A DNA stretch of 64,000 nucleotides, taken from contig JBMNFY010000008.1 of the NCBI GenBank assembly GCA_050949565.1, forward strand, positions 1-64,000, read 5' to 3'. This DNA comes from Kiritimatiellia bacterium (lineage in GTDB: Bacteria; Verrucomicrobiota; Kiritimatiellia; RFP12; UBA1067). Both the position numbers and the translations under genes were made by a program. The notes beneath the pieces were generated by a model, which worked only from the letters and a program-made list of their open reading frames with translations, ran no database searches and was not told where the DNA came from. Position 1 is the first letter of the stretch; every line of letters starts with the position of its first letter. Shown here piece by piece: positions 1-64,000 of this stretch.

Positions 1-2
1 AA

Positions 3-2039
3 GTGAAGTTGCGTGACATCTATGAAGAAACGGGGGGGGAAGAATCGAGGAAGGCCGATTATAGTCATGCCATTAACAGAATAGAGCAGGAACTCATTGA
101 CAGATACACCATAAACGAAAAACCGCCGGAAATCGAGTGGTCCAACCTCTATGCGTTTGACGTTGAACTCTATTACCCCTTCAAACCGGCTCCGGTTCCG
201 GATTACGCATACCTGTGGATGAGCGTCACGACCAATTCACCGCCCCTTTTCATTGCGACCCGAGCGCCGTACGGCTGGCTGGAAGACTATGACGACGACG
301 CCTCGTTCGGGCGTGTTCTCTTTGGACGCTGGAATAGCGCACTGGCGGCAACCACGAACGCCGTTCCGATCCCCGTAACCGACGATATCGTCTGGTCGTT
401 CATACAGACGAATGCGGTGTTGTTGACTTACGTCAACCACCCCGAAGCCTTCGACACCGCAACGAACCAGACAGAAATCGCGACAGCGTTTAGCTCCTTG
501 TGGAGTGCGACATACACAAATGATTTGGCGGCTTCGACCACCAACCAGCCTTTCAGCTTGGCTTTGTGGACAACCACACGGTGGTTCACCAATCGAGTGA
601 CGCAAGCGGTGCTCGCTGATGATGTCGATACGGTCAACACCATCCTCCGGACGCCTTACACGGATGTCAACTGGGACGACGGCAAGGGCTGGGCGGAAAC
701 TTTCAGGGAACTTTTCAGTAAGACATCCGCAGCGCAATTTGGCGAGTATGAGCCCTTCCCCATAGAAAAGGAACACTTCATCGACAATGATTTTTATGTT
801 TACAACAACACCAACAACCTTGTCTGTTTTCCGTATGCAGTGACAAACTTTGCCGAAAATGGCATTGATCCTGAGTTTATCACCGTCCGATTCGCGCCAC
901 TGGAAGATGAAGACGAAGGTGGTAACGAAACGTCGTATGGCTACGATCAGCGAAAAGCCTGGTTGCGCGCCATGGTCACTGTCAGCGAAATCGATCTTCC
1001 CGTTCTCGATCATATCGATCTTCCCGTTCTCGATCATGTGGATGTGGTCGGAATACCTGAACCTGTGGATGAGGCTCTGTTGTTAAGAGATGGAAACGAA
1101 ACAAACGGATACTATCAAAGCTGGAGCAAAGCGGGCTCACTCAGCATTGACGAACCCCGTGATAACGCTTGGGCTGATAAATGGAAGTGGTTTGACAAGA
1201 ACAAGGACACTCTCGGAGAAAAGAATAACAATGAGTTTATCGCTGAAAAACCGTTCATTCACTACGACCGTCCCTTCTTGTCGATCAGTGAACTGGGGCA
1301 TGTCAACGTAGCGGTTTTCGCCAATATCGTCGATGGGAAGCTTACGCCCGATGCGTTGCAAAATCTTAAGCACCCATCCGGTGATGAAACTATTCGACGC
1401 GACACAATTGATTTTACAACGCGCTCGGGCGCGTCGCTACTGGACAAGTTTAGCCTTGGCATTTTCAAAACGCCCACGCGCGGGCTCGTGCAGGCCAACA
1501 CCACGGATGGCATGGTTCTGTACCACCTCCACAGCGATCTCAAACTGGGATGGACCAACTGGTTTGATTCTTCCGGATATGCAACCGTTAACGACCCTAG
1601 TCTCATCTCGGATCTTGTTGACAATTGGACGAACACCCTCTTAAGGAGTGACGCGTATGCATTCGACTGGGCACCTGATAAAAATGGGTGTCCGGGGTGG
1701 TCTTCTTATGCCGACATGCTCCCCGATTTGGGGACAAACTTGCTCGTACATCAAAAAGGACTGATTGCACGTCTTCCTGAAGGATTGGCTGATGTGGAAG
1801 GAAACGAATATGACACATACGACTGGACTGAGGACATCCTGCGGGGCATAGTGACCAAAAACCAGATCTCCTTCCGCCAGAACATCTTTGTGATCGTGAT
1901 CGCGGCGCAGACGCTCTCGCCCGTCTCCACACCGTCGCGCCCGGTGGTGCTCGCGGACCAGCGCGCCGCCGTCACCGTGATCCGCGACGCCTTCACCGGC
2001 CGCTGGACGATCCACGATTGGCGCTGGCTCACTGAATAA
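3..2039 (+). CDS. 5'-truncated large hypothetical protein, possibly a PilX/GspK-like pilus-assembly or pseudopilin-associated protein
   Basis: 678-codon ORF open from the window edge. The beta-rich C-terminus (SFRQNIFVIVIAAQ...ADQRAAVTVIRDAFTGRW) resembles GspK/PilX-type tails. Product assignment is weak. Confidence 0.5.
   Translation: MKLRDIYEETGGEESRKADYSHAINRIEQELIDRYTINEKPPEIEWSNLYAFDVELYYPFKPAPVPDYAYLWMSVTTNSPPLFIATRAPYGWLEDYDDDASFGRVLFGRWNSALAATTNAVPIPVTDDIVWSFIQTNAVLLTYVNHPEAFDTATNQTEIATAFSSLWSATYTNDLAASTTNQPFSLALWTTTRWFTNRVTQAVLADDVDTVNTILRTPYTDVNWDDGKGWAETFRELFSKTSAAQFGEYEPFPIEKEHFIDNDFYVYNNTNNLVCFPYAVTNFAENGIDPEFITVRFAPLEDEDEGGNETSYGYDQRKAWLRAMVTVSEIDLPVLDHIDLPVLDHVDVVGIPEPVDEALLLRDGNETNGYYQSWSKAGSLSIDEPRDNAWADKWKWFDKNKDTLGEKNNNEFIAEKPFIHYDRPFLSISELGHVNVAVFANIVDGKLTPDALQNLKHPSGDETIRRDTIDFTTRSGASLLDKFSLGIFKTPTRGLVQANTTDGMVLYHLHSDLKLGWTNWFDSSGYATVNDPSLISDLVDNWTNTLLRSDAYAFDWAPDKNGCPGWSSYADMLPDLGTNLLVHQKGLIARLPEGLADVEGNEYDTYDWTEDILRGIVTKNQISFRQNIFVIVIAAQTLSPVSTPSRPVVLADQRAAVTVIRDAFTGRWTIHDWRWLTE
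990..1037 (+). repeat. Perfect in-frame 24-bp tandem duplication (IDLPVLDH x2)
   Basis: atcgatcttcccgttctcgatcat at 990-1013 and 1014-1037. Confidence 0.95.
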
Positions 2040-2056
2040 ACGACATCGTCTGGGGA

Positions 2057-2086
2057 TTGACGCTGCGGGCCGTTCACCGGTATGAT
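2057..2086 (+). promoter_or_regulatory. Putative sigma70 promoter
   Basis: TTGACG-18 bp-TATGAT upstream of RBS AAGGAG and ATG 2108. Confidence 0.55.
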
Positions 2087-2107
2087 TGGGCCATTAAGGA
2101 GAAGAGC

Positions 2108-2887
2108 ATGAGCCCCTTTAACAACACCATCCCATTCCGTCGTACAGTCCTCGTGACCGTGCTTGCGGCAGGCGTATGTCTCACCGCCATCGCACAAGAG
2201 GCCCCGCAGGCGTCAGCCGCGTCCGAAGCCCCGATGCGGGCGTGGACATCAATCAATGGCAACATCGTTGAAGGGGCCTTTGTCAAAGAAGAGAACGGCA
2301 AGGTCTTCCTTAAACGGCCAGATGGCTCCATCGTCGCCACCACACGCGCTAAGCTCTCGCCGAACGACTTGCTCTGGATCGACGCGCGTTTAAATCCTGA
2401 GAAAGTAGCCAAAACCGAATCGTTCGCGAAAGCCACTCAGCTTGAGATCAACAAGATGGAGGGGCACAAGAAGGTTCGCCGCCTTATCCTCCATACCTAC
2501 ACGAAGCTCACCAATAACGACCGTGACGACAAGATGCTCGCCTTCCTCATACGCGATGCGTTTTCAATGTACGGCTGGCAGTACATCGGAGCGGACTGCT
2601 ATCTCACCAAATCCGGAAAAAAAGGAAAAATTAAGGAGATGCAGTTCATGCCTCAGGAGCCCGTGCCCCTACGCGAGGCGGTCCAGATGACCCGGGACAA
2701 GTTCACGCTTGCGCTGCCCGATCCCGTCATCGTCAAGGAGATTTCGGAAGACGGGGATACCTTTTGGGAGGTCCAAGGCGCGCCGCCCTATGTTTCGCGC
2801 ATTCTGTTGCTCGTTGATCCCGGTACCCAAAACATCAAACGCTTCGATTTCACCTTCCCGCCGCCCGGCAAGGCTGCGACTCGATAG
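2108..2887 (+). CDS. Secreted SHD1 (SLA1 homology domain 1)-like protein
   Basis: Signal peptide followed by RAWTSINGNIVEGAFV...VFLKRPDG...KLSPND, the typical SHD1 pattern. RBS precedes ATG 2108. Confidence 0.7.
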   Translation: MSPFNNTIPFRRTVLVTVLAAGVCLTAIAQEAPQASAASEAPMRAWTSINGNIVEGAFVKEENGKVFLKRPDGSIVATTRAKLSPNDLLWIDARLNPEKVAKTESFAKATQLEINKMEGHKKVRRLILHTYTKLTNNDRDDKMLAFLIRDAFSMYGWQYIGADCYLTKSGKKGKIKEMQFMPQEPVPLREAVQMTRDKFTLALPDPVIVKEISEDGDTFWEVQGAPPYVSRILLLVDPGTQNIKRFDFTFPPPGKAATR

Positions 2888-2909
2888 CAGCCGAATCGCA
2901 GCCAAGGAA

Positions 2910-3064
2910 AATTTAGGAGTTAGGATTTAGGAGTTAAGAGTTTTTCGACGTTCGGCGTTCACAAAATGGCGGCGTTTACGCCGCCCCCACCCGCAGCACC
3001 CGCAGTCCCGGCAGTGCCCTCCTAAAAAAATCTGCGTAATCTGTGCCCATCTGTGGATAAAAAA
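2910..3064. repeat. Cluster of short tandem-repeat triads (7-mer TTAGGAG, 9-mer CCGCAGNNC, ATCTGYG)
   Basis: ttaggagttaggatttaggagttaagag; ccgcagcacccgcagtcccggcagtgccc; atctgcgtaatctgtgcccatctgtgg. Confidence 0.8.
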
Positions 3065-3085
3065 CCTGGCCATGCGCGGTCGAGG

Positions 3086-3114
3086 TTGAACCCGCTGCCC
3101 GCTTACGCTATACT
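3086..3114 (+). promoter_or_regulatory. Putative sigma70 promoter
   Basis: TTGAAC-17 bp-TATACT upstream of the PTS-IIA/CBS gene. Confidence 0.6.
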
Positions 3115-3172
3115 CTGCTTATCGTGACGGCATAAAGACGAAATTGACGAACAGCGGTTGCTGGCCAGGTAA

Positions 3173-4126
3173 ATGGGAGCGGTTGAAAGCATGCAAAAAA
3201 AAGAAGCGCCCGCGAAAAACGGTCTCGCGTTGACATCGTTTTTTAACGTGGAGGATATTCTGATTCATCAGGAGGACATCTCCCGGAATCAGTTGATTCG
3301 ACACCTGCTGAAACATCTGGCCGACAGGCACGACATCACGGGGATTGATGCGTATTACGACGCCATTGTCGAACGTGAAAACGCGAATGACACGGTGATT
3401 GCCAACGGAATCGCTATCCCGCATGCGCGCCTCGACGCGCTGGAGCGTCCCTACGTTAGCGTCGCTACGTCTGCGAAGGGGATATCCTTCGTTGAGGACA
3501 CCCCCCCCGTCCACCTGATCCTGTTGGTCCTGATCCCGCGTGACCAGCCCGGCCTCTATTTGCAGATTCTGCGTTCGCTTGCCTCTGTTTTGCGCGACCG
3601 CAACGCCGCGAAAACGGTCGCAAGCCTCAACAGCGCCGAAGAGATCATGCACTTTTTCGAGCGGGGCGGCGTCGTGCTTCCCGAATACGTGTGCGCAGCC
3701 GACCTCATGAGCAAGGAGTTCATCACGCTGGGTAGCAACGACAGCCTTGAGACCGCGATCGACTGTTTTATCAGCGAAAACCTCAGCGAAATACCGGTGG
3801 TCGACCGCGACGGCGAGATGGTCGGTGTGGTCTGCGCCGGCAACCTGCTCAAGGTCTGTCTGCCGGAATACCTGCTCTGGATGACCGATTTGTCGCCGAT
3901 CATCAATTTCGAGCCGTTCGTCAATGTGTTGCGCAACGAACAAAACACATGGATTTCCGACATCCTGCTTGATGATTTTGCATCGGTCCAAATAAAGGAT
4001 CCGGCCGTTTCCGTGGCCGGCGAAATGACCCGATGCAATGCCTCGATCTGTTATGTGTTGGACGATAAGAAACTGATGGGGATTATCGACCTTCCCATCT
4101 TTTTGAACAAGATTTTCAGGGAGTAA
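3173..4126 (+). CDS. PTS EIIA (PtsN/fructose-type) domain fused to a CBS-domain pair
   Basis: ERE...TVIANGIAIPHAR phospho-His motif; C-terminal CBS pair (AADLMS...IPVVDRDGEMVGVV). Confidence 0.85.
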   Translation: MGAVESMQKKEAPAKNGLALTSFFNVEDILIHQEDISRNQLIRHLLKHLADRHDITGIDAYYDAIVERENANDTVIANGIAIPHARLDALERPYVSVATSAKGISFVEDTPPVHLILLVLIPRDQPGLYLQILRSLASVLRDRNAAKTVASLNSAEEIMHFFERGGVVLPEYVCAADLMSKEFITLGSNDSLETAIDCFISENLSEIPVVDRDGEMVGVVCAGNLLKVCLPEYLLWMTDLSPIINFEPFVNVLRNEQNTWISDILLDDFASVQIKDPAVSVAGEMTRCNASICYVLDDKKLMGIIDLPIFLNKIFRE

Positions 4127-4132
4127 TGTTCC

Positions 4133-5696
4133 ATGTACAGCGAACCAGTTGTTGCCACACCCCCTCTGCGCGCACTTATTAAAGTCGGATTCATGGCCGC
4201 GATCATCGCCTTCGTCGGCTGGGGAGCGCATCGGATCGGACTCGCGCCGACCCCCCTCGCGGTAATTGCGGTCTGCACGTTTGTCACCGTGATCTGCACG
4301 ACGCTGCTTTTCTGGACGCACCGCGTTGCGGTCGCTTTCCTCGGCGTGGCAGTGCTCATCGGCACGCGCGCCATGACGCTGCACGGCATGCTGCGCGCCA
4401 CCGAACTTGACATCATCTTCTTTCTGATCGGCATGATGATCATCGTCGGCGCCCTGAAGGATCTCGGTTTTCTCACTTGGGTCATTCAGGCAATCATCAA
4501 CAGAAAGCAGATGAACGGCGCGACCTTTACGATCATCCTCTGTGGCTTGTCGGCTCTGCTGTCCAGTGTTGTAGACGAGGTTTCCTCCATCGTGGTGGTG
4601 CTGGCTCTGGTTTTTCAGGTCTGCGACACGCTCAAGATCCGGTCAGCCCCCTTTGTGATGATGGCGGTGCTCTGCACCAACATCGGTTCTGCCGCCACCA
4701 TGCTCGGCAATCCGGTCGGCATCTTCATCGGCAACAAAGCGGGCTTCAACTTCAGCCAGTTCCTCACCGGTGCCACGCCCATCGCATTCGTTTCATTGTT
4801 GGCCACGCTCGGCATCATCCTCTTCTGGTACCGCAAAAGCATTCATGAAATGACGGTCGTCATGCATGAACACCGCCAGACGCACCACGGGCTGGGTCCG
4901 CTGATCCGCATCCCCTACCGGCGCGGCCTCTTCGTGCTGATCGCCACGGTCTGCATCATCGCCTTCCATCACCAGATCGAAAACATCCTCGGCCTGACCG
5001 GCGCGGAAAACAAGAACGCCTTTCTCATCATCACGCCGCTGATCATCGCCGGCCTGCTGATGATCTCGAAGCCGAACCGCGCACGCCACTACATCGAGCA
5101 CGACGTGGAGTGGTGGACGCTGCTCTTTTTCATGCTGCTCTTTGCGATTGCCGGCGGGCTCGAAGAACAGGGCATCACGCGCAATCTGGCAAACAAGTTG
5201 ACGAGCACCGTCAAGGGCGGCCCCACGGCCATGGTGCCGTTCGTGCTGGCGATCTCGGCAGCCGGATCGGCCTTCGTGGACAACATCGTGTTCGTCGCCG
5301 CTTTCACGCCAGTGATCCAAACGCTCGTCGAAAGCTCGTCGGACTACACCATACTCTGGTGGGCGCTGCTTTTCGGCGCCTGCTTCGGCGGCAACATCAC
5401 AGCGATCGGCTCCACGGCGAACATCGTGGCCTTGGGGCTGCTTGAAAAACGCGGCCACGTGCATATCGCATTCTTCGAGTGGCTGAAGATCGGCCTGCTC
5501 GTCGGCTGTCGTCACCTGTCTGATCGCATGGGCGATGCTCACCGTTATGCCGATGCCCCGCCCGGCGAACCACCACCCTGCCCCGGCTGAGCAGCAGCGA
5601 AGCGGGAAGCCCGCCGTCTTACTCCGTCCCCTTCACCGACGACTGCCTTCAGTGACTCCATGCTGCCATCGGCGATTACCAAAAAAATGCTCCTGA
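4133..5696 (+). CDS. ArsB/NhaD (SLC13/IT superfamily) permease with an apparent +1 frameshift near 5507
   Basis: Many TM segments; NIGSAATMLGNP, SAFVDNI and GGNITAIGSTANIV motifs. The last TM helix (VVTCLIAWAMLTVM) lies in another frame; the computed ORF ends at 5590. Confidence 0.8.
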
Positions 5697-8600
5697 ACTG
5701 GGGCGGCGACGCCGTGTACGCGCAGGCCGAAAACATGGTCCGCAAAGGGCTTGTCATGAAGGCCGACATGCAGGGCGACTTGATCAGCGGTGTGATTGCG
5801 CGCGAATCCGCGACTGAAATCTACTCCAAGCTGAAGGTGCGACCCGACGGAACCATTGAGAGCCTCTGCCCCTGCTCGACCAACCGCAACCTCGGACTGG
5901 TCTGTCCGCATGTGGTCGCGCTCGGTATTACCCTCATGTTGCGCCACGCCGACCCGCTGCGCGAACAGGCGTACCGCGAAGAACAGCGCCGCGCACGCCG
6001 CCTCGAAGCGATCGACGCCGCAGCCTACATCCAGCGCAGTACGCGCGGCATACCTGCCCGCGTCCAATTGTCGCTACCGCCGACTTGGACCGCCGACTTC
6101 TGGCACGGTCAGGTGGCGCTCCGGCTTCAGTTCATCGTAGACGGACGCGCGATCGCCCCTGAAGCACTGCCCCAGCATATCACCCTCGCACTCTCTGCCG
6201 AAGAGGATGCGCTCCTCGCCGTCCTTGAGGACATCTGCGAAGGACCTCCGCCCGAACGTAGTACTCTCGCCGCTGCCGACCTGCTGAATGTGCTGACCAT
6301 CGCCGCCCGCGCCATCGTGCAGGTCGAAGGCGCGGAGACGCTCACCATCGAAAGCGTGCCGATGCCGGTCACGCTGCAAGTGGATCTGGATCAGGACTCA
6401 GGCGAACTGCTGATCTATCCCTATGCGGTGCTACCCCACACCCGCGAAGGTGAACTGCCGCTCTTTCTCGTCAATGGACGCCGGGGGCTGATCCTTGCGA
6501 GCGGGCACCTGTGGCCGATGAAAAACATCCTGCCGCTCCCCTACCACAGCATCTACCGGCAGGATGAAATCGTCACACGCGACCGCGTCATCAACTTTCT
6601 ACGACGTGACCTCCCCCACCTCCAGTCGCTCATCCAGGTCGAACTAGAAGTAGAGCCCGACCTCTTCACAGCCACTCCCGGCACCCCGGCGTTTCATCTA
6701 GCACTGCAAGGCAGCGCCGCTTCACTGCGCGCAACCTTAACCGCCGTTTACGGCGAGCAACGCCTCGCAGCGGGGCGACCGGACACGCAGGCGGAGTTCG
6801 CACAGCCGGACCCAACCGACATTTTGGCGTACCAGACGCGCAACATGCCCGCAGAGCAAGCCGCGCTCGCACGTCTGGCGCAACTGGGCTTCTCGGACGA
6901 GGGCGACTCCGGTACGCTGGTGGGCACGCGCGAAGTCTTGAATTTCTTCGGCAGCGGCTACCCGTCACTGATCCGCGCCGGATGGAAGGTCAGCCTCTCG
7001 AATAGACTGCTCGGCCTGCTGGACGAACTGCCGGTGGTCACGCCGGTGGTGCAGATCACCGAGCAACGCGCCGGATGGTTCGATGTCGGCTACACCTTCG
7101 AGTTGCCCGGCCGCGGCACCCTGCCGCCCGCCAACGTGCAGCGCGCCATCAACTGCGGCGACTCGTTCATCAAACTCGGAGACGAGACTGTGTTGATCGA
7201 TTGCGAGGCGGTGGAAGCGATGCGCACCGTCTTCACCGATTGCCGCAGCCGCGAAAGCACCCGCCCGGGTCACTTCCTGCTACCGTCGGTCTATGCCCCC
7301 TTTGTCCAGGCCTCGCTCAACGCCCTCGACGGCATCGACGTCGAAGACCCGCCGGACTGGCGTGAGAAGGCAGCCACGCGTAACCGCGCCGACAATCGCC
7401 GCCTTTCGCCGGTTCCGCTTGGAGCGCTCGAAAGCACGCTGCGCCCCTATCAGAAGGATGGCGTCTACTGGCTCGCATTCCTTGAAAACAGCGGGTTCAA
7501 TGGCCTGCTTGCCGACGAGATGGGCCTCGGCAAAACACTGCAAACTTTGACCTGGCTCAGCCTGCCGCGCTCCGACCCCGAAGCGGCAGGCAAACCGGCG
7601 CTGGTGGTCTGCCCCACCAGTCTGGTCGAGAACTGGAACCGTGAAGCCGAAACCTTCGTGCCCCACTTGCGGCGTCTGGTGATCAACGGCCCCGACCGGA
7701 ACGCGCTCTTTGCCAAGATCCCCGAGAGTGATCTGGTGATCACCTCCTACGCCTTGCTGCGCCGCGACCTTGACGCCTACCGGCCGTTCCTCTTTTCAAC
7801 CGTCGTGCTGGACGAGGCCCAGCACATCAAAAACCGCTCCACCTTGAACGCGCTCGCCGCGAAGCAACTCCATGCGGTCAACCGCCTGGTACTGACCGGC
7901 ACGCCGGTCGAGAACAGCGTCGCCGATATCTGGTCGATCATGGACTTCCTGATGCCGGACTATCTGGGCGACTACGAGACCTTCCGCGCCAATTACGAGC
8001 AGCCGATCGCCGCCGGCGACCGCGAGGGCGAACTGGCCCAAGCCAAATTGCGGCGCAAGATTCATCCATTCCTTTTGCGGCGTCTGAAAAAGGATGTGGC
8101 CAAAGACCTGCCCGACAAGATCACCAAGGTCTCCTTCTGCACACTGACGCTCGACCAGCAACGCGTCTACAACGACCTGCTCGCCGAGTCGCGCCGCAAG
8201 GTGGGCGACCTCGTCAGCGCCAAAGGGTTCGACCGCTCCCGCTTTGAGATCTTGGCGATTCTGATGCGCCTGCGCCAAGTGTGCTGTCATCTCGACCTGC
8301 TCAAGGATCACCACGAGCCGGGCACGTATGAAGCGCCCTCCGCCAAGTTGGACGCCTTTATGGAACTGTTGGACGAAGCTGTCGACGGCGGCCACCGTAT
8401 TCTGGTCTTTAGCCAGTTTGTCCGCATGTTGAAAATTTTGCGTGAAGCGCTGGAGCAACACGGCCATAGCTACTGCTATCTGGACGGCTCCACGCAAGAC
8501 CGCTTGCAGCAATGCCGCCGCTTCAACCTCAACCCCGACATTCCGGTCTTCCTGATCAGCCTCAAAGCCGGTGGCACCGGCCTGAACCTGACCGGCGCCG

Positions 8601-8851
8601 ATATGGTCGTCCACTTCGATCCGTGGTGGAATCCGGCGGTCGAAGATCAAGCCACCGACCGCGCCCACCGCATCGGCCAGAAGCGCACGGTCTACAGCAT
8701 CAAAATGATCGCCGAGCACACCGTCGAGGAGAAGGTGCTGGAGATGCAGCGCCGCAAGCAGGCGGTCATCAACGCCACGGTCGGCGTCACTGACGAAGCC
8801 GTGATGCAGAAACTTTCATTCGACGACATCCGCAATCTGATCGGCCTATGA
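5660..8851 (+). CDS. SWIM zinc-finger plus SNF2-family helicase
   Basis: SWIM CxC...CPH; LADEMGLGKT, DEAQ, LTGTPVEN and QATDRAHRIGQ helicase motifs. Confidence 0.95.
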   Translation: MLPSAITKKMLLNWGGDAVYAQAENMVRKGLVMKADMQGDLISGVIARESATEIYSKLKVRPDGTIESLCPCSTNRNLGLVCPHVVALGITLMLRHADPLREQAYREEQRRARRLEAIDAAAYIQRSTRGIPARVQLSLPPTWTADFWHGQVALRLQFIVDGRAIAPEALPQHITLALSAEEDALLAVLEDICEGPPPERSTLAAADLLNVLTIAARAIVQVEGAETLTIESVPMPVTLQVDLDQDSGELLIYPYAVLPHTREGELPLFLVNGRRGLILASGHLWPMKNILPLPYHSIYRQDEIVTRDRVINFLRRDLPHLQSLIQVELEVEPDLFTATPGTPAFHLALQGSAASLRATLTAVYGEQRLAAGRPDTQAEFAQPDPTDILAYQTRNMPAEQAALARLAQLGFSDEGDSGTLVGTREVLNFFGSGYPSLIRAGWKVSLSNRLLGLLDELPVVTPVVQITEQRAGWFDVGYTFELPGRGTLPPANVQRAINCGDSFIKLGDETVLIDCEAVEAMRTVFTDCRSRESTRPGHFLLPSVYAPFVQASLNALDGIDVEDPPDWREKAATRNRADNRRLSPVPLGALESTLRPYQKDGVYWLAFLENSGFNGLLADEMGLGKTLQTLTWLSLPRSDPEAAGKPALVVCPTSLVENWNREAETFVPHLRRLVINGPDRNALFAKIPESDLVITSYALLRRDLDAYRPFLFSTVVLDEAQHIKNRSTLNALAAKQLHAVNRLVLTGTPVENSVADIWSIMDFLMPDYLGDYETFRANYEQPIAAGDREGELAQAKLRRKIHPFLLRRLKKDVAKDLPDKITKVSFCTLTLDQQRVYNDLLAESRRKVGDLVSAKGFDRSRFEILAILMRLRQVCCHLDLLKDHHEPGTYEAPSAKLDAFMELLDEAVDGGHRILVFSQFVRMLKILREALEQHGHSYCYLDGSTQDRLQQCRRFNLNPDIPVFLISLKAGGTGLNLTGADMVVHFDPWWNPAVEDQATDRAHRIGQKRTVYSIKMIAEHTVEEKVLEMQRRKQAVINATVGVTDEAVMQKLSFDDIRNLIGL

Positions 8852-9360
8852 TGAACACACCCAGCACACCCTTGTCTCCCGAGTTCCACGCCCACTTCAT
8901 GCGGCTCGCCCTGCGCGAAGCCGCCAAAGCCGCAGAGGCCGGCGAAGTACCCACCGGTTGCGTCATCATCCGCCGCCCGGAATCGGACGAAGTACCGATT
9001 GCGGCGATCCGTGTTTTGGGACGCGCCCATAACCAGACCGAGATGTTGAAGGACGCCACGGCACACGCCGAAATGATCGCGCTCACCCAAGCCGCCGCCG
9101 CAACGGGCGACTGGCGGCTGACGGACGCCATCCTGTACGTGACCAAAGAGCCGTGCTGCATGTGTGCCGGCGCAATTGTGTTGGCGCGCGTTCCGCTGGT
9201 GGTCTGGGGACTCTCCGATCCCAAACGCGGCGGCCACTCAGTCTTTTCGATCCTGAACCATCCCGATCTCAATCACCGCCCCGAAATACAATCCGGTATT
9301 CTTGAACCCGAATGCCGCGCCATCCTGCAAGACTTCTTCAAAGAACGCCGCAGCGAGTGA
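8848..9360 (+). CDS. tadA: tRNA-specific adenosine deaminase
   Basis: AHAE and EPCCMC zinc motifs, GEVP, C-terminal FFKERR. Confidence 0.9.
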   Translation: MMNTPSTPLSPEFHAHFMRLALREAAKAAEAGEVPTGCVIIRRPESDEVPIAAIRVLGRAHNQTEMLKDATAHAEMIALTQAAAATGDWRLTDAILYVTKEPCCMCAGAIVLARVPLVVWGLSDPKRGGHSVFSILNHPDLNHRPEIQSGILEPECRAILQDFFKERRSE

Positions 9361-9396
9361 ACGCAAGTGTGCGGTTTTTTGAATCCACAGATGACA

Positions 9397-10845
9397 AAGG
9401 ACTTTCCCCAAAAAATCGGGGGCAATTATATCTAAGTCCTTGAAAACAAAGGGGATGCGTCTCTGACGGGCGTGCCTGAAAGTGAAAAAGTGGTTTTCCT
9501 CCGCCGGTTCTGCCAAAATGGCGGTTCAACCAAAAACCAAAAACCGGAAAGGAAAACCGACGTGAATCATAGCGCAACGGCGTTCAAAGCGCGAGAGCAA
9601 CTCAAGAATTTTTTGGGGGAACTTTCCCCCCGGTTTTCCAAGCCGCTCGGCAAGTTCGTGGGCGACATGGTCTACGGGATACAGGCGTCGCAGGACGTGA
9701 AGCTCAGCCGGATCGCCCGCGCGCTCGACGAGCCGATATCGATGAAGAAACTGGAGGACAGGCTGAGCCGGATGCTCGGGAGCGAGGGCATCGAGCAGGG
9801 GATTTCCGACGCTGTCGCCCGTCTGGGCTCGCGTCACGTCCATCAGGACACGCTGATCGTCATCGACCCGACCGACATCCGTAAGCTGTACGCGAAGAAG
9901 ATGGAATATCTCGCCCGCGTCCGGGACGGGAGCACGGGGGAGATCGGCAACGGATACAGCGCCTGCCTGGCGGTCGCCTGCGAGAGCGGCGGCCGCCGGA
10001 TCACGCCGTTGCACATGCGGCTGTGGTCGAGCGAGGCGGAGGGCTTCATCAGCCAGAACGACGAGGTGCTCGGCGTCATCGACCAGATCAGCTCCCGCGC
10101 GAAGAAGCGCGGCATCTACGTCATCGACCGCGGAGGCGACGGAGACTGGCTGTTCGACGGCCTGGACCGGCGCAAACTGGACTACATCGTGCGCCTCGTG
10201 GGCAACCGCAACCTGCTCCACGGCCGGCGGACCGCGCTGGCCGAAGAACTGGCGGCATCCTGCCCCATGAAGCACATCGAGATCGTCACGAGGGAGACGG
10301 GGGACGGGGTGAAAAGCTATAAGCTGGAGTTCGGCGCCATGACCGTCGCCCTGCCGCAGAGGCCCGACAAGCCCCTGCGCATGGTCGTGGTGAAGGGGTT
10401 CGGCGAGCGGCCGATGCTCCTGCTGACCACGCTGGCCGGGACGACGTCGCGCAAGTCCCTGTGGCAGGTCGTCGAGGGCTATCTGACGCGGTGGCGCGTC
10501 GAGGACGCGATCCGCTTCGTCAAGCAGAGCTACAACCTCGAGGACATCCGGGTCCTGACGTACCGGCGCCTGAAAAACATGGTCGCTCTGCTGCTGGCCG
10601 TCATCTACTTCAACTGCGTCTGGCTGGCCGGACGGCTGCGCTGCGAGATCCTGACGACCAACATCACCCACGCCGCCAAGCGCATCTACGGCGTGGCCGA
10701 GTTCCTCCACTACGCCGTCGCCGACGGCCTCGGGAGGCTCTTCACGCGCCACGGGAAATGGTACGGCTACAAGCCGCCAGACCCCGAATCAAACCCGCTC
10801 GGACTGGTCTTTCTGGAATGACCAGATTTTTTGGGGAAACTCCTT
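9397..10845 (+). mobile_element. IS4-family insertion sequence, full copy 1
   Basis: Terminal inverted repeats AAGGACTTTCCCCAAAAAATC and GATTTTTTGGGGAAACTCCTT. Boundaries confirmed against copies 2 and 3. No target-site duplication seen. Confidence 0.9.
9562..10821 (+). CDS. IS4-family DDE transposase
   Basis: IVIDPTD, VIDRGGD and YLTRWRVEDAIRFVK (Y-2-R-3-E-6-K signature). GTG 9562 follows the RBS GAAAGGA; the computed ORF starts at 9472. Confidence 0.9.
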   Translation: MNHSATAFKAREQLKNFLGELSPRFSKPLGKFVGDMVYGIQASQDVKLSRIARALDEPISMKKLEDRLSRMLGSEGIEQGISDAVARLGSRHVHQDTLIVIDPTDIRKLYAKKMEYLARVRDGSTGEIGNGYSACLAVACESGGRRITPLHMRLWSSEAEGFISQNDEVLGVIDQISSRAKKRGIYVIDRGGDGDWLFDGLDRRKLDYIVRLVGNRNLLHGRRTALAEELAASCPMKHIEIVTRETGDGVKSYKLEFGAMTVALPQRPDKPLRMVVVKGFGERPMLLLTTLAGTTSRKSLWQVVEGYLTRWRVEDAIRFVKQSYNLEDIRVLTYRRLKNMVALLLAVIYFNCVWLAGRLRCEILTTNITHAAKRIYGVAEFLHYAVADGLGRLFTRHGKWYGYKPPDPESNPLGLVFLE

Positions 10846-10959
10846 TCTATTTACGCTTGGCAAGTTACGGTCGTTTTTGAGATAGTACTGAATCTTTTTT
10901 GAGCAACCCCCCGTGGCTTGTAGCGGTACGAGCCCCGGGCAACGCGGAGGTGAAACACA

Positions 10960-11454
10960 GTGAGCACCGCACCGACGACGGCGCAAGGCACTCAGAAGCT
11001 GACTCCAGAGCTGAAAGCCTTCATCGCCGAATGGAAAGAGAAACCAGGCAATCTGGTCATGATCCTGCACCATGTGCAGCAACACTTTGGGTATATCCCC
11101 CGGGAAGTGGCGTTTGAAGTCGCCGACCTGATCGACGTACCCCTCGCCAAAATCTACGGCGTTATCACGTTCTACAACTTCTTTAAACTGAAGAAGCCCG
11201 GACGCAACCAGATCCAGGTCTGTATGGGCACCGCCTGTTACCTGAAGGGCGGCGAAGATATCATCGCAGAGTTGGAAGGCATTCTGGGCGTCGGCGTCAA
11301 CACCGTCACGCCTGACGGAGAATTTTCCGTGGAGGCGGTCCGCTGCCTCGGTTGTTGCGGTCTGGCACCGGTGATGGTCATCAATGGCGAAGTGTTCGGC
11401 AAGGTCAAAACCGAATCACTGCAGGGGATCATCGCCAAATTCAGGAACGCCTGA
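10960..11454 (+). CDS. hndA: NuoE-like [2Fe-2S] subunit of a multimeric [FeFe]-hydrogenase (HndA/HydC)
   Basis: CMGTAC...CLGCC; GVITFYNFF. Confidence 0.9.
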   Translation: MSTAPTTAQGTQKLTPELKAFIAEWKEKPGNLVMILHHVQQHFGYIPREVAFEVADLIDVPLAKIYGVITFYNFFKLKKPGRNQIQVCMGTACYLKGGEDIIAELEGILGVGVNTVTPDGEFSVEAVRCLGCCGLAPVMVINGEVFGKVKTESLQGIIAKFRNA

Positions 11455-11457
11455 CCC

Positions 11458-12000
11458 GTGCACGCATCCGTCTGTGACATCATCGCCGATCTGGCGCAGA
11501 ATGCGATTGAGGCGGATGCGACACGTATTGAGGTTGACGTTGCGACGGACCCCGCAGAGATCAGGGTCCGCATTCAGGACAACGGTAAAGGTATGGATGA
11601 ACGCACATTGGCGAAAGCCAAGGATCCCTTCTACAGCGAGCCCGGCAAACATGACCGGCGCCGCGTGGGCCTGGGCATCCCCCTGCTCATGCAGACTGCT
11701 TCGGCGGTCGGAGGCACGGTGGATATCCAGTCGACGCCCGGCAAGGGAACCTGCGTGAGCTTCACGCTTGATGCGCGCCATCTGGATACCCCGCCCTTCG
11801 GCGACCTGCCCGAGACGTTTCTGGGGCTGATGACCTTCGGCGGATCCTATGACCTGATCCTGACACGCACCACGCCGAATGACAACTACACGGTCTCGCG
11901 CAGCGAACTGGTCGACACGCTCGGCAACCTTGAAGAGATCGACAACCTGGTCCTGGCCCGCGCCTATGTGCGGTCCCAAGAAGAGAATCTGAACCTGTAA
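11458..12000 (+). CDS. Stand-alone HATPase_c (histidine-kinase-like ATPase) protein
   Basis: QNAIEA, DNGKGM, DPFYS and GLGIP boxes; no His-phosphotransfer domain visible. Confidence 0.85.
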   Translation: MHASVCDIIADLAQNAIEADATRIEVDVATDPAEIRVRIQDNGKGMDERTLAKAKDPFYSEPGKHDRRRVGLGIPLLMQTASAVGGTVDIQSTPGKGTCVSFTLDARHLDTPPFGDLPETFLGLMTFGGSYDLILTRTTPNDNYTVSRSELVDTLGNLEEIDNLVLARAYVRSQEENLNL

Positions 12001-12017
12001 AAGAAGGAAAGTGAATT

Positions 12018-12407
12018 ATGGCTAAGCTGACGCTTGATGATTTACGCAAATTGCGTGACGAGAAACAGAAGGCGATCGAGAAGCGCGACCCCTCCAACAA
12101 GGACGCGCAGATCATCGTCGGCATGGGCACCTGCGGCATCGCCGCCGGTGCGAAAGAGACGTTCAACGCGATTATCGATGAACTCGACGCCAAAAACATT
12201 TCGCATGTGCTGGTCCGTCAAACCGGCTGCATGGGATTGTGTCACTCGGAACCCACTGTGGAGGTCATCGTCCCCGACATGCCCACGGTGATCTACGGCA
12301 ACGTCAATGCTGAGGTCGGCAAGCAGATCGTCAACGACCACATTGTCAGTAAGCGCCTCATCGACAACCACATCTGCGACAAGCCGGCAATGGACATTGT
12401 TCGCTAA
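12018..12407 (+). CDS. hndB: Thioredoxin-like [2Fe-2S] ferredoxin hydrogenase subunit (HndB/HydD)
   Basis: GMGTCGIAAGA; TGCMGLCHSEP. Confidence 0.88.
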   Translation: MAKLTLDDLRKLRDEKQKAIEKRDPSNKDAQIIVGMGTCGIAAGAKETFNAIIDELDAKNISHVLVRQTGCMGLCHSEPTVEVIVPDMPTVIYGNVNAEVGKQIVNDHIVSKRLIDNHICDKPAMDIVR

Positions 12408-12423
12408 GCGGGGATTACACAAC

Positions 12424-14211
12424 ATGTCTTACAAACAATACATCTTAGTGTGCGGCGGAACGGCCTGCGATTCCATCAGGGGCATGGAGCTGTTCAACGC
12501 GCTGAAAACGGCGGTCAAAGAGAACGGCTTGATCAACGAGGTGCAGGTTGTACGCACCGGTTGCTTGGGCTTTTGCGAAAAGGGGCCGATTGTCAAGGTC
12601 CTGCCGCAGGACACCTTCTACGTCGAGGTTAAACCCGAAGACGCCGAAGAGATCATCAAAGAGCACATCATCAAAGGCCGTGAGGTCTCCCGCCTGCTCT
12701 ACGATAAGGAACAGAGCAAGATCCACGTCGCCATCGAAGGCATCGATTTCTACCAGAAGCAGTTCCGCGTTGTGCTGCGCAACTGCGGCGCGATCGATCC
12801 GAATGTGATCGACGAGTACATCGCCCGCGACGGCTACAAGGCGCTTGAAAAGGCGCTCTTCGATATGACGCCGCAGGACGTGATTGATGAGATATCGAAA
12901 TCCGGCCTGCGCGGCCGCGGCGGCGCGGGCTTCCCTACCGGCAAAAAGTGGTCGTTCGCGGCCGCACAGCCCGCCGGCCAGAAGTACATGGTCTGCAACG
13001 CCGACGAGGGCGACCCCGGGGCCTATATGGACCGCTCGACGCTTGAGGGCGATCCTCACTCCGTGCTTGAAGCCATGACCATCGGCGGCTATGCCATCGG
13101 TGCCGACAAGGGCTTTATCTACATCCGCGCGGAATACCCGCTTGCGATCAAGCGCCTTGAAAATGCGCTCAAACAGGCCCGCGAATACGGACTGCTCGGC
13201 AACGACATCCTCGGCAGCGGCTTCTCCTTCGACATCGAAATCCGTCTCGGCGCCGGCGCCTTTGTCTGCGGCGAAGAGACTGCGTTGCTCGCCTCGATCG
13301 AGGGTAACCGCGGCATGCCGCGCCCCCGCCCGCCCTTCCCGGCGGTCAAGGGACTCTGGGGCCGCCCCACGGTCATCAACAACGTCGAGACGCTGGCCAA
13401 CATCCCAGTCATCCTGCTCAAGGGCGCGGACTGGTTCAACAAGATCGGCACCGCGACCTCGAAGGGTACCAAGGTTTTCGCCCTTACCGGCAAGATCAAC
13501 AACTCCGGCCTGATCGAAGTGCCCATGGGCACCACCCTGCGCGAGATCATCTTCGACATCGGCGGCGGCATCCGCGGCGGCAAAGCCTTCAAGGCGGCGC
13601 AGACCGGCGGCCCCTCCGGCGGCATCATTCCGCCGCAGTTCCTCGACACGCCGATCGACTACGAGAACCTCGCAAAGATCGGTTCGATCATGGGCTCGGG
13701 CGGCCTGATCGTGATGGATGAAGATGACTGCATCCCCAACATCGCGAAGTTCTACCTCGACTTCACCGTCGATGAGTCCTGTGGCAAGTGCGCCCCGTGT
13801 CGTATCGGCGGCCGCAAGTTGCTCAACTACCTCGACAAGATCTGCGACGGCAAAGGCACCCACGAGGATATCGAGAACATGCGCGAGATCAGCGAAGCGA
13901 TGTCGCGAGCCTCGCTCTGCGGCCTCGGCCAAACCGCTTCCAACCCCGTCCAGTCCAGCCTGCGCTACTTCATGGACGAGTACAAGGAGCACATCGACGA
14001 CAAGCGTTGCCGCGCCGGTAAGTGCAAGAACTTGTTGCGCTACACGATCGACAAAACCAAGTGTGTCGGCTGTACGGCCTGCGCCCGCGTCTGTCCGGCC
14101 AATGCCATTGCCGGTGAGCGCAAGCAGCCGCACGCGATCAATAACGAGACCTGCATCAAGTGCGGACAGTGCTACGAGATCTGCAAGTTCCACGCTATCA
14201 CCCGCGAGTAA
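12424..14211 (+). CDS. hndC: NuoF-like NAD(P)H/FMN-binding hydrogenase subunit (HndC/HydB)
   Basis: GRGGAGFPTG, CNADEGDPGA, ESCGKCAPCR and C-terminal 2x[4Fe-4S]; ATG 12424. Confidence 0.93.
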   Translation: MSYKQYILVCGGTACDSIRGMELFNALKTAVKENGLINEVQVVRTGCLGFCEKGPIVKVLPQDTFYVEVKPEDAEEIIKEHIIKGREVSRLLYDKEQSKIHVAIEGIDFYQKQFRVVLRNCGAIDPNVIDEYIARDGYKALEKALFDMTPQDVIDEISKSGLRGRGGAGFPTGKKWSFAAAQPAGQKYMVCNADEGDPGAYMDRSTLEGDPHSVLEAMTIGGYAIGADKGFIYIRAEYPLAIKRLENALKQAREYGLLGNDILGSGFSFDIEIRLGAGAFVCGEETALLASIEGNRGMPRPRPPFPAVKGLWGRPTVINNVETLANIPVILLKGADWFNKIGTATSKGTKVFALTGKINNSGLIEVPMGTTLREIIFDIGGGIRGGKAFKAAQTGGPSGGIIPPQFLDTPIDYENLAKIGSIMGSGGLIVMDEDDCIPNIAKFYLDFTVDESCGKCAPCRIGGRKLLNYLDKICDGKGTHEDIENMREISEAMSRASLCGLGQTASNPVQSSLRYFMDEYKEHIDDKRCRAGKCKNLLRYTIDKTKCVGCTACARVCPANAIAGERKQPHAINNETCIKCGQCYEICKFHAITRE

Positions 14212-14231
14212 TTCTGAAAGGGCTTTTTACT

Positions 14232-15986
14232 ATGTCTAATCTGGTTCAACTCGAAATCAACGGGATCCCGGTCTCTGTTCCGGCCGGCACAACGATCCTG
14301 AATGCCGCCAAGGCGATACATGTTAAAATACCGACACTCTGCTACCACCCCGATCTTAAGGCGTGGGCAGCGTGCGGCATCTGTGTAGTCCGTAACGCCG
14401 GCTCGCCCAAGCTGCTGCGCGCCTGCTGCACCGAGGTCGCCCCGGGCATGAAGATCACCACGCATGACGCCGACATCGTGCGTGTGCGCCGTGCCGTGCT
14501 GGAGCTGATTCTGGCCAACCACCCGAACGACTGTCTGCAGTGCCCGCGTAGTGGCAACTGCGAACTGCAGAAACTCGCTGCGGATTTCGGCATCCGCGAA
14601 AATCCCTTCCCGCCCGACGTGCAGCACATCCCGGTCGACAACTCCACGTGTTCCATTGTGCTGAACCCTGAAAAATGCGTGAAGTGCGGCCGTTGCGCCA
14701 TCGTCTGCCAAGAGATGCAGAATGTCTGGGCGCTGGAGTTCATCGGCCGCGGCGAAAAGACCCGCATGGCACCCGCCGCCGACGTCACGCTCAACGAGTC
14801 GCCCTGCATCAAGTGCGGACAGTGCTCGGCGCACTGCCCGGTCGGCGCGATCTATGAACGCGACCAGACCCGCCAAGTGTGGGATGCCCTGCGCGATGAG
14901 GACAAGTACTGCGTGGTGCAGATCGCCCCGGCCGTGCGCGTCGCCATCGGCGAAGCCTTCGGCCTGCCGCCCGGCAAGCTTATGACCGGCGAGACCTACG
15001 CCGCTCTGCGCCGGCTCGGCTTCAAGGCGGTCTTCGACACCAACTACAGTGCCGACTTGACCATCATGGAGGAAGGCTCTGAGTTCATCAAGCGCTTCAC
15101 CACCGGCGGCACGTTGCCCCTGATCACCTCCTGCTGCCCGGCATGGACCGACTGGATGGAGAAGTATGCCCAGGACTTCATGGACAACTTCTCGACCGCC
15201 AAGTCGCCGCAGCAGATGCTCGGCGTGCTTGCCAAGACCTATTACGCGGAGAAGATGGGTATCGATCCCGCGAAGATCTTCATGGTCTCGGTCATGCCCT
15301 GCACAGCCAAGAAATACGAGATCAGCCGCAGTGAGACCATGTTCGCCAGCGGATACCAGGATATTGACGTGGTACTCACCACACGCGAGCTGGCCCGTAT
15401 GCTCAAGAGCGCCGGTATCGACTTCCCCAATCTGGAGCCGGAAGAGGCCGACTCGATCTTGGGGGAATACACCGGCGCAGGTACGATCTTCGGCGTGACC
15501 GGCGGCGTGATGGAAGCCGCGCTGCGCACGGCCTACTGCCTGATCACGGGCGAGGCCCAGCCGCCGTCCATCGACTTCGAAGCCGTCCGCGGCATGAAGG
15601 GTGTGAAAGAGGCGACGATCGACATCAAGGGCACACCGGTCAAGATCGCGGTCGCCCATCAGATGGGTAACGTCGAGCAGGTCCTAGAGGCGATCCGCGA
15701 AGACCGCAAGGCAGGACGCAAACCGCGTTACGACTTCATCGAAGTCATGGCCTGCCGCGGCGGCTGCATCGGCGGCGGTGGTCAGCCGACCGGTGCCACG
15801 GACGAGGTGCGCAAGGCCCGTACAGCCGGCCTCTATACGGATGACGAGAAGAGCGTGCTCCGGATGTCGCATCTGAATCCGCAGATCCAGACGCTGTACA
15901 AAGAGTACATCGGCGAGCCGCTCAGCGAGAAGGCGCACCACCTGTTGCACAACCACTACCATCCGAAGAAGGTTTACGCGAAGTAA
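14232..15986 (+). CDS. hndD: [FeFe]-hydrogenase catalytic subunit (group A, multimeric, probably electron-bifurcating)
   Basis: H-cluster motifs ITSCCPAW, MPCTAKKYE and EVMACRGGCIGGGGQP; N-terminal Fe-S domains. Confidence 0.95.
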   Translation: MSNLVQLEINGIPVSVPAGTTILNAAKAIHVKIPTLCYHPDLKAWAACGICVVRNAGSPKLLRACCTEVAPGMKITTHDADIVRVRRAVLELILANHPNDCLQCPRSGNCELQKLAADFGIRENPFPPDVQHIPVDNSTCSIVLNPEKCVKCGRCAIVCQEMQNVWALEFIGRGEKTRMAPAADVTLNESPCIKCGQCSAHCPVGAIYERDQTRQVWDALRDEDKYCVVQIAPAVRVAIGEAFGLPPGKLMTGETYAALRRLGFKAVFDTNYSADLTIMEEGSEFIKRFTTGGTLPLITSCCPAWTDWMEKYAQDFMDNFSTAKSPQQMLGVLAKTYYAEKMGIDPAKIFMVSVMPCTAKKYEISRSETMFASGYQDIDVVLTTRELARMLKSAGIDFPNLEPEEADSILGEYTGAGTIFGVTGGVMEAALRTAYCLITGEAQPPSIDFEAVRGMKGVKEATIDIKGTPVKIAVAHQMGNVEQVLEAIREDRKAGRKPRYDFIEVMACRGGCIGGGGQPTGATDEVRKARTAGLYTDDEKSVLRMSHLNPQIQTLYKEYIGEPLSEKAHHLLHNHYHPKKVYAK

Positions 15987-16028
15987 GAGCGTTAGTGCAT
16001 TAGTGCATTAGTTTGGCACTACCGTGTT

Positions 16029-16078
16029 GCGTGCGGAGAAGCGGGTGTAAAAGCCGAGCTCCTCCGCGCGTTTTTTTT
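16029..16078 (+). terminator. Rho-independent terminator of the hydrogenase operon
   Basis: gcgtgcggag...ctccgcgcgt stem followed by a T run. Confidence 0.75.
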
Positions 16079-16172
16079 AACGGGGATGCCCTCATCATCA
16101 TGCACATCATATTGGATTTCGCTTTCCTGCGGCCGTTATGCTAAAGTAACCGCGTTTTTAAGGAGAAGTACC

Positions 16173-17021
16173 ATGTGGGACTACAGCGATAAAGTGATGG
16201 ATCATTTCCGCAACCCCCGGAACGTGGGTAAGATCGAGGGGCCCGACGGTGTCGGCACGGTTGGCTCGCTGGCGTGCGGCGATGCCCTGACGCTGATGTT
16301 CAAACTAGGACCTGATAAGCGGATCGCAGAGGTGAAGTTCCAGACGTTCGGTTGCGCGAGTGCGATTGCCTCCTCGTCGGCCTTGACCGAGATGGTGATC
16401 GGAAAAACCATAGAGGAAGCCGAACGCATCACCAATAAGGAGATCGCTGACTATCTGGGTGGCCTACCGGACCAGAAGATGCACTGTTCGGTCATGGGAC
16501 GTGAAGCGCTGGAAGCCGCCATCCACAATTACCGCACGGGAGAGACCAGCGTCAAAAACCTGGAAGACCACATCGTGTGTACCTGTTTCGGCGTCTCCGA
16601 AAATGAGATCCGGCGTGTCGTCACAGAGAACGGTCTGACCACCGTAGATGAGGTAACCAACTTCTGCAAGGCCGGCGGCGGGTGCGGCATGTGCCGCGAC
16701 GACATCCAGAAGATCATCGATAGCGCGCGCGACGCCCAGACCGCCAGTCCGCAGCCGCCTGCCGCCGCTCCCAAGAAACGCCTCACCAACATCCAGAAGA
16801 TGAAACTGATTGAGGAGATCATCGACCGTGAGATCCGGCCCCAGCTTCAGAAAGATGGTGGCGACATCGAACTGATCGACATTGAGGGCAACGTAGTGAC
16901 CATCGCCTTTCGCGGTATGTGCGCCGGTTGCCAATCGGCGGCCTTCACGCGCCAAGATTTTATCCAGGCCAAGCTGCGCGAGTTCGTCGACCCGGATATC
17001 ACCGTCGTCGACGAATGTTAA
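16173..17021 (+). CDS. nifU: Fe-S cluster scaffold NifU (IscU + BFD + NfuA domains)
   Basis: MWDYSDKVMDHFRNPRNVG, ACGD, GCASA, KMHCS, CTCF...CGMC, DGGD...CAGC; RBS AGGAG. Confidence 0.95.
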   Translation: MWDYSDKVMDHFRNPRNVGKIEGPDGVGTVGSLACGDALTLMFKLGPDKRIAEVKFQTFGCASAIASSSALTEMVIGKTIEEAERITNKEIADYLGGLPDQKMHCSVMGREALEAAIHNYRTGETSVKNLEDHIVCTCFGVSENEIRRVVTENGLTTVDEVTNFCKAGGGCGMCRDDIQKIIDSARDAQTASPQPPAAAPKKRLTNIQKMKLIEEIIDREIRPQLQKDGGDIELIDIEGNVVTIAFRGMCAGCQSAAFTRQDFIQAKLREFVDPDITVVDEC

Positions 17022-17815
17022 CCGGTGGGCTCCCCGCGCTTAACCTCATCCCATATCGTATCCAACTCAGCCAAAGTGCAATCCTTGAGCGAGCGTCCTT
17101 GTTCGCGGACGCGGCGCTCGACTTCGCGGAAACGTCGCGAGAATTTGCGGGTCGTGCCTTCGAGCGCACTCTCGGCATCAACCTTCAGGAAACGGCAGGT
17201 GTTGACAATCGAGAAAAGCAGGTCGCCCATCTCGTCGGCGACCTGTTCCGATGTGCCCGAGGCAATGGCCTGCTTGAGTTCGCCAAGTTCCTCATCGATC
17301 TTCCCAATCGCGCCTGAGGAGTCTTGCCAGTCGAAGCCCATCCGCGACGCCTTGGACTGAACGCGCTGCGCCTTGAGCAGCGCCGGCAACGTGGCCGGCA
17401 CACCGTCGATCGCTGAGCGATCCGGCGGCTTGTCCTTTTCCGTCTGCTTGATCGCCTCCCAGTTGCGCAACACCTGGCCGGAGGTTGAGACCTGTGCGTC
17501 ACCGAAAACGTGCGGATGACGCCGCACCAGCTTATCGACCAAGGTGGCGGCGACATCATCCAGCGTGAAGTGCCCTTCCTCCTCGCGGATCGCGCATTGG
17601 AAAACCACCTGCAACAACACGTCGCCCAGTTCCTCGATGTGCAGCGCGAGGTTGTCGCCCTCCATCGCCTCCAGCAACTCATAGGTCTCTTCCAACAGGC
17701 AAGGCTTCAACGTCTGCAACGTCTGCTCGCGGTCCCAAGGACATCCCCCGGGCGCACGCAGGCGCTTCATGGTTTCATACAGCCGCCTCAAGCCAGAAAG
17801 ATCATCCGTCCCCAT
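17018..17815 (-). CDS. mazG: Nucleoside triphosphate pyrophosphohydrolase MazG
   Basis: GGCPWDREQT, EELGDVLLQVVF, RRHPHVF, EMGDLLF; start ATG 17815 after GGAG. Confidence 0.95.
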   Translation of the reverse strand: MGTDDLSGLRRLYETMKRLRAPGGCPWDREQTLQTLKPCLLEETYELLEAMEGDNLALHIEELGDVLLQVVFQCAIREEEGHFTLDDVAATLVDKLVRRHPHVFGDAQVSTSGQVLRNWEAIKQTEKDKPPDRSAIDGVPATLPALLKAQRVQSKASRMGFDWQDSSGAIGKIDEELGELKQAIASGTSEQVADEMGDLLFSIVNTCRFLKVDAESALEGTTRKFSRRFREVERRVREQGRSLKDCTLAELDTIWDEVKRGEPTG

Positions 17816-17879
17816 CGTTCGCTCTCCAAATGCGCGGGGCGCCGGTCCTAAAGAACAGGCGCCCCGCAAAACTCCATTT

Positions 17880-17976
17880 GAGGCCCTTGCCCCCTTGTTT
17901 GCAGGTGTGGCACGGGCATCTTGCCCGTGTTCCATGGGCGAGACGCCCATGCCGCGAGAGGGTTTGCAAGCGCCTT
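17880..17976. mobile_element. Degenerate REP-carrying MITE, same family as 53548-53680
   Basis: Ends gaggcccttgc...ttgcaagcgcct; internal palindromes cacgggcatcttgcccgtg and catgggcgagacgcccatg. Confidence 0.7.
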
Positions 17977-17995
17977 TATCGACACGCCGTACGCA

Positions 17996-18676
17996 TCACA
18001 TGCGCAGGATACGCGCGGCATCGTCCGCCAGCGCGGCCGTGTACTCCGAGATGAAGACATCGCAACCGCCGAAGTCCTGATATTCCGTCAGCGGATTGGG
18101 CCTGGCAATCGCGCCCATACCGTTTCTGAGCGCGCCCTTCACTGAGAACCCGCTGCCTGTCACCGCCATGCACAAGCGTTCGTGCAGACCGTTCTTGCGC
18201 GCGGCGCGCCGCCATCCTTCCCAAGTGGTGAACCCGAAGCCACTGGGCATGTCATGCAGGACCGCGAACTTCTCGTTCTGCACATCCGCCAGCACGGACG
18301 AGACGGCCTCGCTTTCCAGACGCGTGACCAGCACGACCTTTATTTTCTTGGCGAGCAGCGCTTTGACGAATGCCTGAAAACCAGCCGGCACTGCCGATAG
18401 TTTCGTCGCTAGCTTCTCGGTAAAGGCCGCATCACACTCGGCCATCACCGTCGGCACGTCCAGCGTTTTCTGCTTCCGGCTGGCAAGTGCGTTGAGGCCA
18501 GAGGAGAACGATCTCCCGCCCATGGACCGCGCCATACCCTGTGCATCCAACTTGATGCCCTCTCGCTCCAGCCGCGTCTGGCATGCCTCCAGAAACAGCG
18601 GATGCCCGTCCAGCACCGCGAAGTCAAATTCGACCAACACACCGCGCTGCAATCGAGCGGCTTGTGAACTACCCAT
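17996..18676 (-). CDS. HAD-superfamily (beta-PGM/CbbY-like) protein with degenerate catalytic motif I
   Basis: GVLVEFDFAVLD in place of xxFDxDGT; cap region and 'CMAVTGSGFSVKGALRNGM' motif III/IV-like segment. Confidence 0.6.
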   Translation of the reverse strand: MGSSQAARLQRGVLVEFDFAVLDGHPLFLEACQTRLEREGIKLDAQGMARSMGGRSFSSGLNALASRKQKTLDVPTVMAECDAAFTEKLATKLSAVPAGFQAFVKALLAKKIKVVLVTRLESEAVSSVLADVQNEKFAVLHDMPSGFGFTTWEGWRRAARKNGLHERLCMAVTGSGFSVKGALRNGMGAIARPNPLTEYQDFGGCDVFISEYTAALADDAARILRM

Positions 18677-18791
18677 TACACTCTCCTTAACTTGTTCAAT
18701 CTTTCAGAGCCACGCCCTTATCACCTTGTCACTTTTCAATGCATACTTTAGCGTGTACGCTCTGCGCCGGTCAAGCCATCTGTCTTGTGGC

Positions 18792-20027
18792 TCAATGTGA
18801 CACGACCACCTTTTCACCCTTGGGCTGTCCGATCGCTTGCAACATCGCGACAAACCACGGCGCGTCGATATCGAAAGGCTTGCCGCCCTTGATCCGCGCA
18901 AACTCACAGGCGCGCAATTCGCCGTTTTTGTCTTCATCCTCGCCGACCACGCCGCCCACGCCCGCCAGCGCGCACTCGACCGCTTTCTTAGCACAGGCCT
19001 GGATCAGTTCCTTGTCCTGCGCATTCGGCGCAGCCGCCCGGCTGTAGTACCCGCTCTTCTGAACCATCGTTTTTTCGGCACCCAGCAGACGGCCGAACCG
19101 CTCCGCAAACCAACTGCCGACGTTGACCTTGTCCAGACGCGGATGGCCGAATGCATCGCGCGGCACCGTCTCGCCTGCCGCCTCCAGTTCCGCGATGATC
19201 ACGTTCAAGCAGGCGCCTTCCGAGACAAAGATGTTCACGCCGTCATTCTTGTCCATGATCGCGCGCAGGCGCTCCGCCTCGGCCTTGGAGTCAAACGTCA
19301 TCTCGGGCACATACACTGCATGCACCTCTTCGCGATCGCGCGTCAGGCCGAACTCCGGCAGGTAGTGGGTCGCGTCCATACGCCGACGATATGCCGCCGC
19401 AGTGGCAGCCGTCAACCAGCCGCAGTTGCGTCCCATCACCTCATGTACGATCAGCATACGCGGGTTCGCCGTGTTCTCCTTGACGATGTTGCTGAAAAAG
19501 TTCGCGCCCTCTTCGGCGGCAGTCCACGCGCCGAGGCTCTGGCGGATCGGATACACGTCGTTATCGATTGTTTTGGGCAGGCCCACCACCGTGAGACCGT
19601 AATCGTTCTTCGCGAGAAACGTCGCCAACTCCGCAGCCGCCGTATTGGTGTCGTCCCCGCCGATCGTGTGCAGCACATCGACACCGTCTTTGACGAGCTG
19701 GTCCGCCGCGACCTTTTGCGGGTCCTCACCCTCTTTGACCAATCCGCGTTTGACGCAGTCCTTCACGTTTGTGAGCTTCACACGGCTGTTGCCGATGGGG
19801 CTGCCGCCATGCTCGGTGAGATAGAGCGCATGCTCACGCACGGTCGGCGTGACCTTGATGCTCTGGCCCTTCAACAAGCCCATGTAGCCGTTGATATAGC
19901 CGATGATCTCGACCTCCGGTGCCACACGGGTATATTCGTCAATCAAATACCCAATCGCCGAACTGAGGCACGGTGCTAAACCGCCCGCCGTCAAAATGCC
20001 TACCTTTTTCACCTGTTTGCTCATCAT
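18792..20027 (-). CDS. pfp: Pyrophosphate-dependent 6-phosphofructokinase
   Basis: TAGGLAP, TIGGDDT (Asp indicates PPi use), LPKTIDND, EVMGRNCG. Confidence 0.95.
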   Translation of the reverse strand: MMSKQVKKVGILTAGGLAPCLSSAIGYLIDEYTRVAPEVEIIGYINGYMGLLKGQSIKVTPTVREHALYLTEHGGSPIGNSRVKLTNVKDCVKRGLVKEGEDPQKVAADQLVKDGVDVLHTIGGDDTNTAAAELATFLAKNDYGLTVVGLPKTIDNDVYPIRQSLGAWTAAEEGANFFSNIVKENTANPRMLIVHEVMGRNCGWLTAATAAAYRRRMDATHYLPEFGLTRDREEVHAVYVPEMTFDSKAEAERLRAIMDKNDGVNIFVSEGACLNVIIAELEAAGETVPRDAFGHPRLDKVNVGSWFAERFGRLLGAEKTMVQKSGYYSRAAAPNAQDKELIQACAKKAVECALAGVGGVVGEDEDKNGELRACEFARIKGGKPFDIDAPWFVAMLQAIGQPKGEKVVVSH

Positions 20028-20070
20028 TTCTCCTTATTAAAATCCAGTGCTCACAGAAAACGTGCCGCAC

Positions 20071-20100
20071 AGTATAGAAAAACACAAGGTGCCAAGACAA
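20071..20100 (-). promoter_or_regulatory. Putative sigma70 promoter of pfp
   Basis: Minus strand TTGTCT-18 bp-TATACT. Confidence 0.5.
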
Positions 20101-20139
20101 GCAAAGTCGTAGCCGCAGTCGGTCAGTGACGAGGGGGCT

Positions 20140-20406
20140 GCTCGGTTGTTTCACCACGGAGACACGGAGGCACAGAGGTTTTTGGGGGAGACATAGCTCG
20201 GTTTTTGGAACCGCCAAGGCGCCAAGAACGCCAAGGTTTTTGGGGAGGATAGTGCGCGGGTTTATTTAACGCAGAGGCGCAGAGGCGCAGAGACGCAGAG
20301 GCTTTGGATGGCAGGGCTCGAGTTTTTTAGCCGCAGAGATCGCAAAGATCGCAGAGGTTTTTTGGAGCAGGGCTGACCGCAAGTCGCAAGTCGCAGGTCG
20401 CGAGTC
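20140..20406. repeat. Higher-order array of five ~56-62-bp units, each holding a different 7-9-mer tandem core
   Basis: Units start at about 20140, 20196, 20254, 20316 and 20372; scaffold GCTCGG-T-rich-[core x3-4]-AGGTTTTTGG. Confidence 0.8.
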
Positions 20407-20409
20407 CAA

Positions 20410-20812
20410 TCTGTACCCGTACACGGAACGCGTCTTTTCCTGCTTCGTGAACGTGTGCCGCTGCGCTGTGAACGTGTACGTCAGGTTGTGCCGTTCGTGG
20501 CGTTTCGTGGCGTAGCGAAAATTTTGGAGTGCGGTGACAAGAGCCGCGCTGTGCGCGGGTCGCGGCACCGCTTTCCCTCCGCGCTGTGCGCGGAGACACA
20601 CTGGTCCCCACACTGTCTCATACACTTAATCGGATACCCTTAGTCATGCGAGTCGAGTGCGTGTTTTGTGCGTATGCAAAGGTGGCGTGGGCGTCCCGCC
20701 CGCTCTGTGAAAGGGCGCCCGTGATTCCGGCGCGCGGTTTGATTTCAAAAGGAAATACGCGCGTCAACCTTTTGCAAGGCACGTTGTCGCAGGCGGGGAC
20801 GCCCGCGCTACC
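20410..20812. repeat. Further repeat and REP-like motifs in the pfp / radical SAM intergenic region
   Basis: gtgaacgtgt hexamer runs; ttcgtggcgt repeats; ttggagtgcggtg...caccgctttc palindrome; inverted pair ggtggcgtgggcgtcccgc / gcggggacgcccgcgctacc. Confidence 0.65.
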
Positions 20813-20956
20813 TTCTCACCGCTCCCCTTTTCACCAGAATGATCCTCGCGCCCCCCCCCCCCTGTCACCAACCGATTACGCTTCCCTTTTGGGGGGCGCT
20901 TGGCTAAACTTGGTGCCATTTCTTGGGAAATCAAGTTTTGTGTGAATTGACACCTT

Positions 20957-22426
20957 ATGCGCATTGCCATCGCCTATCCACCGTTGCCGTCTGACAAAGG
21001 GGTGCCTCTGCTGTCGCAGAACCGCCAGTTCCAATGGTTTTCACGGCCGACCTACATCTATCCGGTAGTGCCCGCGCTGGCAGCGACGCAGGCACACCGC
21101 GCCGGCCACGAGGTGGCCTGGCTGGACGGGATCGCCAGCGGTTGGTCGCCGGACGAGTTTGATAAGCGGCTGGACGCATTCGCGCCCGATGTTGTAATGA
21201 TCGAGACCAAGACGCCGGTGGTACGCCGCCACTGGGAGATCATCTGCGCGATGAAAGCGCGCCGCCCCGACACGGCCGTGGTGTTGGTGGGCGACCACGT
21301 CACTGCACTACCCGAAGAGAGTTTCGCGCAGTGCCCGGTGGACTACGTACTGACCGGTGGCGACTACGACTTCTTATTGCTCAATCTACTTGCGGCGTTG
21401 CAGGCTGCGGCCGGCGGCACGCCTGACCCGGCCGCCTTCGAGCCCGGCATCTACTGGCGCGAGGGCGAGACAATTCGGAACAGCGGCGCCTTTCGGCTGG
21501 ACCACGACCTCAAGAGTCTGCCGTGGATCGATCGCGACCTGACGCAATGGCAGCTCTACGCGGAGAAGAACGGCAACTTCCGCCGCACGCCCGGAACCTA
21601 CATCATGTCTGGGCGCGACTGTTGGCACGGCAAGTGTACCTTCTGTTCGTGGACCACGTTATACCCGACCTACCGCGCGCGTGACCCCATAGATGTGGTC
21701 GACGAGATCGGCGAGTTGATCGAACGTTACGACGTGCGTGAGATCATGGACGACACCGGCAGTCTGCCGGCAGGCGCATGGCTGAAGACCTTCTGCGAGG
21801 AGATGATCGCGCGCGGCTACCACAAGCGGGTGCGCATCGACTGCAACATGCGCTTCGGTTGTCTTGACGAAGCCGCCTACCGCCTGATGCGCAAGGCCGG
21901 TTTCCGGCTGGTGCTGTCCGGGCTGGAGTCGGCCAACCAGACCACACTCGACCGTCTGGTCAAGGCATTGACCGTAGAACAGATCGAAGAGGGCGCACGT
22001 CTGGCTTCGCATGCCGGACTGGACGTACACGTAACGGTCATGTTCGGTTATCCATGGGAGGGCGAGAGCGAGATCGCCAATACCGTTAACCTCGCACAGC
22101 GTCTGTTGCGCAAGGGATACGCCTACACACTGCAAGTCACGATGGTAGTCCCCTACCCCGGCACGCCGCTCTTCCGCGAACTGGATCAGGCCGGGCTGCT
22201 GTTGACGCGGGAGTGGGACGAATATGACATGCGCCGCCAGGTGATGGCGTCCGGCGTCCCCGAAAAAAGCATCAAGGCCGCCGTGCGGCAGGTCTACAGG
22301 GCGTTCCTGCACCCGGAAACGATCGTGCGACGGATTTTTTCCACGCGTGATCCGTTGGCGGACTTGGCATTTTACTGGCGAGGCTTTTTGTCGGTTGCGG
22401 GCCATCTTCGTGACTTTAAAGGTTAA
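20957..22426 (+). CDS. B12-binding radical SAM protein
   Basis: RDCWHGKCTFC cysteine motif; N-terminal cobalamin-binding-like domain; PYPGTPL. Confidence 0.9.
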   Translation: MRIAIAYPPLPSDKGVPLLSQNRQFQWFSRPTYIYPVVPALAATQAHRAGHEVAWLDGIASGWSPDEFDKRLDAFAPDVVMIETKTPVVRRHWEIICAMKARRPDTAVVLVGDHVTALPEESFAQCPVDYVLTGGDYDFLLLNLLAALQAAAGGTPDPAAFEPGIYWREGETIRNSGAFRLDHDLKSLPWIDRDLTQWQLYAEKNGNFRRTPGTYIMSGRDCWHGKCTFCSWTTLYPTYRARDPIDVVDEIGELIERYDVREIMDDTGSLPAGAWLKTFCEEMIARGYHKRVRIDCNMRFGCLDEAAYRLMRKAGFRLVLSGLESANQTTLDRLVKALTVEQIEEGARLASHAGLDVHVTVMFGYPWEGESEIANTVNLAQRLLRKGYAYTLQVTMVVPYPGTPLFRELDQAGLLLTREWDEYDMRRQVMASGVPEKSIKAAVRQVYRAFLHPETIVRRIFSTRDPLADLAFYWRGFLSVAGHLRDFKG

Positions 22427-22605
22427 TGCGGTGGGCTAACAGTACTCTAAAGATGGCTTAACGATGTGCTAACGTTCGATTTTTTTGATTTTTCCTCCCC
22501 TTTTCTGGTTGCCGCACCGGGGTAATGGTGATACACTGCTATCGAATTCTATGGGAGAGCTGTGCCGGTCCCCGTGTTGAGGAAGCGACATTTTTGAAAA
22601 GAGCG

Positions 22606-23250
22606 ATGCAAAAGTTCGTTTGGCGTTGGGTTTTGTGTTTAATGGTCGTAGCGTGTAGCGGGTGTCGGACGACAACGCCGGACGAGTTGGGGCCGGAGCC
22701 GGTTCACGTTCCCGAAGGGGAACCGACAATACGGCCGGGGCTGACGTTGCGGGTTTCCGTGACTGCCTCGGGAGAGATGGCGGTGAAAGAGGAGTTGAAA
22801 GAGGTCAACGCAAATGGAGAGATCCTGATGCCATTGATCGCGGCGGTGAAGTGTGAGGGACTGACGATCGTCGAGTTGCAAGAGAAGATCAAGGTCGCCT
22901 ACAAGGATTACTACATCGATCCGCAGGTGACGGTAGGTTTTGTGTATGTGCCGGATTCGGGGATGAAGTCGCCATGGGGTACGGTCAACGTGCAGGGCGA
23001 AGTGGTCAGGCCAGGGCCGGTTAACATGCCCTCGACGCGGGATTTGAATGTGACGCGGGCGCTGATGATGGCGGGCGGAGCGACGCCGCTGGCCGACAAG
23101 CGCAAGGTGCGTGTGACGCGGCGCGAGGCGGATGGGACGAAGAGGACGTTTGTGGTGGACATTGAGAAGATCGGAAGGGAAGGGCGTTCGGACTTGGACG
23201 TAACGCTGAAGCCGGGCGACGTCGTTTGGGTGCCCGAATCGTGGTATTGA
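22606..23250 (+). CDS. wza: Polysaccharide export lipoprotein (Wza/Poly_export + SLBB)
   Basis: Lipobox-like CSGC; VNANGEILMPLI...GLTIVEL; GEVVRPG; LKPGDVVWVPES. Confidence 0.85.
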   Translation: MQKFVWRWVLCLMVVACSGCRTTTPDELGPEPVHVPEGEPTIRPGLTLRVSVTASGEMAVKEELKEVNANGEILMPLIAAVKCEGLTIVELQEKIKVAYKDYYIDPQVTVGFVYVPDSGMKSPWGTVNVQGEVVRPGPVNMPSTRDLNVTRALMMAGGATPLADKRKVRVTRREADGTKRTFVVDIEKIGREGRSDLDVTLKPGDVVWVPESWY

Positions 23251-23303
23251 GTGCTCATTGGCATTGAGTGTTCATAACGTTGAGTGCAAGGTGAAGGAGA
23301 GTC

Positions 23304-24338
23304 ATGATGATGAAACGGTTCACATCTGGTTGGTGTACAGCGGCAGCGATGGCGTTGCTCGTGGCGGGTCCGGGCCTTTTCGCCCAGGAAGGCGCCACAT
23401 TAACCCGGGCCCAATGGCTGAAGAAAGTGGGAGCCTCCGTATCCGATGAGGCCGTGTTGCGCGAGACGATGGCGAATCTTACGCCGGAAGATAAGGTCGA
23501 GTTCGCACAACGGGTCATCAAGGCGGCTACGCGACTTCCGGCAAGCCCAGAGGAGAAAAGTGCGGCGCTGGTCAAGTCGTCCGTCGCCAGCATCGCAAGT
23601 GCTACTGGCGACACCAAACAGCAGGTGATCGCCAAAGTATTCGCCGGGACCCCGGTTGAGTACCTGCCGGTTGTTTCGGAAGAACTGGCGAAGCGCTTTG
23701 ACCAAGAATTCAACAAGCTGTCCAATGAGCAGTTTGAAAAGATCGCCTCCGACACCGTGGCGGTGTGCATCAAGGAAAACGCCGAGACTGACGCTCCCTC
23801 TGTGCGCAATACGTTCGCGCTTCTCGTTTTCCTGCGCGGCGCGAAGGACCCCGCCTTGCAGAACAAATTGATCACTCAACTGCCGGATGAGCGCATGCGC
23901 AACTTGGCGGCATCTTGGGTGCCGCCCGCGCTCAAAGACAAAAACTACGAGGCGATGCTCGCGGCGGCCGATGTGGGCGAAATGCAAATCAATGACCACA
24001 TCTTGCTCCGTCTGATCGGGCATGCGAACCTTGACCGTCTGCTGGCCGACCTGAATGCCAATCTCGGAGTCAAGCCAGTTGAGTGGGTCGATGAGACTGG
24101 TACAAACACGGTGACGACGACGTGGGTTCCGCTCTCGCAGGTACGCTCCGTGGGCGGTTTCGTGGTGGGCGGCGGCTCATCTATGGGGATGCTGGACCAC
24201 GCATCCGATTACGGCATCAACCGGACGCCGCTCTATCCGCAGGGCTACCAGAATCAGGGAACCAGTGTGTACTGTTGTATCGAAGATGGGGTTGTGATTA
24301 GGGTTCCGGCCAGGACACCGGCACCTGGGAAACGTTAA
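23304..24338 (+). CDS. Secreted alpha-helical hypothetical protein within the EPS locus
   Basis: Signal peptide ending LFA-Q; RBS AAGGAG; host-like codon usage. Confidence 0.75.
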   Translation: MMMKRFTSGWCTAAAMALLVAGPGLFAQEGATLTRAQWLKKVGASVSDEAVLRETMANLTPEDKVEFAQRVIKAATRLPASPEEKSAALVKSSVASIASATGDTKQQVIAKVFAGTPVEYLPVVSEELAKRFDQEFNKLSNEQFEKIASDTVAVCIKENAETDAPSVRNTFALLVFLRGAKDPALQNKLITQLPDERMRNLAASWVPPALKDKNYEAMLAAADVGEMQINDHILLRLIGHANLDRLLADLNANLGVKPVEWVDETGTNTVTTTWVPLSQVRSVGGFVVGGGSSMGMLDHASDYGINRTPLYPQGYQNQGTSVYCCIEDGVVIRVPARTPAPGKR

Positions 24339-24367
24339 TTTTAATGGTAGCAGGAAGGAGAAGTCGT

Positions 24368-25555
24368 ATGACTACGAGGAGTATTTCGACGGTGTGGATG
24401 GGCGTCGTCCTGTTTACTGTGCTCTTAGGGTTCACAGGTTTTGCACAGGAAACACGCGGATTCAAATTCAATAACCTGACGGTCTCGCCGTACGTGAATG
24501 TTGAGTATAATTATGACTCAAACGTCGATCTCGACAGGCGCGAATATGATGACAGCTACCTGACCGTCAATCCGGGTGTCGATCTGACTTATACCGGAAA
24601 TGACTGGGGGTTGAAAGGTAACGTCTGGTACGGTTACGACAAGTATATTGACTACGACGAGTTGGACGAGCCGCGCTACGGGCAGAGCCTCTCCGTATAC
24701 AAGGAATCGGCCAAGGGGTGGCGTCTGGTGTTGGGCGAGAGCTATATGAAGAGCCGCGTCGATGATTCGATTCTCGATGGCGGGCGCGGCATCTGGCGCG
24801 AGCGTGACATCTTTGAATTGACGGGCGCACTCTCGTATCAGATGGGCGAGCGGACCGGCATCACGCTGAGCGGTCTCTACTCCGATCTCAACTACAGCAA
24901 CGACAACAACATGTACGGGCGGCTGTATGGTTGGCAGGAGTGGAGCGCGGGCTTGGAATTGGCGCGCAAGTTGACCGAAAAGAGCAACCTGCTGATCTCC
25001 GGCTCGTATCAGGAGTATGAGTCTGATGGTGCCAAGGGGCTCTCGTCCGATAGCACAGGCTACACGCTGATGGCCGGTTTCGGCTCCCGCGCCACCGAGC
25101 GTATTTCCTACCGCGCCCTGACCGGCGTGGGTTGGTTCGACTACGCGGATGACGACCAACTGACCGGCTGGACCTACAGCCTCGACGCGAATTGGCTGAT
25201 CAACAAGAAGTGGGCTGCATCGGTGGCCGGGTCCAGCTACTTCCAGCCCAGTGAGCGCGAAGCCAATCAAGCCATGCAGGTCTATACGTTGTCAGGCGGT
25301 TTGACCTATCGTCCGATGCGTAAGCTCACCACCCGCATGGACCTCGCTTATCGCCGTGAGGAGAACGAATACGCGCGGGCTGGAGTCGGCGACGTGACGG
25401 ATGATGTTTTCTCCGTGCGGTTCCGTGCGGACTACCAATTGATGCAGTACGTCTCCGTGTACGGCGGACTGACGTATGAGGATTGGAAATCGGACGACCG
25501 CAGTCAGGAGTTCGACCGTTTCCTGGGAACGGTGGGCCTGCGCTTCCGCTACTAA
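24368..25555 (+). CDS. Outer-membrane beta-barrel protein (EPS-export associated)
   Basis: Signal peptide, alternating aromatic beta-strands, C-terminal GLRFRY; RBS AAGGAG before ATG 24368. Confidence 0.8.
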   Translation: MTTRSISTVWMGVVLFTVLLGFTGFAQETRGFKFNNLTVSPYVNVEYNYDSNVDLDRREYDDSYLTVNPGVDLTYTGNDWGLKGNVWYGYDKYIDYDELDEPRYGQSLSVYKESAKGWRLVLGESYMKSRVDDSILDGGRGIWRERDIFELTGALSYQMGERTGITLSGLYSDLNYSNDNNMYGRLYGWQEWSAGLELARKLTEKSNLLISGSYQEYESDGAKGLSSDSTGYTLMAGFGSRATERISYRALTGVGWFDYADDDQLTGWTYSLDANWLINKKWAASVAGSSYFQPSEREANQAMQVYTLSGGLTYRPMRKLTTRMDLAYRREENEYARAGVGDVTDDVFSVRFRADYQLMQYVSVYGGLTYEDWKSDDRSQEFDRFLGTVGLRFRY

Positions 25556-25589
25556 GCGCTTGCCTACCTAGCGCTGTGATTGAAGAATG

Positions 25590-25633
25590 AAAAGTCCGCC
25601 TGCACGAAGTCTGAAGTGTGGGCGGCTTTTTTG
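25590..25633 (+). terminator. Rho-independent (possibly bidirectional) terminator
   Basis: aaaag-ccgcctgcac...gtgtgggcgg-cttttttg. Confidence 0.7.
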
Positions 25634-25659
25634 TGTGATGGCAACAAGATGGTTGAGAT

Positions 25660-27072
25660 ATGGTTCATAGGCTGTTGACGAAATACGGATTGATCGCCCA
25701 TGTTGCCTGCATCTGCCTTTTTCCGGTCAGCGTGTTTGGCCAGTCGCGCGTCGCAGGACTCACGCCGCTTTTCTGGCTCGCCCTCATGGTGGTCGAATGG
25801 ATGTTTCTCCTGCCGTCCGTCAAACGCGGTGAAACATTGGTAGATGCGCGCCGCCGTATGCTGCACGCCCTGCTGTGGGATCCGTTCCTATATGCAGGTG
25901 TCGGGCTCGTCGCCTTGATGATGATTCAATACTTGAACAGCGGCCTCGAACTCGTTTATCTGCCGGATGCGGATATCTGGCAGTTAAGCGATCCGACTGT
26001 CACGTGGGCTCCGTTTGCCGTAGAAAGCAACGCGGTATTCACGCACCTTGCATGGTTCACGGCATGCTGCGTGGTCGGAGTCGCGTTGCGCGCCGCTGCT
26101 GGCAGAGGGGCCAAACGCGTGCTGCTCCAACTGCTCGCATGCGCCAGCGGCGCGATCTCACTCTGCATGGTTACGCTGGCCTCATGTGGTTCCGCCCCCT
26201 ATGCTTCATGGACGAACGGGACCGGAGCACCAGCCGCTGGCACTTTTTTTGGATTCTGGATGCTGTTGGGTATCGGACTGTTTGTCAACAAAGCAGAACG
26301 CGAGCAACGCATGTCGATTCCACTGTTTATCTTAGCGGGTATCGGCAATCTGCTCGGCGTGCTCTTTTTTGCATCACCGCTGATGACGATTGTTTTTCCG
26401 GTGATCGGCGTGCTCCTGTTGTTTTACGGGATGGTCTATCTCGCTCCCCTGACCCCAAAAGGAATGCAACTCAAGCTGTTTGTTATCCATGTCCTTTGCC
26501 TCGGCGTCATTGCGGCCAGCCTCGTCTATCTGTTTCCGCAAAACCCCGTTGCCGAGAAGATGAAGAGTGCGTTGCCCGTTGCAGAACATTGGACAGCGCT
26601 TGCAGCCCGTCATGAGGTCCGTTCCGATGCCGCACTCTCAATCTGGCAGCAACACCCTTGGACGGGCGTCGGGGCTGACGGCTTTTACCACTATGTGGCC
26701 TTGGCCGTGACGCAGGATCAATGGAGCCTCATCGAGCAGGACAGGGCGCTTGTTTTCAGCGACGGCCTCCAGTTCCTCTGCGAGCATGGTGTTTTCGGTG
26801 CCGGCCTCGTACTGGCGGCGATCATTGCCCTGCTTGTCCCGCTGTGTTACAGAGCCCGGGTTCTCTGGCAGAACAAGATGAGTCGCGAAACGTCCGGCCA
26901 CGCCGCCTTTCTGCTCCGTCTCTCACCGATTGTCGTGACTGGTTGTGTGGCGGCCGTGCTTTGTTGTCTCGAAAGTTTTATCGCCAGTCCGTTCAGAGCA
27001 CCTGCCGTAATGCTGTCGTGGGTATGTGTTCTGGCCGCACTGCCGGCTTTTCTACCCCAGAGCGGAACGTAA
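25660..27072 (+). CDS. O-antigen ligase / Wzy_C-like membrane protein
   Basis: Many TM helices; IWQQHPWTGVGADGF and LQFLCEHGVFG motifs. Confidence 0.75.
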   Translation: MVHRLLTKYGLIAHVACICLFPVSVFGQSRVAGLTPLFWLALMVVEWMFLLPSVKRGETLVDARRRMLHALLWDPFLYAGVGLVALMMIQYLNSGLELVYLPDADIWQLSDPTVTWAPFAVESNAVFTHLAWFTACCVVGVALRAAAGRGAKRVLLQLLACASGAISLCMVTLASCGSAPYASWTNGTGAPAAGTFFGFWMLLGIGLFVNKAEREQRMSIPLFILAGIGNLLGVLFFASPLMTIVFPVIGVLLLFYGMVYLAPLTPKGMQLKLFVIHVLCLGVIAASLVYLFPQNPVAEKMKSALPVAEHWTALAARHEVRSDAALSIWQQHPWTGVGADGFYHYVALAVTQDQWSLIEQDRALVFSDGLQFLCEHGVFGAGLVLAAIIALLVPLCYRARVLWQNKMSRETSGHAAFLLRLSPIVVTGCVAAVLCCLESFIASPFRAPAVMLSWVCVLAALPAFLPQSGT

Positions 27073-27170
27073 AGATGCGATTTAGGTTTTGTAGAAACTG
27101 AACTTGTACCCGATTTGACTGGGCTGAACCGGCCCGATACGCTACACTGTGACCTTCAATTTGGAGATGC

Positions 27171-29646
27171 GTGATGAGTGATACCGATCATACAGCAACC
27201 GGCGACTCCTCGGGTGCTTCGCGGCGTCCGGTCTACTATGGCGGCGGCAGCCGTGCCATCTATTACGGGGGTTCTAGCCGTCCGGTCTACTATGGCGGCG
27301 GTGCTCCGGGAGCTTACGGAAGCAGCGGATACGGCGGTGCTTACTACTACGGCGGCATGGGGGGCGGTGGAGAGGACGACGATTCGCTGATGGGGGCGGT
27401 GACCCTCACCCGCATGTTGCGTGTCTGCACGCAGCGTTGGGTCACAATCGCCGTGTTTGTCATCATCGGATTCATCGTGGCCTTTGCTGTGTTTAAGATC
27501 TCGCCCATGATTTACGAGGCCGAGAGCGTGTTCGAGATGAGCATACGCCGCTCCACCTACTCCAATCTGCGCCCGGCGATCATCGATGCGGACATCGGCT
27601 CGACAATGGACGAGGTTTTCAATACGCGGTTGGCCCGTCTGCGCAGCCGTGCTGTAATCGATCAAATCATCAGTCAGTACCGAACCGATTATCCGAGTTC
27701 GACGGTGACGGATGAGGAGTTGGTCGAGACCTTGGTCAAATCCAAAATGACCCTGCAACGCCGATCACGCCTGATCCGTATCACGGTCCGTTCGACCGAC
27801 CCTGAATTGGCCACGAACTTAGCCAACGCGTATGCCAAGGCAGCGGAGACGTTCACCTCGGATCAGAATCGCGCCAAATCGGAAGTCGCGGTCTCTTGGC
27901 TCGCCTCCACAACCGAACAGCAAAAGCGTAATCTGGAGCGTGCCGACAAGGCCATGCTCGATTTTCGCACCGCCAACCAAATCGATTTCATGGCCAGCGA
28001 GAGCGAAACCGCTCAACGGGCGCTTGCCAAAGTCAACGACGACATCCTCGGCCTCGAAGGAGAAATCACCAAGGCCTCTGAACTGCGTAAGACGCTTGAG
28101 GCGATCCAAGGTGATCCCGAAAAATTCGGCTCGCTGCCGGATTCTGTCCCGCGATCTCTGGAGATCGGCACGTCATTCCAACTGCTCCAGAAAACGTTGG
28201 CCGAGAAGAATTCGCTGTTGGCCCGATATACCGCCAACCATCCCGAGGTCAAGGTTAAGGAGAAGGAGGTCGAGGTTTACGCTCAACAGTTTGCAGATGT
28301 CGTCTTCCGCTCGCTGGAAACCTGTAAGGCCAATCTCGATCTGCTACAACGTCAGCTAGCGCAACTCACGCCCAAACGTGACGAACTGATCAAAAAGCTC
28401 TCGGACCTAGAACTGAAGATGGTTTCGGCCCAGATGAAGCTCGTGCAGTTGGAGCGTGAACGTGAACTGGCGGACACCACCTACAAGACGTTGCTGCAAC
28501 GCACACGTGAGGCCCAGTTGGCCTCAGATGAAAACACCGCCATCATCGAGCAGATTGAGCCGGCGTTCAAGCCCACCAAGCCGGTCTTGCCCAACCCACT
28601 GATTATTTTTCCGGCCGGCCCAGCCATCGGTCTGCTACTCGGCATCCTGTTCGTCCTGATCCTCGACCACCTTGAGGATAAGATTGTAGGCATCTCGGAT
28701 ATTGAACATCGTCTGCGCCTCAAAACGCTGGCCGTGTTGCCTCACGTGCGCCGCAAGAAACGCGAGCAGTTGGCGCGACTGGTCATCGACGACAAATTCT
28801 CGCAGTTTGCCGAAGCCGTGGCCGGTCTCCGCAACCTGCTGGACTCGCCACGCTATCAGGAAATGTCCAAAGTGTTGCTCTGCATGAGCACCCAGCCGGG
28901 CGAGGGCAAAACCGTTACCTCGTGCAGTCTCGCGGCTTCCTGCGCTCAAAGCGGACAACGTACGCTGTTGGTCGACTTTGACATGCGCCGTCCCCGCCTC
29001 GCTCGTATCTTTGAGAAAGGCCCGGATGAGTTCAACAGTCTGCCGCACACGCTGATCAAGGCCGACCCCTCGTTGTTTGATTCGTTGCCGGTGTCCGCAG
29101 GCGTCGAAAACCTCGATGTCATTCTCTCCAAAGCCTCGTCAGCGATCAGCCCCGCCAACCTGATGGGCAGCGGAATCATCGTCGACTTCTTTACTTGGGC
29201 GCGCCAAAACTACGACCGCGTGAGTGATCGACTCGCCGCCCTTCGGTATCGTCGGCGACGTCATGACCCTCGCCTCGCTCGCGGATTCGGTCATGATCAT
29301 GTGCTGCCCCGACCGCACGCGCTTCCAGCCGATCAAGCACGCGGCGCGCACCCTGACGGAGTCCGGCGCACGCGTCATCGGCGTGATCGTGAACGACGTC
29401 GACTTCGGACGCCGCAACCACTTCAGCCAGTACGATTACCACTACCGGTACGCCTACCGCTACACCTCACGTTACGGTGCCTATGGTCAGGGCAAAAGGC
29501 GTGCTGGACCCGCAGAGCCCGAAGAGAGCGTGCCGGGTCGCGCAGCCGCCGCCAGCAGACCGGTTTACGGCGACGACCTCGCACCGTCTTCGCAGGCCAC
29601 ATTGCGACAGGACCATGTTGACCTTTCGATGACCGATGATGAGTGA
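27171..29646 (+). CDS. wzc: Wzc polysaccharide co-polymerase / BY-kinase with an apparent +1 frameshift near 29223
   Basis: Two TM helices and a coiled coil; PGEGKT Walker A; [10 protein letters not shown]. Walker B (VIDSPP) and the Tyr cluster continue in ORF 29224-29646. Confidence 0.88.
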
Positions 29647-29650
29647 AAGG

Positions 29651-30733
29651 ATGATGACTAAAGGAGGAGCAGTGCAGCGTATCATTGTGACAGGGGGTGC
29701 CGGATTTATCGGCTCGGCGCTGGTGCGCCAATTGATCCGCGAGTCGGAGAACGAAGTTCTGGTTCTTGATGCGCTCACCTATGCGGGCAACCTCGCCTCG
29801 CTAAGTGAGGTCGATACGCATGCACGTTACCGTTTTGAACACGCCGACATCTGCGACCGCCCCACAGTGGAACGGCTCTTCGCGTCATTCCGCCCGGACG
29901 CAGTCATGCACCTCGCGGCGGAATCACATGTTGATCGTTCAATCGACGGCCCCTCGGCTTTTATCCAGACCAATGTCGTCGGCACCGCCACGCTGCTGGA
30001 GGTCGCCACCGCCTACTGGCGCGGTCTGGAAGGCGCGGCGCGCGACGCCTTCCGCTTTCTGCACATCTCGACCGATGAAGTCTACGGCTCATTGGGCGCG
30101 GAAGGCCTCTTCACCGAACGCACGCCTTACGATCCCCGTTCGCCCTATTCAGCCAGCAAAGCGGCCTCCGACCATCTGGTGCGTGCGTGGCACCACACTT
30201 ACGGCTTGCCGACGCTGATCACCAACTGCTCCAATAATTACGGCCCCTATCACTTCCCCGAGAAATTGATCCCGCTCGTCATTCTCAACGCGCTCGACCA
30301 CCGACCGCTGCCGATTTACGGCACCGGCGACAATGTGCGCGACTGGCTCTATGTCGATGATCATGCGCGTGCGTTACGGCTCGTGCTGCAACGCGGCCGC
30401 CCCGGCGAGACCTACAATGTCGGCGGCCACAACGAGCGCACCAACCTGCAGGTCGTCGAAACCATCTGCGATATCCTCGACGAACTCCGGCCGCTTACCG
30501 GAGACGCGCCCGCCCGTTATCGCGATCTCATCACCTTTGTCCCAGACCGCCCCGGCCACGATCAACGCTACGCGATCGACGCCGCCAAACTGTGCGGTGA
30601 ATTGGGTTGGACGCCGCAAGAGTCTTTCGACACCGGCATCCGCAAAACCGTGCAGTGGTATCTTGACAATGCTTGGTGGTGGCAGCCCATCCGCGACAAA
30701 AAGTACGCAGGACAGCGTCTGGGAAAGGCATGA
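29651..30733 (+). CDS. rmlB: dTDP-glucose 4,6-dehydratase
   Basis: [32 protein letters not shown]; the true start may be GTG 29672. Confidence 0.97.
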
Positions 30734-30743
30734 GGAGGCAATC

Positions 30744-31628
30744 ATGACGAAACGCAAAGGCATTATCCTCGCCGGAGGCGCCGGCACGCGGCTTTATCCG
30801 ATCACACAGGTGGTGTGCAAACAGCTCCTGCCGATCTTTGACAAGCCCATGATCTATTACCCGCTCTCGACGTTGATGCTGGCCGGAATCCGCGAGGTTC
30901 TGATCATCTCCACGCCTGAAGCCACACCGCTCTTCCGCACTCTACTGGGAGACGGTTCGCAACTCGGTATGCGGCTCGAATACGTCGTACAGGAGGTGCC
31001 GAACGGTCTGGCGCAGGCCTTTGTGCTGGGGCGTGAGTTTCTTGGCGATGCCCCCTCCTGCCTCGTGCTCGGCGACAATATCTTCTACGGCGACGGCATG
31101 CGCCGCATGTTGACCGAGGCCGACGCCACGCCCGGCGCCACAGTGTTCGGCTACTACGTCAACGACCCCGAACGTTACGGCGTCGTCAGCTTCGACGAAA
31201 CGGGCAAGGCGGTGTCGATCGAAGAAAAACCTGCCCGCCCCAAGTCCAATTATGCGGTGACCGGCCTCTACTTCTACGACAACAGCGTCGTGGATGTTGC
31301 CGCACGTCTCAAACCCTCCGCGCGCGGTGAATACGAGATCACCGACCTCAACCGCCACTACCTTGAACAGGGGTCGCTCACGGTCAAGCTGATGGGCCGC
31401 GGCTTCGCTTGGCTCGACACCGGCACACACAGCTCGCTCGCCGACGCCACCGCCTTTGTTAAAGCCATCCAAGACCGCCAGGGACTCAAGATTGCCTGCA
31501 TCGAGGAGATCGCCTGGCGCATGCGCTTTATCGACCGCAACCAACTCGCGCACCTCGCCGACCGCCTGAAGCAATCCGCCTACGGCGAATACCTCATCCG
31601 CCTGCTTGAACTTGAGCCGCGTGATTGA
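30744..31628 (+). CDS. rmlA: Glucose-1-phosphate thymidylyltransferase
   Basis: [36 protein letters not shown]. Confidence 0.97.
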
Positions 31629-31654
31629 CATGATTGTTGTGCATGATGTATTAT
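31625..31654 (+). promoter_or_regulatory. sigma70 promoter of the AbrB/PIN module, overlapping the rmlA stop codon
   Basis: TTGACA-18 bp-TATTAT, with ATG 31662 at the expected +1 position. Confidence 0.65.
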
Positions 31655-31661
31655 GACTCGT

Positions 31662-31916
31662 ATGAAGACGATGGCAACCACAGTGACGGAGCGTGGACAG
31701 GTATCGATTCCGGCGACAGTTCGGAAGCGCCTCAATCTTACTCCAGGACAGCGCGTGACATGGGAACCGATTTCCGATCACGAATGTCGGATGAAAGTTG
31801 CCCCTGAGAGCCCCATACTCGGCGCCAAGGCCATGTTGGGGTATGCGGCCAAGTTTCGGCGTGTGCGTCGGACTAGCGAATGGATGGACGAGATTCGTCA
31901 AGGAGAGATCGAGTGA
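31662..31916 (+). CDS. AbrB/MazE/SpoVT-family antitoxin
   Basis: TVTERGQVSIPATVRKRLNLTPGQRV. Confidence 0.88.
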   Translation: MKTMATTVTERGQVSIPATVRKRLNLTPGQRVTWEPISDHECRMKVAPESPILGAKAMLGYAAKFRRVRRTSEWMDEIRQGEIE

Positions 31917-32323
31917 TCTGGGTGGTGGACACGTGCATCGTGATCGACGTGCTAGAAAATGACCCAGAATTCGGACATGCGTCCGCAGAGCTTCTGGACA
32001 AAATGATTGCGGATGGAATCGCATTGTGTCCAGTCAGCTATGTAGAGTTGGCACCTGCGTTTCTTGGCGTCAGTCAGCGGCAAAACGAGTTTCTGGACAG
32101 CATCGGCATTCAATATTCCCTTCCTTGGAGTTGGCAAGACACGCAAAACGCCTACAAGGCTTGGGAGCGCCACGTCGACCTCTATCGGCAGCGAAAAGTT
32201 CTTAAGCGCCCCGTGGCCGACATTCTCATCGGCGCATTCGCCATCGGCCGAGGTGGTCTTTTGACACGAAATTCCGCTGACTTCCGACGTGTGTTCCCCA
32301 AACTCAAAATCGTCGAGCCTTAG
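31913..32323 (+). CDS. vapC: PIN-domain (VapC) toxin
   Basis: VVDTCIVID, VSYVEL, ADILIGAFA, LLTRN; GTGA overlap with the antitoxin. Confidence 0.88.
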   Translation: MIWVVDTCIVIDVLENDPEFGHASAELLDKMIADGIALCPVSYVELAPAFLGVSQRQNEFLDSIGIQYSLPWSWQDTQNAYKAWERHVDLYRQRKVLKRPVADILIGAFAIGRGGLLTRNSADFRRVFPKLKIVEP

Positions 32324-32327
32324 CTTA

Positions 32328-33245
32328 ATGACGGAGACACTAGGACTTTTAACTTCTATCGCCTGGGCGCTTTGCGCAGCCGGCATTGCGTGGTATTGCC
32401 TCAATATCTTGCAGCAGATCACGTATGTCACGCTGGCGGATGGCCGTCAACAGGAACGCAAGCTACCGGCCATCTTTCGCTTGCTCCTGCCGTTCGCGCC
32501 GAATCTCTACCATGTCGTGACCCGCCCCGCATTTGAAAAAGCGCGCGTCACCGCCGACCGTAAACTGGTAGCGGCAGGCTTTGAGGGCCTGCTTTCCGGC
32601 AAGGAGTTTCTGGCGCTGAAACTGCTGATGCCGGTCATCTGTGGCGCTCTTTGGTTTGCCCTGCTCCGTCTCATTTCAGTGTTGAGTCCGCAATCAGAAA
32701 TCGCCAAGAACACGCTCCTCGCGTTTCTGCTGGGGCTGGCCCTTTTCTATTACTACCCGCTACTCTGGTTGCGGCGTGTGTTGCGGGCGCGCCACACGGC
32801 GATTCAACGCGCGCTGCCGTTCGTTCTGGACTTGCTCACCCTCTCGGTTGAGGCCGGCATGGACTTCATGAGCGCGCTTCAGCGCAACTGCGAACGTCGT
32901 AAACTGGACCCGCTCAACGAAGAACTGATCCGGATGACGCGCGAAATCCAAGTCGGCACCCCGCGCCGGACGGCACTGCGCAACATGGCGCAACGCGTGG
33001 ATCTCGGCGATCTGCGTTCGGTAGCGCATGCGTTGATCCAAGCGGACGAACTGGGCGTAAGCATCGGTGCGATCCTGCGGATCCAATCCGATCAGATGCG
33101 CGCCCGCCGCTTTGACCGCGCTGAGAAACTAGCCAACGAAGCCCCGGTCAAGATGCTCGGCCCGTTGATGCTGTGCATCTTTCCTGCCGTCTTCATCATC
33201 CTGCTTGGTCCCATCCTCCAACAAACCCTGAAAAGCCTGTTTTAA
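32328..33245 (+). CDS. tadC: Tad pilus / T2SS F-family membrane protein
   Basis: LPFVLDLLTLSVEAG...AEKLANEAPVKMLGPLMLCIFPA. Confidence 0.88.
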   Translation: MTETLGLLTSIAWALCAAGIAWYCLNILQQITYVTLADGRQQERKLPAIFRLLLPFAPNLYHVVTRPAFEKARVTADRKLVAAGFEGLLSGKEFLALKLLMPVICGALWFALLRLISVLSPQSEIAKNTLLAFLLGLALFYYYPLLWLRRVLRARHTAIQRALPFVLDLLTLSVEAGMDFMSALQRNCERRKLDPLNEELIRMTREIQVGTPRRTALRNMAQRVDLGDLRSVAHALIQADELGVSIGAILRIQSDQMRARRFDRAEKLANEAPVKMLGPLMLCIFPAVFIILLGPILQQTLKSLF

Positions 33246-33248
33246 GTT

Positions 33249-34583
33249 ATGAGCATAAACACGTACGCTCTTGTCATCGATGACGGCCCACTGGCGGGCA
33301 CACGATATACCGTCTCCCAGACCGGGCTTACGCTGGGCCGTTCCCGTCAGTGCGACATCGCGATCAAAGACATGCTGCTCTCCCGCAGCCACTGCCGTTT
33401 CGAACTGCGTGACGGTACGCTGTGGGTCGTCGACTTGGCCAGCGCAAACCAGACACTGGTCAACAAGGAGGCGATCGACGAAAGGATGCTCAATCCGGGT
33501 GACCTCATTGAGGTCGGCCAAACCGTACTGCGCGTTGACTACGCCGATGCCGCAGCCGGAGACGGACAATCCCCAGCGACCCCAAGCGCGGCCCCTGCCG
33601 ACGGTGTGGTGATCGACCTTGGTTTTGGAAAAGCCGATGCGTCGGGACACGCCGAAAAGAAATCGTTCCTGCGTCCCGTCATCTGGACGCTCGGCGCTGT
33701 GCTGGTGTTGATCATCGGCGCGACGTTCATTATGGACCCCGCGCGTCGCTCAAAGACCACCGACGCCGCCACGCCCGTCAGTCTGGAGCAGGACAAGACT
33801 TTGCTGGTGCAGTACGAAAAAGTCGAAGCCTCGACCGACAACCTCTTCCGCTACGAACTCGCGCTCTCGCCAGCCGGTATGCTGGCTGTCAAGATCGATG
33901 ACCTGTCCGGCAAGAACCGCCACGTCCGGAAGGAGAAGCAGGTTGAACCCGCACTGTTGAACGAACTGGTCCGCGACATCGAAAACAGCGGCTTCTTCTC
34001 ACTCGACAAGAGCTACTCCGGTTTCGCCCCCTCCCCCAACCAACTCAACGAGTGGACGCTGACCGTCGCCATCGGTCCGCGTGTCCATACCTGCCGTGTC
34101 ACCAACCGACTCGAACCCGAGGGGTTCCGGACATTGCGTGAACGGCTCGAAACGTTCAGTAAAAACGAACTGGGTATTTGGGCCATCCAGTTCTCCGCTG
34201 ACAAACTCACCGAACTGGCACGCGATGCTTTGTCGGTGGCCCGCAAAAAGTTTGACGAGCGCGATGTCAAATTCGGTAACCTGCACGAGTCCATCCGCAG
34301 TTATCAGGAAGCGGTCTTCTACCTCGACACCGTCAACCCCAAGCCGGACTTTTACACCACAATCATCGAAGGCTTCGAAACGGCCGAAGCCGAACTCGAC
34401 AAGCGCTACGAAGAGCAGCGCTTCCAGGCCAATCGCGCCATCAACCTGCAGGATTGGCCTACGGCGGCGCGTGAATTGAAAATCCTGCGCGAGATGATCC
34501 CAGACACCGCAGACAGCCGCAACAAAGAAGCGACCCAGAAGCTCATCGATGTCGAGGGACGCCTCAGAAAAATCCGCCGTTAA
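33249..34583 (+). CDS. FHA-domain membrane protein
   Basis: LGRS...LSRSHC...DLASANQTLVN FHA motif; one TM helix; helical C-terminus. Confidence 0.85.
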   Translation: MSINTYALVIDDGPLAGTRYTVSQTGLTLGRSRQCDIAIKDMLLSRSHCRFELRDGTLWVVDLASANQTLVNKEAIDERMLNPGDLIEVGQTVLRVDYADAAAGDGQSPATPSAAPADGVVIDLGFGKADASGHAEKKSFLRPVIWTLGAVLVLIIGATFIMDPARRSKTTDAATPVSLEQDKTLLVQYEKVEASTDNLFRYELALSPAGMLAVKIDDLSGKNRHVRKEKQVEPALLNELVRDIENSGFFSLDKSYSGFAPSPNQLNEWTLTVAIGPRVHTCRVTNRLEPEGFRTLRERLETFSKNELGIWAIQFSADKLTELARDALSVARKKFDERDVKFGNLHESIRSYQEAVFYLDTVNPKPDFYTTIIEGFETAEAELDKRYEEQRFQANRAINLQDWPTAARELKILREMIPDTADSRNKEATQKLIDVEGRLRKIRR

Positions 34584-34609
34584 CCTGCCGCTCATTTGAG
34601 GAAACCGCC

Positions 34610-35938
34610 ATGACACGCAACTTCACCACTTGCCTCCTCGCCGCCCTGCTCGCGGCGTTCACCTTGTACGCCGCAAGGAAGGACGGCCCCACCACCCGCC
34701 TCGACGTGACCTCTCATCCCGCCGGGGCAACGGTCCTGATCGACCATCAGGAACGAGGCGTCACGCCGCTGACCCTTTTCGACCTCGCCCCCGGCCCCCA
34801 TCTGGTGCAGTTCACGAAAGACGGCTGCCGTGACACCTTTGAAAGCGTCTCGCTGGAACTCGGCGTGGTGCGCACGGTTGGTGCCCGTCTGGAACCGCTC
34901 ACCGGTATCCTGCTGGTCACTTCTGATCCGCCTGCATGCGATGTGGCGGTTAAGGGGGTCTCGCTGGGAAGCACCCCGCTGCTCGTCACCACGCTTGAGA
35001 GCGGCGTCCACCGCCTCACGGTCTCCTCGCCCGGCTACCAGACCAAGGAGATCGACGTGACGCTGGAAGGCCGTACCCCGATCAAGCAAGAGGTCACCCT
35101 GCTCTCCGACTCCGGTACTATGGCCTTGACCTCCGATCCGGAGGGGGCCGAGGTGCTGATTAACGGTATCGCACGTGGCCGCACGCCCTGCCGCATCGAT
35201 CGCATCCCCGGCGGAACGGTCACGGTCAAAATCCAAGCCGAGGGCTTCCAACCGCACACGCGGGAAATCTCACTGGCCGCCGGCGAAGTCCAAAACGTCG
35301 ATGTGCGTCTGACGCCGCTACCGGGGACACTGCGCGTGGTCTCAATCCCTGAGGGCGCGCGTGTCTACATTGACGATGAATACAAGGGCGATACGCCCTT
35401 CGATCTGAAGAACGCCGAGCCTAAAACCTACCGCGTCCGCGTCGAGCGCGCCGGACACGAACCGCTTGCGCGCGATGTAACGCTCGCAAAAGCCGCATCG
35501 ATCACCGAGGAGTTCCGCCTCTCCAAAATCACGGGACGCCTCGAGATCATCACCGCGCCGTCGCGTGCTACAGTCTTGATCAGCGGCAAGAAGGTCGGAA
35601 TCACCAGTACCCACGGCACCGACAGCACGGCGGTTTCCGATCCGTTCGCGGTCGAGGAGGTGCTGGAGGGCGAGCATGAAGTCGAAATCTTCCGCAAGGG
35701 GTATACCTCGCAGAAGCGGCGCATCACCGTGAAGCGCGGAGAAACGCAGACCCTTCAGTTCAAGCTGGAACGTCAGTTTATCCCAAACTACGAGGTCGTT
35801 ACCGGCCGTGCCCATTACAAAGGCGTGCTGGAGTTCATGAACGAGGAGGGCATCCACCTTGAAATCATGCCGGGCATCAGCCAGACGATCCCGATGAAGG
35901 ATGTCAAGAAGCACGGCCCGCTGACCGAAACCGAATGA
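34610..35938 (+). CDS. Secreted PEGA-repeat protein
   Basis: Five SxPxGAxVxIxG...GxTP repeats; signal peptide. Confidence 0.88.
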   Translation: MTRNFTTCLLAALLAAFTLYAARKDGPTTRLDVTSHPAGATVLIDHQERGVTPLTLFDLAPGPHLVQFTKDGCRDTFESVSLELGVVRTVGARLEPLTGILLVTSDPPACDVAVKGVSLGSTPLLVTTLESGVHRLTVSSPGYQTKEIDVTLEGRTPIKQEVTLLSDSGTMALTSDPEGAEVLINGIARGRTPCRIDRIPGGTVTVKIQAEGFQPHTREISLAAGEVQNVDVRLTPLPGTLRVVSIPEGARVYIDDEYKGDTPFDLKNAEPKTYRVRVERAGHEPLARDVTLAKAASITEEFRLSKITGRLEIITAPSRATVLISGKKVGITSTHGTDSTAVSDPFAVEEVLEGEHEVEIFRKGYTSQKRRITVKRGETQTLQFKLERQFIPNYEVVTGRAHYKGVLEFMNEEGIHLEIMPGISQTIPMKDVKKHGPLTETE

Positions 35939-38448
35939 GTGCGTTTCCGGTCGACGCCATCCTACCCGACCTAGCCGCCTCGTTGGCGGCTAACCGCACA
36001 GCGGTGTTGCAGGCCCCGCCCGGCACGGGCAAAACCACGCGCGTAGCACCGTTTCTGCTGGACGCCGCCTGGCTGAAAGGACGCAAGATCCTGCTGCTCG
36101 AACCGCGGCGGCTCGCTGCGCGTACCGCCGCCGCTTTCATGGCACGCCAACGCAGCGAGCGGGTCGGCGAAACCATCGGTTACCACATCCGTCTCGAACG
36201 CCGTGCCGGGCCGCGTACGCGCATCGAACTCCTGACCGAAGGTCTGCTCACTCAACGCCTGCTGCACGATCCCGAACTCTCCGACACCGGGCTGGTGATC
36301 TTCGATGAGTTTCACGAACGCAGTCTGGCTGTCGATACTGCGCTGGCGCTCGCACTCGATACGCGCCGCGCACTGCGACCGGATCTGCGGCTCGTCGTCA
36401 TGTCTGCCACACTGCGCCCTGAAGCCATTGCCGCACACCTTGGCGACGCCGACATCCACACAGCCGACACGCGTCTCTATCCGGTCGAGACGCGCCTGCT
36501 CGACCGTCTCTCCACCGCATCCATCCCGCAACAAGCCGCCGGGGCCGTGTTGCGCGCGCTGCGCGAAGAAACGGGCAGCGTGTTGCTTTTCCTGCCGGGC
36601 GAAGGCGAAATCCGCCGCACGCTGGATCTGCTACGCAATGCAGACCTCCCGCCGGAGGTCTCGCTCTATCCCTTGTACGGTGCCCTGTCGCGCGAAGAGC
36701 AGGACGCCGCCGTGGCCCCGCCCGCCGTAGGCCGACGCAAGGTCGTGCTCGCCACCTCAATCGCGGAGACCTCGCTCACCATCGAAGGCATCCGTGTCGT
36801 CATCGACACCGGCTGGATGCGAGTGCCGCGCTTCTCGCCGCGCAACGGCATGTCACGTCTGGAAACCCTGCGCATCACCCGCGACCGGGCCGACCAGCGG
36901 CGCGGCCGCGCCGGACGTCTCGGCCCCGGCGTCTGCTACCGGCTGTGGGATGAAACCACCGATCTCCAACTTGCGCCTGAAGCACTGCCCGAGATTTTGG
37001 ACGCCGATCTCGCCGCGACGGTGCTGCAAGCTGCCGACTGGGGCACCAGTGCCCGCGACAGCCTGCCTTGGTTCACGCCGCCGCCCGACGCCGCATGGCG
37101 GCAAGCGGTCGGTCTGCTCCAAGCACTCGGTGCCCTCTCGCCCGCAGTCAGCCCTTCCGCCTTGGGCGCTACCGAATCTGCGGAAGCTCCCCCTCCAATG
37201 ATCACGGAGCGCGGCCGTGCCATGGCTGCACTGCCCGCCCATCCGCGCCTCGCCCACATGATTTTCGAAGCCGCGCGCGACGGTGCCGCGCAGCAAGCCT
37301 GCCTGTTGGCGGCAGTGCTCACCGAAGCCGCCTCCGAATCATCGGTACGCTACGAAACCGACGTGCGCCGTCTGCTGGACCGCGTACACGAAGGCGGCCG
37401 CGACGGCTTCAGCTACCGCGTCCATGAACTCGCCCGCCGCTGGGGACGCCGCCATCCGCCCACCGACCGTCAACGCCTCTCCGAAGGCCTGCTGCTCGCC
37501 TGGGCCTTCCCGGATCGATTGGCGCGGCGGCGCGACGCCACCGGCCGCTATCTGCTGCGCAACGGACGCGGCGCGGTCATTGACACCGCCGATCCGTTGG
37601 CGCGCGCGGAGTGGCTTGTCGCCGCCGAGTTGACCGACGACACCGCCGAAGCCAAGATCCGTCTGGCGGTGCCGCTCGACCAAAGCGAGGTTGAAGCCGC
37701 CTTTGCCGATCAAATGGAACGCCGCACATTGACCTTTTGGGATAAACGTAGCGAAGCAGTCATCTCGGTGAATCGCCTCTGCCTCGGCGCGATCACGGTG
37801 CATGAGGGCGGTCAGGCCGCGCCGGATGCCACCGACCTGCGCGCCGCCCTCTTTGAAGGCATCCGTCAGAAGGGAATCAGCCAACTGCCCTGGAGCAAAC
37901 GCGCACGCGCCCTGCAAGAGCGCGTACTCTTCCTGCGCCGCGCCCTACCGGAACAATCCTGGCCCGATTTTTCCGACGACGCGCTGTTGTCTGATCTCGA
38001 TACCTGGCTCGGCCCGTTTTGCGATGGCGTCACCCGCTGGAGCCATGTGACCGCGCTTGATCTCGCCGCGATTCTGCAACGTCGGCTGGAAGCGTGCGGC
38101 TGTTCGCGCCACGCCTTAGACACGCTCGCGCCTACGCACCTGCCGGTACCCAGCGGCTCGAACATCCAAGTTCGCTACGATCAAGATCCGCCCTACATGG
38201 AGGTGCGCATTCAGGAGGTGTTCGGTCTCACGTGCACACCGACTGTAGCTGGCGGACGCGTACCGGTCGTACTGCACCTGCTCTCACCCGCGCACCGCCC
38301 GGTGCAGGTGACCCGCGATCTGGAGAGCTTCTGGTCCACCGGTTACGCGCTGGTGCGCAAAGACCTGCGCGGACGCTACCCGAAACATTACTGGCCCGAA
38401 GACCCGCACCAAGCCGAACCGACACGCCGCGTACGCCCGCGTCCTTAA
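35935..38448 (+). CDS. hrpB: ATP-dependent RNA helicase HrpB
   Basis: APPGTGKTT, DEFHERS, MSAT, QRRGRAGR, GRYPKHYWPEDP. Confidence 0.97.
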   Translation: MSAFPVDAILPDLAASLAANRTAVLQAPPGTGKTTRVAPFLLDAAWLKGRKILLLEPRRLAARTAAAFMARQRSERVGETIGYHIRLERRAGPRTRIELLTEGLLTQRLLHDPELSDTGLVIFDEFHERSLAVDTALALALDTRRALRPDLRLVVMSATLRPEAIAAHLGDADIHTADTRLYPVETRLLDRLSTASIPQQAAGAVLRALREETGSVLLFLPGEGEIRRTLDLLRNADLPPEVSLYPLYGALSREEQDAAVAPPAVGRRKVVLATSIAETSLTIEGIRVVIDTGWMRVPRFSPRNGMSRLETLRITRDRADQRRGRAGRLGPGVCYRLWDETTDLQLAPEALPEILDADLAATVLQAADWGTSARDSLPWFTPPPDAAWRQAVGLLQALGALSPAVSPSALGATESAEAPPPMITERGRAMAALPAHPRLAHMIFEAARDGAAQQACLLAAVLTEAASESSVRYETDVRRLLDRVHEGGRDGFSYRVHELARRWGRRHPPTDRQRLSEGLLLAWAFPDRLARRRDATGRYLLRNGRGAVIDTADPLARAEWLVAAELTDDTAEAKIRLAVPLDQSEVEAAFADQMERRTLTFWDKRSEAVISVNRLCLGAITVHEGGQAAPDATDLRAALFEGIRQKGISQLPWSKRARALQERVLFLRRALPEQSWPDFSDDALLSDLDTWLGPFCDGVTRWSHVTALDLAAILQRRLEACGCSRHALDTLAPTHLPVPSGSNIQVRYDQDPPYMEVRIQEVFGLTCTPTVAGGRVPVVLHLLSPAHRPVQVTRDLESFWSTGYALVRKDLRGRYPKHYWPEDPHQAEPTRRVRPRP

Positions 38449-38537
38449 CCGTAACTCGGTCTGGCGTTTTTTCCAAAAGGTGTATATAGTGTGTATGTGA
38501 CGCTTACAGAACACGCGCCCACGACAAAGGAGATACC

Positions 38538-39101
38538 ATGAACGTCGCTCACAGGTGGTTGGCTCTCATCGGACTCGCATTCGCGGTACAGGCAAAGGAG
38601 GTTGCCCCGCTCTTCCCCTTTGTAATCTCGTATGACGGACCGGACAATGCGTCGAGCGTGGCGCATCTGCTGGACGCACCTGCGGGCCGACACGGTTTTG
38701 TAAGGGCGCAGGGTGGTCATTTCGTTACCGATGCTGGACCGATCCGCTTTCATGGGACAAACCTGACCGGTCCCGCGAACTTCCCTTCGCGCGCGGACGC
38801 CGACAAGTTAGCCGCGCGGCTCGCCCGCTTCGGCATCAACTGTGTGCGCTTGCACTTCATGGACACCTGGTACGTGAATTTTATGACGCGACCCACCCAG
38901 GGGATTCTGGCCGACGACACGCATACGCAGCGCGAACTGGATCCGAAGCAACTCGACCGGTTGGATTACATGATCGCGGCATTCAAACGCGCCGGCATCT
39001 ACGTGAACATCAACCTGCATGTCGGTCGCACACTGGACGAGCGCGACGGCCTCCCCGGCATCAAGGGCTTGTCGTGGGCCAACAAAGGCATCGGGCAGTT
39101 T
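38538..39101 (+). pseudogene. N-terminal fragment of a secreted GH5-like TIM-barrel glycoside hydrolase, cut by IS copy 2
   Basis: Signal peptide; IRFHGTN, GINCVRLHFMD, GIYVNINLH. The ORF runs into the IS end at 39102. Confidence 0.8.
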
Positions 39102-40550
39102 AAGGAGTTTCCCCAAAAAATCTGGTCATTCCAGAAAGACCAGTCCGAGCGGGTTTGATTCGGGGTCTGGCGGCTTGTAGCCGTACCATTTCCCGTGGCG
39201 CGTGAAGAGCCTCCCGAGGCCGTCGGCGACGGCGTAGTGGAGGAACTCGGCCACGCCGTAGATGCGCTTGGCGGCGTGGGTGATGTTGGTCGTCAGGATC
39301 TCGCAGCGCAGCCGTCCGGCCAGCCAGACGCAGTTGAAGTAGATGACGGCCAGCAGCAGAGCGACCATGTTTTTCAGGCGCCGGTACGTCAGGACCCGGA
39401 CGTCCTCGAGGTTGTAGCTCTGCTTGACGAAGCGGATCGCGTCCTCGACGCGCCACCGCGTCAGATAGCCCTCGACGACCTGCCACAGGGACTTGCGCGA
39501 CGTCGTCCCGGCCAGCGTGGTCAGCAGGAGCATCGGCCGCTCGCCGAACCCCTTCACCACGACCATGCGCAGGGGCTTGTCGGGCCTCTGCGGCAGGGCG
39601 ACGGTCATGGCGCCGAACTCCAGCTTATAGCTTTTCACCCCGTCCCCCGTCTCCCTCGTGACGATCTCGATGTGCTTCATGGGGCAGGATGCCGCCAGTT
39701 CTTCGGCCAGCGCGGTCCGCCGGCCGTGGAGCAGGTTGCGGTTGCCCACGAGGCGCACGATGTAGTCCAGTTTGCGCCGGTCCAGGCCGTCGAACAGCCA
39801 GTCTCCGTCGCCTCCGCGGTCGATGACGTAGATGCCGCGCTTCTTCGCGCGGGAGCTGATCTGGTCGATGACGCCGAGCACCTCGTCGTTCTGGCTGATG
39901 AAGCCCTCCGCCTCGCTCGACCACAGCCGCATGTGCAACGGCGTGATCCGGCGGCCGCCGCTCTCGCAGGCGACCGCCAGGCAGGCGCTGTATCCGTTGC
40001 CGATCTCCCCCGTGCTCCCGTCCCGGACGCGGGCGAGATATTCCATCTTCTTCGCGTACAGCTTACGGATGTCGGTCGGGTCGATGACGATCAGCGTGTC
40101 CTGATGGACGTGACGCGAGCCCAGACGGGCGACAGCGTCGGAAATCCCCTGCTCGATGCCCTCGCTCCCGAGCATCCGGCTCAGCCTGTCCTCCAGTTTC
40201 TTCATCGATATCGGCTCGTCGAGCGCGCGGGCGATCCGGCTGAGCTTCACGTCCTGCGACGCCTGTATCCCGTAGACCATGTCGCCCACGAACTTGCCGA
40301 GCGGCTTGGAAAACCGGGGGGAAAGTTCCCCCAAAAAATTCTTGAGTTGCTCTCGCGCTTTGAACGCCGTTGCGCTATGATTCACGTCGGTTTTCCTTTC
40401 CGGTTTTTGGTTTTTGGTTGAACCGCCATTTTGGCAGAACCGGCGGAGGAAAACCACTTTTTCACTTTCAGGCACGCCCGTCAGAGACGCATCCCCTTTG
40501 TTTTCAAGGACTTAGATATAATTGCCCCCGATTTTTTGGGGAAAGTCCTT
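39102..40550 (-). mobile_element. IS4-family insertion sequence, full copy 2 (inverted)
   Basis: Near-identical to copy 1 (one I-to-V change in the translation); both TIRs present. Confidence 0.92.
39126..40385 (-). CDS. IS4-family DDE transposase
   Basis: Same protein as 9562-10821. Confidence 0.9.
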   Translation of the reverse strand: MNHSATAFKAREQLKNFLGELSPRFSKPLGKFVGDMVYGIQASQDVKLSRIARALDEPISMKKLEDRLSRMLGSEGIEQGISDAVARLGSRHVHQDTLIVIDPTDIRKLYAKKMEYLARVRDGSTGEIGNGYSACLAVACESGGRRITPLHMRLWSSEAEGFISQNDEVLGVIDQISSRAKKRGIYVIDRGGDGDWLFDGLDRRKLDYIVRLVGNRNLLHGRRTALAEELAASCPMKHIEIVTRETGDGVKSYKLEFGAMTVALPQRPDKPLRMVVVKGFGERPMLLLTTLAGTTSRKSLWQVVEGYLTRWRVEDAIRFVKQSYNLEDVRVLTYRRLKNMVALLLAVIYFNCVWLAGRLRCEILTTNITHAAKRIYGVAEFLHYAVADGLGRLFTRHGKWYGYKPPDPESNPLGLVFLE

Positions 40551-40569
40551 ACCTGTCAAGCGGCGGCGG

Positions 40570-40722
40570 CTGGCCGAGACGCTGTTCCTCGGCCACCTGC
40601 GCTACGCGACCTACGGGCGCGGCGACATCGGCTTCTGCCATCCGTTCGTGCACCGTGCCGCGCGGCTCAACCGCACGCTCTTCCTCGCGGGCAACTTCAA
40701 CCTCACGAACACGCATGACCTC
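40570..40722 (+). pseudogene. Internal fragment of a class II glutamine amidotransferase (PurF-like)
   Basis: LFLGHLRYATYG...CHPF...LAGNFNLTN. Confidence 0.7.
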
Positions 40723-40803
40723 GAGGACGAGCGCGACGGCCTTCAGCGTGACATCGCCGCTGCCGCCGGAAACACCAATGTCGAAGGAGTGCAGGCCCTT
40801 CGC

Positions 40804-41031
40804 GTGAGAAACGGGGTCGTAGTTTGACATTAGACAAACAGCAGCGTGAGAAACGGGGTCGTAGTTTGACATTAGACAAACAGCAGAAAGGCGAAGACAA
40901 GGAACGGTGAAATGATAGTGTGAGAAACGGGGTCGTAGTTTGACATTAGACAAACAGCGTGAGAAACGGGGTCGTAGTTTGACATTAGACAAACAGCAGA
41001 AAGGCGAAGACAAGGAACGGTGAAATGATAG
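40804..41031 (+). repeat. Four direct copies of a 39-bp unit and two copies of a 34-bp linker
   Basis: gtgagaaacggggtcgtagtttgacattagacaaacagc at 40804, 40846, 40920 and 40959; agaaaggcgaagacaaggaacggtgaaatgatag follows copies 2 and 4. Confidence 0.92.
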
Positions 41032-41127
41032 CGGCTCGGCTGAAAACCAACGGGTCTTGTATCGGTCGGTTGCGCACGTATCGAGGGTGCTGGAAAAATG
41101 AAATGTCTCATGTCAAACTACGACCCC
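40968..41127. mobile_element. Putative ~160-bp MITE with 24-bp inverted ends GGGGTCGTAGTTTGACAT(T/G)AGACA
   Basis: Inverted copy at 41104-41127 matches 23/24; it truncates the adjacent oxidoreductase gene. Confidence 0.65.
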
Positions 41128-42499
41128 GATAACCCTTGCCGGCGATGTAAGGCACCCAGTTGAAGATTCTCTTCGCATTTTCGCTTTTCTGCTTCGCTGT
41201 CCAGAAGCTGCCGTAGATGGCACGAAAGAGTCGGTCGCGCAGCATCTCCGCATCATCGATTGTATCTTCCGCCGGATCAAGCCCCGCCTCCCACTGCCAC
41301 GTGCCTTTGAGCGCAGAAACGCTCCCGCTGACCTTGGTCGCCCACGGAACATCGGGGAATTCATAATCGTTCGTCTGGGTCTTCGTCGTCCACAGGAGCG
41401 AATTGCCCATCGTGCTCCTGTCGGAGACTTTTGGCGCCCGCTTCGGCTCGTCGTATTCATCCTTTGCCTCGCGTCCGAGCATATACGCCGCCCCCGCCCA
41501 ATAGCCGAGCCATCCATCACCTGTGGCATCGCAGTAGAGCGGCGCGACAAAACGCCGTCTCGCCCCCGTCTCAACATTCCGCGCATCGACCGCAACAATC
41601 TTGCGCGCGGCGTTCGTCACGACTCCGTACGCCCGCCAGCCGGTGTTGATGCTGATGTTCTTGTAGCTCTTGACGAAATTCATGCGTTTCGCATCATCTG
41701 CAGCCATCGAATTGCCGTTAGCGGGCGTGTTCTTTATTGCATCGACAATCCAATGGTATTCTCGTCTCTTCGCCTCAGTCTTGACGCGTATCTCGTCGCT
41801 CGCGTTGCCGCCAAGCTTTGGACGGTCTTGCACGATTGCCACATTCATTCCGGCCTCTGCTGCCGCAACCGCCGCTGCCGTACCTGCCATTCCGCCGCCG
41901 ACAACGACGAAGTCGGCCTTAATGACATCACCCGGCGCACCAACCTCACCTCGCATCTTCGCACGCCATGCCGCAAGTGCGGCAGGAGCGTTCGGCGGCA
42001 TCGCCGTATCTTCAGGGCAAAGGTAGATTGCGTCGCAGCGTCCCTCGAAGCCGGTCAGATCATGGAGCGCAAGAACCTGCGGTCCTTTGCCGACCTTGAC
42101 GGCACCCGCATCAACCCATCCCCAAGTGTCTGGCGCAACGCCGAGTGTATTGGGAAATGTCTGTCCGCCAAGAACAAGCTGAAAGCGGCCAGGTTTCTCG
42201 CCCTTCCAATCGGGCGTCCAGTCTCGCGTCCTCACAAAGGCACGGACACGACCAGGCTTTATGTTGACCCTGGTTTTCGCGTCCGCGACGGGAATGCCCT
42301 TGCCGTGCGCAAGGAGATAGGGCGAACCCATCTGCTCCACGAACTGTGGATCGACAACTCATCCGCCCTTGTCTATAAACGATTCAGCCTCAACAAGGCA
42401 TGTCGACATCTGTGCGGATGCCGACATGGATGCCGTTGCACAAAACGAGACCGCAAGCAGAATGCGACGCATCGATTTGGCAAGGATTGAAGTTTTCAT
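41128..42499 (-). pseudogene. Secreted FAD-dependent oxidoreductase with an internal TGA and a truncated 3' end
   Basis: ATG 42499 and signal peptide; VEAESFIDKGG*VVDPQF (TGA at 42359-42361); VVVGGGMAG; DATGDG; breaks off at YIAGK at the repeat. Confidence 0.85.
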
Positions 42500-42509
42500 T
42501 CCGGAATCC

Positions 42510-45254
42510 CTATTTGAAAACCAAAATCATCCCGGTGGGCTTGGCAAGATAGAGGGTCTTTGTGTCACCGTCCGACATCCACTTGACGCGGGTATCGGTG
42601 ATGGGTGCGTTGGAGACTGCCCAGTTAGCGCTGGATGTGCCGAACGAAGATGGGACCGTGAGGACAGGGACTTTATCGGCTTTGAGCACAGCCTCGGTAA
42701 TCTCCGATGCATCGATGGTGATTGTGCCGGATGCGGAGAATGTTCCAGATACCACTTGAGGTGTTCCTGTAGCCTTCACGGTCGCGCCGGCCGCAAGCGT
42801 AATATTCGTCATCGCGTTGCCGGTCGTGAGAGAGCCGTTCACCAAGAGTGTTCCGTAAGCCGTCCCGCTGAAATTGTTTCCGTTGGCAAGTTTTCCGCCG
42901 TTATAGAAGTTGCTCACGCAGAGGGTCATGGTGCCGTCGATTCGCAACTCTCCCGACGCACCGATGTTCAACGTGCAGTTCGCGCCTGTCGTATTCGCAC
43001 GGGCACACTGAAACGTGCCGCCATTCACGTTAATCGTGCCATCTCCTGTTATGGTCGTGTTGACAAGCCAGAAGCCTGCGGTTCCGTTGAGTGTGAGGGT
43101 ATTCGAGCCGAGCGCAATGCCCGTCTGGTTCCAGCTAGGCGCCATGAGGCCGAAATTTCTCCCGGCAGTCACCGTCGCATCTCCTTCAAGACTTAGATTT
43201 ATGGTCTGATACGTGGTATTGCCGATTGCGGAACCGGTATTGACGAAGAACGCGCCATCTTCCAGCACCACCGATATGGTAAGGTTTTGAACGCCGTTCG
43301 CATCGAACGTCGCGCCGCTCGCCACACGGACGGTGTGGGTGGGATTGGAGGTTCCCGTCCCGCTCTTGCTCGCGACCTTGAGCGTTCCGTTGCTGACGAT
43401 TGTGGTGCCGGTCGAATCGTTGCTGAACGGCCAGCTTACCGTGCCGTCGCCCGTCTTGACGAGAGTGCCGTTGTTCACGATATTGCCGATGCCGCTGATG
43501 TCATCGGCCGTCACTGTCTTGCCAGAGGAGATGACCAAAGTCGAGCCGGTCGCGTCAACGAACTCGATGCACCCAACCGCCACATTCTCATTGACAGTCA
43601 GCGTGTAGTTGCCCGTCGCTGTAATGCGCACGATGTCATCTGAAGCAGGCATGACGCCGCCACTGAGGGTCGTCCAATCCTTGCTAGTGTCGAGCGTCCA
43701 CTTATGAACGGTCTGCGCTGTCACACGCACGTCACAGACACCGTAGCCAGCGGCAGTGTAGCTGTCCGCAATCGCGTTGCCGCTTCCCCACTCCTGCCCA
43801 GTATACAGATTCACGCCCGGATTGCCCCATTTCTGGTTCGGAGCAAAGATGGTCGAGGCATAAATCCCGTCGGCACCGTTCTCGAACGACACGACGGCGC
43901 ATTTGAGCCAGTCTCCGTCGCGCTCCTGATACTCGACGATAATGTTCGTCACGCTTCCGACGTCGTCCTCGTACACCTTCGTATTGTAAGCTGCTGTGGT
44001 CGGTTCAACCGAATCACAGTATTTCGTGCCCACATAGCCACCGGTCAGGCGCCCAGTGAACACGCCTCCCTTGATGTCATCGAGCGTGAGCGTTTTCGAC
44101 GGGTCGGAGAACACCTTGGTCTTGGCAGGATATTTCGCGATGCACTGCGGGATGGCGTATAGTTCCGAAACAGAATAGTTGCCTTCGCCGCCGGCAGAGC
44201 AGTTGCCGCCTGAGCCGTTCGACTTGGTTACAGTCCCGCTCGCGTCGATGGCAAACTTCTGCGCGTTGGCCGTGCCGTTGTAGGAGTAGCACGGCTGCGA
44301 GGCCCAGACGCCGCCCACGCCGTCCACAAGCTGTATGATCGCAGTCTTCTTCATCTCGGACGACTCGAACTGCATCACGATCTTTTCGAGTTTGTCGTTG
44401 GCTGCGTTCGTCCAGCACGTCTTGAAAGCCGCCCAATTATTCGTCACAGGCTTGTCGAGAGCATCGGCCATGCGGAAGCCTGCGACGAAGGCGCAGTCCT
44501 TGAGGTCTTCAAGTGTCACGCCAGGAAAAGCGAGGCTCGAATCCGGCACTGCTTTGACGCCATGGATTCTCAAGCCCCATGCCTTGTAGCCACCGCTCGT
44601 GCCGCTGCCGGTCGGAGCGGTCTGGGCCTTGGCGAACGATGCATTGCTGCCGTCCAGCCCGTACATGCGCCTGTTGTAGTATAACGCGTTGCCGCTGTGG
44701 TAGCACCAGCCAAACTTCTGCACATAGACGCCGCCATCGCCGTTGGTAAGGACGAAGACGACCGCCTTAGCCTGCCCCTCGTCGCTCGTGCCGAACTGGT
44801 ATGCAAGCACATCGACGCTGTTGTTCGTCTTGTGGCGTTGTGGATGGAGTCCCCACGCCGTCGCACGGGCTGTGATGGTATTGTCGCCATCGCCGCCGTC
44901 GAGTTCGGTGATGAGCGTATAACGGTTGATCTCGTCAAGCGTCTTACCGGGAAACGCGAGCTGCGGCTCGTAACCGATTTCTATGTCGGACGCGATGCCC
45001 TCTATCTTGATGGCGGTACAGTCCTGCTTTTCCTTTACCTGATAGTACGTCGTTGTCGACGCTCTTGCGGTGAGAGTCGCTGCAGTGGAAACGGCGGCGA
45101 CAAGCAAAATGCAACGAAATATTTTTGTCAGTGTTGTTTTGTAGAGTAGAGACCCACGCCTCGACGTTGCCGTCGATGCGGCTTCCCCCTCGTCAAACCG
45201 TACGTGCGGATTTCCCGCATACGGCTTTCCATTGAGTGCTTCTCTTTTTGTCAC
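42510..45254 (-). CDS. Large secreted/surface protein with three internal repeats and an autotransporter-associated beta-strand repeat; first 38 codons lie inside the group II intron 3' end
   Basis: Signal peptide KTTLTKIFRCILLVAAVSTAATLTARA starts at 45140; LVKTGDGT...TGTTIVSNGTL repeat; C-terminal PTGMILVFK. Confidence 0.85.
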   Translation of the reverse strand: MTKREALNGKPYAGNPHVRFDEGEAASTATSRRGSLLYKTTLTKIFRCILLVAAVSTAATLTARASTTTYYQVKEKQDCTAIKIEGIASDIEIGYEPQLAFPGKTLDEINRYTLITELDGGDGDNTITARATAWGLHPQRHKTNNSVDVLAYQFGTSDEGQAKAVVFVLTNGDGGVYVQKFGWCYHSGNALYYNRRMYGLDGSNASFAKAQTAPTGSGTSGGYKAWGLRIHGVKAVPDSSLAFPGVTLEDLKDCAFVAGFRMADALDKPVTNNWAAFKTCWTNAANDKLEKIVMQFESSEMKKTAIIQLVDGVGGVWASQPCYSYNGTANAQKFAIDASGTVTKSNGSGGNCSAGGEGNYSVSELYAIPQCIAKYPAKTKVFSDPSKTLTLDDIKGGVFTGRLTGGYVGTKYCDSVEPTTAAYNTKVYEDDVGSVTNIIVEYQERDGDWLKCAVVSFENGADGIYASTIFAPNQKWGNPGVNLYTGQEWGSGNAIADSYTAAGYGVCDVRVTAQTVHKWTLDTSKDWTTLSGGVMPASDDIVRITATGNYTLTVNENVAVGCIEFVDATGSTLVISSGKTVTADDISGIGNIVNNGTLVKTGDGTVSWPFSNDSTGTTIVSNGTLKVASKSGTGTSNPTHTVRVASGATFDANGVQNLTISVVLEDGAFFVNTGSAIGNTTYQTINLSLEGDATVTAGRNFGLMAPSWNQTGIALGSNTLTLNGTAGFWLVNTTITGDGTINVNGGTFQCARANTTGANCTLNIGASGELRIDGTMTLCVSNFYNGGKLANGNNFSGTAYGTLLVNGSLTTGNAMTNITLAAGATVKATGTPQVVSGTFSASGTITIDASEITEAVLKADKVPVLTVPSSFGTSSANWAVSNAPITDTRVKWMSDGDTKTLYLAKPTGMILVFK
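45141..45227 (-). ncRNA. Group II intron ribozyme domains V and VI
   Basis: DV AAGCCGTATGCGGGAAATCCGCACGTACGGTTT (AGC triad, AC bulge) at 45227-45195; GAGGGGG...CTCTACTC DVI with bulged A; ends AC. Confidence 0.93.
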
Positions 45255-45289
45255 GGCTTTCGTCCTTTCTTCGCTTTAAATGGCTGTGA

Positions 45290-45315
45290 ATTATATTTGT
45301 TTTTTTTTCTGTCAA
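45290..45315 (-). promoter_or_regulatory. Consensus -35/-10 hexamers inside the intron, pointing at the 3' exon
   Basis: TTGACA-gaaaaaaaaacaaa-TATAAT. The spacer is only 14 bp and contains A9; TTGACA overlaps the RT stop codon. Confidence 0.55.
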
Positions 45316-46012
45316 ATCCGCGTTCTCGCAGTTACGAGGCGATACAGCCCATAGTGCGCCATCTCGCCATAGTACGAGTCCGCGAACTTCAGTCGGCAGC
45401 GCCGCTGGCTCTTCCTGTTGAGGAATCGCGCCATGCGCTTCAGCACATGGTGGTTCACCTTGCGGAAGGCCCTTGACGGATATCCGACGGAGTAGAACGC
45501 GCCCCATCCCTTCAGCAGTCTGTTCACCCTCTCGACGACGGTTTCGACAGGCAACAACACATTGCGCGAATGCGTCAGTTCGTGGACTTCGCGGCACACC
45601 CTCTTGACCGACTTCGGGGACGGGCCGAAGTGCAGGTACCTCCCGCCCGTCCCGAAGAGCCTGTCCCTCGCCTTCCTGAACTCGTAGCCGAGGAACACGA
45701 GCGACGAGCGTTCCGCGTCGAGGTCGAGGACTTTCGTCTTCTCCCTGTTCACGGTCAGCCCCATCCGCTCTTCGAGTATGCCTTCCACCTTCCGCAGGAA
45801 CCCGTCCCTCCACCTCTTCGCGAGCAGGACGAAATCGTCCGCGTACCGGACTATCGTCATCGTCTGCCCCATCGCTTTCGCCGTGAGGCTGGCTATCGTC
45901 TCGAACCAGTGGAGGTAGATGTTCGACAGAAGCGGGGATATGACGCCGCCCTGCGGCGTCCCCCTCCCCTTGGGTTTCACCATTACGCCGTTGGGTTCTC
46001 TTGCGCACGCTT
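45312..46012 (-). pseudogene. ltrA: 5'-truncated group II intron reverse transcriptase/maturase, no endonuclease domain
   Basis: GTPQGGVISPLLSNIYLH, IVRYADDFV, GLTVNREKT, FLGYEF, and the thumb/X motif VNRLLKGWGAFY. Confidence 0.92.
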
Positions 46013-46770
46013 TCAGCTCCCGCGCGAAGAAGCGCGGCATCTACGTCATCGACCGCGGAGGCGACGGAGACTGGCTGTTCGACGGCCTGGACCGGCGCAA
46101 ACTGGACTACATCGTGCGCCTCGTGGGCAACCGCAACCTGCTCCACGGCCGGCGGACCGCGCTGGCCGAAGAACTGGCGGCATCCTGCCCCATGAAGCAC
46201 ATCGAGATCGTCACGAGGGAGACGGGGGACGGGGTGAAAAGCTATAAGCTGGAGTTCGGCGCCATGACCGTCGCCCTGCCGCAGAGGCCCGACAAGCCCC
46301 TGCGCATGGTCGTGGTGAAGGGGTTCGGCGAGCGGCCGATGCTCCTGCTGACCACGCTGGCCGGGACGACGTCGCGCAAGTCCCTGTGGCAGGTCGTCGA
46401 GGGCTATCTGACGCGGTGGCGCGTCGAGGACGCGATCCGCTTCGTCAAGCAGAGCTACAACCTCGAGGACATCCGGGTCCTGACGTACCGGCGCCTGAAA
46501 AACATGGTCGCTCTGCTGCTGGCCGTCATCTACTTCAACTGCGTCTGGCTGGCCGGACGGCTGCGCTGCGAGATCCTGACGACCAACATCACCCACGCCG
46601 CCAAGCGCATCTACGGCGTGGCCGAGTTCCTCCACTACGCCGTCGCCGACGGCCTCGGGAGGCTCTTCACGCGCCACGGGAAATGGTACGGCTACAAGCC
46701 GCCAGACCCCGAATCAAACCCGCTCGGACTGGTCTTTCTGGAATGACCAGATTTTTTGGGGAAACTCCTT
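46013..46770 (+). mobile_element. IS4-family copy 3, 5'-truncated (3' half of the transposase plus right TIR)
   Basis: Matches copy 1 from position 10088 to the right TIR. Confidence 0.92.
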
Positions 46771-46785
46771 TTATTCTTTCCCCCC

Positions 46786-46814
46786 TTGACCTCTCCGAAC
46801 GCATGTCGCATACT
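46786..46814 (+). promoter_or_regulatory. Putative sigma70 promoter of the dapA operon
   Basis: TTGACC-17 bp-CATACT. Confidence 0.65.
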
Positions 46815-46843
46815 TGTGGCACATCATTTTTTTGAAGGACGTT

Positions 46844-47713
46844 ATGACGCTAACAGGCACATTCACTGCATTAGTGACCCCATTCAACACCGACGGCAGC
46901 GTCGACTACCCCGCGCTGCGCGATCTGGTGAACTGGCAAATCGAAAACGGCGTGACCGGCCTTGTACCGGTCGGCACCACTGGCGAAGCGCCGACACTTG
47001 ACTTCGCCGAACACGCCCAGGTCATCGAAGCTGTCGCCGAGGCTGCGGCCGGCAAATCTGTAATCATCGCCGGCACCGGCGCCAACTCAACCGCCGAGGC
47101 GATCGATCTGACGCGCGACGTGCTGAACGCTGGCGTCGACGCCACGCTACAGGTCACGCCCTACTACAACAAGCCAAACGCTGAAGGGCTCTACCGTCAC
47201 TTTATGTCGGTCGCCGAGTTGGGCCTGCCGGTCGTGCTCTACAACGTGCCGGGACGTACCAGCAAGGAGATCCCGCTGGATGTGGTGGTACGGCTGGCGG
47301 CACATCCCAACATTGTAGCGATCAAGGAGGCGGCCGGCAGCGTGGAGCGCGTCAGCGCCATCCGCAACGCCTGCGATCTGCCGGTGCTGTCCGGCGATGA
47401 CGGTCTGGCGCTCCCCATGATCAGCGTCGGTGCCTGCGGCGTGATCAGCGTGGCGTCGAACGTGATCCCCAAGGAGATGTCGGAGTTGATCCGTCTCGCG
47501 CTCGCGGATGATCTGGTCGGCGCGCGTGAGTTGCACCGTACTTACTACCCCCTGTTCCGCGATCTCTTTATCGATACCAATCCGATTCCGGTGAAAACGG
47601 CACTGACGCTGATGGGGCGGGTCGGCCCGACGTTCCGGCTGCCGCTCTGCGAGCCCTCGGCCGCTGTCCGCGATCAACTGAGCCGCACACTGCGCAGCTT
47701 GAGTCTTCTTTAA
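46844..47713 (+). CDS. dapA: 4-hydroxy-tetrahydrodipicolinate synthase
   Basis: TALVTPF, GTTGE, TPYYNKP, LYNVPGRT, IKEA, TNPIPVK. Confidence 0.96.
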   Translation: MTLTGTFTALVTPFNTDGSVDYPALRDLVNWQIENGVTGLVPVGTTGEAPTLDFAEHAQVIEAVAEAAAGKSVIIAGTGANSTAEAIDLTRDVLNAGVDATLQVTPYYNKPNAEGLYRHFMSVAELGLPVVLYNVPGRTSKEIPLDVVVRLAAHPNIVAIKEAAGSVERVSAIRNACDLPVLSGDDGLALPMISVGACGVISVASNVIPKEMSELIRLALADDLVGARELHRTYYPLFRDLFIDTNPIPVKTALTLMGRVGPTFRLPLCEPSAAVRDQLSRTLRSLSLL

Positions 47714-47722
47714 TCCCCAAAC

Positions 47723-48553
47723 ATGGAAATGATCTTGATGAAAATTGCGATTCTGGGTGCGGCAGGCCGCATGGGTGAAAACCTGCTACGCTGCGCGGGC
47801 AAGTTCGAACAGTGCGAGATCGTCGCGGCCACCGAGCGCCCGGGCCATCCGGCGATCGGTTCGCGCGTGAAGGCGGTCTGCGGTGCGCTGATGAACGTTG
47901 AGGCCGTCCCCGACGACCTTTGCTATACCGACCAGTGGCCGGGACAGGCGGAAGCCGTCATCGACTTCACCTTCCACACCACGGTCACCGACCATCTTGC
48001 AAACGCTGTGAAAAACGGCCAAGCCTATGTGCTGGGCACCACCGGGTTGACCGATGCCGAGAAGCAGAGCGTCCACGAGGCCGCCGCCAAAATCCCGATC
48101 GTCTGGGCGCCCAACATGAGTCTGGGCGTGAACTTGCTGTTCGAACTCGTACGCCGCTCGGCCGCAGTTCTCGGCCCTGACTACGATGCCGAGATTGTCG
48201 AGATGCACCACCGTCTCAAGAAGGACGCGCCGAGCGGCACCGCGCTCGGACTTGCCGAAGCGCTGGCCGCAGGCCGCGGCGTCGATCTCAAAGAGGTCGC
48301 GTGCTACGGACGCGAAGGCATGCCCGGCGAACGGCCGCGCGGCGAGATCGGCATCCACGCCCTGCGTGGCGGCGCGGTCGTCGGCGATCACACCGTCATG
48401 TTCGTGGCCGACGAGGAGCGGATCGAACTGACGCACCGCGCCAACAGCCGCGAGGCGTTCGCGACCGGCGCGCTACGCGCCGCCCTTTGGCTCCAAGGCC
48501 GCGCACCCGGCATCTACACGATGCGGCATGTGCTCGGCTTTGAATCCGTGTGA
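47723..48553 (+). CDS. dapB: 4-hydroxy-tetrahydrodipicolinate reductase
   Basis: GAAGRMG, GTTG, APNMSLG, EMHHRLKKDAPSGTA. Confidence 0.96.
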   Translation: MEMILMKIAILGAAGRMGENLLRCAGKFEQCEIVAATERPGHPAIGSRVKAVCGALMNVEAVPDDLCYTDQWPGQAEAVIDFTFHTTVTDHLANAVKNGQAYVLGTTGLTDAEKQSVHEAAAKIPIVWAPNMSLGVNLLFELVRRSAAVLGPDYDAEIVEMHHRLKKDAPSGTALGLAEALAAGRGVDLKEVACYGREGMPGERPRGEIGIHALRGGAVVGDHTVMFVADEERIELTHRANSREAFATGALRAALWLQGRAPGIYTMRHVLGFESV

Positions 48554-48559
48554 GGAAAC

Positions 48560-49201
48560 GTGTGCCATCATCCACAGCTTCGCGAGTCGATCCTCTCGCT
48601 CGGCAGTAACGAGGGAGACCGCCTGCTGTGGCTGAGCCGCGCCCGCGCGGCACTCGCCGCCGAAGACGCGCTCACGGTGCGGGCGTGTTCGCCGGTCTAC
48701 GAGACCGACCCCGTCGACGTTCCCGACGCATTTGCACAGCAGCGTTATCTCAACCAGATCGTCATTGTTGAAACCGCACTTGAGCCGCAGGATTTTTCGC
48801 GCCGCATGCACGCTATCGAACAGCGACTGGGGCGGACGCGCGGCGCTGTACGCAACCTGCCGCGAACCATTGACATCGACATCATCACACTTGGGGATAT
48901 CCGCTCAGCAGATCCCGAACTGACGCTGCCCCACCCCCGCGCCGGAACGCGCCGGTTCGTGTTGCAGCCGCTCGCCGACTTGCGCCCGGACGCCTGCCTG
49001 CCGGGCGACACGCGCACAGTCAGCGAACGATTGCGCGACCTGCCCGACGTTCCCCGCGTCACACTTTTCGCGCCGCCCAGCGGCGATGCAAGCGTTCGTG
49101 GCATGGGCGTCCCGCCCATGAAACACGGGCAAGATGCCCGTGCCACACCTGCAAGCAAGAGATTTTGCAAGAACCTCTGTAGAAAAGGAGAATCACCATG
49201 A
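48560..49201 (+). CDS. folK: 2-amino-4-hydroxy-6-hydroxymethyldihydropteridine diphosphokinase with a repeat-derived C-terminal tail
   Basis: LSLGSNEGDR, YLNQIV, PRTIDIDII, LTLPHP, RFVLQPL. Confidence 0.92.
   Translation: MCHHPQLRESILSLGSNEGDRLLWLSRARAALAAEDALTVRACSPVYETDPVDVPDAFAQQRYLNQIVIVETALEPQDFSRRMHAIEQRLGRTRGAVRNLPRTIDIDIITLGDIRSADPELTLPHPRAGTRRFVLQPLADLRPDACLPGDTRTVSERLRDLPDVPRVTLFAPPSGDASVRGMGVPPMKHGQDARATPASKRFCKNLCRKGESP
49096..49177. mobile_element. REP-carrying MITE remnant, same family as 53548-53680
   Basis: gtggcatgggcgtcccgcccatg-aaa-cacgggcaagatgcccgtgccac; right end ttttgcaagaacctc. Confidence 0.75.
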
Positions 49202-50463
49202 AACAGCTCGCCCCCTACTCAATGGGTATCGGCGACCGGTTCGGTCAGCAAGGTACAGCCCAACTCGAAGCCTTTCACCTGCTGGCCGAGCACGAAGGCG
49301 TGACCGTCGTGCCGGTCTGGAACAAATCAAACCGGGAACACACCCTGATCGGCACGAAGCCGCAGGACGTGCGCGACGAAGCCGACGCGGCGGTACGCGA
49401 AGCCGCTTGGAAGGCCCCCTACTTCGTGGACGCCGACCACATCACCCTGAAGAATGTCGATCCGTTTATCGAGGCCTCGGACTTCTTCACGCTGGACGTC
49501 GCGGACTACATCGGCGAAACTCTGGGCGAGAGCGAGATTTACGCGTTCATTGGACGGCACGAGACGCTCGTCGGCACCCACGCGATCGAAGGGCTTGAAG
49601 AGCCGCTGACCTTGACACGCCACCATTTGGCCGAATGCCTGCGCAGCACGCTCTTCGCGGTACGCCAGGCCGGACGACTCTACCGACACATCGCGGAGAT
49701 CAAGGGAGCAGACAACTTTGTGACCGAGATTTCGATGGATGAGGCCGAGTTGCCGCAGACCCCCGAGATGCTCTTTGTGATTCTCGCCGCCGTGGCGGCC
49801 GAAGGCATACCGGCGCAGACGATCGCGCCCAAGTTCTCCGGACGCTTCAATAAAGGTGTCGACTACGTGGGCGACCCGCAGGAGTTCGCGGCTGAATTTG
49901 ACGCCAATGTTTGCGTGGTGCGCGAGGCGGCACGACGCTTCGGGCTGCCCGCCTCGCTCAAGCTCAGCGTGCATTCCGGCAGCGATAAGTTTTCGCTCTA
50001 CCCCGCCATCGCGGAATCCTTGGCCAGGCACCGCGCGGGCGTGCATATCAAAACCGCCGGCACCACCTGGCTGGAAGAACTGACCGGACTGGCCAAGTCC
50101 GGCGGCGAGGGACTCGCTATCGCCAAAGAGATCTACCGGCTGGCGTTGCCGCGTTTCGACGAACTGTGCGCCCCGTATGCGGCCGTGATCGACGTGCAGC
50201 GCTCGCGCCTACCGCGACTCGATGAGGTTGAAGGCTGGAATGCGGGCCGCTTCGCCGCGACGCTCAAGCACGCTCCCGCCGACACCCAGTTCAACTCCGA
50301 CTTCAGGCAGTTCATGCACGTCTCCTTCAAGATCGCCGCTGAACTCGGCCCGCGCTATCTGGACGCGCTGCGCGCCTGTCAGCCGGTGGTTGCCAAACAC
50401 GTCACCGAAAACCTTTACGTGCGCCACCTCCAGCCGATATTCGGTGCATTGCGCCCGTCGTAA
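49198..50463 (+). CDS. uxaE: Tagaturonate/fructuronate epimerase family protein
   Basis: GIGDRFG, DADH, EISMDE, KLSVHSGSDKF, HIKTAGTTWLE. Confidence 0.88.
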   Translation: MKQLAPYSMGIGDRFGQQGTAQLEAFHLLAEHEGVTVVPVWNKSNREHTLIGTKPQDVRDEADAAVREAAWKAPYFVDADHITLKNVDPFIEASDFFTLDVADYIGETLGESEIYAFIGRHETLVGTHAIEGLEEPLTLTRHHLAECLRSTLFAVRQAGRLYRHIAEIKGADNFVTEISMDEAELPQTPEMLFVILAAVAAEGIPAQTIAPKFSGRFNKGVDYVGDPQEFAAEFDANVCVVREAARRFGLPASLKLSVHSGSDKFSLYPAIAESLARHRAGVHIKTAGTTWLEELTGLAKSGGEGLAIAKEIYRLALPRFDELCAPYAAVIDVQRSRLPRLDEVEGWNAGRFAATLKHAPADTQFNSDFRQFMHVSFKIAAELGPRYLDALRACQPVVAKHVTENLYVRHLQPIFGALRPS

Positions 50464-50512
50464 TAGCATGCGCGCATAACCCCCCAACCGAAAACGAAAG
50501 GAGCGCGGACCG

Positions 50513-53098
50513 ATGAACGTCTCAAACAGATTGCGGACACAGGGCTGGTTCTGGAGTATCGCGCTGATATGGGTCGCCGCCGCGTACGGCCGCGAACCGC
50601 TGTCGGTCAGGGTCGCGACAACTCCGGGCGGACCGCAGATCCATGTCAACGGAACTCCAGTGCCGCCGCGCTTTTTCTGGGGTTCCGAAAACAGCGGAAA
50701 CATCCGGGCCGATGCCGATTGGTCAACATGTCAGTTCGATCTCACACCGGAACGGGATGCGCCCGGCAACGCCACGCTCCACTTCCGTTTTGCCGACACA
50801 CCGGGAGAGGTCTGGATCAAGGAGTTGCGATTCATCGATACGGTGACCGGCGCTGACGTGCTGCCGAGCGGCAGTTTCGCATCGGAAGCCGCGTTCCAAC
50901 AGTGCTGGAGCGTCTGGCCCCAAGGTGCCGAGAACACGGTGGGAACGCTGGCCTTCACCGACAACGCACTGCACGTCACGCTACGCGCGCCTGCCGCCGG
51001 TACCGCGCGACCGGACTTTCACCTCTACAGCCGACACCTGACTTTCAGCAAGGCCCGCACCTACCGCTGCTCCTTTGCCGTGAAGGCCGCGCCGGCGCAA
51101 AGCGTACTGCCCTGCGTGTACCGTGTCGACAACGGGCACTACTCGCGCATCGGCGGGCCGCCCGGTTCGTTCTACACGCAAATCGCGCTGGCACGCGATG
51201 CCGGTGTCAACTTGGTTTCATTTTCGGCCCCGGCCTGCTGGGCACCGCCGGAGAAAACGCAAGACTGGTCGCCGCTCGATGCCCTCTGCCGCCGCATCAT
51301 CGCGGTCAACCCCAATGTCCTGCTGGTTCCCCGCGTCAGCGCCAACGCCCCCGACTGGTGGCTGAAACACCATCCCGACGCGCGCATGGTCTACGACGGC
51401 CAAACCCCGTACCCGATCTCATGCGTGTCGCACCGCGCTTACCGTGCCGCCGTCTGCGCGCATCTGGAGAAACTGACGCAACACTTGCGCGAAGCCTTCC
51501 CCGGCCATTTTGCAGGCGTGCATCCCTGCGGGCAAAACACCGGCGAATGGTTCTATTACGACTCTTGGGAACCGCCGCTCAGCGGCTACGACCCCGCGAC
51601 GCGCGACGCCTTCCGCGCCTGGCTCGCGGCGCGTGGCGTCCCGGATGCGGCAACAGCCGAACCGCCTGAACACCAAGCGCGGCGGGCGCACCCCCACGGC
51701 CTGTTGCGCGACCCCGCGCGTGAACGCCGCTTGATCGACTTCGCCTTGTTCCAGCAAGAGGAGATGGCCGACCATGTGCTGGCGCTCGCGGCGGCCTGTC
51801 GCCGTGGCTCCGGCGGACAGGCGCTGACACTCTTCTTTTACGGATACGGCTTTGAGTTCGGACCACTGGGCAACGGCGCGCCAACCAGCGGTCACTACGC
51901 GCTTGAAAAGGTGCTGCGCTGCGGTGCGGCAGACATCGACATCCTCTGCTCGCCAATCTCCTATACCGATCGCCGGTGGCTGGGTACCGCCCCAGTGATG
52001 AGCGCCGCCGAAAGCGTGACGCGCAGCGGAATCCTGTGGCTCAACGAGGACGACTCGCGCACGTACCTTGATCCGCGCAAACAAGAGCACGTCCAGGAGG
52101 GCGGACTGGTCAACCTACAGCAGACCCAACAGGTGATGCTGCGCAACACCGCGCAAGCCGCGCTGCGCGGCTTCGGTACCTGGTGGATGGACCTGCCCGG
52201 CCAAGGCTGGTTCAACGATGCCGCCATCTGGCGCGAGATGGTGCGACTGAGGCCGGTTGACGAGGCCATGTGCCGCAGGCCGCAACCGTTCACGCCGGAA
52301 ATCGCCGCCATCATCGACGAGACCAGCATGTGCCACCTGACCGGCGGATCAGCGACGGCGGCGCAACCGCTCATCTACGAAGGACGCGCCGCGCTCGGTC
52401 GCTGCGGTGCGCCTTACGGCCAGTATCTGCTGGCGGACGCACTCGCCGGGAAAGTGTCGGCGCGCCTGCTGTTTTATTTGTCAGCCTGGCATCTGGACGA
52501 CGCGCAGCGTAAGACGTTCGCGGCGCAGCGGCGCGATGCAGGCGCGACCGTGCGCGTTTGGTGCTGGGCACCGGGCTATCTCCGACCGGATCGTGCCGAT
52601 CTCGGCGGCATCGCGGACGTGACCGGCTTCAAGGCGCGTCCGGCGGATGTGGAGACGGCTCAGGCGACACCCACCGCGCGCGGGCGGCAACACGGCCTGA
52701 CGCAGGCATGGGGACCGGTCGCCAAGGTGAGGCCGCTGTTCACGGTCGAGGCCGCAGACGACGAGGTCTGGGCCACGTACACCGACGGCTCGCCCGCCGT
52801 GGCGATACGCCGCGCCGCTCAGGGTCACGACGTGTTTGTCGGCGTCCCGCAACTCACGCCCGAACTGGTGCACGCGCTTGCGCGGCTGGCGGGTGTCCAC
52901 TGCTACACCGCGCCGGGGCCCGCGCTGTGGGCCGCGAACGGTCATCTCTCCATACAGGCCCACACCGACGGCGCGGTACGCATCGACACCGGGCGGCAGA
53001 ACCGCGTCACCGATGCCCTGGACGGTACCGAACTCGGCAATGGCCCAGTCATCACGCTCCACATGCAACCGGGTGAAGTCCGCGTGTTGCACGATTGA
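50513..53098 (+). CDS. Secreted GH42/beta-galactosidase-like glycoside hydrolase with an inserted CBM-like domain
   Basis: Signal peptide; ARDAGVNLVSF, GQNTGEWFY, CSPISY, NEDDSRT. Confidence 0.65.
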   Translation: MNVSNRLRTQGWFWSIALIWVAAAYGREPLSVRVATTPGGPQIHVNGTPVPPRFFWGSENSGNIRADADWSTCQFDLTPERDAPGNATLHFRFADTPGEVWIKELRFIDTVTGADVLPSGSFASEAAFQQCWSVWPQGAENTVGTLAFTDNALHVTLRAPAAGTARPDFHLYSRHLTFSKARTYRCSFAVKAAPAQSVLPCVYRVDNGHYSRIGGPPGSFYTQIALARDAGVNLVSFSAPACWAPPEKTQDWSPLDALCRRIIAVNPNVLLVPRVSANAPDWWLKHHPDARMVYDGQTPYPISCVSHRAYRAAVCAHLEKLTQHLREAFPGHFAGVHPCGQNTGEWFYYDSWEPPLSGYDPATRDAFRAWLAARGVPDAATAEPPEHQARRAHPHGLLRDPARERRLIDFALFQQEEMADHVLALAAACRRGSGGQALTLFFYGYGFEFGPLGNGAPTSGHYALEKVLRCGAADIDILCSPISYTDRRWLGTAPVMSAAESVTRSGILWLNEDDSRTYLDPRKQEHVQEGGLVNLQQTQQVMLRNTAQAALRGFGTWWMDLPGQGWFNDAAIWREMVRLRPVDEAMCRRPQPFTPEIAAIIDETSMCHLTGGSATAAQPLIYEGRAALGRCGAPYGQYLLADALAGKVSARLLFYLSAWHLDDAQRKTFAAQRRDAGATVRVWCWAPGYLRPDRADLGGIADVTGFKARPADVETAQATPTARGRQHGLTQAWGPVAKVRPLFTVEAADDEVWATYTDGSPAVAIRRAAQGHDVFVGVPQLTPELVHALARLAGVHCYTAPGPALWAANGHLSIQAHTDGAVRIDTGRQNRVTDALDGTELGNGPVITLHMQPGEVRVLHD

Positions 53099-54536
53099 TG
53101 AAGAAGTTCACAGGTAAACCGAGGTTTGCGATGAATATGACGTCTAACATGACAAGGCTGATCATAGGATGCCTCATGGTGTCCGCTTGGACTAGCCTTG
53201 CCGTTGACCCGTGCGATTTGCTCGGGAAGCCGTTCACGTTGGAAACGGCTGTGTCGCTCTGGCCCTCCAACAGCGTCATAAAGGTACAGAGCAGATCATT
53301 TAGCATTGAACCCGTGAATATACTAAACCCCATATGGAAGCAGGAAGCGTATCTCGTTGACCGGCCGGAAGTAGACGACGACGCTGTCTGGTACCAAAAA
53401 CCAGTCATTAAGTATGACGTGTCAAAGAGCCCGACGAACACAGCCGGAATCTTAATGAAGGTCCATGTGTATACACACGACACGAATCAGCCACCTGTTC
53501 ACAGCCTTCTCTCGAAGTATCGGATAACAACCCCATCGCTGACCAATGAGGCTCTTGCAAAACCCCTCGTGGCATGGGCGTCCCGCCCATGAGGCAAACA
53601 CGGGCAAGATGCCCGTGCCACGCCCCTTGTGACATGGGCGTCTCGCCCATGAAAGAGCAACAAGGTTTTGCAAGAGCCTCCAATATGTGCGTGCGTTTCC
53701 CGAATCAGGCATGGACAGGGATTGACGAGGTCACTTTTCACGAGGACAGAACGATTGGAATAAGTAACTTGCCGCCAGTCAGGGTCTCGTATTGCTTTAA
53801 GGATGGCTGGTTGGACCGGGTTTCTATTGCATTACCGTCAAATGCACCTGATTTCCGTCGTAACGTGGCGGTGAAAACATATGACTCATCTGAATCAATC
53901 ATCGACCTACCGTTCCTAATGCGTCCGTCCATTCATGTTTTAGGGGAGTACGATATAGAGTGGTCTGAATATGTAAAAAACTCTCGCTTGGAAAAAGTGA
54001 AGTTGAAAGTGAAGGAGTTGAAAGAGAGTGACAGAGCGAAAGTGGGAGAAAAAACATTTGGTTATTTGAAGGAACTAGGCGTTTATCCGGTCGTGTACAT
54101 TTATGACCCTCGCTCGCGACCTCCAGAAAGCGACGGATTTTATGCTTCTTCCACAATGGGCATTGTCGTTGAAACAGCAGTCTCATGCCCATTTGGGCTA
54201 GAATTCGAAAGCATCCTGTATATATTCGTCAATTTTAAAAAAATGGGAAAGGACATCAAGATACGGATCGCCAAAGACCGATTCCTTCCGAAAACGGAGG
54301 CGGAATGCAAGAAAAGCCTAAAGATCAATTTTGAATCGCGCCGATATGATGGGGAATACAAAATATGGTTATGCAATAATAGGATAACGCTCCTTATTGA
54401 CAAAAACGGGGATGTGTGCATGGTGGGGGTGGATTATTTTCGTACAGACTCTATAAGCGAACCGACTGCACGGTATTTCATACGGCGTATGATACGGTAT
54501 CATGAGGCTCAATCACTCATGGATCTTTATGACTAG
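53095..54536 (+). pseudogene. Lower-GC secreted hypothetical protein split by a 133-bp MITE
   Basis: ORFs 53095-53592 and 53574-54536 join in frame (TPSLTN|MCVRFP) when the MITE and one TSD copy are removed. Confidence 0.8.
53548..53680. mobile_element. MITE with perfect 17-bp TIRs, a 4-bp TSD (CAAT) and REP palindromes as cargo
   Basis: caat|GAGGCTCTTGCAAAACC...GGTTTTGCAAGAGCCTC|caat. Confidence 0.9.
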
Positions 54537-54593
54537 TGGCGAGAAACTGCGGTGGTATGAGGCTGAATCAATTTTACGGTAGACCCAAATAGT

Positions 54594-55046
54594 ATGAACC
54601 GATCTTTATTCATCACAGCAACGCTGTTGGTTATCTTGGGTTGTTCGCCAAAAACAGGTACGGTATCTGTGGAAGATGCGGAGTTTCTGAGTTTTGCCTG
54701 GTGGTGTAACGGCGGTGAAGAGAAAAGCCGGATCATTTACGAAATCGAGACGTCGCCCAAGGCGACCTACCGCAATACCGTGATAAACTCTTCTATGCTC
54801 ACCCACGAAGAAAAGAAGATTATCGCCGATACCATCTCACCTGACGCTTACACGCACGCAACGCTTAAAAAAGCGGAATACCAGAACGCTCAGTTTCTAG
54901 TCATTGACCAATTCAATCCGCTACGCATTGTGGGGAAAGACAGCGAGGGCAGGGAGATCATCGAGGGTGGATCAGGCACCTTGGAGTTGATTCCCCTAGG
55001 CGCCACCGGCGTGATTCAACGCTGCGTTACGTACTACGACTGGTGA
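54594..55046 (+). CDS. Hypothetical lipoprotein
   Basis: MNR + hydrophobic stretch + ILGC lipobox. Confidence 0.7.
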   Translation: MNRSLFITATLLVILGCSPKTGTVSVEDAEFLSFAWWCNGGEEKSRIIYEIETSPKATYRNTVINSSMLTHEEKKIIADTISPDAYTHATLKKAEYQNAQFLVIDQFNPLRIVGKDSEGREIIEGGSGTLELIPLGATGVIQRCVTYYDW

Positions 55047-55168
55047 TCGAGCACACGACGGGTTAGGGTTGTGAGCGGCAGTTCGTGCGGCGTTGCGAAG
55101 CGTGCGCCCGACAGATGCGGACCGGTCACGGGGATACTGCTGAGCCCGACCGCCTCGAAGAGGTGCCA
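55047..55168 (-). repeat. Diverged duplicate of the mutY 3' end (partner at 55613-55734)
   Basis: 122 bp with about 10 mismatches by eye. Confidence 0.92.
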
Positions 55169-55171
55169 TAC

Positions 55172-55357
55172 TCAATCTTCTCCCGTCACCAAACGTGAAA
55201 TTATCCTTTTGGCAAGAATCTCGTTAATCTCGCGATGGCGGGGCAAAGGTTCGGAGTGTCCGGTGATCGGGTTATGGTAGATGTCGTGACGGCTCCCGCG
55301 CCGGAGCAGGACGCACCCCGCATCCTCTATTTGCTTCACGAGGATGCGTCGCTTCAT
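55172..55357 (-). CDS. hicA: HicA-family toxin
   Basis: LLRRGSRHDIYHNP...LPRHREI. Confidence 0.9.
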   Translation of the reverse strand: MKRRILVKQIEDAGCVLLRRGSRHDIYHNPITGHSEPLPRHREINEILAKRIISRLVTGED

Positions 55358-55545
55358 GCGTACTCCAACTCTGCCACCTTTCGTATTCCGGGAATTTCAT
55401 CAGCATTGAAGATATCGAGAAGATCGCGTAGGCTGGCCTTCAAGTCGTCGAAATCCTCGCCTTGTGTCCAATGGTCTGGATAGTCGTTCAGGTAACCAAG
55501 ATAACGCCCATCCGACTCTTTCCAATATGTGAAGAGGGTCTTCAT
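55354..55545 (-). CDS. hicB: Short HicB-family antitoxin
   Basis: YLGYLNDYPDHWTQGEDFDDLKASL; ATGA overlap with hicA. Confidence 0.85.
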   Translation of the reverse strand: MKTLFTYWKESDGRYLGYLNDYPDHWTQGEDFDDLKASLRDLLDIFNADEIPGIRKVAELEYA

Positions 55546-55599
55546 GTTGGTAAAATCTCATTTCCCGACGGCTTTGACAAGAATGAATGGCGAATAATC

Positions 55600-56646
55600 C
55601 TAAGAGGAGCGGTCGAGCACACGACGGGTTAGGGTTGTGAGCGGCAGTTCCTGCGGCGTTGCGAAACGTGCGCCCGACGGACGCGGATCGGCCGTGGGGA
55701 TACCGCTGAGCCCGACTGCCTCGAAGAGGTGCCACACCTGTTTGAAGTGTGTGAAGGTGTGGGTGAAGCATCCCCGCGCTTCGATGCGCGTAACACGCAT
55801 CCCGGTCGCCGTGCGCAATACACGCGCCGCATCACGCGCGGTCGGCGTCCCGCCGGATGCGCCGTTCGGCAGTTCCCACAATCCGCCCAGCAGACCATCG
55901 GGCGCACGCTGTGTGAGCAACACACGTCCGGCTGCATCGCGCACCAGCACCGCCACCGCAGTACGCGTCGGCAGGGTTTTACGGGGCGGGCGCGTCGGCA
56001 GCGCGGCCTGGCGTCCTTCGCGGCGCGCCACGCAATCATCGCGCAATGGACACGCATCACAGCACGGTGAACGCGGCGTGCAGCATGTGGCTCCCAGATC
56101 CATCATCGCCTGATTGAAATCGCCGGGGCGTCCGGACGCCACGATCCACGGCTGCAGCCACTCCGCCAGCCGCGCACGCGCCGCTGGCTTACGGAAGTCG
56201 TCATCCCATCCCAGATAACGTGCGAAGACGCGGAGCACGTTGCCGTCCACCACCGGTGCCGGAATGCCGAAGCAGATGCTGGCGATGGCTGCGGCTGTGT
56301 AAGGCCCCACGCCGGGCAGCGCGGCCCAGCCCGCGACATCGCGCGGCAATTCGCCGCCCGACGCCACAATCTGCTGCGCCGCCCGCTGGAGATTGCGGGC
56401 GCGTGTGTAGTAGCCGAGTCCCTCCCACAGCTTGAGCACCTGCTGCTGCGGCGCGGCGGCCAATGCCGCCACCGTGGGAAAGGCCTGCATGAAGCGCGTG
56501 AAATAACCGCGGACGGTCTCGACCTGCGTCTGCTGCAACATAATCTCGCTGACCCAGACGGCATACGGATCGGGATGGTCACGCCACGGCATCTCGCGCC
56601 GGTTTGCGTCGTACCAGTTCAACAGGCGACGGTGGGTGGGAGTCAT
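55600..56646 (-). CDS. mutY: A/G-specific adenine glycosylase
   Basis: WVSEIMLQQTQV, WEGLGYY, LPGVGPYTA, VDGNV, Fe-S cysteine motif, NUDIX-like C-domain. Confidence 0.97.
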   Translation of the reverse strand: MTPTHRRLLNWYDANRREMPWRDHPDPYAVWVSEIMLQQTQVETVRGYFTRFMQAFPTVAALAAAPQQQVLKLWEGLGYYTRARNLQRAAQQIVASGGELPRDVAGWAALPGVGPYTAAAIASICFGIPAPVVDGNVLRVFARYLGWDDDFRKPAARARLAEWLQPWIVASGRPGDFNQAMMDLGATCCTPRSPCCDACPLRDDCVARREGRQAALPTRPPRKTLPTRTAVAVLVRDAAGRVLLTQRAPDGLLGGLWELPNGASGGTPTARDAARVLRTATGMRVTRIEARGCFTHTFTHFKQVWHLFEAVGLSGIPTADPRPSGARFATPQELPLTTLTRRVLDRSS

Positions 56647-56655
56647 ACCCGCTGG

Positions 56656-58839
56656 CTACCGGATGAACAGCAGCTCTTGATAGGTCGGCAGCGGCCAGAG
56701 CGTGTCATCGACCAGCCCCTCCAGTGCGTCGGCCAACTCGCGCACGCGCTCCATGGCCGGCATCACTTTCTCGCGCATGTAGCGCGCATGGCCAGCCTTG
56801 CAGGCGTGATGCGTTTCCGCCTCACGCGAGATCTCGGCCAGTTGGTTGAGTTCTTCCTGCAGGCTGACGGTCAGACGGCTGACCTCGGCCAGCGTTGAGG
56901 TGTCAACCGGCAGATCAAGCTGGCGCAGCTTCAGCGCGGTGTCGGCAAGGCTTCCCTGCGCCTGACTGACGGCCGGCAGGATCAGGGTGCGGCCGATCTC
57001 TTGCGTCAGACGCGCCTCGACCGTGATATCCTTGATGTAGCGCTCCAGACTGATCTCGTAACGGGCGCGCAACTCGCGTTCGGACAAAACCCCCTGCCGC
57101 GCCATGGTCGCGATGGTTTCCGGCGCCACATACTGCGCCAGCGCATCAACTGCCGAGGGAATGTTTTGCAAACCGCGCCGCGCCGCTTCCTCGTGCCAGG
57201 CGGCGGTGTAGTTGTCGCCGTTAAACACGATCTTGCCGTGCGCGTCCCACACCTCTTTGACCACGGCCTGCACCGCCGCGTTGAGACGTTCGGGGTCGCC
57301 GTTGACGCGCGTCTCCAACTCCGTGGCCAGAAAATCGAGCGAGTCCGCCACGATCGCGTTCAACACCATGAGCGGACCGGAGACCGATTGGCTGGCGCCG
57401 ACGGCGCGGAACTCAAACTTTCCTTCGGTGAAGGCAAAGGGGCTGGTGCGATTGCGGTCGCTCTTCTCTGTCATCAACGGGGGCAGGCTGTTCACGCCGA
57501 GCGCCAGCGCCTTCTTGCCGCGGTGCAGCACATGCGACGTACTGGCCGCGACCCGCTCGAACAGCTCGGTCAGATGATCGCCCAGGAAGATCGAGATGAT
57601 CGCCGGCGGCGCTTCGCACGCGCCGAGTCGGTGGTCGTTGCCTGCGTGCGCGACCGACGCACGCAGCAGCGGGCCGTGGAGCGAGACCGCCCGGATCACG
57701 GCCGCGCAGAACACCAGAAAGCGCGCGTTGGCCTCCGGCGTCTCGCCGGGATTGAGCAGGTTGGCGGTCGCGGTGTTGAGCGACCAGTTGACATGCTTGC
57801 CGGACCCGTTCACGTCGGCAAAAGGCTTTTCGTGCAGCAAACAGACGAAGCCATGCTTGGCGGCCGTGCGTTGCAGAATCGCCATCACAAGATGCTGGTG
57901 GTCTGCGGCGATGTTGGCCTGCTCGAAGATCGGCGCGATTTCGAACTGTCCCGGCGCGACTTCGTTGTGGCGCGTCTTGATCGGCACCCCAAGGCGGATG
58001 AGATCTTGCTCGCATTCGATCATGTAGGCCAGCACGCGCTCATGGATCGCGCCGTAATACTGATCTTCCAGTTCCTGACCTTTGGGCGGCTTGGCACCGA
58101 ACAGAGTGCGCCCCGCGCTGATCAGGTCCGGACGCAGCAGAAAAAGCCGCCGGTCGATCAGGAAATACTCCTGTTCGCAACCCGCGTTGGCGTCCACCTT
58201 CTGTTCAGGTTCGCCGAACAGCGTCAGGATGCGCCGCGCGTGGCGGTCGACCGCCTGCATCGAGCGCAAGAGCGGCGTCTTCTTGTCGAGCGCGTCGCCG
58301 TTCGAGGCGCAAAACGCACAGGGGATAAAGAGCGTGCGACCGCCGGCCGCTTCGAGAATGTAGGCGGGGCTGGTCACATCCCATGCCGTGTAGCCGCGCG
58401 CCTCAAAGGTCGCGCGCAGTCCGCCAGAGGGCAGGCTGGAGCCGTCGGCCTCGCCGCTGACAAGCTGTTTGGCCGAGAACTTGGCAATGGCGCCGCCGTG
58501 TCCGTCGGGCTCCAGGAAGCTGTCGTGCTTTTCTGCGGTCAAACCGGTGAGCGGATAAAAGACATGGGCGTAGTGGGTGGCGCCGTTTTCAATCGCCCAG
58601 TCGCGCATGGCCTCGGCCACCGTCCCTGCGACCGACACATCGAGCCGCTCGCCGAGATCGATCGTGCGCCGCACCTTGAGGTAGACCGATTCCGGCAGAC
58701 GTTGCCGCATCACATCGTCGTTAAAGACACAACTGCCGAATGCCTGCTGTGCGGCGCGAAAGGCACCGATCTCCGCGTGCGCGAAGCGCGACGGAACAGC
58801 GGCGATTGACTGGATAGCGGCATATCGAGTATTCATCAC
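56656..58839 (-). CDS. glnA: Glutamine synthetase type III
   Basis: [51 protein letters not shown]. Confidence 0.95.
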
Positions 58840-58857
58840 GTCAGACGGTCTCCCGGA

Positions 58858-59367
58858 TCAGGCCTGTCGCGGCTGGCGCAAATCCAGCGCCATCGCGATT
58901 TCAGGACAAGTGAAAGGGTTGGCGTGTTTGGTGCAGTTGATGCACCCCATGTAAAGTTTGTGCATGACCTGAGTCTTGGGAATGATCTTGAAACCGAGGG
59001 TCTCGAAAAACTTCGGCGCAAAGGTCAATACGATCGCCTGCGCAGGCTCGAAGCGCCGCACCTCATTCAGGATACGCGTGACGATTTGCGTGCCGACGTG
59101 CGTGCGGCGGTAGGCCTGCAACACCGCGACCGACTGGATTTCAACCGCGGCACGTTCCGGCTCGCCGATCTCCGGCAGGATCTTCCAAGCGGCGCACCCC
59201 ACTACGTTCCCGTCGATCTCACAAACTACGAACCGGTCAATGTTCTGGACAATATCACCGATCGGTCGCGAGATCAGGTCATCCTGGTGACTGCGGATCA
59301 GTTCAAAAATCTGTACCGCGTCGCGAAGGACAGCGGCCCGGATCAGATGGGTTTTCTGTGTTTCCAT
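58858..59367 (-). CDS. GNAT acetyltransferase (short ArgA-like amino-acid N-acetyltransferase)
   Basis: EIQSVAV...VGTQIV; LTFAPKFFETLGF; C-terminal CINC...CPE. Confidence 0.75.
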   Translation of the reverse strand: METQKTHLIRAAVLRDAVQIFELIRSHQDDLISRPIGDIVQNIDRFVVCEIDGNVVGCAAWKILPEIGEPERAAVEIQSVAVLQAYRRTHVGTQIVTRILNEVRRFEPAQAIVLTFAPKFFETLGFKIIPKTQVMHKLYMGCINCTKHANPFTCPEIAMALDLRQPRQA

Positions 59368-59412
59368 GAATGGCCTCTACGATACCCTTTCAGTCCACTC
59401 CGCCTCAAGCAG

Positions 59413-59481
59413 AAACACGAAGGCGCGAAGGTTGTTTGGGGGCAGGGTTGGCCGCAAATCACACGTCACGAGTCGCGAGTC
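59413..59481. repeat. Diverged copy of the unit 4/5 junction of the 20140 array
   Basis: cacgaaggcgcgaaggttgtttgggggcagggttggccgcaaatcacacgtcacgagtcgcgagtc. Confidence 0.6.
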
Positions 59482-59578
59482 AACATCTCTTATTGCGACC
59501 ACGCAGTGGCTCGCAATGATGAGTGTAAAAGTGGCGGCCCCACAAATCTCCCGCAGTTTCTCCACCGAGCAGTGCCTT

Positions 59579-60637
59579 TCATGGTTCAGCGCGGGACGAA
59601 TACAGAGAACGGGCCGCGGCAATTTGATCAACCTGTTCTTCGTGCAGTTTCTCGAACTGCGGCAACGTCTTAACCCACGGTGCGGCGAGGAACCCCTGGA
59701 TGTTATCCGGTGCGCATGTTTTTTTGATGAACTTCGCCGTTGCGGCCATGTTTTCCGGCGTTGACCAGTTCGATCCCGTCGGCACCTGATCGAACCCCGC
59801 CTCGTCCAGCCATACGTAGGCGTTGCCATACGCCTTACGGTTTTGGGGCTTGTCGAGGTCAATCTCGCTGAGTCCGTAGTACCAGTTCGATTGGAGAACG
59901 CTTTTCGGCATGCGCTTCAGGAATTCGTCCTTCGCGTGCCAAATCTTGTCGCTCCAGCACCAAGCGCGAACGCCGCGTTTCTCGACCTCTTTCACGATGA
60001 AGAGGAAATCATGCCACCACAGGTCGCCCTGGCGGACGATGGCGATGGAATGACTCTGCTGGTGCTTGGCGGTCTCTTCGTCGAATCCGATATGGAAATA
60101 GCGCGGCGTATCGAAAGTCTCAATCACGTCCGCGATCACATCCGCGCAGACCTGATAATATTTCGGCGTCGAGACCATCTTGTGATAATCCTTGAGCCAG
60201 ATGTCGTGCGTCGTGGAGAAATTGAGCTTGGGGATCGGCTCCAGCCCCTTAGTGCGCAACTGTTCCAACTTTCGTCGGAAACGCTCGACGCTCCACGTTC
60301 CCTTCACCGCCAGTTCCGGGTGGCTGGGATAGTACAACGCCTCTTCCAGATCGATGACAATGGTATTGAGCCCTTTCGCCACCATGCGGTCGGTGATGCG
60401 GTCGAAAACGCCTTCGTCGAAGCGCACATGATCCGCCGCCGTCATCAGCTTGATGTCATCGCCCTGATACTTCCCCCACTTCTCGACAGGAATGTCGCTC
60501 TGGATATTCACGCCGAAGTGCAGCAAGATGGCCCACATGAATTCCGGTTGCGGCCGCACTGCCGCCGATTGGAACGTAGAACACCCTGCGGCCGCAGCCA
60601 GACCGGTTCCGATAAACGCTCGTCTTGTCACGTCCAT
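59579..60637 (-). CDS. Tat-exported GH20-like TIM-barrel protein
   Basis: TRRAFIG twin-arginine signal; YFHIGFDEE; IPKLNFSTTHD. Confidence 0.75.
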   Translation of the reverse strand: MDVTRRAFIGTGLAAAAGCSTFQSAAVRPQPEFMWAILLHFGVNIQSDIPVEKWGKYQGDDIKLMTAADHVRFDEGVFDRITDRMVAKGLNTIVIDLEEALYYPSHPELAVKGTWSVERFRRKLEQLRTKGLEPIPKLNFSTTHDIWLKDYHKMVSTPKYYQVCADVIADVIETFDTPRYFHIGFDEETAKHQQSHSIAIVRQGDLWWHDFLFIVKEVEKRGVRAWCWSDKIWHAKDEFLKRMPKSVLQSNWYYGLSEIDLDKPQNRKAYGNAYVWLDEAGFDQVPTGSNWSTPENMAATAKFIKKTCAPDNIQGFLAAPWVKTLPQFEKLHEEQVDQIAAARSLYSSRAEP

Positions 60638-60822
60638 TTTACTCCCTTTCTTTTCGAGAAACCTTCTCCGCACGAAGATTGTCAAAAAGCTTGCTCCTGA
60701 TCCTCAAACGCGCAGGCATTGTATAACAAATCGTATGGTTTGAATACGCTTGAATTAGGGACGGGGGGTGTAGTAAGGTTGGCACCCATCACGACCTGAT
60801 ACCACACGTCTACTGACCACTT

Positions 60823-62004
60823 ATGAAGCCGATCTATTTTGACAATAATGCCACGACCTGCATCGCTCCCGAAGTGCGCGACGCGATGATGCCGTTTTTC
60901 AATGAGCTATACGGCAACCCCTCCAGCATGCATATGTTCGGCGGCCAGGTTGCCAAGCATGTGCAGCACGCGCGCGAACGCGTGGCCGCCTTCCTTAACG
61001 CGGACCCCACCGAGATCATCTTTACGAGCTGCGGCACCGAAAGCGACAACATGGCAATCCACGGCACCGCTGAGCTGCTAGGCCCGCAGTCCAAGGTCAT
61101 CACCTCGCGCGTCGAGCACCCGGCCGTTCTGGGGCCCTGCCGCCGTCTCAAAAACATGGGGCACCGCGCGATCGAGCTGCCGGTGGACACGTCGGGACAG
61201 ATCGACCTCGAAGCGCTGCGCGATGCGCTGAAGGACGGTACGCCCGCGATCGTCAGCTTGATGTGGGCCAACAACGAGACCGGCGTGATTTTCCCGATGG
61301 AGAAGATCGTTGAAATCGCCAAAGAGGCAGGTGCCATCATCCATACCGACGCCGTGCAGGCTGCGGGCAAGCTGCCGATCGACGTAAAGCGCGTGCCGGT
61401 CGACATGCTTTCGATTTCCGGTCACAAGCTGCATGCACCCAAGGGCATCGGCATCTTCTACCTGCGTCGCGGCACGCGCCTCAAGACCTTCATGCTCGGC
61501 GGCCACCAAGAGAGCGGACGGCGCGGCGGCACGGAAAACGTGCCGTACATCGTGGGGCTCGGCAAGGCCGTCGACCTCGCGGCGGCGTATATGGATGAGG
61601 AGCGGCGTACGCTCGCGCGCCTGCGCGACAAACTGGAGAACGGCCTGCTCGCCACCTGCCCAGACGCGCGTGTCAACGGCGACCGCATGAACCGTCTGCC
61701 CAACACCACCAACATCAGCTTCGAATATATCGAGGGCGAGGCCATCCTGTATCACCTGAGTGATCTGGGCATCTGCGCGTCGACCGGCTCAGCCTGCGCG
61801 ACCGGCTCGCTCGAACCGTCGCACGTGATCCGCGCGATGGGCGTGCCGTTCACGGCGGTTCACGGCTCGGTGCGCTTTTCACTCAGCCGCTACAACACGG
61901 AAGCGGAAGTGGACACCGTACTTGAACACATGCCGCGCATCGTGCGCAAACTGCGCGACCTCTCGCCCTTCGGCAAGGGCGATACGTTGCCGGTGGAGTT
62001 GTAA
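60823..62004 (+). CDS. nifS: Cysteine desulfurase
   Basis: YFDNNATT, ANNETG, SGHKLHAPKG, STGSAC. Confidence 0.95.
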   Translation: MKPIYFDNNATTCIAPEVRDAMMPFFNELYGNPSSMHMFGGQVAKHVQHARERVAAFLNADPTEIIFTSCGTESDNMAIHGTAELLGPQSKVITSRVEHPAVLGPCRRLKNMGHRAIELPVDTSGQIDLEALRDALKDGTPAIVSLMWANNETGVIFPMEKIVEIAKEAGAIIHTDAVQAAGKLPIDVKRVPVDMLSISGHKLHAPKGIGIFYLRRGTRLKTFMLGGHQESGRRGGTENVPYIVGLGKAVDLAAAYMDEERRTLARLRDKLENGLLATCPDARVNGDRMNRLPNTTNISFEYIEGEAILYHLSDLGICASTGSACATGSLEPSHVIRAMGVPFTAVHGSVRFSLSRYNTEAEVDTVLEHMPRIVRKLRDLSPFGKGDTLPVEL

Positions 62005-62200
62005 AACGCAGAACGTTGAACGTAGAACGCAGAATGCAGAACGCAGAACGCGAAACGCAGAACGTTGAACGCAGAACGCAGAACGTTGAACGCAGAACGT
62101 AGAACGCAGAACGCGAAACGCAGAACGTTGAACGCAGAACGCAGAACGTAGAACGCAGAACGCAGAATGGAGAACGCAGAACGCAGAATGGAGAACGGGA
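62005..62200 (+). repeat. Heptamer tandem tract (GAACGCA / GAACGTN variants)
   Basis: More than 25 seven-base units directly after the nifS stop. Confidence 0.95.
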
Positions 62201-62205
62201 GAAAA

Positions 62206-62649
62206 ATGGCAGAGAAAACATACGACTTGGAAGAGCGTCTTCTGAACTATGCGGTGCAGATTGTGCGGCTGGTCGAAAAGCTGCCGAATACGCGGGCGGG
62301 CAACCACATCGCCGGCCAACTGCTTCGCTCCGGCACCTCTCCCCTGCCCAATCACGGAGAAGCGGAAGGCGCGGAGTCCCGCAATGATTTCATCCACAAG
62401 TTGGGAATATGCCACAAAGAGTTGCGCGAGTCGTACCGCTGGCTAAAACTGATCCAGCGCGTACCGCTTCTGCCGCCTACGGACACCGCCTTATTGGAAA
62501 CGTCCCTTCGTGAAACCGATGAACTGTTGCGAATTTTTATCTCGAGCAGTCGAACCGCCCGTGCCAACGCCTGCCGGGAAGAAACACCAGAGTATGAGGC
62601 CGAACGTCGAACGCAGAACGTAGAACGCAGAACGCAGAACGCAGAATGA
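62206..62649 (+). CDS. Four-helix-bundle protein (23S rRNA IVS-protein / bAvd-like family)
   Basis: YDLEERL...QLLRSGTSPLPNHGEA...SRNDFIHKLGICHKELRESYRWL; tail encoded by heptamers. Confidence 0.9.
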   Translation: MAEKTYDLEERLLNYAVQIVRLVEKLPNTRAGNHIAGQLLRSGTSPLPNHGEAEGAESRNDFIHKLGICHKELRESYRWLKLIQRVPLLPPTDTALLETSLRETDELLRIFISSSRTARANACREETPEYEAERRTQNVERRTQNAE

Positions 62650-63213
62650 AGGATGGAGAATGGGGAACGTCGAACGCAGAATAAAGGATGGAGAATGGGG
62701 AACGGGGAACGCAGAACGTCGAACGCAGAACTTTAAACGCAGAACGAAAAACACTTCGACGTTCTGAGTTCTGAATTCGACGTTCTGAGTTCCTGCCGTC
62801 TTTGCCCGCGTGCATGCGGCGCGGATCGCCTCGTGGGCCAGTTCGGCTACTGCCGGGCGGGCGTGCTGCCGCGTGTTTTCCGTTACGGCGCGCACTTCGG
62901 CGAAGAGCCGCCACAAATCATACCCATCAGAGACTTAAAGAACCTCGACACCTACACCAAACACTTTCTCTTGAAAACGCCGGAGCTTCCGTCTACAGTT
63001 GACCGCGTGCGAACGTCGAGCTCAGAACACAGAACGCAGAACGTCGAACGCAGAACGTCGAACGCAGAACACAGAACGCAGAATGAAGGATGGAGAATGG
63101 GGAACGCAGAGCACAGAACGCAGAACGCAGAATGTAAAACGCAGAACACAGAACGCAGAACGCAGAACGAAAAAAACTTCGACGTTCTGAGTTCTGAGTT
63201 CGACGTTCTGAGT
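62600..63213. repeat. Two heptamer tracts, each followed by an inverted heptamer tract, enclosing a duplicate of the radical SAM gene 5' end
   Basis: Tracts at ~62600-62750 and ~63010-63170; inverted ttcgacgttctgagttctga; 161-bp direct repeat 62753-62913 vs 63176-63336. Confidence 0.9.
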
Positions 63214-64000
63214 TCCTGCCGTCTCTGCCCGCGTGCATGCGGCGCGGATCGCCTCGCGGGCCAGCTCGGCTACTGCCGGGCGGGCGTGCTGCCGCGTGTT
63301 TTCCGCTACGGTGCGCATTTCGGCGAAGAGCCGCCAATCACCGGGACGCGCGGTTCGGGCACCGTCTTCTTCTCGCACTGCACGATGCGCTGCATCTACT
63401 GCCAGAATCATCCGTGGAGCCAAGCTGGACATGGCGATGACCTCACGGTGGAAGTGCTACGCGATATTCTCGCGCAGCTTGCACGGCAGGGTTGCCACAA
63501 CTGGAACCTGGTCTCCCCTACCCCATGGCTGCCGCAGATCCGCGAAGCGGCGAAGCCGCTACTTCGCGCTGGAATCGCCCTCCCATTTGTGTATAATACG
63601 TCGGGTTACGAATCACTAGAGACATTGGAGGCTTTTGCCGACTTGGCGGACATTGCGTTGATTGATCTGCGCTATGCCCGGGCCGAGAGCGCGGCGGAAG
63701 GTTCCGATGCGCGGACGTACGTCGAGGCGGCGCGCGGTGCGTTGCGGTGGTTCTGGGAGCGTCTGGGACCGCTGGAGACCGACGCCTCGGGAATCGCTGT
63801 GCGCGGCGTGATCTGCCGGATCTTGGCGTTGCCGGGGCGTATCGCCGAAGCGGTGGAGAACCTCGAATGGCTGGCGCGGCATACGGGCAGCGGTATCCAC
63901 GTCAGTGTGATGTCGCAATACACGCCGTTGCACCGCGCGTTGCAGACGCCGGGCTGGGACCGCAAGGTCTCGGCTGACGAATACGCGGTACTGGTGGAGG
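63097..64000 (+). CDS. PflX-like radical SAM protein (runs off the window end; absent from the ORF track)
   Basis: Manual translation: SCRLCPRACGADR...HFGEEPPITGTRGSGTVFFSHCTMRCIYCQN...WNLVSPTP...VYNTSGYE; start codon uncertain. Confidence 0.88.
   Translation, partial: MGNAEHRTQNAECKTQNTERRTQNEKNFDVLSSEFDVLSSCRLCPRACGADRLAGQLGYCRAGVLPRVFRYGAHFGEEPPITGTRGSGTVFFSHCTMRCIYCQNHPWSQAGHGDDLTVEVLRDILAQLARQGCHNWNLVSPTPWLPQIREAAKPLLRAGIALPFVYNTSGYESLETLEAFADLADIALIDLRYARAESAAEGSDARTYVEAARGALRWFWERLGPLETDASGIAVRGVICRILALPGRIAEAVENLEWLARHTGSGIHVSVMSQYTPLHRALQTPGWDRKVSADEYAVLVE

Follow-up and report, generated by a model that had tools for sequence, protein, structure and literature searches.

The locus

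The window (the whole 64-kb stretch of DNA analyzed) carries the 3′ end of a group II intron joined in frame to a gene for a secreted repeat protein. The following features were confirmed at these positions:

45141-46012, minus strand: intron 3′ end, 872 nt, endonuclease-less and IIC-like, with half of an RT/maturase and intact domains V and VI (DV-DVI)
45312..46012, minus strand: C-terminal part of the RT/maturase including its stop codon; it comprises RT motifs 4-7 and the X domain and lacks an endonuclease domain
45290..45315, minus strand: promoter-like TTGACA, A-run and TATAAT (candidate), the TTGACA overlapping the RT stop
45263..45270, minus strand: Shine-Dalgarno (SD)-like AGAAAGGA, 8 nt 5′ of the GTG (45254-45252)
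45141..45254, minus strand: intron-borne leader ORF of 38 codons, with its GTG start at 45254, in phase with the exon
45141..45229, minus strand: DV-DVI (RF00029, full-length model), 3′ splice site after 45141
42510..45140, minus strand: 3′ exon of 876 codons and a stop, encoding a secreted repeat protein and opening at codon 2 (KTTLTKIFRCILLVAAV...), from the ORF list and homologues
46013..46770, plus strand: truncated insertion sequence (IS) copy adjoining the truncated intron, a 758-nt arm with a DDE_Tnp_1 transposase (Pfam)

The window copy belongs to the group II introns, having both the DV-DVI motif and an RT with an X domain. The RF00029 match at 45229-45141, the only Rfam match in the 64-kb window, scores 51.7 bits (gathering score, 40), and compensatory changes occur at 11 of the 27 pairs of the structure across 19 relatives. 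The 242-residue RT fragment is a C-terminal half only (RVT_1, 1.6e-13, profile positions 111-205 of 205; GIIM, 1.4e-12, positions 1-76 of 80; both Pfam) and aligns to residues 248-474 of a full-length relative (tblastn). RT ORFs comprise 449-484 residues and end after the X domain, with no endonuclease domain. The best PDB matches of the RT are IIC enzymes (7uim, 1.9e-53; 5hhj, 4e-48; 6ar1, 2.5e-47), followed by weaker matches to T.el4h (2.7e-41) and LtrA (6.6e-37), suggesting an IIC-like RT as placed by similarity to solved RTs rather than by a class-resolved phylogeny. Domains I-III (DI-DIII) and the 5′ GUGYG boundary are missing from the window copy, which is broken off at 46012; full-length relatives keep their 5′ parts, with RF02005 matches in L005 and L008 and GTGCGCC 5′ ends.

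The signals read by the earlier note on this DNA are where it placed them: the RT stop TGA (45314-45312) falls within TTGACA (45315-45310), TATAAT (45295-45290) follows after a 14-nt spacer, and the SD-like AGAAAGGA stands 8 nt before the GTG at 45254. The GTG frame is stop-free through DV-DVI, whose last base (45141) ends a codon, and it crosses the boundary 45141/45140 into the exon as a single ORF of 914 codons (45254..42510). The exon itself lacks only its Met. Four uninterrupted homologues (P0003, P0006, P0007, and P0010, among the 14 fetched of 54 found) begin with Met followed by at least the first 25 residues of the window exon; since they start with Met and the exact exon residues, the insertion lies between the ATG and codon 2 of the window gene, directly at the start codon and not far from it, as had been proposed. 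No Pfam family matches the exon protein, and PF12951 is present in one distant homologue. Gene callers already list the fused 914-residue form (P0002).

Target site of the intron lineage

The lineage occurs mostly in Kiritimatiellia, and its recent mobility is evident from the window DV-DVI, which is 100% identical to the L130 and L131 copies in different genes. 5′ junctions were recovered at 21 sites, 20 of which follow ATG and one TTG; RT clade A accounts for 17 of them (from 22 rows), and the others are L005, L082, L121, and L203. An SD-like purine run lies upstream at 17 of the 19 junctions with at least 90 nt of flank, and an in-frame stop occurs no more than 37 codons upstream at 14 of these 19; the upstream frame is open for at least 99 codons at the other 5, and at least two of the 19 sites (L145, L147) resemble internal ATGs of long ORFs.

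The EBS1 loop of clade A starts with CAU, which pairs with AUG, and the exon invariably opens with an A. In sister clades EBS1 covaries with the last six bases of the 5′ exon (for example, CACAUU versus AAUGUG in L155) and the EBS1-IBS1 pairing extends over 6 bp, compared with only 3-4 bp in clade A. Clade A also has an extra loop, ACUCCUAA or ACUUCCAA, which is anti-SD-like and lies 5′ of the EBS1 hairpin, at the usual place of EBS2. Inspection by eye, without a fair baseline of true starts, revealed no convincing covariation between the type of this loop and the SD of the target. A rule placing the sister sub-clades at ORF boundaries, beside stop codons, was set aside: these introns occupy short palindromic sites, for example GGGGTCAG/ACCCC, and no ORF lies consistently upstream. 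Taken together, the junctions and the loop sequences support the view that the clade homes to the phosphodiester bond immediately following the start codon.

An intron-borne leader in phase with the host gene

Taken singly, the window copy would be weak evidence: DV conservation leaves two of the three DV-DVI frames free of stops, so that an open frame alone is not discriminating, and a single copy has a 1 in 3 chance of a matching phase. That the layout is more than chance follows from its recurrence in relatives and from the homologues, which begin with Met and the first residues of the exon. The aligned start column of the leader is ATG (22) or GTG (8) in all 30 distinct upstream sequences, the aligned relatives conserve an SD-like AAGAAAGG block, and throughout the lineage the ATG or GTG comes 5-8 nt after AAGAAAGG and is followed by a stop-free frame through DV and DVI. 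From DV to the intron end, the copies measure 84, 87, or 156 nt; each length is divisible by 3, even in a copy with a 69-nt DVI insertion, whereas the outgroup lengths are not. Thus, an SD, a start codon, and an in-phase, stop-free frame are supported as conserved features of the lineage.

Among the 34 distinct 3′ exons, the frame stays open over at least 90 codons or as far as the contig end in 28, and the remaining six are short in frame (32-54 codons). A crude signal-peptide test is passed by 26 of the 34, so that these exons appear to open with signal peptides that lack their Met; six clearly have no signal-peptide look and two more are borderline. The same test is passed by 22-27% of the long ORFs of the genome and by 41% of those starting ATG/AR (binomial P ~3e-5). 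Most of the interrupted genes encode proteins with predicted cleavable signal peptides.

The promoter-like hexamers are kept in 25 of 30 distinct relatives, with spacers of 12-16 nt. A scan of 44900-46900 for the sigma-70 consensus, which carries no information for a host of the PVC group, omitted TTGACA/TATAAT, the 14-nt spacer being too short for it; the pair is best regarded as a putative promoter, with a transcription start position predicted from the sequence. Pieces of the window exon are present at 100% identity in the contigs of one metatranscriptome (with DNA carry-over possible), and no contig spans 45141 among the metatranscriptome contigs listed (four runs, as contigs only and hence without starts, ends, or joints, at a low depth of 3-6).

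At least seven copies are splicing-dead remnants with no DI-DIII upstream (the window copy, L188, L192, L049, L045, L092, and L110), and their leaders are in frame with 460-1246 exon codons. More generally, DV/DVI-leader modules that are RT-less or 5′-truncated precede intact genes in relatives, including surface-protein genes, as the earlier note had suggested could happen to the intron 3′ end.

The window is probably best explained as a splicing-dead 3′ remnant of a start-codon-homing, IIC-like intron lineage, whose SD, start codon, and leader frame would express the host protein with an extension that leaves together with the signal peptide, so that the insertion is tolerated. Ribosomes starting at the leader ATG or GTG would add approximately 36-38 residues to the N-terminus of the host protein, and signal peptidase would cut these off along with the signal peptide, so that the mature protein stays the same. 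Because the extension would depart with a cleavable signal peptide, an insertion could be tolerated despite failed splicing or a truncated intron. Both translation of the leader and export and cleavage of the extended pre-protein are what we infer from the arrangement of these signals. Tentatively, the lineage may go further and read the initiation region much as a ribosome does, with EBS1 CAU pairing with AUG and the anti-SD-like loop (ACUCCUAA or ACUUCCAA) pairing with the SD; its own SD, start, and in-phase frame would then make insertion silent for exported proteins, and truncated 3′ ends would be kept as permanent leaders of genes.

It is also conceivable, if rather doubtful, that the SD, start codon, and open frame act on behalf of the intron and not of the host gene, the window gene being silenced or expressed from another start. 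Possible roles include ribosome loading on DV-DVI that times or inhibits splicing, prevention of polarity after the RT stop, and production of a small peptide, and the in-phase joint with the exon would be a side effect of insertion after ATG. The same leader ORF is indeed found in sister sub-clades at non-start sites such as GGGGTCAG/ACCCC, where it stops 0-18 codons into non-coding exons. Upstream of DV, the leader amino acids lack coding-like constraint (6, 3, and 4 variable columns by codon position), and in L056 a 7-nt DVI deletion puts the leader out of frame while the exon ORF of 484 codons is intact. Truncation of the window copy may, moreover, be too recent for visible decay of the gene, because only 4 bases in 4800 differ between the window remnant and the independent metagenome contig L196; a selection test on the window gene against L196 has just these 4 differences to work with. 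Against an exclusively intron-serving role, the phase of the exon is kept through indels, among them the 69-nt DVI insertion, the seven splicing-dead remnants retain in-frame ORFs of at least 460 codons, exons with signal peptides are enriched beyond the preference for ATG/AR, and close to the 5′ end of the window exon no further in-frame start is preceded by an SD. The proposal of the earlier note that the intron carries a replacement expression cassette thus stands in part: the SD, the start, and the in-phase frame are conserved, but the leader did not evolve solely as such a cassette because sister sub-clades away from start codons carry it too, and its original role may have been intron-centered.

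A role for the DV-DVI remnant as a 3′ splice acceptor, in trans or alternative, with the 5′ exon and DI-DIV encoded elsewhere as for the repeated D5/6 of C.te.I1, had also been suggested and is very unlikely. DV-DVI is structurally intact, relatives have RT-less modules before surface-protein genes, and L136, L168, and L179 carry DV/DVI in tandem; however, neither blastn with the 5′ halves of five relatives nor nhmmer found DI-DIII or any 5′ half of the lineage in the genome (92% complete), which holds one copy of the window intron and whose second RF00029 match (contig C7) is an unrelated ORF-less element. Least probable of all is an assembly chimera at a repeat that created the intron/IS junction and hence the start-less gene: the junction at 46012/46013, which removed the 5′ exon, DI-DIII, and half of the RT, does join two internally broken repeats, and the 758-nt IS arm is 100% complementary to 39102-39859 of a full IS in the window, but L196 spans 46135-41336 without gaps at 99.92% over 4800 nt and reaches 123 nt into the IS, at least 0.97 of the words of 44300-46100 are present in each of 14 DNA runs that come from many studies, and the intron-exon junction is independent of the IS junction.

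If the leader works as the preferred reading of a tolerated, signal-peptide-linked remnant would have it, the consequences extend beyond this locus. Avoidance of genes is regarded as the survival strategy of bacterial group II introns, and introns generally are held to keep ribosomes off the catalytic core (PMC12584367, PMC3073962). This lineage sits inside genes at a point where only the start codon is split off from the rest, and it seems organized so that ribosomes pass through DV-DVI in the phase of the host gene. A functional leader would represent a new route to harmlessness for a retroelement and would explain why dead 3′ remnants are still fused to intact secreted-protein genes. It would also provide a natural case of intron sequence becoming coding exon by a bacterial route, a compact and portable translation-start module, and a rule for targeting start codons whose use in targetron design could be tried. 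Since gene callers record the fused window protein, database entries for many Kiritimatiellia surface proteins may have an N-terminus that stems from an intron.

Comparison with known systems

No account of start-codon-homing IIC-like introns, in-phase intron leaders, or group II introns of Kiritimatiellia was found in the literature covered, and a prior description may exist. The lineage resembles group IIC introns (E.r. IIC, GsI-IIC, O.i.I1) in an RT that lacks an endonuclease domain, in a small ribozyme (here ~390 nt before the ORF and ~1.98 kb overall), in the site of outgroup L006, which lies after a hairpin and TTTG, and perhaps in the short EBS1-IBS1 pairing of clade A. Sister clades sit in palindromic motifs. 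Unlike group IIC introns, which insert after terminator or attC stem-loops, clade A targets start codons preceded by an SD, and on reading the sequences its 5′ exons have no conserved hairpin; the extra loop 5′ of the EBS1 hairpin and the conserved SD, start codon, and ORF across DV-DVI are further differences.

A parallel in target choice is the IIB1 start/stop-codon lineage, as described in the passages compared (PMC12584367), which is likewise monophyletic and tied to translation start or stop codons, a preference matched here by the 21 junctions and by homologues reading Met plus the exon residues. That lineage has CL1-type RTs, an IIB1/CL1 affiliation, and a 300-700 nt 5′-subterminal insertion at the base of domain I, and it occupies housekeeping genes of proteobacteria, whereas the present lineage has an IIC-like RT, nearer to IIC than to IIB, and a pre-RT segment (DI-DIII) of ~390 nt, and is found mostly in secreted-protein genes of Kiritimatiellia. 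The leader present here finds no mention of an in-phase 3′ counterpart in those passages.

C.te.I1 of Clostridium tetani, cited by the earlier note as splicing a short start-codon exon, has a whole S-layer ORF as its 5′ exon (PMC3919590, section 11). According to the same paper, it is a single ORF-less class B intron with four tandem D5/6 acceptors in one locus, most transcripts remain unspliced, and D5/6 stands directly before surface-protein ORFs whose annotated start codons lie within D5/6, a feature shared with the present case. In contrast, the lineage described here is mobile and RT-encoding and is dispersed over many unrelated genes, each time after the gene's own start codon; the window has a single RF00029 match and no tandem acceptor array, and the genome no DI-DIII of the lineage.

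The promoter Pout is likewise carried by an intron and has been put forward as a means of re-expressing the gene that follows the insertion, with activity demonstrated by reporter and 5′-RACE. It lies on the complementary strand in DI/DII of antisense-inserted introns, has 16-18 nt spacers, and acts on transcription only, whereas the candidate hexamers here belong to the sense strand of the intron 3′ end, have spacers of 12-16 nt, and are putative, and a translation start would be supplied as well.

The truncated intron and its host gene

RF00029 (group II intron DV-DVI) was the sole Rfam family matched in the 64-kb window. The match belongs to an intron remnant (45141-46012, minus strand) abutting a secreted-protein gene, with the following features.

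46040-45312, minus strand: RT/maturase ORF of 242 codons, with matches to GIIM and to RVT_1 positions 111-205 of 205 (C-terminal half of the profile)
45315-45310, minus strand: TGA (RT stop) within TTGACA, by sequence inspection
45295-45290, minus strand: TATAAT, separated from TTGACA by a 14-nt spacer
45270-45263, minus strand: AGAAAGGA, SD-like, by sequence inspection
45254, minus strand: GTG start of the leader, by sequence inspection
45229-45141, minus strand: DV-DVI, RF00029 at 51.7 bits (gathering score 40), full model covered
To 45141, then to 42510, minus strand: stop-free leader frame followed by 876 exon codons (ORF list)

Each motif listed in the earlier note (TGA/TTGACA, TATAAT, AGAAAGGA, GTG and the open frame) was thus recovered in its place. 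Compared with full-length relatives, similarity of the window RT begins at the relatives' residue 248 and ends at window position 46012, beyond which lies a 758-nt piece of an insertion sequence (IS), inverted and 100% identical to 39102-39859 of a complete IS copy. The truncation took away the 5' exon, domains I-III and half of the RT, leaving the window intron incapable of cis splicing. The same note had proposed that the 3' end might act as a trans-splice acceptor; no 5' half of this lineage was found in the window genome (92% complete), so that trans-splicing would have no visible partner. An assembly artefact at the intron/IS junction was ruled out by L196, an independent metagenome contig spanning 46135-41336 gap-free at 99.92% identity, and by 14 DNA runs containing at least 0.97 of sampled words of 44300-46100. 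The window DV-DVI matches active relatives at every base and only 4 bases in 4800 differ from L196, so the deletion may be recent.

Searches with the exon protein found 54 relatives, 14 of which were inspected. Four of these (P0003, P0006 and P0007 at 85-86% identity, P0010 at 72%) start with M followed by exactly the opening residues of the window exon, and the remaining 10 have different or diverged N-termini. The intron therefore lies between the ATG and codon 2; the earlier note had named an uninterrupted homologue placing the insertion far from the start as evidence against its proposal, and the opposite was found.

Of the IS (1451 bp, 25-nt terminal inverted repeats, DDE_Tnp_1 transposase) the window holds one full copy at 39101-40551 and the inverted half copy adjoining the intron at 46013-46770, the two flanking a 6.1-kb segment that carries the gene; at least one additional IS-matching stretch lies at 10088-10210. 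Another gene at 41108-42499 (minus strand), encoding a FAD-dependent oxidoreductase that has a signal peptide, contains one in-frame TGA at 42359-42361 (…FIDKGG*VVDPQF…), which could reflect a pseudogene, a sequencing error or recoding. Between it and the IS, at 40800-41128, a 25-40 nt unit (…GAGAAACGGGGTCGTAGTTTGACATTAGACA…) occurs four times in direct orientation and once inverted (41104-41128). The genome has a single copy of this intron; a second RF00029 match (46.3 bits) on contig C7 of the same genome (G000), at 107939-108634 (about 881-1577 in locus L003), ends a ~700-nt element that begins GTGCGCC and carries no RT ORF, apparently an ORF-less group II intron with no relation to the window lineage.

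Insertion at start codons across the lineage

Relatives were collected by three routes: the RT fragment against 61 genomes including the window's own (matches in 5 of the other 60), a DV pattern over genome contigs (at least 119 stretches), and the near-full RT of locus L064 over metagenome contigs (596 stretches, 418 relatives, of which the best 80 were used). FastTree, a quick method, applied to 105 RTs without reference introns and with several long branches flagged, gave a 62-row clade (support 100) made up of L005, the 22-row clade A (support 99), to which the closest relatives of the window copy belong, and a sister group of 39 rows.

The 5' junction is reached in 17 of the 22 clade A loci, where the 5' exon ends in ATG in 16 and TTG in 1; L005, L082 (internally deleted), L121 (ORF-less) and L203 add four ATG junctions, giving 20 ATG and 1 TTG (n = 21). 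Nineteen junctions have 90 nt or more of flank. Of these, 17 carry an SD-like purine run at -19 to -7; an upstream in-frame stop lies no more than 37 codons away in 14, and the frame is open for at least 99 codons in 5, two of which (L145, L147) probably have the site after an internal ATG of a long ORF. At clade A 5' ends (e.g., L130, L133, L143) reading from the host start codon into the intron (MVRQAKLG…) meets a conserved stop after just 8 or 25 codons. L143 and L146 share the same intron and 3' exon with different ATG-ending 5' exons, which suggests rearrangement through recombination between intron copies.

The EBS1 loop was located from the domain I alignment. Covariation between the six loop bases and the 5' exon's final six is seen in the sister clades and in the outgroup.

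EBS1/exon pairings
CACAUU with AAUGUG: L155
CAUUCU with AGAAUG: L154/156/157, twintron site
CACCAA with UUGGUG: sister clades/outgroup
CAAAGA with UCUUUG: L006

The clade A loop reads CAUGGU, CAUGAU, CAUGAC or CAUAAU and at observed sites matches AUG alone, sometimes with C at -4. Exon base 1 is A in all 34 distinct exons and base 2 a purine in 32 of them (counted from the second residues listed). Four or five specified bases cannot alone explain the restriction to real starts. The segment just 5' of the EBS1 hairpin is 8-10 nt longer in clade A, L005 and L082 (18/18 rows) and contains ACUCCUAA or ACUUCCAA; this extension occurs in none of the 38 other rows aligned there (ORF-less L121 being gapped). 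As read from the alignment, it is complementary to SD sequences and positioned where EBS2 is in other classes, making it a candidate for a second pairing.

Sister sub-clades (L165-L193) insert into short palindromes with 6-bp EBS1 matches (GGGGTCAG|ACCCC, GGGGTCTG|ACCCC, TGATACGG|TCGATGTGATAC, CCCCATTGGTG|GAG), possibly repeated hairpin elements of their hosts. Nested and tandem introns were also seen (L154, L156 and L157, about 2557-2593 in L154; L136, 2444-2632; L168; L179). In the nested case an intron follows an ATG 36 nt inside the 5' end of another, all 6 bp of the EBS1 pairing being matched; L136 has a clade A intron directly ahead of a DV-DVI remnant of another sub-clade, at that remnant's would-be leader start.

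The leader, its exons and promoter-like motifs

Clade A-type 3' modules were defined as DV-DVI at least 85% identical to RT-defined members (35, plus 2 with a DVI insertion); removal of one with too little exon and two with a repeated exon left 34 distinct exons. Across 30 distinct pre-DV sequences the aligned leader start is ATG in 22 and GTG in 8, with nothing else, preceded by a conserved AAGAAAGG block. DV-to-end lengths are 84, 87 or 156 nt, every one a multiple of 3, the longest including a 69-nt stop-free insertion in DVI; in the outgroup all residues modulo 3 are represented. This insertion (L082, L092) resembles a domain I segment (…GAAGCTTCGCTTCGGAGGGTACC…) of the ORF-less L121 intron and may be a small mobile RNA module.

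The earlier note asked whether the exons would be in frame, lack Met and begin with signal peptides. In 28 of the 34 exons the leader frame stays open for 90 codons or more, or as far as the contig end (maximum 1625 codons), but it stops after 32-54 codons in the other 6. With Met added, 26 of 34 qualify as signal peptides by crude criteria of hydropathy and charge, several being lipoprotein-like or Tat-like. The baseline, from crude start calls in the window's genome alone, is 22-27% of long ORFs and 41% of those beginning ATG|AR; against the latter the excess has a binomial P of about 3e-5.

Upstream of the window copy and of nine further clade A-type modules (L188, L192, L049, L060, L045, L092, L056, L110 and L087) the DNA is not intron sequence, and blastn detected no DI-DIII. 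In 7 of these 10 the leader frame continues into 460-1246 exon codons. The L087 module has 54 exon codons, that of L060 has a deletion in DVI, and in L056 a 7-nt DVI deletion puts the leader out of frame with a still intact 484-codon exon ORF; L056 clearly runs counter to the pattern, although its lesion may be very recent.

The central proposal of the earlier note, homing just after a start codon plus a replacement translation start that the intron carries in phase with the exon, is backed by many independent copies. Ribosomes would use the leader start in place of the host gene's own, and the N-terminal extension would be harmless, being removed along with the signal peptide. Pre-DV leader residues are variable and show no coding-like pattern. 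The leader (SD, start codon and a GKP... frame ending at the last intron base) is also found in 2 of 3 sister sub-clades, where targets are short palindromes and the ORF stops 0-18 codons into the exon; it therefore probably predates start-codon homing, and its role may be intron-centred.

TTGACAG, an A-run and TATAAT (TATACT in two) occur in 25 of the 30 distinct copies, the five lacking them being RT-less modules. TTGACA overlaps the RT stop codon, and the hexamer spacer, read from the alignment, is 12-16 nt, varying with A-run length. In several copies TATAAT is predicted to lie within a small hairpin, the stem of which varies from copy to copy. Upstream of the window remnant lies an IS fragment in antisense, so transcription of the window gene must begin within either the remnant or the IS. 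The intron is a candidate supplier of the promoter. The RNA data consist of contigs; those of one metatranscriptome, X15, include exon pieces at 100% identity and depth 3-6, for which DNA carry-over is possible.

Relation to known group II introns

No description of this arrangement was found in the open-access literature searched. The RT is closest to solved IIC RTs and the element, like IIC introns, is small and has no endonuclease domain; unlike them, clade A is not located after terminators. The start/stop-codon lineage (IIB1), according to PMC12584367, is defined by a 300-700 nt domain I insertion and occurs in proteobacteria; the present lineage shares neither feature. Tested outward promoters of IIC-attC introns lie on the complementary strand, in DI/DII (PMC3001079). 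C.te.I1, as described in PMC3919590, is one ORF-less class B intron whose 5' exon is a whole ORF and which has a tandem acceptor array, with D5/6 motifs ahead of surface-protein ORFs and annotated start codons within D5/6.
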